The notes beneath the pieces are model-generated. The model ran no database searches. It had not been told where the DNA came from and saw only the letters and a list, made by a program, of their open reading frames with translations. Below are positions 1-64,000 of a stretch of DNA of 64,000 nucleotides, in pieces (position 1 is the stretch's first letter; every line of letters starts with the position of its first letter). The translations under genes and the position numbers were made by a program. The stretch comes from Gekko japonicus (Eukaryota): the NCBI RefSeq assembly GCF_001447785.1, contig NW_015173272.1, forward strand, positions 1 through 64,000, given 5' to 3'.

Positions 1-414
1 AGTTTATGCTGCAAAATTTGGAATCATACAAGAGAAACTGCCATCCTTCAGGGAGTGAGCACAACCAGTAAGTCTGATTATGTTTACTATAATGGCTGAA
101 GATGAACTAAAGGGTACACGAGAGTTAATGTGAGCACAGTGACTTCATTGTTGAGGTAGGATTGAGGAGACCACAGTAGAAATCCCCACTCTACCATATA
201 AATCACTGGATGATCTTAGACCTTTCACTTCTTCTCTGCATAACTTACGTCTTAGGACTGTTTTGGAGAAAAAGGACACTGTACACTGTCCTGAGCTTCT
301 TGCCTAAAGCATAGGATGAAGGTATAATATGTAGCAGAAGAGGCACCCTCCTTATTTTTCAGCATTTTCAGCATGCTATTTCTTTCTTTCCATAGGTGAC
401 ATGGATTGTCAGTC

Positions 415-1335
415 ATGGTAGGAAACCAAACTGATGAAGGCTTCTTTTGGCTCCTGGGCCTTTCCAATGATCTTCAGCTCCAGATTCTCCTCTTTGTCCT
501 TTTCTTGTTAATTTACCTGTTAACTGTCGTGGCAAATGTTATGATCATGCTGGCTGTGAAATCCAACCCTAATCTTCAGAACCCCATGTACTTCTTCTTG
601 AGTCATCTGTCTTTCATTGATGTCTGTTATTCATCTGTCACACTCCCAAAGATGCTGGAGAACACCATTGCCAAAGAGAAGACTATATCTGTCAGGGGAT
701 GCTTTGCTCAGACATTCTTTATTTTGTTTACAGCCAGTACAGAGGTTTTCATGCTCTGCTCAATGGCTTATGATAGGTACTGTGCCATATGCAAGCCACT
801 GCATTACATGAACATCATGAATATAGCATTCAGTTGTAAGCTAGTGGCTACTTCATGGACAATTGGATTCTTGCATTCCATTGTAAACACGTTGCCACTG
901 TTAAGGTTAGAATTCTGTGGGTCAAACATCATAAAGCACTTCAGCTGTGAGCTGCCTTCCATCCTTTCTTTGTCCTGCTCTGACACATTCATGAATAAAA
1001 TGTTGTTCGTTGTGTCTGCAGACATACTTGGTGGAGTCTCCATTTTTCTCACTGTGGTCTCCTACATTCGTATCATTTCTACCATCCTGAGGATCACCTC
1101 CACGAAGGGAAAGCAGAAAGCTTTCTCTACCTGCAGCTCCCACCTCAGTGTAGTGACTCTTTTCTTTGGGACAAGTTATTTACGCTATCTTAGACCAAGC
1201 TCAGCATCATCAGTGGTTTGGGATGAAATTCTTTCCATACAATACAGCATCCTCACGCCATTACTAAACCCCATCATCTACAGTTTACCAAACAAGGAGT
1301 TGAAGGCATCATTTAAGAAGATATTAAAATGGTGA
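415..1335 (+). CDS. Olfactory receptor, intact (paralogue A)
   Basis: ATG at 415 (the ORF track starts at a TTG at 406). N-glycosylation site NQT; motifs LQNPMYFFLSHLS, MAYDRYCAIC, KAFSTCSSHL and PLLNPIIYSL; 306 aa. A polypyrimidine tract with an AG splice acceptor lies at 381-395. Confidence 0.97.
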   Translation: MVGNQTDEGFFWLLGLSNDLQLQILLFVLFLLIYLLTVVANVMIMLAVKSNPNLQNPMYFFLSHLSFIDVCYSSVTLPKMLENTIAKEKTISVRGCFAQTFFILFTASTEVFMLCSMAYDRYCAICKPLHYMNIMNIAFSCKLVATSWTIGFLHSIVNTLPLLRLEFCGSNIIKHFSCELPSILSLSCSDTFMNKMLFVVSADILGGVSIFLTVVSYIRIISTILRITSTKGKQKAFSTCSSHLSVVTLFFGTSYLRYLRPSSASSVVWDEILSIQYSILTPLLNPIIYSLPNKELKASFKKILKW

Positions 1336-2238
1336 CATTCTGGGACCTTTCAAAAAATAAGTATCTGTCCAACTCTTCACCCAGATTTCTTCTTCATTAC
1401 ATATTGTTTCCAAACTAGAACTGATGTATTGGGAAATATCTATTATTCCTCCTTCCCCATTTCTGAACATTGTACCAGCCACAGCAGGGGTACAGTCAGC
1501 AGGAGTTTTCAAAATCTTCTGTATATTTGAAGCTTGTGAGAGTCAGCATGGTATAGAGGTTGAAAGAGACTAGAAGCTGGAAGTCCCAGGTTTGAATCCC
1601 AAATCTCCCTATTGTACTATCAAAATGATCTTAATGAAAAAAGTTATAAAGAATAAGTAAAATGTCTTACCAACCTAACTTAGCCATCCATGTTGGTTGG
1701 GAAGACATTTTATTTATTCATTATAATTTTCACTAAGATCATTTCAATACTTCTACCCAAATCCATATACATATAATAATAGCATTACCATTATATATTG
1801 GGGGTTTAGATGTTATGAGATGTAATTTAAATGTGCTTTATTGTTGTGTATTAACTTTCATAGTGAACTTGAGTTTGGAATGGTATCCAAAGTCCACCAA
1901 TCAGAGAAGTGGAAAGTATGGAGGGAAGCCTAATGATTGGTCTTTATTCTGTAAATACTATTGGCTGCTGTTTGACATATGGGCGTGGCTATCTAACCCC
2001 AGACAGTTTAAAAAGGAGCCTGTTGCTCCAATCTTTTATCTTTGTTCTTCATCACTAATAAAGCTGAATCACTGTTCATTCAAAGCTGTGTTGAGTCTCA
2101 TACTTAACATTTATAATCCTACATTTTTATGTGTGAGCATGTAAATCATGAAACAAAATGTCACTTTATAATGTCACTATTTGGCTACATGGAATAAAAT
2201 GTACTTTTGATTGATTAATAACATTTCTTCCCAGCAAG

Positions 2239-3691
2239 TAGTGTTCCCTCTAAGCTGAGTTAGTGTGACATAGCTCACAGTTTTTTTTTTTCACCTTTGG
2301 CTCACACATTTTTGTCTTAGCTCAGGAAGGACGGCTCCAGAGTGAACTAATTTATAGCGCCAATTAGTAACAAATACATCGTTGCGCAGGCCCCATATCT
2401 TAAAGTTTTGGAGTCCCGTAAACTCAGGAGGGCATATACACTGGCTAGATGCTCGGCCTTACTCTCTGCAGTTCTCGAGGGTAAATTTTAAAAAAAATCC
2501 CCGATCGGAGAGGCTATGCTTATGTGCACTGGGGGAGATCGAATCCCAGGAACACGTGTTCCTGAGATGCCCGTTATTTGAAGAGGCTCGTGCTAAACTT
2601 ATTGATCCCCTTCTGGCAGGCACTTCGGATCAGGACAAGATGGAGAACTTGTTTCTTAATCTTGAACATACAGCCCTCCATCAGATCGCGAAATTTTGTT
2701 CCTTGGTGGTAGAAGTGCATCAGCAGGATGGTTGTCACTAGGGTCAGGACTGTTTGATTTTAACTGGTACCGTTCCTTTTGGTACTATATTTTATTCTTT
2801 TATACTATACTGTGCTTTATGGCAGCGTATTTACAGTTTGGTCTTTTTACCTTGTTGAATTTCGGAAATTTTACTATCTGGCCATTGTAATTTATTTATT
2901 CTGGTTTTATATTGCTGGCTAATCGCTGTTACAATAAATTCATTCATTGGATTTGTAATGTATTCAGATGCTGCCCTGAATGCATTAGGAGGTATGTGAA
3001 TCCTCCCATAGAGAAGCCATGCAAAGCTTCAAGCTTCGGCAGGGATTCGCGCTGAAAAGTATTGTGGCCAATCAGATTTGAATGTATGTAAGCGGGACCG
3101 CTTATGATTGGTCGTTCATGCACACAACCTGATAGGTTGGTTTATTGTACAGTAGGTGTGGCTACATTAGCCCGGAGTGTTTAAATACCGANNNNNNNNN
3201 NNNNNNNNNNNNNNNNNNNNNNNNNNNNNNNNNNNNNNNNNNNNNNNNNNNNNNNNNNNNNNNNNNNNNNNNNNNNNNNNNNNNNNNNNNNNNNNNNNNN
3301 NNNNNNNNNNNNNNNNNNNNNNNNNNNNNNNNNNNNNNNNNNNNNNNNNNNNNNNNNNNNNNNNNNNNNNNNNNNNNNNNNNNNNNNNNNNNNNNCTGTT
3401 TGATTTTAACTGGTACCGTTCCTTTTGGTACTATATTTTATTCTTTTATACTATACTGTGCTTTATGGCAGCGTATTTACAGTTTGGTCTTTTTACCTTG
3501 TTGAATTTCGGAAATTTTACTATCTGGCCATTGTAATTTATTTATTCTGGTTTTATATTGCTGGCTAATCGCTGTTACAATAAATTCATTCATTCATTCA
3601 GTACCCAGATCACTCACTCACAACATTAATGCCAGTTGCTCACAAAGTAGAATTTTTGCTCACAAGACTCCACAGCTTAGAGGGAGCACTG
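2239..3691 (+). mobile_element. hAT-like MITE (TIR CAGTGTTCCCTCTAAGCTG), split by an RTE/RTEX LINE 3' fragment
   Basis: 5' half at 2239-2355 and 3' half at 3601-3691; matches the intact copies at 4271, 4770 and 48089. Confidence 0.85.
2350..3600 (+). mobile_element. 5'-truncated RTE/RTEX-clade LINE with an (ATTC)n tail; 3'UTR appears twice around an N gap
   Basis: Encodes RLCLCALGEIESQEHVFLRC, nearly identical to the ORF end at 62360-62760 (-). Ends AATAAATTCATTCATTCA. Confidence 0.85.
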
Positions 3692-3803
3692 CACACTGAT
3701 TTTGGTTTTGTTTTAAAGAAAATATTTTCTGGGTGTTTTTAATAAAATATTCATTTTCAGTCCTTTTTTCAGCAATCAATTAACACATGGTATGGCTAAT
3801 TAT

Positions 3804-4017
3804 TTCGAAAGCAAGAAATTGCAAGTAGATAAATAGGTACCACTTCAGTGGGAAGGTAACAGCGTTCCGTGCGCCTTGGTGCTTAGTCATGCCGGCCACA
3901 TGACCACAGAAACGTCTTCGGACAGCGCTGGCTCTTCAGCTTTGAAACGGAGATGAGCACCGCAACCCTAGAGTCGGATTCGACTGGCTTTCGAGCAAGG
4001 GAACCTTTACTTTACTT
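3804..4017 (+). mobile_element. Sauria SINE, 5'-truncated
   Basis: Core GCAAGTAGATAAATAGGTACC...GCCACATGACC...ACCTTTAC. TSD TATGGCTAATTAT at 3791-3803 and 4018-4030; the site is empty in paralogues B and C. Confidence 0.9.
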
Positions 4018-4270
4018 TATGGCTAATTATATCAACCCTTGTTCTTGGGGCGTATGTGTGTATTTGTGACCACTGAAGAAAGCCAATATGTGCTTGGTCT
4101 TGTTTACTCTGGCTTTGTTTGTAAACTGTCCTCTTTTAGATACTCACTGAGTCTGACTTACTGTGGTCTTTTTTGTATACCATCAATTTTGAGATACTCA
4201 TTTGTATTACATATTATATACTGAAGACTACTTAGTTTGCTTATTTTCAGCCCAAAGGCTAATTCAAGGC

Positions 4271-4474
4271 CAGTGTTCCCTCTAAGTAGAGTTAGTGTGA
4301 GCTAGCTCACAGTTTTTTAGCCTCTGACTCACACATTTTTGTCTTAGCTCAGGGAGGATAGCTCCAGAGCAAACTAATTTATACAGCAGCCAAATCACTC
4401 ACACAACTTTAATGCCAGTAGCTCACAAAGTAGATTTTTTGCTCACAAGACTCCACAGCTTAGAGGGAACATTG
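4271..4474 (+). mobile_element. hAT-like MITE
   Basis: TIRs CAGTGTTCCCTCTAAG / CTTAGAGGGAACATTG; 8-bp TSD TTCAAGGC. Confidence 0.92.
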
Positions 4475-4595
4475 TTCAAGGCCTATGCTTTTAAACTTGT
4501 ATTTTAAGTGTACTATATAATAAATGCATTTTTATCCTTTGTGGTACCTAATTCAATTTTTGATTGCCACCCTCCTCCCATTTTGGTGTGTTCTG

Positions 4596-5274
4596 TGTCA
4601 TGGGCCGGGTCGGGCCAGGAGTCCAGAGTCAGGCCAGAGAAGAGACAAAACAGGAGCTGAGTCAAGAGCCCAAGAGAATAGTTCTCCAAAGCGGGAGATC
4701 AGGAGGCCAGGAATTCAAGCAGGAGTGGGGTTGGGAGACAGGAAACAAAAGTGGGCATGAGGTTGGCACCCGTGTTCCCTCTAAGCTGAGTTTGTGTGAG
4801 CTAGCTCACAGTTTTTTAAGGCTCTGGCTCACACATTTTTGTCTTAGCTCAGGAAGGATGGCTCCAGAGCAGACTAATTTATGCAGCGGCCATATCGCTC
4901 ACTCACAACTTTAATGCTGGTAGCTCACAAAGTAGAATTTTTGCTCACAAGATTCCACAACTTAGAAGGAGCATTGGTTGGCAACGATGTAAATTGTTAC
5001 TTCCATGGAAAGCCCAGCCCCAAGCAGGAGTTATATGGGCCTCTGGCAGTGCTACCCTTAGTAGCAGCACAGCTCCTGTCAGTACTCAGGGCTCAGCGCC
5101 TGCCTTCCCTGCAAGCGTACATCTTGACAGCAGGTTGCTAAGTCCCTGTGGAGCCGCTCCCTCAGCCGAGCCACTCTGGAGGTGAATCAGGCAGGCTTTC
5201 TGCTTCCACCTGCACCTTGTCAGCTGCTGCTGGACCAGGTGTAGGGGTTACTGGCTCTGGCAGTGGCAGTGACA
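4596..5274. mobile_element. Probable LTR-like element containing a nested MITE
   Basis: TGTCA...TGACA ends, GC-rich, absent from paralogue B; no clear TSD. Confidence 0.4.
4770..4976 (+). mobile_element. hAT-like MITE (same family as 4271)
   Basis: Same body and TIRs; TSD GTTGGCAC/GTTGGCAA. Confidence 0.88.
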
Positions 5275-5382
5275 AGCTGTCAGCTCCCTAGGAGTCAGAG
5301 GGGGCAACTTCCGGCTCTGGTGAAGCCATCAACTTTGGCTGTGTTGCCAACTTGGACAGAAGCCCGGTGCTTTTGTTGTTGC

Positions 5383-5649
5383 TAGGCCTGCCAAATCTTG
5401 CCAAATCACGGCGGGGGGATCTGCATGTCTTTGCAGAATCCTTGCCGCGGGGACAGTGAGACGCGTTGCACTGCCATCGGCAGGACATGACGCTACGTGT
5501 TGCTTTGGCAACGGGGCTGTTTGGAGCCCCGTTGCCAGAGCCACACGTAGTGTCAGATCCTGGCGACGGTGGGTGCAACATGTCTCGCTGTCCCCACAGC
5601 AAGGATTCTGTGAAGACCTATGATCCCCTGCCGCAACTTGGCAACCCTA
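5383..5649. mobile_element. hAT-like MITE (TAGGGTTGCCAA-type TIR)
   Basis: TAGGCCTGCCAA...TTGGCAACCCTA; 8-bp TSD GTTGTTGC. Confidence 0.85.
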
Positions 5650-5930
5650 GTTGTTGCCCATGACACTCAGCTTTTAACATGCCTAGAATGTGGAAAATAT
5701 TCCATCTTTCACTGTCTAGAGCTTTGCCAGACCTAAATGGATAAATTATGTTCTTTACCACAAAGTATAGAAGACAACCAAGAGATTACACACATACATG
5801 GACAGGGCGAAGCATGTTTCCTTGAAGGATGAATTTTGGAAGTAGTTGTGGGGAAGGGTCACATTCAAGGAAGAAGGTCTTATGTATCATTGATGTCACT
5901 TTGTGGGCTAGAATCACTGATAGACACCAA

Positions 5931-6219
5931 AGAAGAAGAAGAAGAGATTGGATTTATACCCTGCCCTTCACTACCCAAAGGTGTCTCAGAGTGGCTTACA
6001 AACTCCTTTCCCTTCCCCTCCCCCACAACAGACACCCTGTGAGGTAGGTGGGGCTGAGAGAGCTCTTTAAGAACTGCTCTTTTTTCAAGGACAGCTCTTA
6101 TCAGAACTATAGCTTGCCCAAGGTCATCCAGCCAGGTGCAAGTGCAGGAGTGGGGAATCAAACCCAGTTCTCCCAGATTAGAGTCAGCGCACTTAACCAC
6201 TACACCAAACTGGCTCTCT
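5931..6219 (-). mobile_element. tRNA-derived SINE (Squam3-like)
   Basis: On - the head reads GAGAGCCAGTTTGGTGTAGTGGTTAAG...GGTTTGATTCCCC (A and B boxes), with a (TTC)n tail. Confidence 0.85.
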
Positions 6220-7008
6220 CTTGCTTTTTCCTTTATCATAATGGCATATACCAGAGATACTTACTCAGTGCCTGAGGGGCCACATATGGCTCACTGACAA
6301 GCTACCTATGTCTCTTCCCCAATGGGGCACCCTTTCCATGTTCCAGGAACCTCATCCAGATCATTGCCCTGTAGGGCTTGTGGTTCCTACACTGAAACAG
6401 CTACTTGAGTACAGGTAAGCAGTGAGCCTACTTGAGTTGTATGTCTCATTCCAAGAGGGAAGGGCTCATCCTCTCCAGCATCCCCCTTTATCATCAATTT
6501 TTTTTCTTTATCATCAATTGATGTGCCTTCATCTCAGCACATGGACATCCCCCAAGAAGACAACAAGCTGCCTGCTGAGTCTGACTTTGATGGACCATTG
6601 GTCTGATACAAAATAAGGCATTTTCATATGTTCATGTACAGATTGCAAGTGGGAATGTGCAACAAAATGCTTCATATTGTGTTGTGTATAGTGTTGCACT
6701 TCTTTTTGAAACTGCAATACATGATTTGTATTTAGTCAATGTATATACTCTTTGTGATAAGAGACACCCAGTGTTCTGTTCTTTGCATTGCTATTCAATT
6801 CCTTTAATAGTATCTATAATATATAGCTGGTCATATTCTGGCAGTGTTCAATGGTCTAGGTAAAGAGGCAAGGTTGTCGGAATATGACAACCTTGCCTCA
6901 GGGCAAGCAAAATGATAGGGAATTGGACATCGGCTGTGAGGCTTTTGCGAGCTTTTTCGCGGATAAAGTCTTGGAGCTTCGCCGTGACCTGCCCACCTGT
7001 TATGAAGT

Positions 7009-8387
7009 GATGAGCCTGCTAACAGCTTTATCTACAGCTGAGGCTAATTATATTTTAACGTGAGTTCACAGCCAGCTATACCGAGTTTTGTTGGCCAGTG
7101 GGGACCCAGAAATGGATGCGAGGCATATATTTTTCCAAAACAAATGTTCTTTTACTGAAGGAGTTCGGATTCACACATACAAAAATGATCAGTCTCTCAA
7201 CACATACATTCAAGATTCCTTAAGCGTTACAGAAAGAAATGAAAATAGATTATCAGTTACTTGGAGGGGTATAGGTATATTTCGGTTATACTTGCCTGGT
7301 TCCAGATGTCTTGTCTTGTTGCAATGGAAGAATGGGGGTGAAGGAAAGACTCCTGGGGTTAATTACTCATCCACACTGCTTAGAACGAGCCAGCTAGTGT
7401 GCACATGGAAGTCTCTGGCTGCGCACCCCAGAGAGATCCAGGCAAAGAGTTTCTAAAGCAGGGAAGAGGGGTGGGAGATAGTAGAATGTGGCCAGCCAGC
7501 AGCCCAGCTTAAAACATGGTCTCTGCGTTATGTACTTGAATCTCCAGGTGGGTGGCACCTTGCCACTCCTCAGTCCCACCTACTCTTAGGTCCTTCCCAT
7601 GAACTATCTGATTGGTGAATACAGAAAGGGGCAGGTACTCCTATGGGAGGGCCAATATTTAAAATTCTATACTCTATCTCATGGAATACCATTTGGCTAG
7701 TTAAGTCTCTTCTTCCTGCATCTCCTTTGAAGTACAAATGAATCTTGGCTCCTCCAGGCCAACTGGATTCTTTCAACAGGAAACCGCTATACAGATGCAG
7801 ATTCAGTGCATGCTATACGTGATGCCTTGTCTCTCCAGCAATGGGGGAATTCCTTCTCAGAGTTGTTGTTTTCTGTTAACAAAGACCACCATGTGCTTCT
7901 TCTTCCCATGATCCTTTGAGCTGAATGTGTGCAAGCTTCATTAGCATAGAACGCAGGCAGACTTTTCCTATGTGAACTCTGTCTCACAATAGGTGATTCC
8001 AAACAGCTTTCTTTGGCTCATGGCCTACAAGTGTGTGCACAGTCAAAGTGTTGCTTTGTGTAGCAGATATAAATCCATAAATAAGTCTGTCTCGCAACAA
8101 TTGGAATAACCAAGCTGCAAGACAGATAAGTATCGCCCACCATCACCCCTTCCTGCTAATGCAACTGTGCTTATTTCCTACTGTAATTCTTAGGAACTTG
8201 ATTGAATGTGTGAGTATATCAGTATTGTTTGTATGAGACATATTTTTTAGTAAAAGACATCTATTTTAACTACAACAGCCTCGAATCTTTTACTGGTAAC
8301 CCTTGGTGGGATCAGGACCTTGGTATAAATTGGCAAGAACCCATTTATAAATTGCCAATTGCTGTAAATAAAGCAATTCGGCTAACA
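7009..8387. mobile_element. LTR-like unit (~7009-8099) fused head-to-head to a partial inverted unit (8100-8387)
   Basis: The left part is homologous to 28203-29260 and 9666-10837 and ends GCAACA. The right part matches 29885-30180 and ends CGGCTAACA. Confidence 0.7.
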
Positions 8388-9665
8388 CTGGTGTATTATA
8401 TATTTGAGCTCCCACTGATACAAATGGAAGTGCACCATTGTGTTGACAACTATTTTCTATGAAATGTGTTGAAAGAGGATGCTGTCCAGTTAGAGTGCTT
8501 TAAGTAATATTGGGCACTGCACTAGTGGAACTGTTACTATTCCACTGTAGCAGCAACTTTTATAGTTGATTTTTCAGTCATGAAATGCTTTGCAGAGCAG
8601 TGTTGACAGATATGTGTCATGTCTCCTATTTCATAAGTAATAATGTGTTCTGTGTATAGGCATGTTGGGTGCTCCACCTCCATTGTAGGTATTATGTGTT
8701 CAAATATCAATATCTATATTTTCCTTGTCTCTATTGGTTGTGTATGGACACATTTTCTGCATTTTTTAAAATGTCTTTTTCATACTATAGCTAGATTGAT
8801 GTGGGTAGCCATGTTGGTATGAAGCAGCAGTTATGGTAGACTGATCCTTGAGTACAGAAGCAGTAGACTCCATGGTCTGGTGTTAGGGAACAAGCCTGAT
8901 ATTTGTTGGTATGAAGCAGCAGAACAAAGTTCGAGTCCAGTGGCACCTTCAAGACCAACACATTTGTATGGATTTAATTGGTGATTGGTTGTCACCCACT
9001 TCAAAGAGGATTCTGTGAAGTTACTTCCACACTTAAGAGAAGGTAACAATAAGGTCTCCGTTAATTAGTCTCAGCATTTCACAATTAAGAAAGGTACATC
9101 TGCCCGTCAATCTCCAATTCTGATATATTTATTTCCTTCACCATTTTTTCTTTCAGAATTAAACCCAAACAAGTGGTGACCATATGAACTAAGCTTGTTA
9201 CTCCAGTTTGATCCTTGCATGTGTTAAAAACCTTTTATTATGCTTATGGTAATTCGCTGCTCACCCTCTACCTATATGTATGGATTGGTAACTTCCAATT
9301 CAATGTATCTGAAGAAGCGTGAGTGCACATGAGATATAATACTATTCTTAATTATTCTTTTCTAGCTGACTCACAGTGGGTTCCCCAGGTTAGCTCCAAA
9401 CTCTGTGAATGGGTATACACCTTTGATACTTTAACAGACTGGCATATAATAATTGGCTCCAAATTCTCCCCCTTATACAAACGGCTCAAGGTGGATCATA
9501 AAAGAGCCCATTAGTTGTCCAGCCTCATGTTTTACAATGCAAGATCAGTCTTAATAGCCATTCACACTATACAATCTGCCATCTTACTAGGGTGTTACTC
9601 TTGCAAAAAGGTTACTCGGTGTTTTTGTGTCTATGTATGACAGAGGTTGAAGATCTTCTTCACTA

Positions 9666-10837
9666 TGTTAGCCAAATTGCTCCATTTCTTATTAATATTT
9701 GGGGAATATGAGTTATTTATAAATAGCAATTCGCATAAGGGAGTGATCACCTTTATATACAGAGGTCCCACTTCTCCAGAGAATCAGTAACAAACAAGCA
9801 GGCTGATATTAGTTTAAATCAAAGTCTTTTACTGTATTTTATGCACATTCAGACATTACACAAACACACACACAATTATACAGGGCTAAGAAACTTAGAG
9901 AGATTGGGATAGCACATTTGCATTAGCAGGAGGTTCGTTGGTTGGGCAATATATTTACCTGATCCTGAAGAGATGAAGTCTTCCAAATGGAAAAATAGGG
10001 GAATTCTAGAAAAATTGGGATTGTGCTAGGAAAAGAGAGTGTGCAGACTGAACCAGCAGAAAGCACGTGGAGACTCTGGCTGCAGTCCAAGAGTCTCAAG
10101 GCAGGGAGGGTGACAAGCTAGCCACAAGTCCAAGAGGCAGAGAGTATAGAAGACATTGAGGGGCTGTAGAGAGAGAGCAAGAGAGCGAGTACATGGCTGG
10201 GTGTCCCTTTTAAGGGGGGGTTGGGGGGTTGTGCCAGGCTGGTCACATGTCTTGGCCCACCTCCTACTAGTCCATCCCAAAAACACACCTATTGGGTACA
10301 AAGAACCAGGGGAGGGGACAGAGAGTGGTCAATATTGAGAGCTAGTAACTTGGACTGGAGGGTGGCACCTGGATGAAGAGGGTATGAGTCACCGAGCTAG
10401 GGCTATTGTTTCTTGATGGGCTTAGCCGAGCTTGTTGATGGGCAAAAGATTAGTTTCCAAGCAACTATGTGTAGAACCTCTTGGTTACGTGCAGTCTTGC
10501 AGGTAGATGCATGGGTGTGTGTGGGGGTCACCTGCGTGTGTCAGAGAGAGCTCCCTATGGCATTTGAAGCTCTTTGTTTCTGGTCTCTCTGGGTTTACAG
10601 TGCATCACATGGCTAGGGAGCTGGTCCATCTTACAGCAGGCAAGAGGGCAGAAAACTTCCAGGAGCCATTGGCACAACATACAGGAAAGCTTTCTGCTTC
10701 TGGGTGTGTGTCTAGCTGGCATCCTTTTTTGGTTACCACACAGTTCGGTCCATATTTGCACATTGCTTGCACAGTCCATTTTATCACTTATAGGTTATAA
10801 AGTCCATAGAGCATATTAACTGCCTTGCAGGGCAACA
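9666..10837 (-). mobile_element. Solo LTR (Gypsy/ERV-type)
   Basis: TGTTAGCC...GGCAACA termini; 4-bp TSD ACTA at 9662-9665 and 10838-10841. Confidence 0.8.
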
Positions 10838-11339
10838 ACTACATACTGTGTTGTCCTCTATATTGAGAAAATAGATATAAATTTATGCTGGCCATTTTAG
10901 CCAATCAAATTGCATGAACACCTGAGGTGAAAATAATATTCCTTCTTACAGATATAGAGCCATATGTTACATACAGGGCAATTATATATGTTCTAGCCGC
11001 CACGAAAATATGTGCAAAAGTGGTGTCTGGATCTTAAAATCTATAGGTTTGTAATCTATTTTAATTTTTCTTCCCCTGCCCCAACAATAATATAACTGTC
11101 AGGGTAGGAAAAAGTTTGTCTGATGGTTGACATCTTATCTTCATGATGGTTTTTATCCTTCCTTTTAAAATGTATGTTTTATTTAGACCAATTTTTAATG
11201 GCCTTTGGCCACATGCAATACACATTTACTACTACTATTACTACTTCTACTACTAGTAGCACATCCTTTTCATCATCACCATCACCATCATCATCTGGTT
11301 GATGTCACCTTGACAGAAGCAGCAAGGTTAGGCTGGTCA

Positions 11340-12700
11340 GGCCATACATTAATTTCAGATTGGTGCTGCCTCAATGGCTTCAGGTTTGAGTCTACATGGC
11401 CACATAGTCAATTTGGACTGATGCTGCATTTAGGATGGGAGCTGTCTTGGCTGCAGTGGGAGACAGCCAGTCAGGCCACACATAGCAAGACTGGGGCCTT
11501 TCTGGCCATGCATTCACTTTATGGAGCTGTCCCAGCCGCAGCAAGGTTGAGCCTGCCTGGCCAATTGATACAGTGGATCGTTAGGTAGCAATCTGACATT
11601 TTCAAGAGTTCTATTGGATACTGTAGTATGATCTATGTTTCTTGCATGTGCAGCCATATCACACTGCCTGGTCCTCACCTTGGGCCACTCCATAGTCATT
11701 TGGGCCAAGGTCAGCATTGATGGGACTCAGCTGTGCTTTTCCCTTCTTGCAAGCATCCAGTACTCTGGGAAGTGGGGGATGTGGTGGGACTGACTTCTGC
11801 CCTATCTCCACCAGGACTTAAGAGAGGGCAGGGATCTGAAGTCCTTGTGTGGCACTTAGGGAGGAATGATTTGGTGCAGACCAAAGGTGTTGCAGTGGTA
11901 ATAAGAGTTCTCCAGGATTAAAAGAAGATTAGGGGATATTGCGCAGGAGTGCTAAGGGGGCTAGATGGAGTTCCTCCAAAGGTGAATCTGGAAAGGTGCT
12001 GCTAAGCCCACCCCCATCAAAAAGGACAAGCTCCAAGCCAACATGGCCATTAGACGAGCAGTTCTGGAAACGGGGGCACTTTCATATCCCATCCTTCTGC
12101 ACTTTTACAGGAACTATAGGGGCTATCTTTCCAAGGGAGGATGTTGTTTAATTGGTTGATCCTCATCAAGGCCTGCATGATGTTATAGTAGGCAGTTTTG
12201 GTAAGGGGTGTTAAGCTAGGCTAACCCCCTTGTGTGGAAGGAATAGGGCAGGTTAGTCAAGATAATTATGGCTAATCACCAAGTACCCTGAGACATCTTC
12301 TTTTTTTTTGGGGGGGGGTGTCCAGAACATGCCATCACAGGCCTTGCAACTGGGTGCACTGAAAGGAAAGTCCTTGGTGATGAGTGGCATCTTCATAACC
12401 TAGGGTAACCAACCTCCATATGGAACCTGGAGATTTCTTTGTATTACAACTGTTTTCCGCATGACAGAGATCAGTTCCCTATGAGAAAATGGCTGTTGAT
12501 GCCTCTCCCCAAACCCCACCTTCCCCAAGCTCCACCCCTCAAATCTCCAGGTATTCCCAAACCCAGAGCTAGCTACCCTATTGTAACCTGGTAGGAGCCT
12601 TTCAGCTCATCACAGGGGAATGATAAAACTGGGCATATAGGGGAGCAGGCAGTGATAAGCAAGACTGGCAGAAGTGCCAGCCAATTTTGGATCATTGATC
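11340..12700 (+). mobile_element. Decayed 3' part of an Ngaro/DIRS-like element (YR end plus SGNH hydrolase remnant) with a nested MITE; paralogous to 40930-42240
   Basis: Remnant FQIGAA at ~11355 and WHLGRNDL at ~11850; colinear alignment with 40930-42240, including the same MITE at ~12400-12580. Confidence 0.7.
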
Positions 12701-12835
12701 CCTATTTTGTGGGCTAGGATCACTGAAAGAAACCAATGAGCACTTGATTTTTCCTTTATCAACATGACATACACCAGAGATACTCACTCACTGCCTCAGA
12801 GGCCAGATATACCTCATTGACAAGCTACCAGTGGC

Positions 12836-13359
12836 CAGGCCCGTAGCTACTGTGGGGCAGATGGGGCCCGGTCCCCTAGCAGTTTTTATGGGTTCCGCTC
12901 CCTAAGTATTGGCTCCCCCTCCCTCTGATTGCCTGTCAGCCTGTCCACAGGGAGGACAAGGGCAGTAATTTCAGAGGCGGTAGCACGAGTAGCGGTGGTG
13001 ACAAGGCGAGGCTGAGAGAACCACCCAGGCAGCAAGCATGAATGGTAAAGCCAAGGCAAGGAGACAGGCAGACACCTCCTCTGACCCAGCTGTGCTCCAG
13101 TGGGCTGAGCCTGCACACGGCACCTCCATGGCTAGCCCAGCTGCTCCACGCCTTGCCTCTCCCAGCCCTGGGAGGGAGCCGAGGGTAGAAGGGGCACTGG
13201 AGCTTCTCATGGAGGGAGGGAGCTGGATGCTCCAGGGATGGCCTGCCCTAGTGAGGGGGAGGGAAACTGCAGCCACTGGGCATAACCCCCTTGCCCTGGA
13301 GCCTTTGATTTACATACCTGGTGGGCCCCCTCCCCCAAAAATCCCTAACTACAGGGCTG
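12836..13359. mobile_element. hAT-like non-autonomous DNA transposon
   Basis: Imperfect TIR CAGGCCCGTAGCTA / TAACTACAGGGCTG; degenerate 8-bp TSD CCAGTGGC/CCTATGGT; empty site at ~6305 in the duplicated block. Confidence 0.75.
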
Positions 13360-14346
13360 CCTATGGTTCTTCCCCAATGTGGCATCCTTTCCATGTTCCT
13401 AGAAAGTCCTCCAGATCATTGCCCAGTAGGGCTTGTGGTTGGCAAGTGGTTCCCACATTGAAACCGCTACTGCTGGAGGGACTGGAGAACAGGTAAGTGG
13501 TGAGCCAACTTGAGCTTTAGGCATCATTCCAAGATGGAAGGGCCCATCCTCTCCAGAATCCCCCTATAACAACAATCTCTGTGCCCTCATCTCAACACAT
13601 GAGCAGTCACCAAGATGACAACAGGCTGCCTGCAAAGAAGGGAGAGTAAAACCAACAAAACAGGCATCACAGCCCTGACTTGTGGTGCTCTGAACAATAC
13701 ATTTGGTGAAGTCAAATCCTTAAACCACAGAGAATAGCAACATCCATTTCACATGGGGACAGCAATAGAGGCACTGCAGCACCATGGAGGTGCATGGCTA
13801 CTGAAGGGGCAGAAGAACTTGGTACAAGGAAGTGATACCATCAGCTGCACCCACAACAAGTACAATCTGCTCAGGAGATGGACATCTACATTCAGTACTG
13901 AAGCAGCAATCCTGGTGTCTTTGTGTCCACCTTCTGTCTTTAACCTGGATCTGTTTTCAAACATTGTACTAAGGGAGCAAGCATTGCCCCTCTCTTGATC
14001 AATGCACATAGAATTGGCTCTAACAATAGATCTCATTATAATTGTCCACTAAGATACGTGCACTAAGAATAAAATTTTACAGGAAGCAAGAGCCCATGGT
14101 ACATTTAAATTCAGAGTCCCTAAAGTTCAGTTTTTCCACAACATTTCCCCTGAGGCACTGCAGATAAGGAACGTTTGAAAACCCACCTCAGCCAGACTCA
14201 CAGAGGCTGGCATAAGGTGTAAGTGGCTTGCTTCAGGTTATGTTAAGGTTGTCAACAATGGCAAATTATATCATGCGGTAGATGTTGATGAAAGTCAAGA
14301 TCACCTGTATATATTTGCACTATTATACCTGCAAGAAGCCCAGAAG

Positions 14347-14352
<6 letters not shown>

Positions 14353-14400
<48 letters not shown>
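14353..14400 (+). repeat. (GA)n microsatellite
   Basis: Perfect dinucleotide run. Confidence 0.98.
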
Positions 14401-14403
<3 letters not shown>

Positions 14404-15584
14404 CTAGATTCCCCATCAGCATGGAATCGCTGTTATAGGATTCCAATACAGAAACCTATGTAAAGGACAAATGAGTCACAGTTTACACTGATATGTTGCT
14501 TGTAAGAAGCTGTTTAGTATGATTATTATAGATGTTGATTCATTTTATATATTCATTTTATAGGTCAAAAGTGAAATTAATGATCTACAGGTCGGGGGGG
14601 GGGGGGCGAGTCATCAGGTGCCCTTGATCTGTGCTTGAGGTCTGGGTGGAGCATGGTTTGTAGTATGGACTGGATTAAGGAGGGTTGGGTTGGAATGCTA
14701 AACTAGGGGAACATTTCTTCTTTGAGTTAGGGAGCTGGGACTGCATGTTTTCCTAGGTTCCCTCCCACCAGGAAATTAAGTGTTCTGTTTTGTTTCCAAT
14801 GGGGATAATTAAGAATTTCCGGCATGCTTTTAATGTATCTGCAAAGCTGATCTGAGATGTTCATGATCAGTAGCAACTAGCCACCAATGAAACAAGCTGC
14901 TGGATATCCCTTTATAAATATATTGAGAACTTCTTTTTGTTACCGTCTACAGAAAGCTATTTTTTTACTAGTAAGACATGTAGAAGACTCCAATGAACAC
15001 AAGGAGGTAACACTGCTCCTTTCTCAACTTATGCTGCAAAATTTGGAATCATACAAGGAAAACAGATTGCAGTCCTTCAAGGTGTGAGCACAATCAGTAA
15101 GTCTGTTTATGTTTACTGTAATGGCTGAAGAAGAACTAAAGGGTACAGGAGAAGCTACTGTGAGTATAGTGAATTCCGTGCTATTATGTTTACTGTAATG
15201 GCTGAAGAACTAAAGGGTACAGGAGAGCTACTGTGAGTATAGTGAATTCCGTGCTGAAGTAAGTGCAAATCCCCACTCTACCATGAAGATCACTGGATGA
15301 CCTTAGACTTTTCACTTCTTCTCTGCCTAACTTACCTCTTAGGACTGTTTTGGAGAAAAAGGACATTGTACACTGCCCTGAGCTGCTTGACTAAAAGATG
15401 GGGTAAGGGTGTAATATGTAGCTGAAGAGGCACCCTCCTTATTTTTCAGCATAACTGTAAACTGTACAAGCTATTTCAAAGGAAGAACTTGAATTACCTT
15501 TGTAATATTTGTTCTGCTGTTATGTTCAGAGGGATATTTTTCACATATACAATTTCCTTCTTCCCATAGGTGTCATGGGAAGTC

Positions 15585-16505
15585 ATGGTAGGAAACCAAA
15601 CTGATGAAGGCTTCTTTTGGCTCCTCGGCCTTTCCAATGATCTTCAGCTCCAGGTTCTCCTATTTGTCCTGTTCTTGTTAATTTATCTGTTAACTGTAGT
15701 GGCAAATGTTATGATCGTGATGGCTGTGAAATCCAACCCTAAGCTTCAGAACCCCATGTACTTCTTCTTGAGTCATCTCTCTTTCCTGGATGTCTGTTAC
15801 TCATCTGTCACACTCCCAAAGATGCTGGAGACCACCATTGCCAAAGAGAAGACTATATCTGTCAGTGGATGCTTTGCTCAGGCATTCTTTATTTTGTTTT
15901 CAGCCACTATAGAGGGTTTCATTCTCTCATCAATGGCTTATGACAGGTACTGTGCCATATGCAAACCACTGCATTACATGAACATCATGAATATAGCATT
16001 CAGTTGGAAGCTAGTGGCTACTTCATGGACAATTGGTTTCTTGAATGCACTTGCAAACACCTTGCCACTTTTACGGTTAGAATTCTGTGGGGCAAACATC
16101 ATAAAGCACTTCAGTTGTGAGCTGCCTTCTATCCTTTCTTTGTCCTGCTCTGACACATTCATGAACAAAATGTTGTTCTTCATGGCTGGAGGCACAGTTG
16201 GTGTAGTCACTGTTTTCCTCATTGTAGTCTCCTATATTCATATCATTTCTACCATCCTGAGAATCACCTCCACAAAGGGGAGGCAGAAAGCTTTCTCTAC
16301 CTGCAGTTCCCACCTAAGTGTAGTGACTCTTTTCTATGGGACAAGTTACTTCCGCTATCTTAGACCAAGCTCAGCATCATCTGTGGTTTGGGATGAAATA
16401 CTTTCCATACAATACAGCATCCTCATACCATTACTAAACCCCATCATCTACAGCTTACCAAACAAGGAGATGAAGGCATCATTTAAGAAGATATTAAAAT
16501 GGTGA
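15585..16505 (+). CDS. Olfactory receptor, intact (paralogue B)
   Basis: ATG at 15585; same OR motifs and near-identical to paralogues A and C; acceptor AG at 15568-15569. Confidence 0.97.
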   Translation: MVGNQTDEGFFWLLGLSNDLQLQVLLFVLFLLIYLLTVVANVMIVMAVKSNPKLQNPMYFFLSHLSFLDVCYSSVTLPKMLETTIAKEKTISVSGCFAQAFFILFSATIEGFILSSMAYDRYCAICKPLHYMNIMNIAFSWKLVATSWTIGFLNALANTLPLLRLEFCGANIIKHFSCELPSILSLSCSDTFMNKMLFFMAGGTVGVVTVFLIVVSYIHIISTILRITSTKGRQKAFSTCSSHLSVVTLFYGTSYFRYLRPSSASSVVWDEILSIQYSILIPLLNPIIYSLPNKEMKASFKKILKW

Positions 16506-17068
16506 CATTCTGGGACCTTTCAAAAATAAGCATCTGTCCAAGTCTTCACCCACAAGTCTTCTTGATTATGTATAACTTAATCTTTGTTTCCAAACTAGAA
16601 CTGATGTATTGGGAAATGTCTGTTTTTGCTTCTTTCCCATTTCTGAGCATTGTATCAGCCACAGCAGGGGCACAGTCAGCAGGAGTTCTGTATATTTGCA
16701 GTACATGAAAGTCAGCATGATATAATGGTTAGATGAGTCGGACTAGGAGCTGGAAGACCCAGGTTTGAATCCCCAGTCTGCCTATTGTACTATCAAAATG
16801 ATCTTAATGAAAAATTATAAAGAATAAGTAAAATGTCACTGACCTAATCTTAGCCATTCATGTTGGTTGGACAAACATTTTATTTTAGCATTATAATTTT
16901 CATTAGGATCATTTTGATAGTATAACCCAAATATATGTACATATAATAATATTATATGCACATATATTTGGTTTATACTATCAAAATGATCCTAATATAA
17001 TATAATAATATTATAATGAATATAATATTATTATAATATATATCATAATATAATAATACTAATATTAT

Positions 17069-17420
17069 GAAGTTGCTGTGGTGGCTTAAGTGGTTAAGAC
17101 GCTGAACTGCAGGCTGTGGAAGGTTGGTAGTTCAGCAGTTTGAGACCCGAGTGTGCTGCATGACAGAGTGAGTTCCCGTCTTTAGTTCCAGCTCCTGCCA
17201 ACCTAGCAGTTCGAAAGCAAGAAATTGCAAGTAGATAAATAGGTACCACTTCAGTGGGAAGGTAACAGCATTCCGTGCGCCTTGGTGTTTAGTCATGCCG
17301 GCCACATGACCACGGAAACGTTTTCGGACAGCGCTGGCTCTTCAGCTTTGAAATGGAGATGAGCACCGCAACCCTATAGTCCAATTCGACTGGCTTTCGA
17401 GCAAGGGAACCTTTACCTTC
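17069..17420 (+). mobile_element. Sauria SINE, full length
   Basis: tRNA-like head GGTGGCTTAAGTGGTTAAG, Sauria core and ACCTTTACCTT tail; follows an AT-rich (TAA)n tract. Confidence 0.88.
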
Positions 17421-17969
17421 TTAATAATGTTATACCATTATGAACTGGGGAATTAGATGTAATTTAAATGTGATTTTTAACCTGACATTTTTATATGTGA
17501 GCAAAATCAATTTTTTTAATGTTTCCATTTGACTATGTGGAATAAAATGCACTTCTGTGTGATTATTAACATTTCTTCCCAGCGAGTTTTTGTTTTTTAT
17601 TATTATTGCATTTTCTTAGTGCTTTAATTAAAATATTAATTTTTGGTCTTCATTTTTCAGCAATCAGTTAACACATGGTCTGGCTAATTATATCAACCCT
17701 TGTTCTTGGTGTGTATGTGTGAAGAAGGCTCATATGGACAATATGTGTTTGGTGTTTTTTACTGTGGCTTTGCTTGTGACCTCTCCTCATTCAGGTAGTC
17801 CCTGAGTCTGATTTACTGTGGGCTTTTTTGTATACCATCAGGTTTGAGATACTCATTTGTATTATATATTGTATATTCAGGACTACTTAATCTGGTTATT
17901 TGTGCCGAAAGGCTAATTCAAAGCCTATGTTTTTAAGTTTATATTTTAAAGACAGTGTATAATAAATTT

Positions 17970-18316
17970 GAGGAGCTGTGGTGGCTCAAGTGGTTAAGAC
18001 ACTGAACTGCAGGCTGTGGAAGGTCAGTAGTTCAGCAGTTCAAGACCCGGGTGCCGCAAGACAGGGTGAGCTCCTGTCTCTAGTTCCAGCTCCTGCCAAC
18101 CTAGCAGTTCGAAAGCAAGAAATTGCAAGTAGATAAATAGGTACGACTTCGGTGGGAAGGTAGCAGCGTTCCGTGCGCCTTGGTGTTTAGTCATGCCGAC
18201 CACATGACCACGGAAACGTCTTCGGACAGCGCTGGCTCTTCGGCTTTGAAACGGAGATGAGCACTGCAACCCTAGAGTCGGATTTGACTGGCTTTCGAGC
18301 AAGGGAACCTTTACCT
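17970..18316 (+). mobile_element. Sauria SINE, full length
   Basis: TSD TATAATAAATTT at 17958-17969 and 18317-18328. Confidence 0.92.
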
Positions 18317-20446
18317 TATAATAAATTTATTTTGTTTAATTAATATATATATATATAGACTCACACAAACATACACACATAAACATTTTTACTCTTCCTT
18401 TTTGATATCTAATTCAATTTTTGATTGGGTCTCTCCCCTTTTGGCAACATTGCCTTGTCATTGGGTGATCACCTTTTGCAAACAACAAGGGAGAAGAATT
18501 GTAGAGGGGACTTTATTGAAATCTTTAGCCTTCTTTATCGTGGTCTTGAGAAGAAGGAGAAAGAGGAGCTTGATGACAAGGACAAAGAGACACTTAAGAG
18601 ACGAAGGGTGGACAGAACGTGGGCAAACTGGCTGCCCAGTTTTTATTATTTACACTGGCGTGATCCCATTTTCACAGCCATGGAGGGCTGCAGCTCTCTT
18701 TCAATATTTAGACATTATATATAAAGGTTATGCCGGCTTTACTGGCCCAGTCTGGTTGATATATGATGAGGAATTTCGAATGTGAGCTGCCATGAATCCT
18801 GCCTTTCCGTGGGACATAATCTATTCTCACCTTGGGCTGCAAGTCATGTCCCCAACTAGGCCCAGTTCTGCTTCGGCTTCCCGTGGTTCCACGGGGCAGG
18901 TGGTTTAGCCCCACTTGCTTTGTTGGGAATTTGGTTCCCAGGGGGTCTGCAACAGGAAAGCCTGCCTTTAACAAGCATGAATGCCCCTTATGTGGAGGAC
19001 ATCACTCATTCTCAGCGTGTTCCAAGGGGAAGCTCCGTAGGACTCAGCGACAAAGGGGTGGCAGTGGCTCCTTCTCTGCTGTGGGAAAAGGGTCCCAGCC
19101 CACTAAAGCTGAAGGTTCTTGAAGCTTCGTTACAGTGGTATCGCAAGAGGGAAGGTGGTCTTTATTTGTTGGAAGGTTTGGAAGTTGGGTTTTGTATTCT
19201 TTTTCATGGACTGAGGGCCCCATTCATGGCTCATAATCTCCAGTCAGTGAAGGGCATGGAGGGGATGGTTAAGAAAAAGATAGAGAAGGAAAGAGCTGAG
19301 GGTCGGGTTTGGGGCCCCTTTTCCTCACCACCACTTCCTAATGTAAGGGCTTCTCCTCTTGGGATAGTGCCTAAGAAGGCGGCTGGTGCATTTCAGCTAA
19401 TTCACCACCTTTCATACCCTTGAGGTGAATCTGTTAATGATACCATTCCTTCTCACTTATGCATGGTGAGATACACCTCAGTTGACCAGGTAGTTCATGT
19501 TGTATGATGTTGTGGTTGGGGGGCTGAGTTGGTGAAGTGTTATAGTAAGTCTGCATTTCACCTCCTCCCTGTGCATCCTGATGATTTTGAGCTGTTAGGG
19601 TTTTCCTTTAATGGCCAGTTTTTTATGGATAGGGCTTTGCCTATGGGAAGTTCTGTGTCATGTGCTGCATTTGAACACTTCATTCCTGGACTGGGCATTG
19701 CAAGCAAAAAACAGGGCTGCAGGATGTCACCCAATAACTGGATGGCTTCCATTTTGTGGGTCCACAGGAAACTGGCAGATGTACTCTGCTGTTGGTTGGA
19801 TTTCAGCAATTAGCTGAGGAGATGGGGGTCCCGTTGGCCCATGAAAAAAAAAAGAGGACCCTGTACACAGTTAGTCCTTTTAGGGCTGGAACTAGATACG
19901 GTGGCCCAAACACCCCACTTGCCCATGGATAAGGTTGAGAATTTGAGGGTCTGGCTTTGCTCCTTTTTAAGGAAGCAGAAAGTCACTTTAAGGAAGCTAC
20001 AACAGCTGGCAGGGCATCTCAACTTTGCATGCAAAGTTGTCGCCCTAGGGCAAGCTTTTTTGCAGAGGCTCTGCAATGCCATGGCAGGGCTGCAGCTCCC
20101 GCACCATAGAGTACGCATCAAAAGTGATATGTATACTGATCTTTCATTTTGGCAGGCATTTTTGGATTCCTTCAATGGAGTCTCCTTTTGGAGAGAGGAG
20201 TTAAAGTTTGAAGCTAAGCTTCAGGTTACCTCTGATGCAGCAGGGTCATACGGGTTTGGGATCTTTTTCAGGGGCCACTGGTATGCAGAAGAATGGCCCA
20301 AGGAATGGGTCTCAGCTGGTTTTTCTAGGGATCTCATGTTTTTAGAGGTTTTTCCCTATATTAGTGGCAATTTGGCCATGGGGAGATGAATTATCAGATC
20401 ACACAGTCCATTTCTGGTGTGACAATTTAGTGGTGGCTCACATACT

Positions 20447-20631
20447 GGGAAAGATTGAAGGTCAAAGAAGACGGGGACGACAAAGGATGAGATGGTTAGA
20501 CAGTGTCATCGATGCAACGAACATGAAGTTGAGCAAACTTCAGAGGATGGTGGAAGACCGGAGGGCCTGGAGGGAGCTGGTCCATGGGGTCGCAAAGAGT
20601 TGGACTCGACTGTGCGACTGAACAACAACAA
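20447..20631 (+). mobile_element. BovB (RTE) LINE 3' end
   Basis: GKIEGQRRRGRQRMRWLD...VHGVAKSWTRL, (CAA)n tail, TSD CACATACT; inserted in the Ngaro RNase H region. Confidence 0.92.
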
Positions 20632-21679
20632 CACATACTCAATTCACTCACATCCAAATTGGCAAGAGTGATGAGGCTAGTTCGCACCTTTACCCTGAAT
20701 TGCCTTTGGCTCAACACACTGGTTTTTGCTCAGCATGTGCCTGTAGTGGACAATGTGGTGGTTGACTCTCTCTCTCACAAACAGATGGAGAGGTTTTATC
20801 AGCTTGCTCCAGAGGCTGATCATCTGCCAGCAAGGATGTCCCCGGAGCTCTTGCTGGTTGGAGGGCTGAGGCTTGCAGAGTTATAGGCCTCACTATTTCC
20901 CCTAGCACACGGAAAGGGTATGAACATGCAGTTCACCAGTTTGAAGAGTTTAGAAATAAGGAGGGTTATCCCAAGGTTTGGCCCATTTTGGTGGAGCAAG
21001 TTATCCACTATTGTGTGTCTTTAAGAGAAACCAGCTTGGCTGTGTGTTCCATTCGGGGCTGACTTTCTGCCCTGGCTTTTGATAGCAAGGCTTTAGATTT
21101 TCAGGAAGTCACCAATGACTTCTGGATATGAAAGATGCTTGAGGGTTGGTCCCGGGAAGGGGGAGTTCAGAAGGATGAGAGGCAGCCCATTTCCCCGGCA
21201 GTCCTCGACGGGTTGTGGACAACCTGGGGTGCAGTTTACAATTCTGGATATGAAGCTTAACTTTTTCATGCAGCTTTGTTGCTTGCATTCTTTGGGGCTC
21301 TCTGGGTTAGTGAACTGGCTGCTCTGTCTAAGACTGACCAGTCTTGCAAAGCTTTGCAGGTGTGGGACTTTCAGTTCATCAGCAAAGAGTCACATGTAAC
21401 AATCAGGCGCTCTAAGACTGACCAGCGAGGTAAAGGATCGGTGGTCAGGTTAGGTACCTGTTCCAATTTGGAGCTCTGCCCAGTATTATCATTGTCCCAG
21501 TACATGGTATTGTGAGGAAGGGTGGACAGTTACCCCTTTCATCATGCTGACGGGAGTCCACAGTTTTGAGCTGTTACTGCCCAGGCTTTGAACAAGTTGG
21601 ACCTCTTAGGAGTGAAATTTGGTACTCACTCTTTCAGGATAGGCGCTGCTTCCACCGCTGCAGCCTTAGGCTATACCAC

Positions 21680-24600
21680 TAAGTAAAACACTAAATCACT
21701 GTTTATAATTTTACATTTTTTTCTGTTTTTATATTATGTTAAATGTGAATTATTAAAGTATTTTTATAATGATTCATTAACACAATTACAACTTAAGCAT
21801 TAACCATGAAGCTCAACAGTACATTCAGAATGATGTCACTTCTGTAGAAATATTTACAGCCAATAATAAGGTCTTATCTTAGGTACAAGGTCCTAATCTA
21901 ATATACTTATTACAAAAACAACAAATACAAACAACGGCATTCTAGTAATCATTCTGTTTGAGTATTCTTCATCAGGTTTGTCTGTTGTTGTTGATTCAAC
22001 ACAATCTTTTTTTTTAAGCCCCCGGAGGGGATTTTTTATTGATTTTTTAAACACTACAAAAACTAGAACAGAAAAAAGGGAAAGGGAAAGCTACATATAA
22101 GGGAGAAAGTAAAGAACCCACTACTAACTAAAAACCCAAGAGAGGAGATCTCCAACTAGCTTTTTATACTTCATTCAGACTTTTCATCTTTGTACTTCTT
22201 ATGAACTGTGTCAATCTTTTAACCCTTTTAACCATCCCCAGTTACATTTAATTGCCCAATAACAGTGCCCCCCATCATCCCCTAGAAACAAAAGTTCTCA
22301 AAGGAACAATTCAGAGTCCTTCAGCCTTTACTTCTTCGTCTCTCTCTTCCGCAGTTTGTAGGAACTTTTCGGGGCTGATGCCCCCTGCTCAGACAAAGAG
22401 TCCTCACCAGACGAACCAGTTTCCAGCTCTCCACTGGACTTATCGTCCTCTTCTTTTTTCTCATCCTCTGGCCTTCCCAGCTGCTCCTTTAGAAACTCTT
22501 GAGCTTTAAGAACAGAGTCAATCTTGACCTTCTTCTCCTTGATCTTGAATATTACTCCTTCTGGAAACAGCCATTTATATCCAATTGAGTTTGTTTGGAG
22601 GAAAAACACAAGTTCTTTGTATTTCTTTCTGCATTGTCTTACTTCAAATGGAGTATAAACAGACGCTTTTAATAAACAGAATAAAGTTTATTTAGTACAG
22701 GCTTGCAATCAGACTACTCAGGATTACAAAATAACAAAACTTATGGCCGATGGCCCTAACTAAACATTAGAGATCTGCATAGTTACCAGGATGATCCATA
22801 GTCAAGAAGTCTCAGTATAAAGTCCAATTAGGTCCCATCTTTGTGCAAGCATGTAGCCATGTGCTCAGCTCCAAAGAAATCCTTTGTCTCTGTTAGGAGC
22901 CACATGGTAGCATAGCATNNNNNNNNNNNNNNNNNNNNNNNNNNNNNNNNNNNNNNNNNNNNNNNNNNNNNNNNNNNNNNNNNNNNNNNNNNNNNNNNNN
23001 NNNNNNNNNNNNNNNNNNNNNNNNNNNNNNNNNNNNNNNNNNNNNNNNNNNNNNNNNNNNNNNNNNNNNNNNNNNNNNNNNNNNNNNNNNNNNNNNNNNN
23101 NNNNNNNNNNNNNNNNNNNNNNNNNNNNNNNNNNNNNNNNNNNNNNNNNNNNNNNNNNNNNNNNNNNNNNNNNNNNNNNNNNNNNNNNNNNNNNNNNNNN
23201 NNNNNNNNNNNNNNNNNNNNNNNNNNNNNNNNNNNNNNNNNNNNNNNNNNNNNNNNNNNNNNNNNNNNNNNNNNNNNNNNNNNNNNNNNNNNNNNNNNNN
23301 NNNNNNNNNNNNNNNNNNNNNNNNNNNNNNNNNNNNNNNNNNNNNNNNNNNNNNNNNNNNNNNNNNNNNNNNNNNNNNNNNNNNNNNNNNNNNNNNNNNN
23401 NNNNNNNNNNNNNNNNNNNNNNNNNNNNNNNNNNNNNNNNNNNNNNNNNNNNNNNNNNNNNNNNNNNNNNNNNNNNNNNNNNNNNNNNNNNNNNNNNNNN
23501 NNNNNNNNNNNNNNNNNNNNNNNNNNNNNNNNNNNNNNNNNNNNNNNNNNNNNNNNNNNNNNNNNNNNNNNNNNNNNNNNNNNNNNNNNNNNNNNNNNNN
23601 NNNNNNNNNNNNNNNNNNNNNNNNNNNNNNNNNNNNNNNNNNNNNNNNNNNNNNNNNNNNNNNNNNNNNNNNNNNNNNNNNNNNNNNNNNNNNNNNNNNN
23701 NNNNNNNNNNNNNNNNNNNNNNNNNNNNNNNNNNNNNNNNNNNNNNNNNNNNNNNNNNNNNNNNNNNNNNNNNNNNNNNNNNNNNNNNNNNNNNNNNNNN
23801 NNNNNNNNNNNNNNNNNNNNNNNNNNNNNNNNNNNNNNNNNNNNNNNNNNNNNNNNNNNNNNNNNNNNNNNNNNNNNNNTTGCAGCTGCTTTTTGTTGTG
23901 CAGTAATATTTGCTGTTACATCAAACATCTGTTCTTTAAAGACATTGAGCTGTTCCAGCAGAGGGCGCATGACCTCTGTCATCGCCTTCGTCGTCTCACT
24001 GGTTGTTTCCGGCACCTTTGGGGACTCTAGTTTTGCTTTTAAAAGTTTCTCTTTGTCTCTGTCCCTCTTCCCTGCCATCTTTTTCTCGTTTGTTTGCTTT
24101 CACAATAAATTTTAAAGTCTCTGAATATGCGCTTATCTGTATAGCTCGCTGAGTGAGTACTTCTGGGCAATTTCTTGTTTATTCTTCCACTCCCTCCCCT
24201 TTCGCTTCAATGATTTATGGCCATGGGAGGCGTCCCTCCCATCACTCGCTTCTGCCGTTTTGCCGCTTCGGGTAAGGAGTGTCTTTTCGTTTAAAAATCA
24301 GTTCTCATTTGACTCACGTTCATAGTTGGTGTTCCGACCCCTCTTCATCATCATTTCAAATGCCTGATCTCCTGAGCTTGACCCGGCTAGCTTCACTTGT
24401 ACCATCAGGTCTCTCAGCTGGACGGACCACTGGAGCAAGGGGGAGCCTCGATTCTCTGGCATTCGGCCAGAGAAGAGGCTACCCCCTCAAAGCCCCTTGG
24501 CCAGGAGCCCTTCCCCGGGCTCCTGGGGGGGGGTATGAGCCTGCTCACCCCCTCCGTCTGCCAGAGCATGGAGACACCCCCGGGAGGTCCAGGAGGTGAG

Positions 24601-25052
24601 TCCGTGAGTGTGCCGCCATCAACCAGAAGTCGAATCAACACAATCTTGAAGTACTGAAGGCTGCAGTAAAATAACATGTTTAATAAACTACCTAAAAACA
24701 TAAAGACATTTTCTTTTACATTAAGGAACATTTTACATCTCATAAACTCACCAATGTTTCAAGATTCTTAGTACTAGTTCATATACTATATTGGTGCCAC
24801 GCTATTGCATTTAAGTTCTAAAAGAAAACAGACAAGCACAATACACATTTTACAGTTCTCTGATAATGTTATACAATATAAAGAAATCTGAAGTGTGAAA
24901 AACATATCGAGAGTTACTGACCTGGTTACTGGGAATCGTCAATATTAAAATATAATGTGACTAGGTCTACAATACATTTCAAATGATTGAAAAAATTGTA
25001 AAATTATACTCAGTGATTTAGTGCTTTACTTAGTCATATACACTGTTGCAAA
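21680..25052. mobile_element. Unclassified AT-rich insertion with ~43-bp asymmetric inverted repeats, splitting the YR gene
   Basis: TSD TAGGCTATACCAC (21667-21679) / TAGGTTATACCAC (25053-25065); inverted repeat 21679-21720 vs 24991-25033. Confidence 0.75.
22009..24634 (-). mobile_element. ORF1-only L1 (HAL1-like)
   Basis: 5' end GACTTCTGGTTGATGGCGG and GC-rich 5'UTR. ORF1 starts at 24078 with a coiled-coil region; its C-terminal YKWLFPEGV ends at stop 22328. A ~320-bp 3'UTR follows, with AATAAA and poly(A). TSD TCAACACAATCTT. Confidence 0.8.
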
Positions 25053-25644
25053 TAGGTTATACCACAGCTGATATTCAGCGTGTGGGGAGATGGCAGCTGT
25101 CTGACTACAGAGGCTATGTAAACCCCTTTGCTGTTTTGTGATTGTTCCATTGTTGTGTTTGGTGGTTCATTGTTTTTTTCTTCCTAGATGCTGTCGTCTG
25201 TAGAAGGAGGAGATGGATTCTCATCTGCGGACACAGGTATATCTTTTGGGCAGCTCATTGGGCCAATAGATCAGCCATTGGCACTCAGCTGAGCCTCAGC
25301 CAATGAGCCATGGTTGAATGGAGGGGGCACCATGACTTACACTGGCTGGGCCTCCTCCTCCTCCTTCTGTTTGGGAGTGCTGGCTTTTCATCCAATGTTT
25401 TGGTGATCCATTTAGGTGGTAATGACTTGGGATTCCTGAAGGGAAAAGCCCTAGTCTTGCAAGCCCGGGATGATTTGAAATCTATTCAGTGCCAGTGGCC
25501 AGATACAATAATGGTGTGGTCTTCCATGATTCCATGCCTAGTTTGGCATAACACTTTGGATCCCAGAGATATCAAGAGAGCTTGGCGCAAGGCCAACAGT
25601 GAAAGAACATCGCAGTAATACCATAAACAAGGTGGAGTTAGAAC

Positions 25645-26011
25645 CAGAGGTAATTTCGGGGGGATCAAGGGGGATCACAGTTCCCCCGGGTGAGGTACTG
25701 GGGGCGGGGCACATCACGAAGCCCCGTCCCCTGCTTCTGGCCGCCCCGCTTCTGGCCCTCATTCAGCCAGGAAGAGGCAGGAGAAGAGGGAGGGGAAGCC
25801 CCTTCACGGGGCTTCCTTGCACTCCTGCCGGCCCTTNNNNNNNNNNNNNNGAGACCATTGGGGGCGGGGTGTGTGGCCTTATGACACACTTCCGGTGATG
25901 TTAGGGGGTGTGGCCTTATGACACACTTCTGGTTATGTCAGGGGGTGTGGCATATGCTAATTAGTTATGCTAATGAGTTCCCTAAGCTCTTATTCTACTA
26001 AATGACCCCTG
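25645..26011. mobile_element. hAT-like MITE
   Basis: TIR CAGAGGTAATTT / AAATGACCCCTG; 8-bp TSD GTTAGAAC; related copy at 33496-33798. Confidence 0.85.
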
Positions 26012-26049
26012 GTTAGAACTTCTACTAACACTAATTCAAAAAACATTTG

Positions 26050-27330
26050 CATATCATATAATTTTTTAGCTTACATCAGCCAACGTACTCATCTGTCATC
26101 TTAGTAGAATAGGAATTATTGAAGAAATATATTCAGAAATATAGCCAGTATTTGTCTTAAGCAAACAAAAGGACCACCTCCCTTTCTGAAAGAAACTGTA
26201 TGATTGGAAACCATTTGCACATAAATGGTGTGTGATAATCCTCGCTTGAGGTATTAGTTATTCTGTTTGCTATTTTCCCCATAATGAACTGCATCCATAT
26301 TTTATCATGCCACAAATCTAGAGGGGAGGGCTGTGTTTGATTTCCACCTGGCCACAATGGTGAGTCTGGCTGCAGCAATTAGTGTGGAGATTGTTTCCTT
26401 TGTTTGTTTTGGAGGGGACGGATCTGGCCATTGTTCCAGCAAAATCAATTCAGGGTCAAGAAGGATTGATAGGTTGGTTATCAGACTTATAGTCTTGATT
26501 ATAACCTTCCAGAAATTCTGTATAAGAGGGCATTCCCACCAACAATGCCAGAATGTCCCACGGAGGCCACAGCCCTTCCAGCATAGTGGCTGATTGCTTT
26601 GTTATGCAGCCTTTGAAGAGTGTAATACCATCGAGTTATCATTTTAAAAAATTGAAAATTTATATTAAAGAACTTAGATTTACTTGAAGGAGCTCTCCAT
26701 ACCCGCTGCCAGAATAATTCTTGGAGTTCTCTACTTAGAAAATTTTTTAAGATTTTTGAGTAAGATTTGCTGTATGAGGGAGACCAAACCCTTAGTTTCG
26801 CCATCAAAGTTTTAGGTAATTGTTTCAAACTCTGATAAGTTGGTGAAAGAAGTACTTGTACATTTAAGTTTCTGTATCATCTCTCTATCTTGGAGATATC
26901 GAAACCAATGAATCTGTATTTGTGCTTCCTTTTCAAATGATTCTTTTCTATAAGTACTTTTGCATGTCAAATCTATAGGGCAAGCTATCCCAGCCCTGAA
27001 CCATTCCCGCAGAGTTTGATACTTGTTACCCGCAACAGACCAGTCTTGGTTGGTCATTATTGCTGCTGGTGAAGCTTGCTGTATAAGTTTTTTTTTTGTC
27101 CAGTCCCAGAGTTTTAATGACATGTCTAGGAAATTATTATCTTTTTATTTGTGGGGTCTATCTTGTATTGTGAGGAGGACTGTGAAAGCTTTTTCTCCCC
27201 CCCTCCCCAGTATACTGGAGTGCACCATTATTTCTCACTTGCATGTACTACAATTTTTTTCTCACTTCCCTTAGGAACATACCGGCCCAAAAGATGTTGT
27301 GCCCAGGCTGCACTGTATGTTTTCTCCCCA
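26050..27330 (-). mobile_element. L1-clade LINE ORF2 C-terminal fragment, decayed
   Basis: KMITRWYYT followed by the CWKGCG.RGTFWHCWWEC zinc knuckle on -. Confidence 0.82.
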
Positions 27331-28202
27331 GAGTCCTCTCCAGAAAGGGTGCACTCATCTGGTAAGCAAATATAGCTCCCACTGTGCAGTTAGGGAGATT
27401 GGCTCTTACATCACTTCCACCAGGAGTGAACCTCTTGGATCTGTCACTGAAATCCTGCCTGGTTTTCATAAGGGCAAGGACAAAGCATGTTTCAGTTGTT
27501 CAGAAAATTGGTGAGGAGATGATGCGGCACTCCACCAGGCAGCGTGAGGTGCTGCTTGAAGCTGGGAGAAAAGACCAGGAAGACTTTATGTGGGTAATGA
27601 CAGCATCTCTTGAGGAGAAGAGGCAGTCCCATGAAGACTTATGTGGCATCCTGCAGGGACAATGAGAGGGGACAATGAGAGGGGAAGGTGGAAGAGCCAT
27701 CCCACAGGTAGTCAGTGTACACAATCACTGTACTGCACTAAATGTTGATCTAAGCAGCAACTGAGGATGGGGATGTTGGGAATGCATGTAGAATTGATAT
27801 GTCTGATAGTATCAGAGAGCGGGTGGCAACACAACCAGGCATAGATCTGCCATCAACTTCCTCTCATGGCCCTCCCCATGCTGGCTGCAAGTAGCGAGTC
27901 ATGAAACCCAAAAACACCTTATTCTCCTCCAAAGTAAATCTAGTCAACCCCTTAATCCCTTCCCTATCATGGAGTTCAGTTGTGTCCTTACACTGTCAGC
28001 ATGGGTGAAATGTTGTATCCTCATGTTCTATCTGTCCAGTTGTTAAGGAATGAGATTGATATTTGCTTTATGGACAATGTTTATTGCTACACACACAATG
28101 GACTGTGCACACACACCCATAGGCTCAAAGAAAGCTGTACAAGTCACCTGTTGTGATACTACACGTAGAAGATGCCTGCATAAGCCTTGCACATGAATGA
28201 GG

Positions 28203-30180
28203 TGTTAGCCGTACTGCTTTATCTACAACAGCTGGCAAACTAAATTTAAATTTGGGTTCCTGCTTTTGTATACTGAAGTCCAATCCACTCCAAGGTTTTT
28301 ACCAGTGAGAGAGAAATGAGACTGGTGTGTTCCAAAACAATTTGTCTTTTACTTAAGAATATATATAATCACATACACACAAAATCAGATTCACACATAC
28401 AATCAATCAAGTTCCTTAGAAATACCGAATTACAATAGTCACTATAGAAATCATAGGTAGGGCTATGGGTTGCAATACTTATCTGTCCTGAAGCTTGTCC
28501 TTCTCAATGAAGAATAGAGGGGTCAGAAAATATACTAGTGAGATTTAACACAGAGCTAGAAACCAGCCAACATGTGTGGACCTCGTGGCTGCAGACCAAG
28601 AGATCAAGTAGGAACAAAGGATTTTTGAATAGGAAGCTGGGCTTGAGAGGGGTTTCAAGTAGACAGAGGGCATAGGTGGGGGTAGGCGGCTAGCAAACGC
28701 TAAGCAGCTGGACCTCACCTTTTATAGGTGAATCCTTTAGTGAGTGGCAACCATGCCAGTCTGTAAACCCACCTACCTGTAAGTCCATCCCAAAACGAAC
28801 CTCATTGGTGCGTGTAGTAAGGGTTTGCCACCTAAAGGGTTTGGCCAATATTGAAACTCTAGACTCTAACTCAAGAGGAGGCATCTGGTGAAGTGTGAAA
28901 GCTTGGTGCTAGGATGCTCATTGAAGTGCAGATGAATCTTGCCCATTCCCAGGTAATCAAAGCCCGTCTGACAGGAAATGGTTATTTAGATGTAGAGCAG
29001 AAATGTGTATATGTGTGCTTTCAACAGTTCATCAATGGAGGCTGATTTCAAACAAGTTGTTGTTTGGCTGGCAACAATAACGATGTGCTTCTTCTTCCCC
29101 TCAGGCAGCAGCTGTGTATTTGAAACCTCATTAACATGTAAGGCTTAGAGCAGGTCACTATCTATGTGTATCTCACAACAAGCGACTTGTACAGCATTCC
29201 TTGAGCCTATGGGTGTATGCATGCACAGTCCATGTGGTGTTGTCAGCAAATAAAGCAAAGATTAGCCTCAATTTTTAACAGAGGTTTCAGCTACACAGCA
29301 TCAGCCTGGTGGGGAAGCACACATCTCCATTATTGTCACCAAAACAACAACTTGAGCAGAGACAGCCCCATTGCTGAATCAGTTGGGCTCACGTACAACG
29401 CATCCATGCTTTCTTCTACATTGGTATTTCCTGTCAAATCAACATTTGTTTCACAAAGTGGATGGCCAGCTTCATCTGCACTTCAGTGAAGCATCTTGAC
29501 GTCAAGGGTTTCACATCTGATCAGATGCCCTTCTTTGAGTAAGGTATTAGATTTCAATATTGACCACTCCTTTAGGCAACCTCACACTCCTATAGGTAAC
29601 CAATAGGATTGTTTTTGGGATGGACTAACAGGAAGGTGGGCCAGGAGGTTGGCACCGTCAACACCCATCTCCTGGATCTCCGATAAAAAAAGAGAACCAG
29701 TCACATGGTCTCTCTCTCTCTCTCTACTTGATCAACTAGCATCTCCCTGCAACAACCCCTGTCTGCTTTAACTCCTCTTTTGTCCAGCTTGCTATCACAA
29801 ACCCTTGCCTCTACTGCCTACACGTGCTGGCTGGTTCTAGTCATGTGTTAAATTCCCTTAGATTTTTATTTTCTCCCCATCCATTCTTAATTGGAACAAC
29901 CAAGCTGTGAAGACAGATAAGTATCACCCATCATCACCCTACCTGCTAATGCAACAGTGCTTATTTTAACCCTGTATTTCTAAGGAACTTGTTTGAATGT
30001 GTGAGTGCATCAGTATTGTTTGTATGTGATTTATATTCTTAAGTAAAAGACATTTATTTTAACAACACCAACCTCGGCTTCCTCTCTGGTAACCCTCGGT
30101 GGGAACAGGACCTTGGTATAGTTGGCAAGCACCAAGTTTAAAATTTGCCAATTGCTGTAGATAAAGCAATTCGGCTAACA
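28203..30180. mobile_element. ~2 kb imperfect palindrome of two head-to-head LTR-like units
   Basis: TGTTAGCCG...CGGCTAACA; 28203-29145 aligns with the reverse complement of 29265-30180 along its length. Confidence 0.8.
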
Positions 30181-31483
30181 CAGTTGGTTGCTTTATTTCA
30201 GTTCTGCCCCATTTTGATTAGGGGATGCAGTACTGGTTTGTTATTCCAGACTGTTCCTAAAGTAATCCAGGCATAGCACTGACTGTTCTGAGATAACTTT
30301 ATATATAATATTTTAGGAAAAACAGAGTGATACCAAAACACAACTATTTACAAACTAGGAATAAGGCCATGACAAGTTGGCTGTCTTCGACCCGCTGGCC
30401 CGCACCTCCCAGTTCCAGCAGCCTCACAGCGGGGGCATTCGGACACTTGGGCATGGCTCTCCAGGTGCACAGACCAGCCTGACCGACCCCATCCAAGGTG
30501 CTTGCTTCACGCCATCTGCCGCTTCGCTCGCTGCTTGGTGCCATCCCACTCGCAGTGAAGTGCAGAGGTGAGTTTCCAGGCCAGAGGCTGTTGCTGCTGT
30601 GGATTGTGCCCCTGGCTCCCCCACCCAGTGCCCAGACACACTCCTCAAGGCCGGCCCCGAGTGCCTCCCTAACCCACCACCAGCGGTTCTCCCCATGCAC
30701 CAGGCGGAAGGAAGGTGCGGGACTCCTCACCACTAGACAGAGCAGGAGCCGCTCGCTCTGTGCTTCCTTCCCAAGGGACTGGGCCAAGTGCCCCCCCCAT
30801 CGAGCCAAGGGTGCAGCACAACTCAGAGTCCATGGCTGGCCAGCCTCCTGTCCTGTTCCCATGGGACGCATGTGCCCCTGTGAGCTGGAGGAGGGAGGTA
30901 GGGGGAGGCCTCCCACCCTGTTGGCTTCCCACTTGCAACACTGTGGCTGCGTGCCCCAGGCCATGCCAACTGGTACTCCTAGCCCCAGCCACACGCAGGT
31001 TAATGCCAGCATTGACGGCCTTCCATGTGTCTGGCCAGCCTTGGCCCGACCAATGCGAACTCCAAGCCCCAGCACAGATCCTGCTGCCATCCTTAGGTTT
31101 CCCAGCACTGAACTGGATCACCGTGGCCCGCCCCCCGGGACGAGCCACTCCAACCTTTCCCACCTCTGGAGGAGGGGAGGCGAGCCATGGCTGGCAGCCC
31201 ATTTGGTCAGGGGTCGTTTCGAGGCTGAGTGCAGCAGAGCGGCACTCCAGTAGTCGAGCTGACCACCTCCAATGTTCCCTTTAAGCTGCGCCAGTCCCCA
31301 GTGCACAAATCTGAAGCTTAGCACAGGGCCAGGAAACTCACCATTGCCCCAGGGCTACCTCAGGTGCGGGGGAGAGGCAAAAAAGCCAAGCCTCCCCCCC
31401 CCTGCACCAAAGAAGATCTTCTCCCCCAGGGAGGAGGCGCTGCCAGCCATTTAAAGAGAACAGCGGGGCTGCCAGTCAGCTTT

Positions 31484-31921
31484 TCACTTAAAATGGCCAG
31501 CAGCCATTTCAGGTCCCTGAAACGCAGGGCGGGAATATCTGCGGGGCTTCCACTTCACCCCCCGCTTTAGAAGCGGGGAAGCGAAATGGAGCCCTGAAAT
31601 GGTGGCGGCATGAGGTCCCCAGGTGGGGTCTATTTCTCCTGTGGCTGGGGTGGGCGGGGCAGTATTGGAAGCAGGTGGGCGCCTTCTGCGAAAGGGCCGG
31701 AACTTGTAACCGGGATGGTCATGGAGGTGTCTGGTGCAGAGGCGCTTGGCCTCCTCCACAAAGGGTGGCTTCTCGGCAGCTGGCATGCACTTTCAGGTGG
31801 TACCAAGGTGCTTCGAGATCTCAGCATCATGCATCTGTGGGTGCTCCTGCTGCACCATCCGCCACCGTGCCCTCCACAGAAAGGCATTCATCGGCCACTT
31901 CACCCACTCCTTGGCCACCAT
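31484..31921 (-). pseudogene. SOX-family HMG-box pseudogene (SOX15/SoxG-like)
   Basis: One frame reads [80 protein letters not shown]. It carries the SOX signature (R)[35 protein letters not shown] at 31793-31795 replaces the conserved Trp. Confidence 0.88.
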
Positions 31922-31974
31922 CAGTGCCCCGTCCCGTGCCCTGAACACCCTCCGCACCCTGTTTCGGCTCCTTT

Positions 31975-32400
31975 GTTTCAATTTCTTTCTTCCCCTTCCA
32001 TTTTTTCCATTTCCCCTTTGTTTTCCCATCTTTCTCTTCCCCCCCTTTCCCCTCCCTTTCTATTTGTTTCTTCCCACTTCTTTTTCCTTTATCTCAATTC
32101 TTTCTTTTCATTTCCCCCCTTTTTCCCTTTCGTTATTTTCTTTCAATTTCTTTCCTTTCCATTCCATTTTTCTTTCCCTTTCCCCCCCATTTCTTTTCCT
32201 TTCTTTTCCTTCTTTCACTTTTTCCCTTTCCCTCCCTTTCTTTCTTTCATTCACCTCTCTTTTTCTCTCTGTCTCTCCCTTTTCCCCTTTGTTTCCATTT
32301 CTATTATTTCCTTCATTCCCTTTTATCCCTTTCTTTCCCTTTCCTCCTTCCTTCCTTCCTCTTTCGATTTTTCCATTTCTTCATATGTTTGTATGTTTTT
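31975..32400 (+). repeat. Polypyrimidine/polypurine low-complexity tract
   Basis: ~420 bp of almost only C and T on +. Confidence 0.95.
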
Positions 32401-33495
32401 GAACTTAATTTTTTTTTAAAAAAAGAATTAGGCATGCTCCCAACATTTATGCTTGTAGATTTTTTGGCTCACAAGGTAGGATTCATCAGCCACATGTGGA
32501 AAATCAGTTGTAATTGTAGTGGATTCCCAGGTCCTGCCTGGAGGTTGGCAACCAACCTTAGGTTTGTGCATGCTGCCCACAGAGGAAAGAAGCTGCAGTT
32601 GCCACCCTCTGGTGTTTTGTGGGTTTATTCCTGGGGGGGCGGGCGGGCTGCTTTCACTGCTTCTCCAGTGACCCACTCAGGGGCTTGCAAAGGGGACCAT
32701 CCAAATGGGAACTAGTAGACGGTAACACTAGATTGCCATAATGTTATTGCACTATAATGGAATAGTAATTATCGGGGTGGGGGGTTAAGCCCTTTGGTGG
32801 TGCAGTGGGGAAAATGGAAGTCACTAGGGGCTGATGGAGGGAAAATGATACTAATGTGGGCAAGGCCTTTGAAAATGTACACCTTCCCATTCAGATGGCT
32901 TGCTAGCATGCTTGGATTGGTGTTCTTTCCAGATCACGTTCGAGAGAGAACATACTGAGAACAGAGAATGCCTGGAAAAAGGATAGTTTTGGGTGGGTGG
33001 CCATGTTGGTCCAAAGCAGTAGAACAAAGTTTGAATCCCATGACACCTTTAAGAACAACGAAGTTTTATTCTGGGTATAATCTTTTGTGCATGTACACTT
33101 CTTCAGCTACAATGAAATGGAAATTACCAGTCCATACATTTTTATCTCACTACATATGCTAACTTCAGCCCTTACAGCTATATTCTCACCAATGCCCCCA
33201 GAAGGGCCATACATCCTCTTTATTGTACTTTATTTCTTATTTGGAATAATTGATTAGAATAGTAGATTGTAATGTAACATGATAATAGTAGAATGTACTG
33301 TAATTTGGAATGGTAGATTGGAATGTATTTCTCTGGTCTGGAGACAGGGGAGACAACTCTACACGGCCAATCACCCAACTTCAAAGAAGAAGATGCTGTA
33401 AGGTTGCCTCCATGCTTGAGAGGAGATGGATGGAGCGTAATGACAGGGTCTCAGTTAATTGGTCTCAGCATTCCACAAGTAAAGATACATCTGCC

Positions 33496-33798
33496 CAGGG
33501 GTTATTTCGAGGCGGAATGAGCCAGAACGGAACATTATAATAAATGTTTGTTACACTGAAACCAATTAACATCTTGACTATTTTCTTTGTTGTGCTTTTG
33601 AAGCAGTTTTTCTCCAGGTAGACTCGCCAGCTCTGAGCTGGGAAATACCTGGAGATTTTTGGGGTGGAGCCTGAATGGTGAGTGTTGCCTTCTGACACAC
33701 TTCTGGTGAAGTCAGGGGGTGTGGCATATGCAAATAAGTTATGCTAATGAGTTATGCTAATGAGCTCCTGCACCTCTTTTTCTACGAAATGACCCCTG
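33496..33798. mobile_element. hAT-like MITE (family of 25645)
   Basis: TIR CAGGGGTTATTTCG / CGAAATGACCCCTG; shares its 3' body with the 25645 copy. Confidence 0.75.
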
Positions 33799-36700
33799 GT
33801 AGTATCTAAACTCAGATGTAAAGCTCTTTAATCTCATTTCTTGACAATCACCATAAATGATTAAGCAGTTTAATTTTGGAGGGGATTTTTTTTTTTTAAG
33901 TGACAGCAAGCTTTGTTATTACCTGATTTCCTTCTCACCCTTTGTGGGGCAATTCCTTCTTTAGAATTACTCAATACTTTTGTCTCTCCTTCTGGGCTAT
34001 AATGGAATCCTGGGTGATCTATAAGGAAATGGGAGAAACAGTAGTAAATAGTAATAATTAGTTATTAATGGATACATCAGGTAGACGACTTTGTTAAGAA
34101 ATTCTCCCTACTGTAAAAACAATGTAAATGCTTTAGATTGTTTTTGAAAACTGCCCTAAATTGCATTCTCTTGTTGTTTGTAGATTGCCTTTGTGGGGGG
34201 GGAAATGCCAAACTTTATTTTACAATGAAGTCTTATCCTCAAGTTACACTGGCTGGATTGCTACTATCAAAATTAAATGTTTTTAAAGCATATGTTTTCT
34301 AACTGAAGTTCCACCTTGGCATTGGTTGGGTAAGCTCATCATTCGTATTCAGTACAACAGGATGCTATAATTGCACAGCACAGCATGTCTGTGGTGTTGC
34401 AGCCAAACAGCAGTGGCAGTACAACTTTTAAAGAGGGACAAAACAAAAAATGAGAGGAGGGAACCTCAGGAAAGTCTGAAGAAGTGAAGAAAGGCAGCCA
34501 AAATACTGAGCCGAGTTCTAATCCAGCCCTAGTAATAACAACTTGTTTTACAGGTTCATATACTGCAATGACCATTAGGCCTAGGACAGCATTGGTAATA
34601 AAACACCATTCACACACTTAAACACCCTTTTCTGTATTGTCAAAAAACCATTCTAGATAAGTAGAGTCCTGCTGGCTCAGACCAGGGGGCCATCTAGTCC
34701 AGCATGGAACTTTTTTATACGATTGTGCACAAACATGTCTACGAAATGGGAGTATAGTTTCCCTTCTTGAGATGTAAAATTTCAGATTTGGAAACTGGGG
34801 GACAAAAACCCTTTTATTTGAATTAATTCCTATGTGTATTATCATCATACACCTGGTAGCTTATTAATTGTGGACAAAATTAATCCCTTTTAACAGTATA
34901 CATAGAAATTATCATTACTGAAGGTTGTAGATTATTTTACATTGAAATGTTCATGTTATAGACTTGGAATGAGTAAAACCTTGTCTAAAAATATTTCATT
35001 CATTCCAAAAGAGAAAATATTTCATAGGAGTTTTATCAGTACTCCCAGTTTCCCCTGCTGAAATTGAAAAAAAAAGTTCTCAGAAGAAAACTGAACTGAA
35101 GAAACACTAAAAGGGAGCTGCAGCAAATCCCTGTCCATGAAGTACTTGTATAATATACATCTGCAAACACTTTTGGCATTTGACAAGTCATCTTCACTCT
35201 ATGTGTATGCACTACAATAAGCAGCAACAACATAAGCAGGCTTCAGAAAGACAGGGCCGAACTAGATGAGACGTACTTTTTACCTCTGTAATTCTTACAA
35301 CAGCCCAGTAAGGTAGGCCTGTGTTATCGTACACACACACTGCAGGTGGGGACTGAGGTTAAATGACAGTGGCTTGTCCAAGGCCATCAACTGAAGCCCA
35401 CCAGGCTTCAGTGACAACACATCATAACTGCATCAATATCACGTAACAGGAGGAAAACTTGGTGATAGCTAATATCTGTGTTCCCTGTTTGTTACTACAT
35501 ATTTCCCCTTCACACTGTTTCTTCCTCCCTCACAGCTTCTTACTTAACTGTTGAAAGAAACACACTTACAGGTAGCATCCATCTCGAGAATTGCTTGCTT
35601 GGCCTATAAAACAAAAATTGTGCATTAACTGTGACGTTTCTATGAAAACTGCATACACCATCTCTATTAATATCTGATTTGGGGTAGGATCACATGTTAC
35701 TATTACATTTAGAGCCATCTCACCTGTACCATAAGATGAATTAATTTTTTTTAACAGAATTACAATGGAGGATGCAAACATTTGTGGATACTGCACCACT
35801 GAAATCATTCACCCCCTAGATTTTCTTGTTAACACTTGGGAAAGATTGGGTATGCCTCCATTAACCTATTTGACTTAAAACATGAGCCAATTTGCCCTAT
35901 TACTTCATAGCACCATCTCTCAACTTTCCCAACCCCACACTGCTATTATGCCAAAAAAAAATCCATTAATCCTATATCCAATTCCCAGGGAACAACTTGT
36001 GCGCACCCCTCAATTTCAGCTGACTCTAATTAGAAACTTCAAGTTCTCCCTCTCACATTAAAATTTCCTCTTCAACCACAAATTGAAAAATGACACTAAT
36101 TCTTAATAATGTTATAGAGATAATGAAAACTAAAGAAGAAAAAAGTGATCAGAGCAGCTATCACTGCTCTGCCCAGATGTTGCAAGGAAAATGAAAAATA
36201 GTGCTATTTCTTAATGACATTATAGTGCTTATTAAGTTTTTGCAGGAAGAAAGGAAGGAAGAAAGCTGTTGCTGCACTGCTTGAAGGCTGNNNNNNNNNN
36301 NNNNNNNNNNNNNNNNNNNNNNNNNNNNNNNNNNNNNNNNNNNNNNNNNNNNNNNNNNNNNNNNNNNNNNNNNNNNNNNNNNNNNNNNNNNNNNNNNNNN
36401 NNNNNNNNNNNNNNNNNNNNNNNNNNNNNNNNNNNNNNNNNNNNNNNNNNNNNNNNNNNNNNNNNNNNNNNNNNNNNNNNNNNNNNNNNNNNNNNNNNNN
36501 NNNNNNNNNNNNNNNNNNNNNNNNNNNNNNNNNNNNNNNNNNNNNNNNNNNNNNNNNNNNNNNNNNNNNNNNNNNNNNNNNNNNNNNNNNNNNNNNNNNN
36601 NNNNNNNNNNNNNNNNNNNNNNNNNNNNNNNNNNNNNNNNNNNNNNNNNNNNNNNNNNNAGACCTTTCACATCTCCTTTGCCTAACTTACCTCTGAGGAC

Positions 36701-36940
36701 TGTTTTGGAGAAGGACACTATACACTGCCCTGAGCTCCTTGACAAAAGTATGGGATAAAGGTGTAATATGTACCTGAAGAGGCCCTCGCCTTATTTTTCA
36801 GCATAACTGTAAATTGTACAAGGTATTTTAAAGAAAGAACTAGCATTATCTTTGTAATGTGTGTTCTGTTGTTATGTTCAGTGGGATATTTTTCACATAT
36901 GTTATTTCCTTCTTTCTGTAGGTGTTCTGGATTGTCAGTC

Positions 36941-37861
36941 ATGGTAGGAAACCAAACTGATGAATGCTTCTTTTGGCTCCTTGGCCTTTCCAATGATCTT
37001 CAGATCCAGATTCTCCTCTTTGTCCTATTCTTGTTAATTTATCTGTTAACTGTAGTGGCAAATGCTATGATCATGCTGGCTGTAAAATCAAACCCTAATC
37101 TCCAGAACCCCATGTACGTCTTCTTGAGTCATCTCTCTTTCCTTGATGTCTGTTACTCATCGGTCACAGTCCCAAAGATGCTGGAGACCACCATTGCCAA
37201 AGAGAAGACTATATCTGTCAGGGGATGCTTTGCTCAGGCATTCTTTATTTTGTTTTCAGTCACTACAGAGGGTTTCATTCTCTCATCAATGGCTTATGAC
37301 AGGTACTGTGCCATATGCAAACCACTGCATTACATGAACATCATGAATATAGCATTCAGCTGTAAGCTAGTGGTTACTTCATGGACAATTGGATTCTTGA
37401 ATGCACTTGCAAACACCTTGCCACTTTTACGGTTAGAATTCTGTCGGTCAAATATCATAAAACACTTCATCTGTGAGCTCCCTTCCATCCTTCCTTTGTC
37501 CTGTTCTGACACATTCATGAACAAAATGTTGTTCTTCATGGCTGGAGGCACAGTTGGTGTAGTCACCGTTTCCCTCATTGTGGTCTCCTACATTCATATC
37601 ATTTCTACCATCCTGAGAATCAGCTCCACAGAGGGGAGGCAGAAAGCTTTCTCTACCTGCAGCTCCCACCTCAGTGTAGTGATTCTTTTCTATGGGACAG
37701 GTTACTTCCGCTATCTTAGACCAAGCTCAGCATCATCTGTGGTTTGGGATGAAATACTTTCCATACAATACAGCATCCTCACACCATTACTAAACCCCAT
37801 CATCTACAGCTTACCAAACAAGGAGATGAAGGCATCATTTAAGAAGATGTTAAAATGGTGA
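36941..37861 (+). CDS. Olfactory receptor, intact (paralogue C)
   Basis: ATG at 36941 aligns with the starts of A and B. The upstream extension in the ORF track is intron sequence (acceptor AG at 36920-36921). All OR motifs are present. Confidence 0.97.
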   Translation: MVGNQTDECFFWLLGLSNDLQIQILLFVLFLLIYLLTVVANAMIMLAVKSNPNLQNPMYVFLSHLSFLDVCYSSVTVPKMLETTIAKEKTISVRGCFAQAFFILFSVTTEGFILSSMAYDRYCAICKPLHYMNIMNIAFSCKLVVTSWTIGFLNALANTLPLLRLEFCRSNIIKHFICELPSILPLSCSDTFMNKMLFFMAGGTVGVVTVSLIVVSYIHIISTILRISSTEGRQKAFSTCSSHLSVVILFYGTGYFRYLRPSSASSVVWDEILSIQYSILTPLLNPIIYSLPNKEMKASFKKMLKW

Positions 37862-39679
37862 GAGTCTGGGATCTTTTCGAAAATAAGGATCTGTCCAACT
37901 CTTCACCGACATGTTTTCTTGATTATGAATAACCTAATCTTGTTTCTAAGGTAGAACTAATATATTGGGAAATATCTATTGTTCCTCCTTCCCCGTTTTT
38001 GAACATTGTACCAGCCACATCACATGAGAGCCAGCATGATATAATGGTTAAAAGAGTCTGAGTAGGAGTTGAAAGTCCCAGCTTCGAATCCCAAGTCTGC
38101 CTGTTATACTATCAAAAATATCTTAATGAAAAATTATACAGAATACGGTAAGTGAAACGTCTTACTGACCTAATCTTAGCCATTCATGTTGGTTGGAAAG
38201 ACATTTTATTTCTTCATTACAATTTTCATTAAGAACATTTCAATAGTACAACCCAAATATATGTACATATACTAATATACCATTATGCATTGTGGGATTA
38301 GATAAATGTGATTAATAGCTGATATTTTTATATATGAGCATGAAAATCATGGAACAAAATCAATGATCTTTCTAATGTCTCCATTTGACTATGAGGAATA
38401 AAATGCACTTGTGAGTATTTATTAACATCATCATCATCAACTTCCCAGCACATTTTAAAGGTATTATTGCATTTTCTAGGTGTTTTAATTAAAATATTCA
38501 TTTTTTGCCCTCATTTTTCAGCAATCATTTCACACATGGTCTGGCTAATTATATCAACCCTTGTTCTTGGTATGTATTTGTGAGCACTGAAGAAGTCTCA
38601 TAGGGCTGATTTGTGTTTGGTCTTGTTTACTGTGCCTTTGTTTGTGAACTCTCCTCTTGGAGGTACTCACTGAGTCTGATTTACTCTTCATTTTGTATAA
38701 CATCAGTTTTGAGATACTAATTTGTTTTATATACTGGCCTGATACCTGTGCTTCACTCTGGTATTTAGGTTCCGTAAATCCAGTTGTAATACCGATGATG
38801 TGAATTTTGAAATGTAACATTTGTTGTAGGAATTCTAATGGAGAAGACTGTAGCGTAAAAAATGAAGTGAGACATATGTACTCCCCCCCTCTACTGACTC
38901 CCCACCTGAACCACGACAACTACATATTCAAAACACCATCTGCTCAATCAGATATTAAGGAAGTTCATATGAACCAATTTTCTAGAACCTACTTTGTGAG
39001 AAGTTAAGTAACCTAATAAAGGAAACCACTTTTCTACAAATTTGGGGTATTTTTCCATAGTAGGTGGGAGTGTGGCTAGACCCATTGGTGAGGTCGGGCC
39101 AGCAGCATAGCTAAGTTGATCCTGCTGGGGTGGTGGCCATGATGGATTAAAGTACCCTGGCCCTGTTCCTACACCTGACGGACACTCATCTGTATGGTGT
39201 TGGGGGGGATGGTGTTTAAAGGCATTGGGGAGACTGGGCCAGCAGGAGGGCTAAGGCAATCTTGCTGAACAAACCTCCCTGATGGCTGTAAGCATCCCAC
39301 CTCCTGTCTTACACCTGACAGGCAGCCACCTGTCCAGTGTAGGAGGGGGAGAGGAGGAGTATTAGAAGCCACTGTGGAGGCTGGGCCAGCAGGATGGCTT
39401 TAAGCACCCGGCACCCACTGCTGCACCCTGCACCCACTGGTGTAGGAGGTGGAGGGGAGTGTGTTGGAAGCTATCTAGGAGGCTAGACCAGCAACATTGC
39501 TGCACCGCACAGGTGGTTTTTGGCCATTCTTGATTTCCTTAACTGTCATTAGCTCTCTGCAGTCTCCTGTAACAGTTTTTTTTAACCTCAGAACACTAAG
39601 CTCTGCAGCTGACCAATCAGAGCGTGGGGGGGGGGTACAAGGAGGCAGCAGCCTGGCAGTCACACAGGAAGCAATGGGT

Positions 39680-40905
39680 GGGAGTGCATTTTACCCCTTT
39701 TGACCCCCTTAGGGGTTGAATTTCTAAAAATCCCTTTGTAAGGATCTACGGAAGGCCTTTCATTGCAAAATGTTGGTTCAGGCCTGAGGATAAAAACACA
39801 GGCCGCCAAACCTTACAAAAAGCCTTTTCTTGCTAAGACTTGCTGACTCATGCTGACTTGCTGACAGGAAAATCAACGTGTCTGTTAAAGCTTAGTTAAG
39901 TAAATAATGGCTGAACTTGATATATACAACATTAGCCATAAAAGGTAATGGGGAAGACGATTGCTGCAGAGAGGAACTTGTATGAGACAAATACTATAAT
40001 TATTTCTCTTTCTTTCCTTTTCATTTAGATTCCATATGCATGTATAACAGTTTATACACAATCATAATCTATGCACATCTTAAACATTAAACATATATAG
40101 TTAACCACAGAAACAGAGCTTATGGGGATTTTAACTATGCTACGGAAAGCATGAAGCTTTCCAGACATGGGCAGATAGTAGTAACATATATAGACCCAAA
40201 TTAGGAAGTGTGACACAAGGACATCTTACTGTGGGTCAAAGTGACCCAGTAGAGGGAGGGGGGGATTTCCAGAAATGGAAATCCCCGGGAAGATGCAATA
40301 AAACAGACAGTTTTAACTATTGAGAAAAGCAACTTGAAAGGTCAAAGCTTCTGACTGGTTAACTGAGAAATAGGAGAGGCAAGGAAAAATATCATAAAAG
40401 GAGAGACCTGGGCATCATTAGCGTTGGGTCAAAGGAAATAGGAGATTGCTCCTGTCTTCTTGCTCCGATCTTTTGTCTCCATTAGGAACCCAGAAGGGCC
40501 ATCATCTTTGTTCATCACAAGTGCTCAAGAGGGGTGAGATGTTGTGAGATAACTATGCTTAATGAACATTTGGCCAAAACTGTAACAAGTAACTAGAGAA
40601 CTGCACAAATGTAACCTCTTTGCAAAACTGCTATTTGAAGCCATGCTTAAATAAATTCATAAATTTACAGATGGGTCTGAGTCTTCCTCTTGCTGATGGC
40701 AAGTCCATTTATAATTACTGAGCATAAACACAAAGATCCCGCTCGCAAGCCAAGTAGCACAAGCTGACAGGAAAACAGCTAACACCTTCTTAGTGAGCTT
40801 CTACATCATGGTAGGAGTGCTGTCACCGAATTTCATGTTTCTAGGTCCAGGGGTTTGGCCTGGGCATGATTTTATGGTGAGGGGCCTTTCTTTTATAAAT
40901 ATAGA
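39680..40905 (-). mobile_element. Lep1-like non-autonomous Helitron 5' portion, interrupted by a solo LTR
   Basis: With the LTR removed it reads ACCCCCTTAGGGGTTGAATTTCTAAAAATCCCTTCTTAGTG...AATTTCATG...CTTTTATAAATATAGAT. On - it starts A|TCTATATTTATAAAAG, a Helitron 5' TC end. The 3' end is not fixed and may extend to ~39076. Confidence 0.6.
39737..40784 (+). mobile_element. Solo LTR
   Basis: TG...CA ends, 4-bp TSD CCTT, TATA-like CATAAAAG at ~40394 and AATAAA at ~40650. Confidence 0.85.
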
Positions 40906-40929
40906 TGGGAGCTGCCTTGATGGCAGTGG

Positions 40930-42240
40930 GAGAGACCCAATCAGGCCCCACATAGATCTGGTTGGAGCTGCATTGACATTAGCAAGACCGGGGCTTTTCT
41001 GGCTATACATTCACTTTATGGAGTTGTCCCGGTGGCAGCAAGATTAAGCCTGCCTGGCCAAGTTATACAGTGGATCAGCAGGTAGCAATCCAAAGTTTTC
41101 AAGAGTTATATTGAATAATGCAGGATGATTCATGTTTCTTGCAGGTGCAAGCATATCACACAGCCCAGTCAGGGTCTTAACCCTGGGCCACTCCACAGTC
41201 ATTAGTGCAAAGAAAAGAGGCCAAGGTCAACATTGATGGGACTCAGCTGTGTCTGCCTCTTCTTGCAAGCTTACAGTAGTATGGGAAGGGAGGGATGAGG
41301 TGGTACTGGCTTCTGACCTACCGCCATCAGGTCTTGAGAGAGGGCAGGGATCCGATGTCCTTGTGTGGCAAGGAATGATTTGGTGCAAACCAAAGGTTTT
41401 ACACTGCTGATAAGAGCTCTCCAGGATTAAAAGGAGATTAGGGAATATTGCCCAGGAGTGCTGAGGGGGCTAAATGGAATTCCTCCAACGGTGAATCTAG
41501 AAGGGTGCTGTTGAGTCCCCCCCCCATTAAAAAGGACAGTCTCCAAGCCAACATGACTATTAGATGTGCAGTTCTGGAGATGGGGGCACTTTCATCTCCC
41601 ATCCTCCCATCCACCATCCGCTGCACTTTTATAAGAACTATAGGGCCCATCCTTCCATGGAAGGATGATATTTAACTGGCTGATCTTCATCAAGGCCTGC
41701 GTGATGTTATAGTTGGCAGTTTGGGCAAGGTGTGTTAAGCTAGGCTAACCCCCCTTGTGTGGAAGGAATAGGACAGGCTGGTAAAAATAATTTTCGTTAA
41801 CTACTAAGTACCCTGAGACATCTGCATTGGGGTGTGTGTCCAGAACAGGCCATCACATGCCTTGCAACTGGGTGCACTGGAAGGAATATCCTTGAAGATT
41901 AGTGGTATTTTCATAACCTATGGTCACCAACCCCTAGGTGGAACCTGGAGATCTCTTGGTATTACAACTGTTCTCCAGATGACAGAGATCTATTCCCCTG
42001 GAGAAAATGGCTGCTTTGGAGGCTGGATTCTACAGCATTATACACTGGTGTCCCTCCTCTCCCCAAACCCCACCCTCCCCATGCTCCACCCCCCAAATCT
42101 CCAGATATTTCCCAACCCAGAACTTGCAACCCTATTGTAACATGGTAGGAGCCTTCCAGTTCCTCATGAGAGAAAGATAAAGCTGGCTGTGCATGTGGTG
42201 GTAAGCAAGACTGGAAGAAGTTACAGCCAATTTTGGATGC
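40930..42240 (+). mobile_element. Decayed Ngaro-like 3' remnant, paralogous to 11340-12700
   Basis: Colinear alignment over ~1.3 kb. Confidence 0.7.
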
Positions 42241-42571
42241 CTAGTGGAGTCTATCTTCAAAATCAACAGTTTATTAGAGGAACCGGTGATGTAGAACATG
42301 TATTTAGTTAATTTAAATACTTATTTAAATAAATGAAACTAGTAGAACCCACATTCTGCTGTCTCATATCATCATTTGGGGGAGTGTCAGGGCAAATGAA
42401 ATACGCATCCTTCAAGGAGACTGCTTCATGGGGATTGAAGGGCAAAAACGGAAGCACAAAACTGAACTGTTCCCTGAGAATTCTAGTTAGACTGTTATCT
42501 GGGTAGTTTTTGGATCATACAAATAGAGAGAAAAAGGGAAACATAGACTATTGGACTCCCTCTGTATCTTT

Positions 42572-42805
42572 TAGCCAGCATGGTGTAGTGGTTAGGTGTG
42601 GTGGATTCTAACCTGGAGATCTGGGTTTGATTTCCCACTCCTCCATATGCAGAAGCTGGGTGACCTTGGGCCAGTTACAGTTCTCTCAGATCTCCCTCAG
42701 CCCCACCTAGCTCACAAGGTGGCTGTTATGAGGAGAGGAAGGAAATGTAATTGTAAGCTGCTTTGAGACTTCTTAGGGTAAAGATAAGCGGGGTATAAAA
42801 ACCAA
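42572..42805 (+). mobile_element. Squam3-like tRNA SINE
   Basis: Head AGCCAGCATGGTGTAGTGGTTAG...GGTTTGATTTCCC; body similar to the 5931 copy. Confidence 0.8.
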
Positions 42806-43185
42806 CCATTCTCCATCTGGCTGCATCTATATGAATATATTATGTCTAGTGAATCCCAAAGCAGGGGAGCAGAGGTTCTTAGCCAGTTTCCTAACTAAAG
42901 TGATGGGTTTAAACTAATTCCCCAGTATCGGTTCCAAACGAGCACAAGATGGGATGGATGCAAAATAGCTGGTGGGCTTGTCAAGCATCCTCTGTAGTGA
43001 ATTCAGTATTTTTTTTTAATATGGGATAGATAATCTTATATAGTAATACACATTTTGATGGTAATAAACATCTCATATGAAAAACAATGGCCACAAAATT
43101 TTATTTGGCTGATACGACCTGGATATTAAAACATGTATTTGTCTACATAATGGCAATGCATTGATCAATTTGCTTAACAAGAGTC

Positions 43186-44136
43186 TTACATGACATGAGA
43201 AAGCAATGGTTTGTAGCCCATTAATTGTTTTATAGCTTCCTTCATATCCTTGGTTTTCAGGCTGTAGATGATGGGGTTCAACAAGGGGGTGCAGATGCTA
43301 TACTGAATGGAAAGGATCTCTTCCAGAACTATTGAAGAGATCAAGTCAGGCATCGTATACCTAAGCCAGCTAGAGCTATAGAACAAAACCAGAACAGTGA
43401 TGTGGGGAGTGCATGTAGAGAAGGTTCTTCTTTTAGCTTCTGCTGAATGCATTTTACAGACTGTAGAAAAAATGTGGAGATAGGACACTGAAATAAGAAG
43501 AAATGAAGAAATCCCAACTGCATTAGCAGTAATAGAAAGTATGATCCTATTGATATAAATGTCTGTGCAGGATAAAGCCAGTAAAGATGGTTGTTCACAG
43601 CTGAAGTGCCTGATAATATTTTGACCACAGAACATTAATTTCAACAAAGGTAAAGTATTTATCAAACCTTGTATGAAACCAATGGTCCAAGCACCTCCTA
43701 TCAGCAATCTACAAAGCACCCTGTTCATGATTTGTACATAATGTAAGGGCTTGCATATAGCAGCACATCGATCTAAAGCCATAACTGCAAGAATATAAAG
43801 TTCAGTGCATCCTGTCATAATGATGAAGAAGATCTGGGCAATGCAGCCATTGTATGAGATTGTGTGGCTTGAAAAGAAATTTACTAGCAACTTAGGCACC
43901 GTAGCTGATGAAAAGCAGAGGTCAATAAAAGACAGGTGACCGATGAAAAAGTACATGGGGCTCTGGAGGTTATCGTTCTTCCTTATTACTGCTATAATCA
44001 CCAGATTTCCCAGCAGAGTTATTGTATATATAAACAAAAACATCAGGAAGATGAAAATTTGGACTAGCAGATTGTCTGAAAATCCCAAGAGGACAAAATA
44101 AGTCACTGCAGTCTGGTTTTCCATTTCTTTTTCCAT
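43186..44136 (-). CDS. Olfactory receptor, intact ORF with divergent motifs
   Basis: Starts MEKEMENQT (ATG at 44136 or 44124); motifs LQSPMYFF, MALDRCAAIC, TFSTCTPH and PLLNPIIYSLK; acceptor TTTTGCAG ends at 44161 on -. Confidence 0.95.
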   Translation of the reverse strand: MEKEMENQTAVTYFVLLGFSDNLLVQIFIFLMFLFIYTITLLGNLVIIAVIRKNDNLQSPMYFFIGHLSFIDLCFSSATVPKLLVNFFSSHTISYNGCIAQIFFIIMTGCTELYILAVMALDRCAAICKPLHYVQIMNRVLCRLLIGGAWTIGFIQGLINTLPLLKLMFCGQNIIRHFSCEQPSLLALSCTDIYINRIILSITANAVGISSFLLISVSYLHIFSTVCKMHSAEAKRRTFSTCTPHITVLVLFYSSSWLRYTMPDLISSIVLEEILSIQYSICTPLLNPIIYSLKTKDMKEAIKQLMGYKPLLSHVM

Positions 44137-44464
44137 TTTTTGTTCAGCAAACAATGTAAGCTGCAAAAATCAGACAGACAAAAATAATTAGGTATGGTGA
44201 GTTAGATGTGGTCTGTGGTGCAACAACATGTCATCAGGTTCCACCATATTTGGCAGCCCGTGACAGGTCCTAGCTACGGGTGAGCATCCAGATATATTGC
44301 AACAAAAAAACCCAACACCATTATTCCCTATTTTTGGGGATCCCAATACCAGCATGGTATTTGGATTTAGGTTTTATTTGGGAATCTCATATTACTCATC
44401 TGTATTATAGCCTATGGGGAACATATCTGGGGGTGTGGGGGCTGTTTTCATTAAGCTAGAGGCA

Positions 44465-45060
44465 ACAAATTGGGACCCTTATCCAAAATCTGGAAGCTGC
44501 AGCTAGTGCAAAATGCAGCAACTAGGCTGTCAATGGGCCACTCTATACGAGAGCACATCCGTCCTGTGCTGAAGGCTTTGCACTGGCTGCCAATAGCTTA
44601 CTGGATCCGTTTCAATCAGACACAGAATCTTCTGACTCTCCCTGGCCCAAGGGATGGCAAATTGGTCATTACTAGAACTGGGGCCTTTTCAGTTGTGCCT
44701 CCACACTGGTGGAACGAGCTCCCAGATAACATCAGAGCCCTGCGGGACCTTTTACAGTTCCGCAGGGCCTGTAAAACAGAACTCTTCTATCAGGCCTTCG
44801 ATTAGGAGTCGCCACTGACAAAAAAAGTCATGGGAACATATTACGGCCGTATGAAACATCGGCGAACACTGCCTGCCACTTATACTGAATGCCACCATCA
44901 TTTGTAAAGTGATACTTTTACAATGTCATGTAGGTTATCTATTTGTATTTTATTGTATTTATTGCTTTTATTGTTTTATTGTATTTAATGCTTGTTTGCC
45001 ACCTTGAGTCAGTTTGCTGTCAAGGCGGGATACAAATCAAAATAATAAATAAATAAATAT
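44465..45060 (+). mobile_element. L2-clade LINE 3' fragment
   Basis: LQLVQNAATRL...LHWLPI...WNELP...KTELFYQAF; (TAAA)n tail. Confidence 0.85.
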
Positions 45061-45889
45061 AAAAACAAACAAACAAACAAACAAACACACACATCATGTT
45101 CAACCGGAGAATTTTATTATTTTCAGGGAAAAAGAAAAAAACTGCAAAAAACAGAAAACAACAACTACAATAACAACAAACAATGTCAAACCCAACATAA
45201 ACTACAGTAGTGAAGTTCATACTTAGTTTCAACTTTACAATTAGAGTATAGTTGAATCTTAACATATTTTACACACCTGTGCTAGGTTTACCATCAAAAA
45301 CGTTTATATTCAAATCATTGTCAGGATTTCCATGCATTTCATTCAGTCCATCTGTAAAATCTCACGCAAGAAAATTGCTCCATAGCTGTTGATGCCTGCC
45401 CACAGATGAATCCCCAAGTTTTAACAAGATTGGGTCAAGGGGTCAAATCCCCCCCCCATTCCAGGGAACAAGCAAAGAGGCATGTTTGAAGCAACCACTT
45501 TACAATGGCTGCCATGCCAAGAACCAACAACAAATCCAACAGAACCAGTGTAGAACCCAGGAATTCCACCACAACCATAAGAAAATGTGGCAACCCCACA
45601 GAACTAAGGTCAAACCATAGAAGCCCCAGAAGAACAAATTCAAGCCGGGGAATACCAATTGTAATCCTTAGAAGGCCAGCAAAACCCAGGGTCAATGTGG
45701 CAGTGTAAGCCCAAAAGAAACAATTTCAAATCAGAGCGTCCCAGCAGAGAGAGAGATATATATATTTGCAGAACCAATGTCAAGCCACAGAAGCCCAGCA
45801 GAACAATCTTATCCAAAGGGGGCCAGTTTTGCAAGTCCAGCAATAGCAGTATCAACCCAGAGAAGCCCAGCAGAACAAATGTAGGCAAG

Positions 45890-48340
45890 CTAATTTAGAC
45901 CAGTGGTCCATTTAGTCCAACATCTTTTCTCACACAATGGCCAACAAGTTCGTCCAGCAGTCCAACAACAGGGCATACAGGCCAAGGCTTTTTCCTGATG
46001 TTTGCCTTCTAGCACTGGTATTCTAAGGAGTTTCCCCTTAGTTACCAAGGCCACTGATAGACCAATATTCTATAAATCTGTCTGAACCCCTTTTAAAGTT
46101 GTCTGTGTTTTTGGTCACCACTACATTGTCTGGCAGTGAATTCCACATTTTAATCATTCTCTATGTAAAGTAGAATTTCCTTTTGTCTATCGCAAACCAA
46201 CTGCTCATCAGCTTCATTGGATGGCCTTGAGTTCTCGTATTCAGGGAGTGGTAGAAAAAATGTCTTTGTCAACCTCTCCACCCCATGCAGAATTTAATAA
46301 TCCTCCTCCACCACCACCCATCTCTTTTCTAAATGGAAAAGTCCCATACTCTTCATTTTTCCTCATAGGGATGGTGCTCCAGCCTTCCAATCATGTTAGT
46401 TGCCCCTTTCTGTATGTTTTTCAGCTCTCTGATGTCCTGTTTGTGAAACAGTGACCAAAACTGTACACAGTATTCCAAATGAGGCCACCAGATCATTTTA
46501 ATGTTGGGTGGTTGGATGCAGCTGTAATAAATAGATTTTCCTAGTTTAGTAGGTTGTAAATTGTGAAATGTCTTTCTGTCTGTCTGTCTGTGTGTCTGCC
46601 TGCCTGTCTGTCTATCTGATTTATTAATCACCAATCCCTGCTAGTACAAGGCTCTGGGTGATGTACAGTACAATAAAACACAATCTGATAAAATAATTAA
46701 AGCATAATATTTTTATTCATATTACTTTTAATATTGTGTATTGAATTATATTCTACTTTTTGTAAGATACCCTGAGCCTCTCTTGTCAAGGGAGTCGTAG
46801 AGAATAATTTGGTAAATAAAAAAAATTAAAAAAAGATCTATAGAGGGGCATTATATCAATCATTCTATTTTCACTCCTTTTCCTAACAATCCCTAACATA
46901 GTTTCCCTTTTTCACCACTGTAGCACACTGGGTTGACACTTCCATGGAGCTATCTACTACAACCCCACGACCTTTTTTCCCCTCTCAATTTCAGCAAGTT
47001 CAGAATCCATTAGCCTGTTTTTTATTCCAGTGTTCATGACATTACACTTACCAGCACAGAACTTCATTTGCCACAGTGTCTCCCACTTACTCAACTTGTG
47101 GAGATCCTCCTGAGGCTCTTCGCAGTCAGTCTTGGTTTTCACCATCCTGAATAATTTAGTGTCTTCTGCAAAATTGGCCACAACATTACTCACCCCTAGT
47201 TACAGATCATTTATGAAGAAATTAAATAGTAGCAGCCCCAATACTGATTCTTGTGGAACCTCACTGCGTATTCCCATAATTGTGAGAATTGTCCATTGAT
47301 TCCTACTCTTTGCTTCCTCTCATTTAACCACTTTTTAATCCATGAGAGAACTTGTTATCTTATGTTCTCTTATTCCATTAACCTATTATCTTATCCCGTG
47401 ACTGCTAAGTTTACTCTGGAGTCTTTGGTGAGGTACCTTGTCCAATCCTTTTGAAAGTCCAGGTATAATATCTACTGAGTCACTGTTGTTGGCAATGTTC
47501 GTTCACTTTCTCAAAGAATGCCAAAACACTGGCGGGGCAGGACTTCCCTTTGCAGAAGCCATGCTGTTTCCCCCCCTCAGCAGGCTTTGTTCCTCTGTGT
47601 GCCTAAGAATTCTATCTTTGATTACAGTTTCTGCTAATTTGCCTGGGACAGACATTAGGCTGACTGGTTGGTAATTTCCCTATTCTGCTGTACTCCCCTT
47701 TTTAAAATCAGTACAACCTTTGCTACTATCCATAAAACATTTACGATAGGCATGTTCAGAATCCTGTACCACTGTACAGAAGCACCTCCAAGCTCCACCT
47801 TTATTCAAACCTTTTAGTATTCCCTTGAAATTCCTTGAACGTTTTTCTTTCCCAGTTCCCCCATACTCTGAAATAAGGACAACATACACAAACTACCGAC
47901 TCATCTTGGATTCATTAAACATCTGAACAGTCTCTGTTAAATCCACAAATCCCCTTACTGTAGGATCCCTTAAAGACTACCAGTCAGGTTTGCTAGCATT
48001 TGGGCAACAACACCCTTCTGTAAACTTGGCCACTACATTACTCACCCCTAGTTACAGATCATTTCTGAAGAAATTAAGTAGTACCTGCCAATGTTCCCTC
48101 TAAGCTGTGGAGTCTTCTGAGCAAAAATTCTACTGTGTGAGCTACTGGCATTAAAGTTGTGAGCGAGCGATTTGGCTACTGCATAAACTAGTTTGCTCTG
48201 GAGCCATCCTTCCTGAGCTAAGACAAAAAAGTGTGAGCCGGAGGCTAAAAAACTGTGAGCTAGCTCACACTAACTCAGCTTAGAGGGAACACTAGTACCT
48301 GCCCTAATACTGATTCACATGGAACCCCACTGCTTATTAG
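45890..48340 (-). mobile_element. Fragmented CR1 LINE
   Basis: FAEDTKL (FADDTKL-like) and PHLEYCVQFWS; interrupted by other repeats; 47174-47267 recurs at 48027-48333. Confidence 0.85.
48089..48294 (-). mobile_element. hAT-like MITE (family of 4271)
   Basis: TIRs present; 8-bp TSD GTACCTGC. Confidence 0.92.
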
Positions 48341-49269
48341 TGGTCTTCTATGCAAGTACCCACTCTGCTGAGCTTCCAAGATGGAATGAAATTGGTCTAT
48401 ACCATGCCTCTTTCTTTCTTGCAGCTAGGCATAGGGGAAGCAATAACAAGGGACTGAGAACTTGTCATAGTTGCACAGTTATCTTCCTTCTCATACAAAA
48501 AAAATGAGTACAAAGCAGTTTGTGCTGGACAAAATTTTAAGAATTATTCTTTTGTGTGTTGATTTGCATATAAATTCAGATCCCTACATTTGTCATTCCC
48601 CTATACATATCCAGAGACTTGGTTAAACCAGTTCTCATAATTAATTCTCAACTCAGACCACAAACCGGTAGGCTATTGCACATCCATTCTACCCTGTGCT
48701 CGTTTCCCCAATCCAAGGGAAGAGACAGCATGAAGACACGGAACTACCTTACATTTTGTCAAGTCCTTTGTCTGTCAAGGTCAGTATTGTCTGCTCAGAC
48801 CATCACAGCACCCCTTTAGAGTCTCAGAGAGGCAGGAAGGGTTGCATCAGTGCTTAGTTCTTGTGGCCCTGGGAAATGCTGGTCACCACTTTGGGGTCAG
48901 GAAGCAATTTTCTCCAGGCCAATTTAGCTGGAGATCCTGGAGAATTTTTGTCATCTTCTGGGCATGAAACAGGGCTCACTGGGGTGTGGGGGGAAGGTAT
49001 TTGTGAATTTCCTGCATTGTGCAGGGGATTGGACTAGATGACCCTGGAAGAACCTTCCAACTCAATGATTATATGACCTTTCATTCTATGTACAACGTGA
49101 CACTTTACCATAGAGATTTTGGGGACTGAACCTGGAACCTTTGCATTAAAAGAGATACTGTACAACTCAGCTACAGCATCTCCTATGTCTCTGCTTTATT
49201 CATATGGTAATCTTAGCATAACCATACCTCACTGGCCTAATCTACATTATTGGTACAAATCTGCTGATT

Positions 49270-49750
49270 TACTCAGGTAACTTACCCATGACTGCTTTTA
49301 CCCCTGCTTTCTCATCTCAGTCCTTGTCTAATGAGAAAACCAAAATATTCTGAATCCATTTCCTTTCTTTTTCTGACTGCCAGCTTACCTTTTTGTGTCT
49401 CCATTCTACAGGGCCACAAAAACCAGCCCATACCAAGATCAGGTAATTGTCATACTGGATGTCTATAGGGATTAATTAAGTTTTTTATGATAAAATTGTC
49501 ACTTGGTTGCAAAGGGCCTGCCCAATCTCATCTAAACACAGATTTGTAAACTAAGATAGCTTCTGAAATACCTCAAAACTTCCTTTGGGGAAATTATTTA
49601 CAGGATGTTTTCATTTGTTTGTTTTTAAGTGTCTACTCAGGGAATAAGGGTGTTGTTTGTGAAGCAATAATTTCACCTACTTGTCCACTAACAGTATAGA
49701 ATAAAAAAGGAGGTGTCTGATAGTTTCCCATGAGGAATGGAGAACAGCCA
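49270..49750 (-). promoter_or_regulatory. Candidate promoter and 5' non-coding exons of the OR at 44136
   Basis: Non-repetitive DNA with O/E(EBF)-like sites (TTCCTTTGGGGA ~49580, TTTCCCATGAGGA ~49723), a homeodomain-like ATTAATTAAG at 49471 and minus-strand GTAAG donors at ~49287 and ~49388. Confidence 0.3.
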
Positions 49751-50512
49751 GATGAAGCTGGGAGTATGTTATTTTGACACCACTGCAGAATATGTATATC
49801 AGTAGTAATCAATTTTTGGTTCTCAGAGAGCCACATTCACAATTAGAAGCAATCAAAAGGAGCCCCATGGTTACTGCAGTCCTTGTGGAGCAGTACACAT
49901 GTACAATAATATTTCTTTTTGCAAAGAACTTAGTGGATTCATTTTGCCCTGGCAAAGCTCTACACCAGGGATGTCAAACACATTTGTTATGAGGGCCAGA
50001 TCTGTAGTACAAATGGGAATATAAAGATTTTTATATAGTTTTTTTTCTTTTTGATTATTCGTATTTTTCCTGGTTTTATGGATTTCTCTTTTAAGTAATA
50101 TTTTATTAGGATGTTAGAAAGGCCTGTTATATAGAAGGCTTTCCTGTTGTAGGTTTGATATTGTTAGTAGATAACATAATAGGTACAAAGTTCATGATTC
50201 TGTAGTTCTTAAGGGCAAAACCTTGCAATGTCTGGGTCAGATAAGATTTTGGTCTCATATCAGGAAAAAAACACTTTTGTTTGGGATATGAAGAATCCTT
50301 GCCCATTATCATTTAGGTTAGGTTAAGTAAACACTTAGGTTTTACGTATATTTGACGTAGATATATGTTTCTTTACATCTGACAAATCAGAGGCTTATTA
50401 TTCAAATGACCACTGTCTTTTGTAACCATTTATGCTTTTTGAATATATTTTTGATGATGTCAGTCCATGTATAAAGTATCATGTATTTCTTGAATAAGCT
50501 CAGAATATGTTC

Positions 50513-50563
50513 AAGAAGAAGAAGAAGATGATAAAGAAGAAGAAGAAAAAGAAGAAGAAGAAA
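50513..50563 (+). repeat. Imperfect (GAA)n microsatellite
   Basis: Directly visible trinucleotide run. Confidence 0.9.
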
Positions 50564-53035
50564 GTTGTCAATTTTTGTTGAGTTATTTGGTCCAATTGTT
50601 TTCCTGCTAATTGAAGCATATCTCCTGAATATGCTGAGAAGAAAGTAGTCAATTTTGGATGGACTATTTGGTCCAATTGCTTTCCTGTTAATTGAAATAA
50701 AACATAGATCTTCCTCCTCATTTGACTTCATTTTTGACATGGAATCTATTATGTACAACAAATCTGACACAAAGGTTACTTTGACGGACTTAGTCATGTA
50801 TTCCAAAAATGTACTAGAATATTAATTTTATAAAGAATACGAGTGAACTCAACAATATTATTTTTTTACTCAAAATACAAACAGAAGCAATTGAACTCTA
50901 GTGGTGAAAGCAATTGATTTACTGGGGAACTCACGAAAGCCCCAATAAATGTATTTAATCATATACAAGATGTGTTTTTTCCCCAAAGGGATACCACAAA
51001 GGGAGGAGGAATCCTACGCTTCCCTATAACTTAGCTGCTTTTTGTATATATAGCACTTTTAGGAGATGTCATCATTCTTGCAAGTAAATAAGGTAGTTTT
51101 TCAGCACACACATTTCTTTGAAGGATGGATTTTGGAACAAGCTTGACAAGCTGACTGCCAAGAAAGGAGAATAAAACTTCCACAGCAGCCACCCTCACAA
51201 CAGCAAGCTAGCTGTAGTGGTAGGGGGTGGTTGTACTCCCCTTTCTCCACAACCTTCTCTGGGTACTTTTGCTATCTCTCTCTGTCCCTCAACTTTCTGT
51301 GTTGCATGCAGAGGAGAGACTGGGAAGGCAGAGATGGAAGCTCTTCCTCTCACTTCTTTTTTTAAAAAAATTGTTTATGTTTTATTAATTTTTCAAAAGT
51401 CATATAGAATTTAGTAGAATCTATGCAAAATGTGTCAAAAGAACAAAAAGACAGATTTTCAATAAGTGTACATCAAACAGTTTGAGGTGAGTTACAACAA
51501 TATAGGTAATCATTAGTAACTTCATAAAAGGTAATAAAACTCCCTGCATATTAATGCTGATCGATTACAAAATTTGGTTGATTAGTTAGGGTAAACTTAT
51601 TTGAGTTTTTTATATCAATTTAAACTATGGTAATCCTACAGATATTTGTTTTCTTTCTTTTCTTTTACTTTTATTCATAGCAAACTTATAGGTTACTGCA
51701 CAAATATTAATTTTGTCAATTACTATTAAGGAGACAGCTAGCTTTGTCTGATCCATCTGTTTCTTACCAGAGTCTTTTCTTTTACTATATATATTCCCAT
51801 CTAGGTTTCTGCAGGTTCAAGTTGTGGCGGAAGTTGTCACCAACCCCACTCCCCCGCAGGACACCTTCAATTTGGTTTGGCTGGTTGAGAACATTCCAGA
51901 TTTGGAACACTAATGATATCACATGTTGAAGAACAGAGAAAAATTCTGGATTTCACCTTACAGATTTTAGTGCACCTGGGTTTGAATGAAGATATTGGCC
52001 TATTATGCATGGGTTTGAATGAAGATTATGGCCTATTATGAAAGCATTTTCTCTTGCTTTCACTGTGCATGGCCGTCAGGTTTTCTTTGTCATTCTGCAT
52101 TGATTTTCCTCTCTTCAGTGCTCAGTTCACTTTCTGGTCACTGTTTCCCCGGGTTTTCTGAGAGTGCTGACTTTTCCCTTGTTTCACTTCCAAGCTGAAG
52201 GTAATTCAGAAGCATACAGATTCCCTCAGATTCCCACCTTTTGCCGTCCCTCAAAAGTCACTCCCCTGCCCACATCAAGGTTGTTACACTCACTCTGCAT
52301 CGTTCACCATCCTTCCCCCTTCATCAATGTACAAGCTCCATTTTCCCCTAGTATTTAATTTTTTTACAAGTGGCATGAGTCCAGCAATATGAAACTATCA
52401 GTAGTCTCAGATCACTGAATTTAAAAAAAAAATAGAATGACGGGTAGGGGGAAGAGTTCAAAAAGAGCTGTGCAAGGTTTAGTTCCCTGCTGGTATTGAC
52501 TTGAAAAGGGATTAGAGAGGAGACAAATCACAGCACCCCCAGTGCAAAAAAAATAATTCAGCGTTGCATGCAAAGGGGGGATTGTTAGTGCAGAATGAAA
52601 TTGACATGAGATGTAAAGTGGGAGAGAAACTGGGATGGGAAGCCTAAATCTTTGAGAATACCTCCCCCCATGCTTTAGTGAACAAAGGTTTTTTTTTTAG
52701 AGGGACCATTTTGGCAGTCTCCAGAAGTCTAACATTAAAATGGCTGCTGAGCCACATGGACCTTCTGCAAACCACTGAACTTAAGAATCACTTGGGAGTG
52801 ATCCATTTGGAGGAAGACAGCAATCTGCACAGGGCAGGCTTTAAAAAACTGCCAAGATCATGACCAGTGTGCAGGATCAAATGAGAGAATCACAAAGAGA
52901 AAACCACAAACATTTACTAGAAAGGGCAGAAAATTAGCATTACTATGCAGTTACGCTAGGACACCGGTGAAAATACCCTCCCATTTTTTTCAAATTTGTG
53001 GCACAAGACTAAAAAAGCTCTCCAGAGATTCTGCC

Positions 53036-53450
53036 AGAGAACATAAGAACATAAGAGATGCCAATATTGGATCAGGCCAAAGGCCCATCCAGTCCAACAT
53101 TCTGTATCACACAGTGGCCAAAAATACCAGGTGCCATCAGGAGGTCCACAAGTGGGGCCAGGACATTAGAAGCCCTCCCACTGTTGACCCCCCCCTCAGC
53201 ACCAAGAAGACAGAGCATCACTTGTCCCAGAGTCCCTATCTATACCTTGTGGCTAATAGCCACTGATGAACCTCTGCTCCATATGCTTATCTAACTCCCT
53301 TTTGAAGCCGTCCATGCTTGTAGCCACCACCACTTCCTGTGGCAGTGAATTCCATGTGTTAATCACTCTTTGGGTGAAGAAGTACTTCCTTTTATCCATT
53401 CTAACCCGGTTGCTCAGCAATTTCATTGAGTGCCCATGAGTTCTTGTAGT
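53036..53450 (-). mobile_element. CR1 LINE 3' end
   Basis: THGHSMKL...RKYFFTQRVINTWNSLPQEVV; octamer tail (CTTATGTT)n. Confidence 0.88.
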
Positions 53451-56400
53451 GTTATATTGTGAGAAAGGGCTCCTCCCCCAATCAAACTGCAGCCCTGTGC
53501 AAAGCATGGTGGTTGCAGTCAACTTTGCACAGGTGTGCCCATGCACACACATGTTGCCAAAGTTCACAGCTTGCAATGCCACTGTCAGTGGGTTCTACCA
53601 TGCATTCTGTACAATGAACATGTTCCCTCATATTATGACAACCTGTGACTCTTTCCAATTTTTCACAGTGGTTAATAACAGTAGAGAATCTCCTAGTTCT
53701 TGGCAATATGGAAAATGGGGGCTTCGCAGCTGCTTGTCAGTTTCAGAAAAAGTCTGGTCAATTTCAACAATGGGTTTCCCCTTGTCTGCATTCCTTTCTG
53801 TTCCCTTTCATTTAAGAAACTAATGCTAAAGTCCATGCACAAAAATGGAACCACAACGATTTAAATGGAAGGCATTTGCCGAATGCTACTGCACAGCTGC
53901 AATAGGGCAATTGCAGATTTTTTTTTTAAAAAAAAAATCTTTGAACAACACCCCCCACACTTCACCAGTGATGGTCCACCCTGATTTAGAAAACTGCTTT
54001 TTTAAAAATTGTAGCAGCAGAATAAATACATGAAAGGGAGAAGAATGGTGCATAAGGTGGGCACAGAATCTGAAGTAAAGATTAAAGGCTTACTGCTCTG
54101 AAAATCGGCAGCTGTTCATATATAATGGACCATTGATTGGATGCCTGTTATATAAAGATTGTTTTCATTGGTTACCATTACTTACCATTCATGTTAGTTA
54201 GTTAAGCTTGTTTGGCTGTTGTTCAATTTTAGAACAAGGATGCCATTCTTATTCTTGTACTATTGAGTTATTCCTTGATTGGATTGTTACATACCAGTGT
54301 TCATATTTCACTTTAACATTTAGCTCCACTAGTGGAAATCTGTTTGAGCCATTTATAGGAGGATTTGTTGATTATGCCACTATTTTTGTTGATTATGCCA
54401 CTAGATATTTACATTCTTTATCCATCTGTTTTGATCAGTGGCCTGAGGGTGGGCTAGTGATTTACTCTGGCCTCCTCAGTGGTGGTAAACCTAAAAACCT
54501 TAATCTAAGGCTGATGTCTCTGAGTCAGTAGACCTATGTCTGAACTATACCACTTTAAACTTCTGGCTGGCTTCTAAAGGCTGGATGATCCTTCAGAGGC
54601 AAAAATCCCCTGCCCGTAGAAACCTCAGTGCCAGGAAGAACGGTCCTGCCAGCTTTCCCCTCGCATTTTTTTTTTATGTGGAAGTAATTTTTGTGTAGGG
54701 ATGAATACTCAACCATGTGGTCCCACACATATATTCCTCAGTGTTTACCATTTGTGTGAAAGTTAAAACTAAGTTTGCTCCTTCTAGAGAAGAGGGAGAT
54801 GGCTTTAATTTTGATTGCTAGGTATACTCTTGTGAAAGATCCAGAATTCAGTGGGACAACATACATGCTTGTAATCCTTTGCATTTTTTTTACTCAAAGC
54901 TCCTCATACAGCATCTTTGGAAAAGAACACTACTCAAAACCCTGGAGTACTGCTGCAACTTAGAATTGACAATAGAGAACAGATAGGCTAATAAGCTTCT
55001 TTATTATAAGACAGGTTCCTACATAGATGAATCTATGGCATCTTAATCTTAAACAGACTTCAAAATAGCTATAATAAGCACCTTAGTTTATAGAACATTA
55101 AAAACACCAGTGGGTTGATTATGAATGAATCTCCTGGAGGAATTGAGACAGGTAGAAAGAAGAGAAGGTCAGTTGACATCATGACATCATCCAGCTTTTT
55201 AACTATAGTGTTCCAGAAAAGATTCTCCAGTCTTTAGACAGCACAGAGATTGAGCAAGCTAAGATAAAATGCATAACATCTGAATGTCTCAAAGCAAGGT
55301 ATGGGTTGTTCAAAGTATATTTTATGCTACTTCTGCTCTTGTGAACAGGTGAGAACTCAGTGAGACAGTGTATGTGCCATAAACAGGAGATCTCACTTTC
55401 AGACCTAGAGGGAAACATGAGACTGATGAAAAAAGATGAAAGTATAGTTCATTCTCACCCCCCTTTCATGTTTTTAGTGTAACAGTTTGATAGTTTTAGG
55501 GAATGAATGGCCAAAGTGCTGATAATCCTCAACAGAGAGCCTCTTCTGGAATGATCTGGCAACCATATCTAAGTGGGCATTCACCTGGATGAAGGGGCTG
55601 GTGAGTATGAATGTATTTCTGACTCTGTCTTATTAAAATAGTTGATATATTTGAAAATCAACAGACCAGTAATCTTGTGACCCCAGAAAGCCTAATGAAT
55701 GTATTAAAATGTAAGCTTTTGTGGATCAGAGTCCACTTTATCAGGTAAATGAGGTGTATTTTCAGATTGACCCTACTTCATGAAACTTTAGACAAGAAGA
55801 CAGAATAACCAGGTGTAGAGGATGAAAGGATATTCTACCACTACCTCAAAAAACCCTTCCATGTTTGTCAAATTTCTCTTCTTTGAGATATCTTTCTTCT
55901 AAAGCAAGAACCTCATAATGTACTTTACACTTTGCTTAATTCAGCTCTGGAGTAGTCACCCCAGTTGCATTTGAGTGTGGGTGTGAGAGAATGCACAGAG
56001 AAGTTAAGTTGTTCAACAACTTTGCAAAGGCAAATTGATTCAGGAAAGTTCTGGAGTGTTACAGTGTTCTACAGGTTGTTCCAAAAATGGGCTTAGTTGT
56101 TGAATAACTACCACAATACAGAGAAGTGAGTCCTTGAGTAGAAAAATGCCCCCTTTACAAATAATTAATTAATTAAGGCAGATTTTTAAAACAAGTGCTG
56201 AATGATGTGGAACTCACTGGCACTTGCCTCCATAAATACAGATTTTGGGTTGGGTGAAGTGATATTTTACTACCTCAGATACAATTTGAGATTGAAAATG
56301 TTGACTTGCTCATAGTGCCCATGGTCTGAAGAGATTTTCACTGTCTCCTTACTGAATTCCCCTTGATCAATTACTCCATATCAATCAAGAATGGACTATA

Positions 56401-57412
56401 AATTCCATTCTTACTGTTAAAAAGCAGGTGTTAATTATAAATTTGTTGAGAATACTTTCCATTAGTAAGGGCATTTACAAAAAAAGGGGAAAAAATCATG
56501 CAAAAGAAAGGGATTTCCCTTGTCCTCAGACCTGCCTTCTTTTTATAACCAAGTTCCCCTAAAAGAGTTTTATCAAGCAGAAAGTGAAGAGATGAAGTTT
56601 GTCCCACTGCTAAGAAAAAGGTCTCTGCATCACATCTTCGCTTGTCCTGAACAGGCATCTTTTCTTATTTTTTAAAAAGCTGGTAACTTGGTAGGTTGAT
56701 CAATTGAACTAATTTTTAAAATAATTATTTTGAAAGAAAACTACCAAGGCAGCTTCCAATAACAAAAGTTTTTTTTAAGTAAGAACCATACCATAAAAAT
56801 GAAAGCTAATTCTAAAAATTAAGTAGATGAAATGGAAAACAGAAGCAAGAACACATGTAGCCCATGCTTGGAAAGATTAGAACAGCTAAATTAGTGACTT
56901 GAACATGGCCAAATGCATGACTGTGGAGATTGCATCTCCCAACCATCTTTCCTGAAGACATGGAAAGCATGTTCCTGTGTCATAAATATTCCACACTCAT
57001 GCAAATATGTTGAAGGTATTGAAATGATATCTCATCTCTTAGTTAATTTATGTGTAATTATAGTTTTAGAAGATTGTATTGTTTTCTACTGTTTTTTTAA
57101 ACTTGTAAGGTGTCTCAAGCAGGACTCTGGACAGGTGGCATTTACATCCCCTACAGCTCACTTCTAATCCCCAGAAGTTACCCCAGATCTGTTTTCCCAG
57201 GTGAGAATAAAAAGAACCTGGAGCAATTTTGTTTAGTGGTCCATCACACTTTGTCTTACGTTGGGTTGTATTTTGCTCTCTTAATGATGAACTGTTCACC
57301 TGGCACAAAGAGCCTTACTCCTGTAGAAAAAGAAGGCCCCACTAGTAGAAGGTTCCATTGCTGGCAGATCAGAACCTTTGTATGCAACTAACCGAACCCA
57401 TCATTTGTACTA

Positions 57413-57606
57413 TCCTGGATAGCCAAGGCTAGCCCAATAGTGTCAGACCTTGGAAGTTAAGTAGGGTCAGCCATGGTCAGTAACTGGATGGGAGACCACC
57501 AGGATCACTGTGCAGAGGTAGGCAATGGCAAACCCCTCTTCTGAGTGTCTCTTATCTTGAAAACCCTACAGGGTCACCATAAATCAGCTGTGACTTGACA
57601 GCAAAA
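57413..57606 (+). mobile_element. 5S rRNA-derived SINE with an RTE-like tail
   Basis: GGAAGTTAAGTAGGGTCAGCCATGGTCAGTAACTGGATGGGAGACC resembles the 5S internal control region; the 3' end reads GGGTCACCATAAATCAG...GACTTGACAGCA. Confidence 0.7.
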
Positions 57607-58380
57607 ACCTACCAACCTCTCCAGCCCACCAGTTAAGATCATCTTCCAAAACTTTTCTACATAAGTGAGCCAGGTGGCAACCAGAAATAGGCCTTCACAG
57701 AGACAGGACTTTCTCAGTTGTGGCACTTCACAATTGGAATGCTCCCTGAGTCTTGTCTGGTGCTTACCTTACCTTCATTTAGGTGCCTTTTGTCATCCCC
57801 CCCCCCAAGAATTTATCATTTTTAGCTGGTTTGATGTTCTGCTTCTTGCCTGAGGATTGTCTCATAAATATATTTTAGGATGCTGTGTTCTGTTCTATTG
57901 ATTGCTGTTATGCTGCAGGTTATAAAGTATTACTGATTTTTTCCTAGTTTTGTGAGCCAGCTCAAGCAGGCCTCTGGGAAGGCAGCATACACATTTGCCA
58001 AAATACATACATAGATAACAACCATACATTGGGCTGCATCTGACCAATTTTTTTCATTAATATTGCTCAGTTTATTTCATTCTTACAGCTCCTGTCTCAT
58101 GTGGCTTTTGTTCGTGACAGTACTCTTTGGCATAGCCTTTTTTTGGTGGAAAAATGGGAACTGCTCTTCCATTTTTCTCTAACAAAAAAAGCTGGCTGGA
58201 TCCAACTTGCTACATTTATTCATACTACTTCCTAAAACCACTACATTATCATTTCAAAGTTTAAATTGCCCAGTTTCTTTATGTATTTTTTTTAAATGAG
58301 ACTTTTCTAAAGAATTCAATAGCAAAGCAATTCTATTTGTTTCTTTTTACACAGATTATAAGTGTGCTGAATAACTCAAC

Positions 58381-59313
58381 ATGGCCAATCAAACCATAAT
58401 AACTGAGTTTATACTCTTGGGGCTCTCCAGTGACCCACAGCTACAGGTTTTTCTCTTCTTGTTCTTTCTAATAATATTTTCAGTGACGTTATTAGGAAAT
58501 GCAACAATTATTGTGGTGATCAGGATGGAGGCTGGCCTTCAAAGCCCAATGTTCTTTTTCCTCAGCCATTTAGCCTTTGTGGATATCTGCTATTCCTCCG
58601 TCACTCTCCCAAAGATGCTGGAGAACTTCATTGCAAAGAACACAACCATTTCCCAGAGAGGATGCATTGCTCAGATCTTTTTCTTTTTCCAGTCTGCTTG
58701 TGCTGAGGTTTTCATCCTCTCAGCAATGGCTTTTGACCGCTATGTCGCCATCTGTGACCCACTGCGATATTCAACCATTATGAAAAAAACTGCCTGCAGA
58801 CAGCTGGTGGGTGGATCCTGGTCAATGGGTTTCTTATATGCGATGGTAAATGCATTGCCATTGGTAAATGCACAATTTTGTGGGAACAATAAAATCAGTC
58901 ACTATAGCTGTGAACTTCCTTCCCTCTTGCCGTTGTCTTGCAGCGACCCTCTCAGCAATTATGTTGTGCTTCTCATCACTGTATTAGTATTTGGGTTAAG
59001 CTCCTTCCTCCTCACTCTTGTTTCTTACATTCGCATCATCCCCACCATCCTGAAAATTCGTTCAGGAGAAGGCCGAAGCAAAGCCTTCTCCACCTGTAGC
59101 TCCCACCTCATTGTGGTTTGCTTATTCTACTCTGCAGCTTTTTTTCGGTATATGAAGCCCAGTTCTGAATCACTTATAGAACTGGACAAAGTGGTGTCAA
59201 TCCAGTACAGCATCTTAACACCCCTGTTAAATCCTATCATATATAGCCTAAAAAACAATGAAATTAAAACTGCTTTAGGAAAAAGATTTGGAAACTTTAG
59301 GTTTTTAAAATAA
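58381..59313 (+). CDS. Olfactory receptor, intact
   Basis: MANQT start; motifs LQSPMFFFLSHLAFVD, MAFDRYVAIC, KAFSTCSSHL and PLLNPIIYSLKN; acceptor TTCTTTTTACACAG ends at 58354. Confidence 0.98.
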   Translation: MANQTIITEFILLGLSSDPQLQVFLFLFFLIIFSVTLLGNATIIVVIRMEAGLQSPMFFFLSHLAFVDICYSSVTLPKMLENFIAKNTTISQRGCIAQIFFFFQSACAEVFILSAMAFDRYVAICDPLRYSTIMKKTACRQLVGGSWSMGFLYAMVNALPLVNAQFCGNNKISHYSCELPSLLPLSCSDPLSNYVVLLITVLVFGLSSFLLTLVSYIRIIPTILKIRSGEGRSKAFSTCSSHLIVVCLFYSAAFFRYMKPSSESLIELDKVVSIQYSILTPLLNPIIYSLKNNEIKTALGKRFGNFRFLK

Positions 59314-60681
59314 AACTGCAAAGTGCAAAGCACAACTGCCCAGTTGTTTATCTAGCTATTTATGTGCCACCTGTTCCTACAGTTCGATGCATGTTACATA
59401 TCCCAATTTTAAGACATACAAAAATGCAATAAATAGCCCCCTTTCCTTTTTAAAAAAGTCTGCACAATACACCCCATGAAATCCCTAAAAATTAAAATGC
59501 CCCCACAGTGCCTTCTAAAAATCTCTAGAGATATTGCTGCCTTCATCTCCTCAGAGAACCTGCACCATAGGTTGGAAGCTACTGTAGAAAAGCATGGACA
59601 ATGTTGGGTGATTGTCATAAGTGGGCATCAACCAGCAGGTGGTAACCTGTGGATCATACTTGGCACATGAAGATATATGGGAAGAGATGGTCCTTTAGAT
59701 ATGTGGGACCTAGGCCGCAAAGATAAAGGTCATAACCAGTTCCTTGCCAAGTAGGAATTTTTGGCTGTTGGGGGAGCCTTTTTTTCGCCTGCTTTATGAT
59801 ATCAGAGGTGGTCAGGTAGGCCTGGTCTTTGTCCTTGTCAGGGCATATCTATTTTGGAAGGGATAAGGTGAGATGATCACGATAGGCAGAGATGATCAGC
59901 AAGCCCCTGAGGCATCAGCAGTGTCCAGAACAGCTCATCACTGGCTGTGCAGTAGGGTGTGACTGAGAAAAAGTGTCCTCAGTGCTGAGCAACATCATTC
60001 TGAACCTGGTAGTGGCTGTGTGGTGCATCAGAGCACATTGTCTGCAGGTGATGGTAAATGAGGCCCATGGAAGACATGGGCCAACTTTGGAGTGAGGGTG
60101 GGTCTGCCCAGTAAGGGCAGCCATTGCCAGGTTGATTATCACAGCCTGGCTTTTAAACATTTAGCATATTTAATATGATGTATATCTGCATATATAATTA
60201 TGTAAATAAACTAGTTAAATCCAGTGTTCTTGTGTCTTCATGGGGGGGGAGTTGGTGGCAAACAGCAAGACTTCCTTTTTTAAAAAAGGAGGAAGGCTAC
60301 AATTTGTATTTCTGATTCATTTGTTCACTGTTTATTCATATAGCTTTCCACACAGCAGTGAACAGCAATTACAGGGTTTTTTTTTGGGGGGGGTCTAGGA
60401 TTCACATTGGCTCGTATAACAAATTAAATACAGCTAATTGCACTGCTAATTTATTTTATTTTATTTTATTTTATTAAACCTGTATTCCACCCTCCCTGCA
60501 AGAAGGCTCAGGATGGGTTACATCAATGTTAAAATGATATACAATAACAAAACCAATTTAAAACAAGATTTAAAAAATAAAATAATCATACGCTTTACTG
60601 TAAATATGTTGACAAAGTTTAATTTTGGTTATAAACTTTTGTGTGCATGCACATGAAACCTTATAGCCAGAATTATACTGT

Positions 60682-61382
60682 GGCCCCGGTCACACGGGCA
60701 GGAAAATGCGGGGAGGAAGCGTGTCTGTTTGCCCCGGAGCAAAATAACGTGGGGCTGTGTGATCAGACATCCCTTAGAGGTCCTGTTGAGGTCCCGTGGT
60801 TAGGGGGGAGGTGCCAATCACAGGACAATCCTGTGGCGTGGCAAAGAAGTGGCCTCTCTAGCAAAAGGCTCCGTGGGTTTAACCCCTTCCAGGGCTGCAG
60901 AGGAATGCAAACTGTGTCCTCGTCTGGTCCCCTCCAGGAGGAGCTTCAGCCGGGCCGCCCTCCCACCACGCCCCCCCTGCACCTCCCCCTCTGCCACCCG
61001 GTGCAGAGTTCCTCTTGAGCAGGCCAAGCCAGGAGTGGGGGGTACGGAAAAGAGGAGGGGGCTGTGTTGTTTGTTTTTAAACAAAGTGTGCGCATGCGCC
61101 ATTGGGTGCTTGTGCACATCCCGTGGAGTCTTGAAAAAAAACCCTTTTAGTGACGGGACATTGGCGGGCGCCGGATGCCACGACCTACCACCGGAAACGC
61201 GATCAGGCACCCGCCCTTGCCCCTCGGAGGTACTAGTTTTTCTTACCCCGCATCTTTGGTGGGAAGCCTCGGGTTCACCACGGGAGCGCTACACTTCCCA
61301 GATGTGGCGCTGTGATCACGCCCAGAAATTCCGCCTATCTTCCGTCTCTGTAGCGTGGCTAATGCTCCGTGTGACCGCAACC
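60682..61382. mobile_element. PIF/Harbinger-like MITE, CpG-rich, inserted in a Penelope-like repeat
   Basis: TIR GGCCCCGGTCACACGG / CCGTGTGACCGCAACC; 3-bp TSD TGT. Confidence 0.75.
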
Positions 61383-62122
61383 TGTGTTGGTCTTCAAGGT
61401 GCCACTGGACTCATGTTTTGTTCTATTGCTTCACACAAACACAGCTACCCACCTGTTTAAATATGTGAAAAGTAATCTGATGAACTGACTTAAGATGCTC
61501 ACAAATAAGTGAACTGTTCAGCAAAACAACAAGTAAACAAATGAAAAACACCTCCCTGCTCTCTGATGGTCAACAAGTTGGTGTCTGAGTTGGTGTGTGA
61601 ATATCCTTAAGTGCAAAGTGTGGGAACGGTGAATATCTGCGTGGCAAACCCAGAATTCACTACTCCTGCCTGGAGATTGGGAACCAGAGTGAATGAGTGC
61701 TAATTGCATAAGGTAAAAACATCTGCTGAGCTCATTGTGTGAAGCTAACTTGGCAGAGAGACGGGGAAAGATAAGGAAGTGCGCTGTCTGCACAAACACA
61801 TTCCATAGTATGCTTGTAATTACTAAATACGTACCAGGAGGAAGAAAAAAGGAGGGGGGGAGTTTTAATAAAAAGATTGTCCAGCCTGGCTGGGGGACAG
61901 ATTTTCTGCAGAGCTGTTTGTGTCCTGTCGTTCTTTTTGAACCCTTCAACCTTCAGCAAAGGATGATTAAATTGATTTGTAAGACAAAAAAATCTCTTCT
62001 CCCACCTTCAATCCTGCTGGATGGGTGGTCTTGAAATCATCTTAAAATCTTCTACTGTCATGCACAGCCTTCACTTTTTTATTTAGGGATACTTCTTTCA
62101 TTTAGATTCATCTCAGACAATA

Positions 62123-64000
62123 CAGAATTGAATTGAATTTTATTGTAACAGCGATTAGCCAGCAATATAAAACCAGAAAAATAAATTACAATGGCCAAAT
62201 AGTAAAATTTCCAAAATTCAACAAGGTAAAAAGAGCTAGCATTGTAAATGTTACGTTCGTTAAAACCAAACTAGAAACGTGCTGCCATAAAACACAGTAT
62301 AGTATAAAAGAGTAAAATATGATACCAAAGGGAACAGTACGAGTTACAATCCAACAGTCCTAACCCGAGCGACAACCAGCATGCTGATGCACTTCTACCA
62401 CCAAGGAACAAAATTTTGCAATCTGATGGAGCGCTGTATGTTCAAGGTTAAGAAACAAGTTCTCCATCTTGTCCTGATCCGAGGTGCCTGCCAAAAGGGG
62501 ATCAATAAGTTTAATACGAGCCTCTTCAAATAACAGGCATCTCAGGAACACATGTTCCCGGGATTCGATCTCCCCCAACGCACACGAGCATAGCCTCTCT
62601 GTTCGGGTTATTTTTTTTTTAAATTTACCCTCAAGAACTGCAGAGGGTAAGGCAGAGCATCTATCCAGAGTATATGCCCTCCTTAGTTTATGGGATTCCA
62701 AAACGTTAAGATATGGGGTCTGCGCAACGATGTATCTGTTACTAATTGGTGCTATAAATGTTGGGGTCGCCTGTAGATCTAATTGGCATTCGGTATCCTT
62801 GATCCTCTGTCTAATTTCTAACTTAGCTCGGTCCCTACCCATCTCCAAAAGCGCTAGGGGAGAATACCCCAAGAGCGAAATTTTCCGCTTGACAGAAATC
62901 AGCCAATTAGATTCAAAGGCATCAGTCAGAATCAGGGGCGCTAGTCCACACGGGTTCAAATTGATCTTCAACCAATAGAAGATGAAGTATAAGGCAATTG
63001 TGGCTTCAACCTTCAGCATGCCAGTCTCTAGCCGTACCATTGCATTGGATACGCATCTCGGAACTTGAAGCACTGCTCTCAGAAATTTCGATTGGACTAG
63101 CTCCAAAGGAGCATAGCTAGATGGAGGGGCTCCAAGCAGCGTTCCGTAGAGCATCTGGGCAAGTGTTTTGGCCTTATAAAGTTTTAAAGCTGCTGGTACA
63201 AAATACCCCCCTCGGGAGCTAAAGAACCTAAGAATACCATGAAAGGATTTTTCACCCGAGCAAGCAGCTGCCTGACTATGGGCAGTCTTAGATCCAGAGG
63301 CTTGGATGATCATGCCTAGGTAGTGAAAGCTAGCTACCTGTTCGATGTTCTGCCCGTTTACCCTCCACTTCCTTAATTTGGGTCTCCTGCCAAAGGCCAT
63401 CACCTTTGTCTTTGCATAATTTATATCCAGCTCCTGCTCACTGCAATAACAAGCAAACTTATTAATTGCCCTTCTCAAGCCAATTGGGGTTCTAGAAAGA
63501 ATAACAGCATCATCGGCATATAACAGTATCGTAATAGAGCGCTGAGCCAGTTTGGGGGGATGAAGATCTGCATCATCTAAGTACCCAACAACATCGTTGA
63601 GGTAAAAGTTAAAAAGAGCAGGAGCTAGCATACAGCCTTGCCTAACTCCCTTTAAGGTGGAAATTCTATCAGTCAAGTGCCCCAACCTGGTATATCTAAC
63701 CCTCAGAGATGTGTGTTCGTGGAGGGCACAAATGAGAGCTAGAAGTCTCCTGTCTATTGAAGAGGCTTCAAGTTTACTCCATAGCATAGGTCTAGAAACA
63801 GAATCGAAGGCCGCTTTGAGATCAATAAAGGCAGCATAAAGTGACGTAGGGCCCTTGCCAGAATATTTTTCAATCAGATGCTGTAGAAGGAGGCAGTGAT
63901 CCATTGTCGACCTACCCTGCCTAAACCCATCTTGCTCCTGTATCATTATATCCTCTTGCTCCAGCCATAGTGTCAGTTTTTCTAGGAGATGTTTGGCATA
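62123..64000 (-). mobile_element. Young RTE/RTEX-clade LINE with an open RT ORF (62360 to beyond 63946), running off the window
   Basis: GFRQGRST, FIDLKAAFDSV, GVRQGC.LAP.LF, YADD and a C-terminal C.C....ES.EH...C motif; (AATTC)n tail. Confidence 0.93.

Follow-up and report, generated by a model that had tools for sequence, protein, structure and literature searches.

A decayed SOX15-like HMG-box fragment in an olfactory receptor cluster of Gekko japonicus

The 64-kb stretch of Gekko japonicus DNA analyzed here (the window) carries on its minus strand a broken SOX-type HMG box whose nearest relatives are the SOX15 proteins of geckos. The box is interrupted by a stop codon, occurs in few copies, and lies among olfactory receptor (OR) genes. 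This relic is very probably a dead, fragmentary pseudogene derived from sox15 of the gecko lineage, a judgement that concerns its descent and its death and not the route by which it arrived; that route may have been a copying or relocation of DNA along the sox15 chromosome. As the SoxG gene, sox15 stands as the fourth ohnolog beside sox1, sox2 and sox3 and corresponds to fish sox19; it is a fast-evolving and repeatedly lost member of the sox1/2/3 quartet. It lies between fxr2 and mpdu1, and its loss, with no sox15-like sequence, has been reported for both Gekko japonicus and Paroedura picta (Ogita et al. 2021, PMC8244163).

The HMG box and its lesions

A preliminary description of this DNA had reported an ATG-initiated frame with a TGG>TGA stop, a small deletion after MNAF and decay of the methyl-CpG type. 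Its coordinates were correct, and the strand, which it had not given, proved to be minus, where frame 1 comprises 145 codons and a terminal TGA. The frame encodes a SOX-type HMG box followed by a Pro-rich tail (Table 1). The internal TGA was confirmed at 31795-31793 and stands as well in a contig of X1, another DNA run which does not represent the haplotype of the assembly and differs from it at several places; this contig (record 5) spans 31736-31965 with one difference and keeps the stop. Two codons after MNAF are missing in every alignment, a deletion that falls in helix 1 of the box, and the RPMNAF motif carries an R>W replacement, the relic reading WPMNAFL-W-. When the relic was compared with the majority residues of gecko SOX15, seven of the 33 amino-acid differences were single CpG transitions (R>W, R>H, R>C and A>T), as the methyl-CpG-type decay described earlier would have it. 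The relic ATG lines up with the initiating ATG of P0006, an intact SOX15-like protein considered below, and plus-strand base 31921 is changed from T to C in all three X1 contigs that cover it, where the ATG reads GTG.

Since the tools were given the two pieces of the frame separately, with read-through across an X at the stop used only in local scripts, each half of the box was scored on its own. Pfam HMG_box (PF00505) matched piece 1 at profile positions 2-37 with 20.6 bits and piece 2 at positions 42-69 with 15.5 bits; either piece alone falls under the cut-off of 25.4 bits, but the two are collinear. The nearest solved structure to piece 1 was SOX2 (E 7e-7) and that to piece 2 was SOX17/18 (E 8e-10), and a squamate SOX15 profile matched the two pieces with E-values of 7e-12 and 1e-14, far beyond chance. 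Both halves of the box were recognized by profile as belonging to the SOX family, and neither an intact RPMNAF(M/I)VW signature nor an open frame was present in the relic. The relic is a non-working remnant of the SOX family, its DNA-binding domain destroyed.

Table 1. Features of the relic and of its surroundings in the window.
Feature	Coordinates	Strand	Evidence or remarks
OR ORFs (7tm_4)	406-1335, 15570-16505, 36857-37861, 43186-44166, 58381-59313		Pfam
High-copy transcribed repeat	29000-30187		Sharp end at 30187; positive control for read depth
AT-rich single-copy stretch	30188-30385	minus	AATAAA at 30197-30192; ends at repeat boundary
Rest of GC-rich island	30386-31177		No detectable SOX15 homology; about two copies in run X1
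Moderately repeated segment	31178-31573		Peak at 31376-31474; SOX15 homology ends just before it
Read-through frame	31484-31921	minus	Translation: ATG, 42 codons, TGA, 102 codons, TGA
Post-box codons (about 34)	31601-31702	minus	Still align to SOX15: RRRR, Pro-rich stretch, P.WGP..A motif
HMG box proper	31703-31900	minus	Pfam profile positions 2-69; split by the stop
In-frame TGA	31793-31795	minus	Codon 43; position of a conserved Trp (TGG in living SOX proteins)
Site of two-codon loss	31870-31879	minus	Alignments: MNAF(M/L)VWSR to MNAFL-W-R
GC-rich 44 bp 5' of ATG	31922-31965	minus	Alignment, GC profile; possibly a remnant of the 5'UTR
Polypurine (GA-rich) tract, imperfect, about 450 bp	31966-32420	minus	Directly 5' of the relic

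Placement within SOX15

When 1.84 billion proteins were searched exhaustively with phmmer, the top named matches included the SOX-15 proteins of tenrec (the best, E 1.8e-9), guinea pig, box turtle and Eublepharis macularius. The tenrec alignment reaches query residue 69, about 30 residues beyond the box. Also among the best matches was P0006, an intact fragment of 128 amino acids from a Logan assembly. A further search, started from the Eublepharis protein, added SOX15 of squamates, turtles, mammals and amphibians together with fish sox19 and SOX2/3. When the 401 fetched proteins were ranked locally against the relic, P0006 came first at 65% identity, followed by Eublepharis SOX-15 at 60% and then by other SOX15 proteins. 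Mean identity was highest to gecko SOX15 taken with P0006 (60.9%), lower to amniote SOX15 (54.3%), and lowest to sox19 (47.0%) and SOX2/3 (47.7%). Two short motifs follow the same relatives: among all fetched proteins MNAFL is common only to the relic and P0006, and the HPQMH of the relic was found only in P0006 and Sphaerodactylus. Past the box, similarity to the SOX15-specific region continues to 31601 in the profile match, which constitutes modest evidence in a low-complexity stretch.

A maximum-likelihood tree was built from 86 alignment columns, the box being short and the branch of the relic very long. The relic was sister to P0006 (support 97/75), next to Sphaerodactylus SOX-15, and thus fell with amniote SOX15, which is parted from sox19, SoxB1 and SoxB2 by a branch with 98/99 support. 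Placement of the relic on the sox19/SoxB1 side was not rejected by the AU test (p 0.19), and a single gecko-only clade cost 1.35 log-likelihood units (p 0.14). The earlier assignment to SOX15 (SoxG) rather than to SoxB1 is supported by the search, the ranking, the gradient of identity and the tree. Intact lineage-specific relatives, which had also been suggested, exist in other geckos as the SOX-15 proteins of Eublepharis and Sphaerodactylus and as P0006.

P0006, the closest relative of the relic, is encoded on a Logan contig of 1063 nt and has four residues before the box. A separate group of SOX-like proteins from JGI/ENA metagenome contigs (P0005, P0010, P0011, P0017, P0027 and P0051) have a 38-residue stretch in common and resemble the relic in HPGYK and in the RRRRPP tail. 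This resemblance is probably convergence, and the group presumably represents eukaryotic DNA in metagenomes.

Extent of the homology

A profile of 14 squamate SOX15 proteins, run on the six frames of 29000-33500, matched solely 31915-31601, and overall homology extends from about 31960 to 31600. The recognizable surviving part is about the first 110 codons, comprising the start codon, the HMG box and some 34 codons more, and amounts to between a third and a half of the coding sequence, counted from its 5' end. The conserved C-terminus of squamate SOX15 was not found, either by the full profile in 29000-33500 or by a C-terminal profile. Position-specific matrices for four C-terminal blocks, applied to all minus-strand frames, likewise gave nothing above 400 dinucleotide shuffles (p 0.13-0.55).

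Several candidates for the missing part were considered and set aside. Matches to the C-terminus picked by eye from tblastn, namely QGPEMAAG at about 31520, LGFFASPPHLR-stop at about 31400, QAASEAADG at about 30540 and PPL-stop at about 30430, were rejected on the profiles and on the comparison of the matrices with shuffles; these matches compete with one another and occupy different frames. The mammalian sox15 intron sits after YLPGSYG, as judged from guinea pig isoforms, and the relic lacks the stretch of the gene in which the exon junction would fall; matches to exon-2 motifs were seen by eye in two frames and places, none of them over chance. With Liasis and Podarcis, two matches were separated by what looked like a gap the size of an intron (31625 to 31201); the gap coincides with the repeated segment and was not relied on, the second match having an E-value of 0.016 in a target of 0.9 kb. 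None of the ORFs of the locus, which is unannotated, is present in a collection of 15 billion proteins.

Surrounding sequence

The OR cluster setting named in the preliminary description was found again, five intact 7tm_4 ORFs lying on both sides of the relic with the nearest at 36857 and 16505. The relic is not in the fxr2-mpdu1 position, and its reading as a displaced and decayed copy outside the canonical fxr2-sox15-mpdu1 context agrees with this. Geckos supply the best named relatives of the OR at 58381-59313 (Heteronotia 88%, over a partial sequence, Paroedura 87%, Eublepharis 86% and Euleptes 85%), as against at most 76% for squamates other than geckos, which marks the genome as that of a gecko.

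The relic heads a GC-rich island of 1.6 kb (about 30380-31965), with a GC content of about 0.6 compared to 0.4 in the flanks. The polypurine tract upstream may be the expanded A-rich tail of a SINE-like element at about 32440-32620. This element contains GGTTGCCAACCTCCAGG, an inverted copy of which occurs at 29640-29654 inside the neighbouring repeat. Within the island, a short inverted repeat resembling a hairpin lies in 31469-31574 of the window, a stretch that is skipped or replaced in X1 contigs. A minus-strand ORF of 528 amino acids at 62360-63946 matches the reverse-transcriptase domain RVT_1 (E 7e-27) and indicates a retroelement. Another minus-strand ORF, of 416 amino acids at 22828-24078, has no Pfam hit and was rejected as a gap artefact, as it spans a run of N at 22919-23879. 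An Rfam search of the window gave no matches.

Copy number and expression

Whole-genome reads of run X7, sampled at about 1x of the genome and counted at 85% likeness, gave a depth of about 1-3 over 30188-31965, with a bump of 8.5 at 31376-31474. On the neighbouring repeat at 29000-30187, 1.8 kb from the relic, the depth was 50-1100. A multicopy, transposon-borne SOX family had been suggested for this sequence, and the read depth speaks against it; no more than two or three diverged copies were observed. Further X1 contigs correspond to such copies. Record 6 covers 31736-31962 at about 92% likeness, record 2 covers 30817-31187 at about 90% with a gap of 36 bp, and record 7, a contig of 3562 nt, is about 86% alike and matches 31790-31959 alone, which holds the N-terminal half of the box. 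Summed X1 contig depth corresponds to about one copy of 30188-30385, about two of 30386-31177 and about three of the HMG part; over 31178-31573 it rises to about 4-17 times the depth of one contig, which is about 70. The locus is single- or low-copy, with roughly two to three copies that are 86-92% alike, these numbers being rough since they combine summed contig depths with reads at about 1x.

No RNA reads fell on 31475-31965 in run X6 (3% sampled) or run X8 (12% sampled), a result compatible with weak expression. On the neighbouring repeat at 29000-30187, RNA depth in X6 reached about 300 per bin.

Origin of the copy

The best explanation of these data would be that sox15 sequence was copied or relocated at the DNA level along its own chromosome and then re-duplicated locally, a route held with about even confidence. 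The copy would afterwards have decayed neutrally, about a quarter of its replacements being methyl-CpG transitions. SOX-15 and 8S1-like ORs lie on the same chromosome-scale record in all eight squamates for which such records were available (Eublepharis, Rhineura, Elgaria, Hemicordylus, Liasis, Vipera, Erythrolamprus and Sceloporus), as judged from an identical length of their longest contigs, a linkage at chromosome scale only. Because the two share a chromosome in these eight squamates, the relic too is probably on the sox15 chromosome, as read from the other species. A shared chromosome in turn mildly favours DNA-level copying, since a random retro-insertion is estimated to land there in 4-8% of cases and a DNA-level copy would be likely to. 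The diverged copies, which span more than 1 kb, and the retention of the 5' end with loss of the 3' coding part both point toward the DNA-level route. LINE-made copies are usually truncated at the 5' end. As to the same linkage in a turtle, SOX-15 and 8S1-like ORs of Emys lie on different records.

A processed retropseudogene, in which sox15 mRNA was reverse-transcribed by a LINE, inserted into the OR cluster dead on arrival and partly re-duplicated, is a possible though somewhat doubtful origin, and it competes with the DNA-level reading on the route only. Unrelated genes surround the locus, homology begins only about 45 bp upstream of the ATG, and the window contains ORFs for LINE reverse transcriptase. 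In addition, the GC-rich block of 1.6 kb followed by an AT-rich stretch with AATAAA at the repeat boundary has the layout and the size of an mRNA. However, no A-run was present on the 3' side of the relic and no word of at least 8 bp was shared between the candidate ends of the island, so neither a poly(A) tail nor a target-site duplication marks an insertion. The C-terminal coding blocks, which a copied mRNA would be expected to carry, did not exceed chance. A copy that keeps its 5' end and lacks its 3' coding part is also atypical of LINE products, and the probable location on the parent's chromosome would require one of the few random insertions estimated above.

Relocation of the true ortholog, by which gekkotan sox15 left the fxr2-mpdu1 interval for the OR cluster or its vicinity and was later inactivated in this species, would be one particular form of the DNA-level route, and an unlikely one. 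Some geckos, namely Eublepharis, Sphaerodactylus and the organism from which P0006 comes, have the gene in intact form; SOX-15 is annotated by NCBI for two other families of geckos, and in the tree the relic groups with gecko SOX15. In two gekkonids mpdu1 and fxr2 are adjacent without sox15 (PMC8244163), and Eublepharis SOX-15 is found on one record of 81.09 Mb with the best Eublepharis ortholog of the OR from the window. This linkage, however, is seen equally in seven non-gecko squamates that keep sox15 and is no proof of a move; moreover, extra diverged copies exist and only a fragment of the gene is left.

Capture or transduction of a SOX fragment by a transposable element, followed by its spread as a repeat family, is very improbable. 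The 3562-nt contig with only the N-terminal half of the box would suit it, as would the polypurine tract and SINE-like element directly upstream, but the relic has nothing of the read depth of the real repeat nearby, a second copy was not found within the 64-kb window, and neither terminal repeats nor a target-site duplication was found. A functional, SRY-like short SOX gene consisting of little beyond the HMG box, possibly sex-linked, can be dismissed almost entirely: the alignment of the ATG with the P0006 start implies a parent with a very short N-terminal arm and 102 codons stay open after the stop, but the box has a stop, lacks part of helix 1 and carries the R>W replacement in RPMNAF, another individual has GTG in place of the ATG, the box is without RNA reads (3-12% of runs sampled), long ORFs occur in several frames of the GC-rich island, making the openness compositional, and the locus is unannotated.

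The relic is functionless, doing nothing and decaying neutrally. No support was found for a role in sex determination, the copy being dead and its box without RNA reads. The preliminary description had itself named an ordinary retropseudogene as an outcome that would overturn it, and by its own terms the relic comes close to being an ordinary pseudogene.

The value of the relic is modest, as a fossil, without sign of function, of a gene whose loss has been reported for some Gekkota. If it can be dated, such a relic would help to time the loss of sox15, and together with intact SOX-15 of Eublepharis and Sphaerodactylus and with P0006 it could show if duplication or relocation preceded the loss. 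It is conceivable, though improbable, that sox15 was copied or moved along the chromosome to the OR cluster, is kept intact in its P0006-type form in part of the geckos, and decayed here; if so, what was published as a loss in Gekkonidae would amount to a relocation after which the gene died in particular lineages, and a new role could have been acquired by the copies that are still intact.

Comparison with known systems

The nearest known relatives over the box, 55-67% identical, are the gecko SOX-15 proteins (Eublepharis macularius, XP_054851190.1 = P0012; Sphaerodactylus townsendi, P0168) and P0006. These share with the relic QEHP(Q/K)MH, PFV.EAKRL, HL.DHP, the run of Arg after the box and the short N-terminal arm; they are intact, however, and the conserved C-terminus carried by the full-length ones (LGDF...YGLQ...PL.HL) is not detectable in the relic. 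Processed pseudogenes made by LINEs resemble the relic as isolated coding remnants which decay neutrally among unrelated genes, whereas the relic lacks poly(A) and a target-site duplication and is deficient at the 3' end instead of truncated at the 5' end. SRY resembles the HMG-centred architecture of the parent, with its very short N-terminal arm, HMG box and short tail, but SRY derives from SOX3 and is intact and Y-linked, while the relic is derived from SOX15 and broken. The Sox15 pseudogenes of marsupials (PMC8244163) likewise decayed under relaxed selection, their HMG boxes being disrupted by in-frame stops and by indels; they stand in situ between Fxr2 and Mpdu1, whereas the gecko relic is a displaced fragment in an OR cluster, with a few diverged copies.
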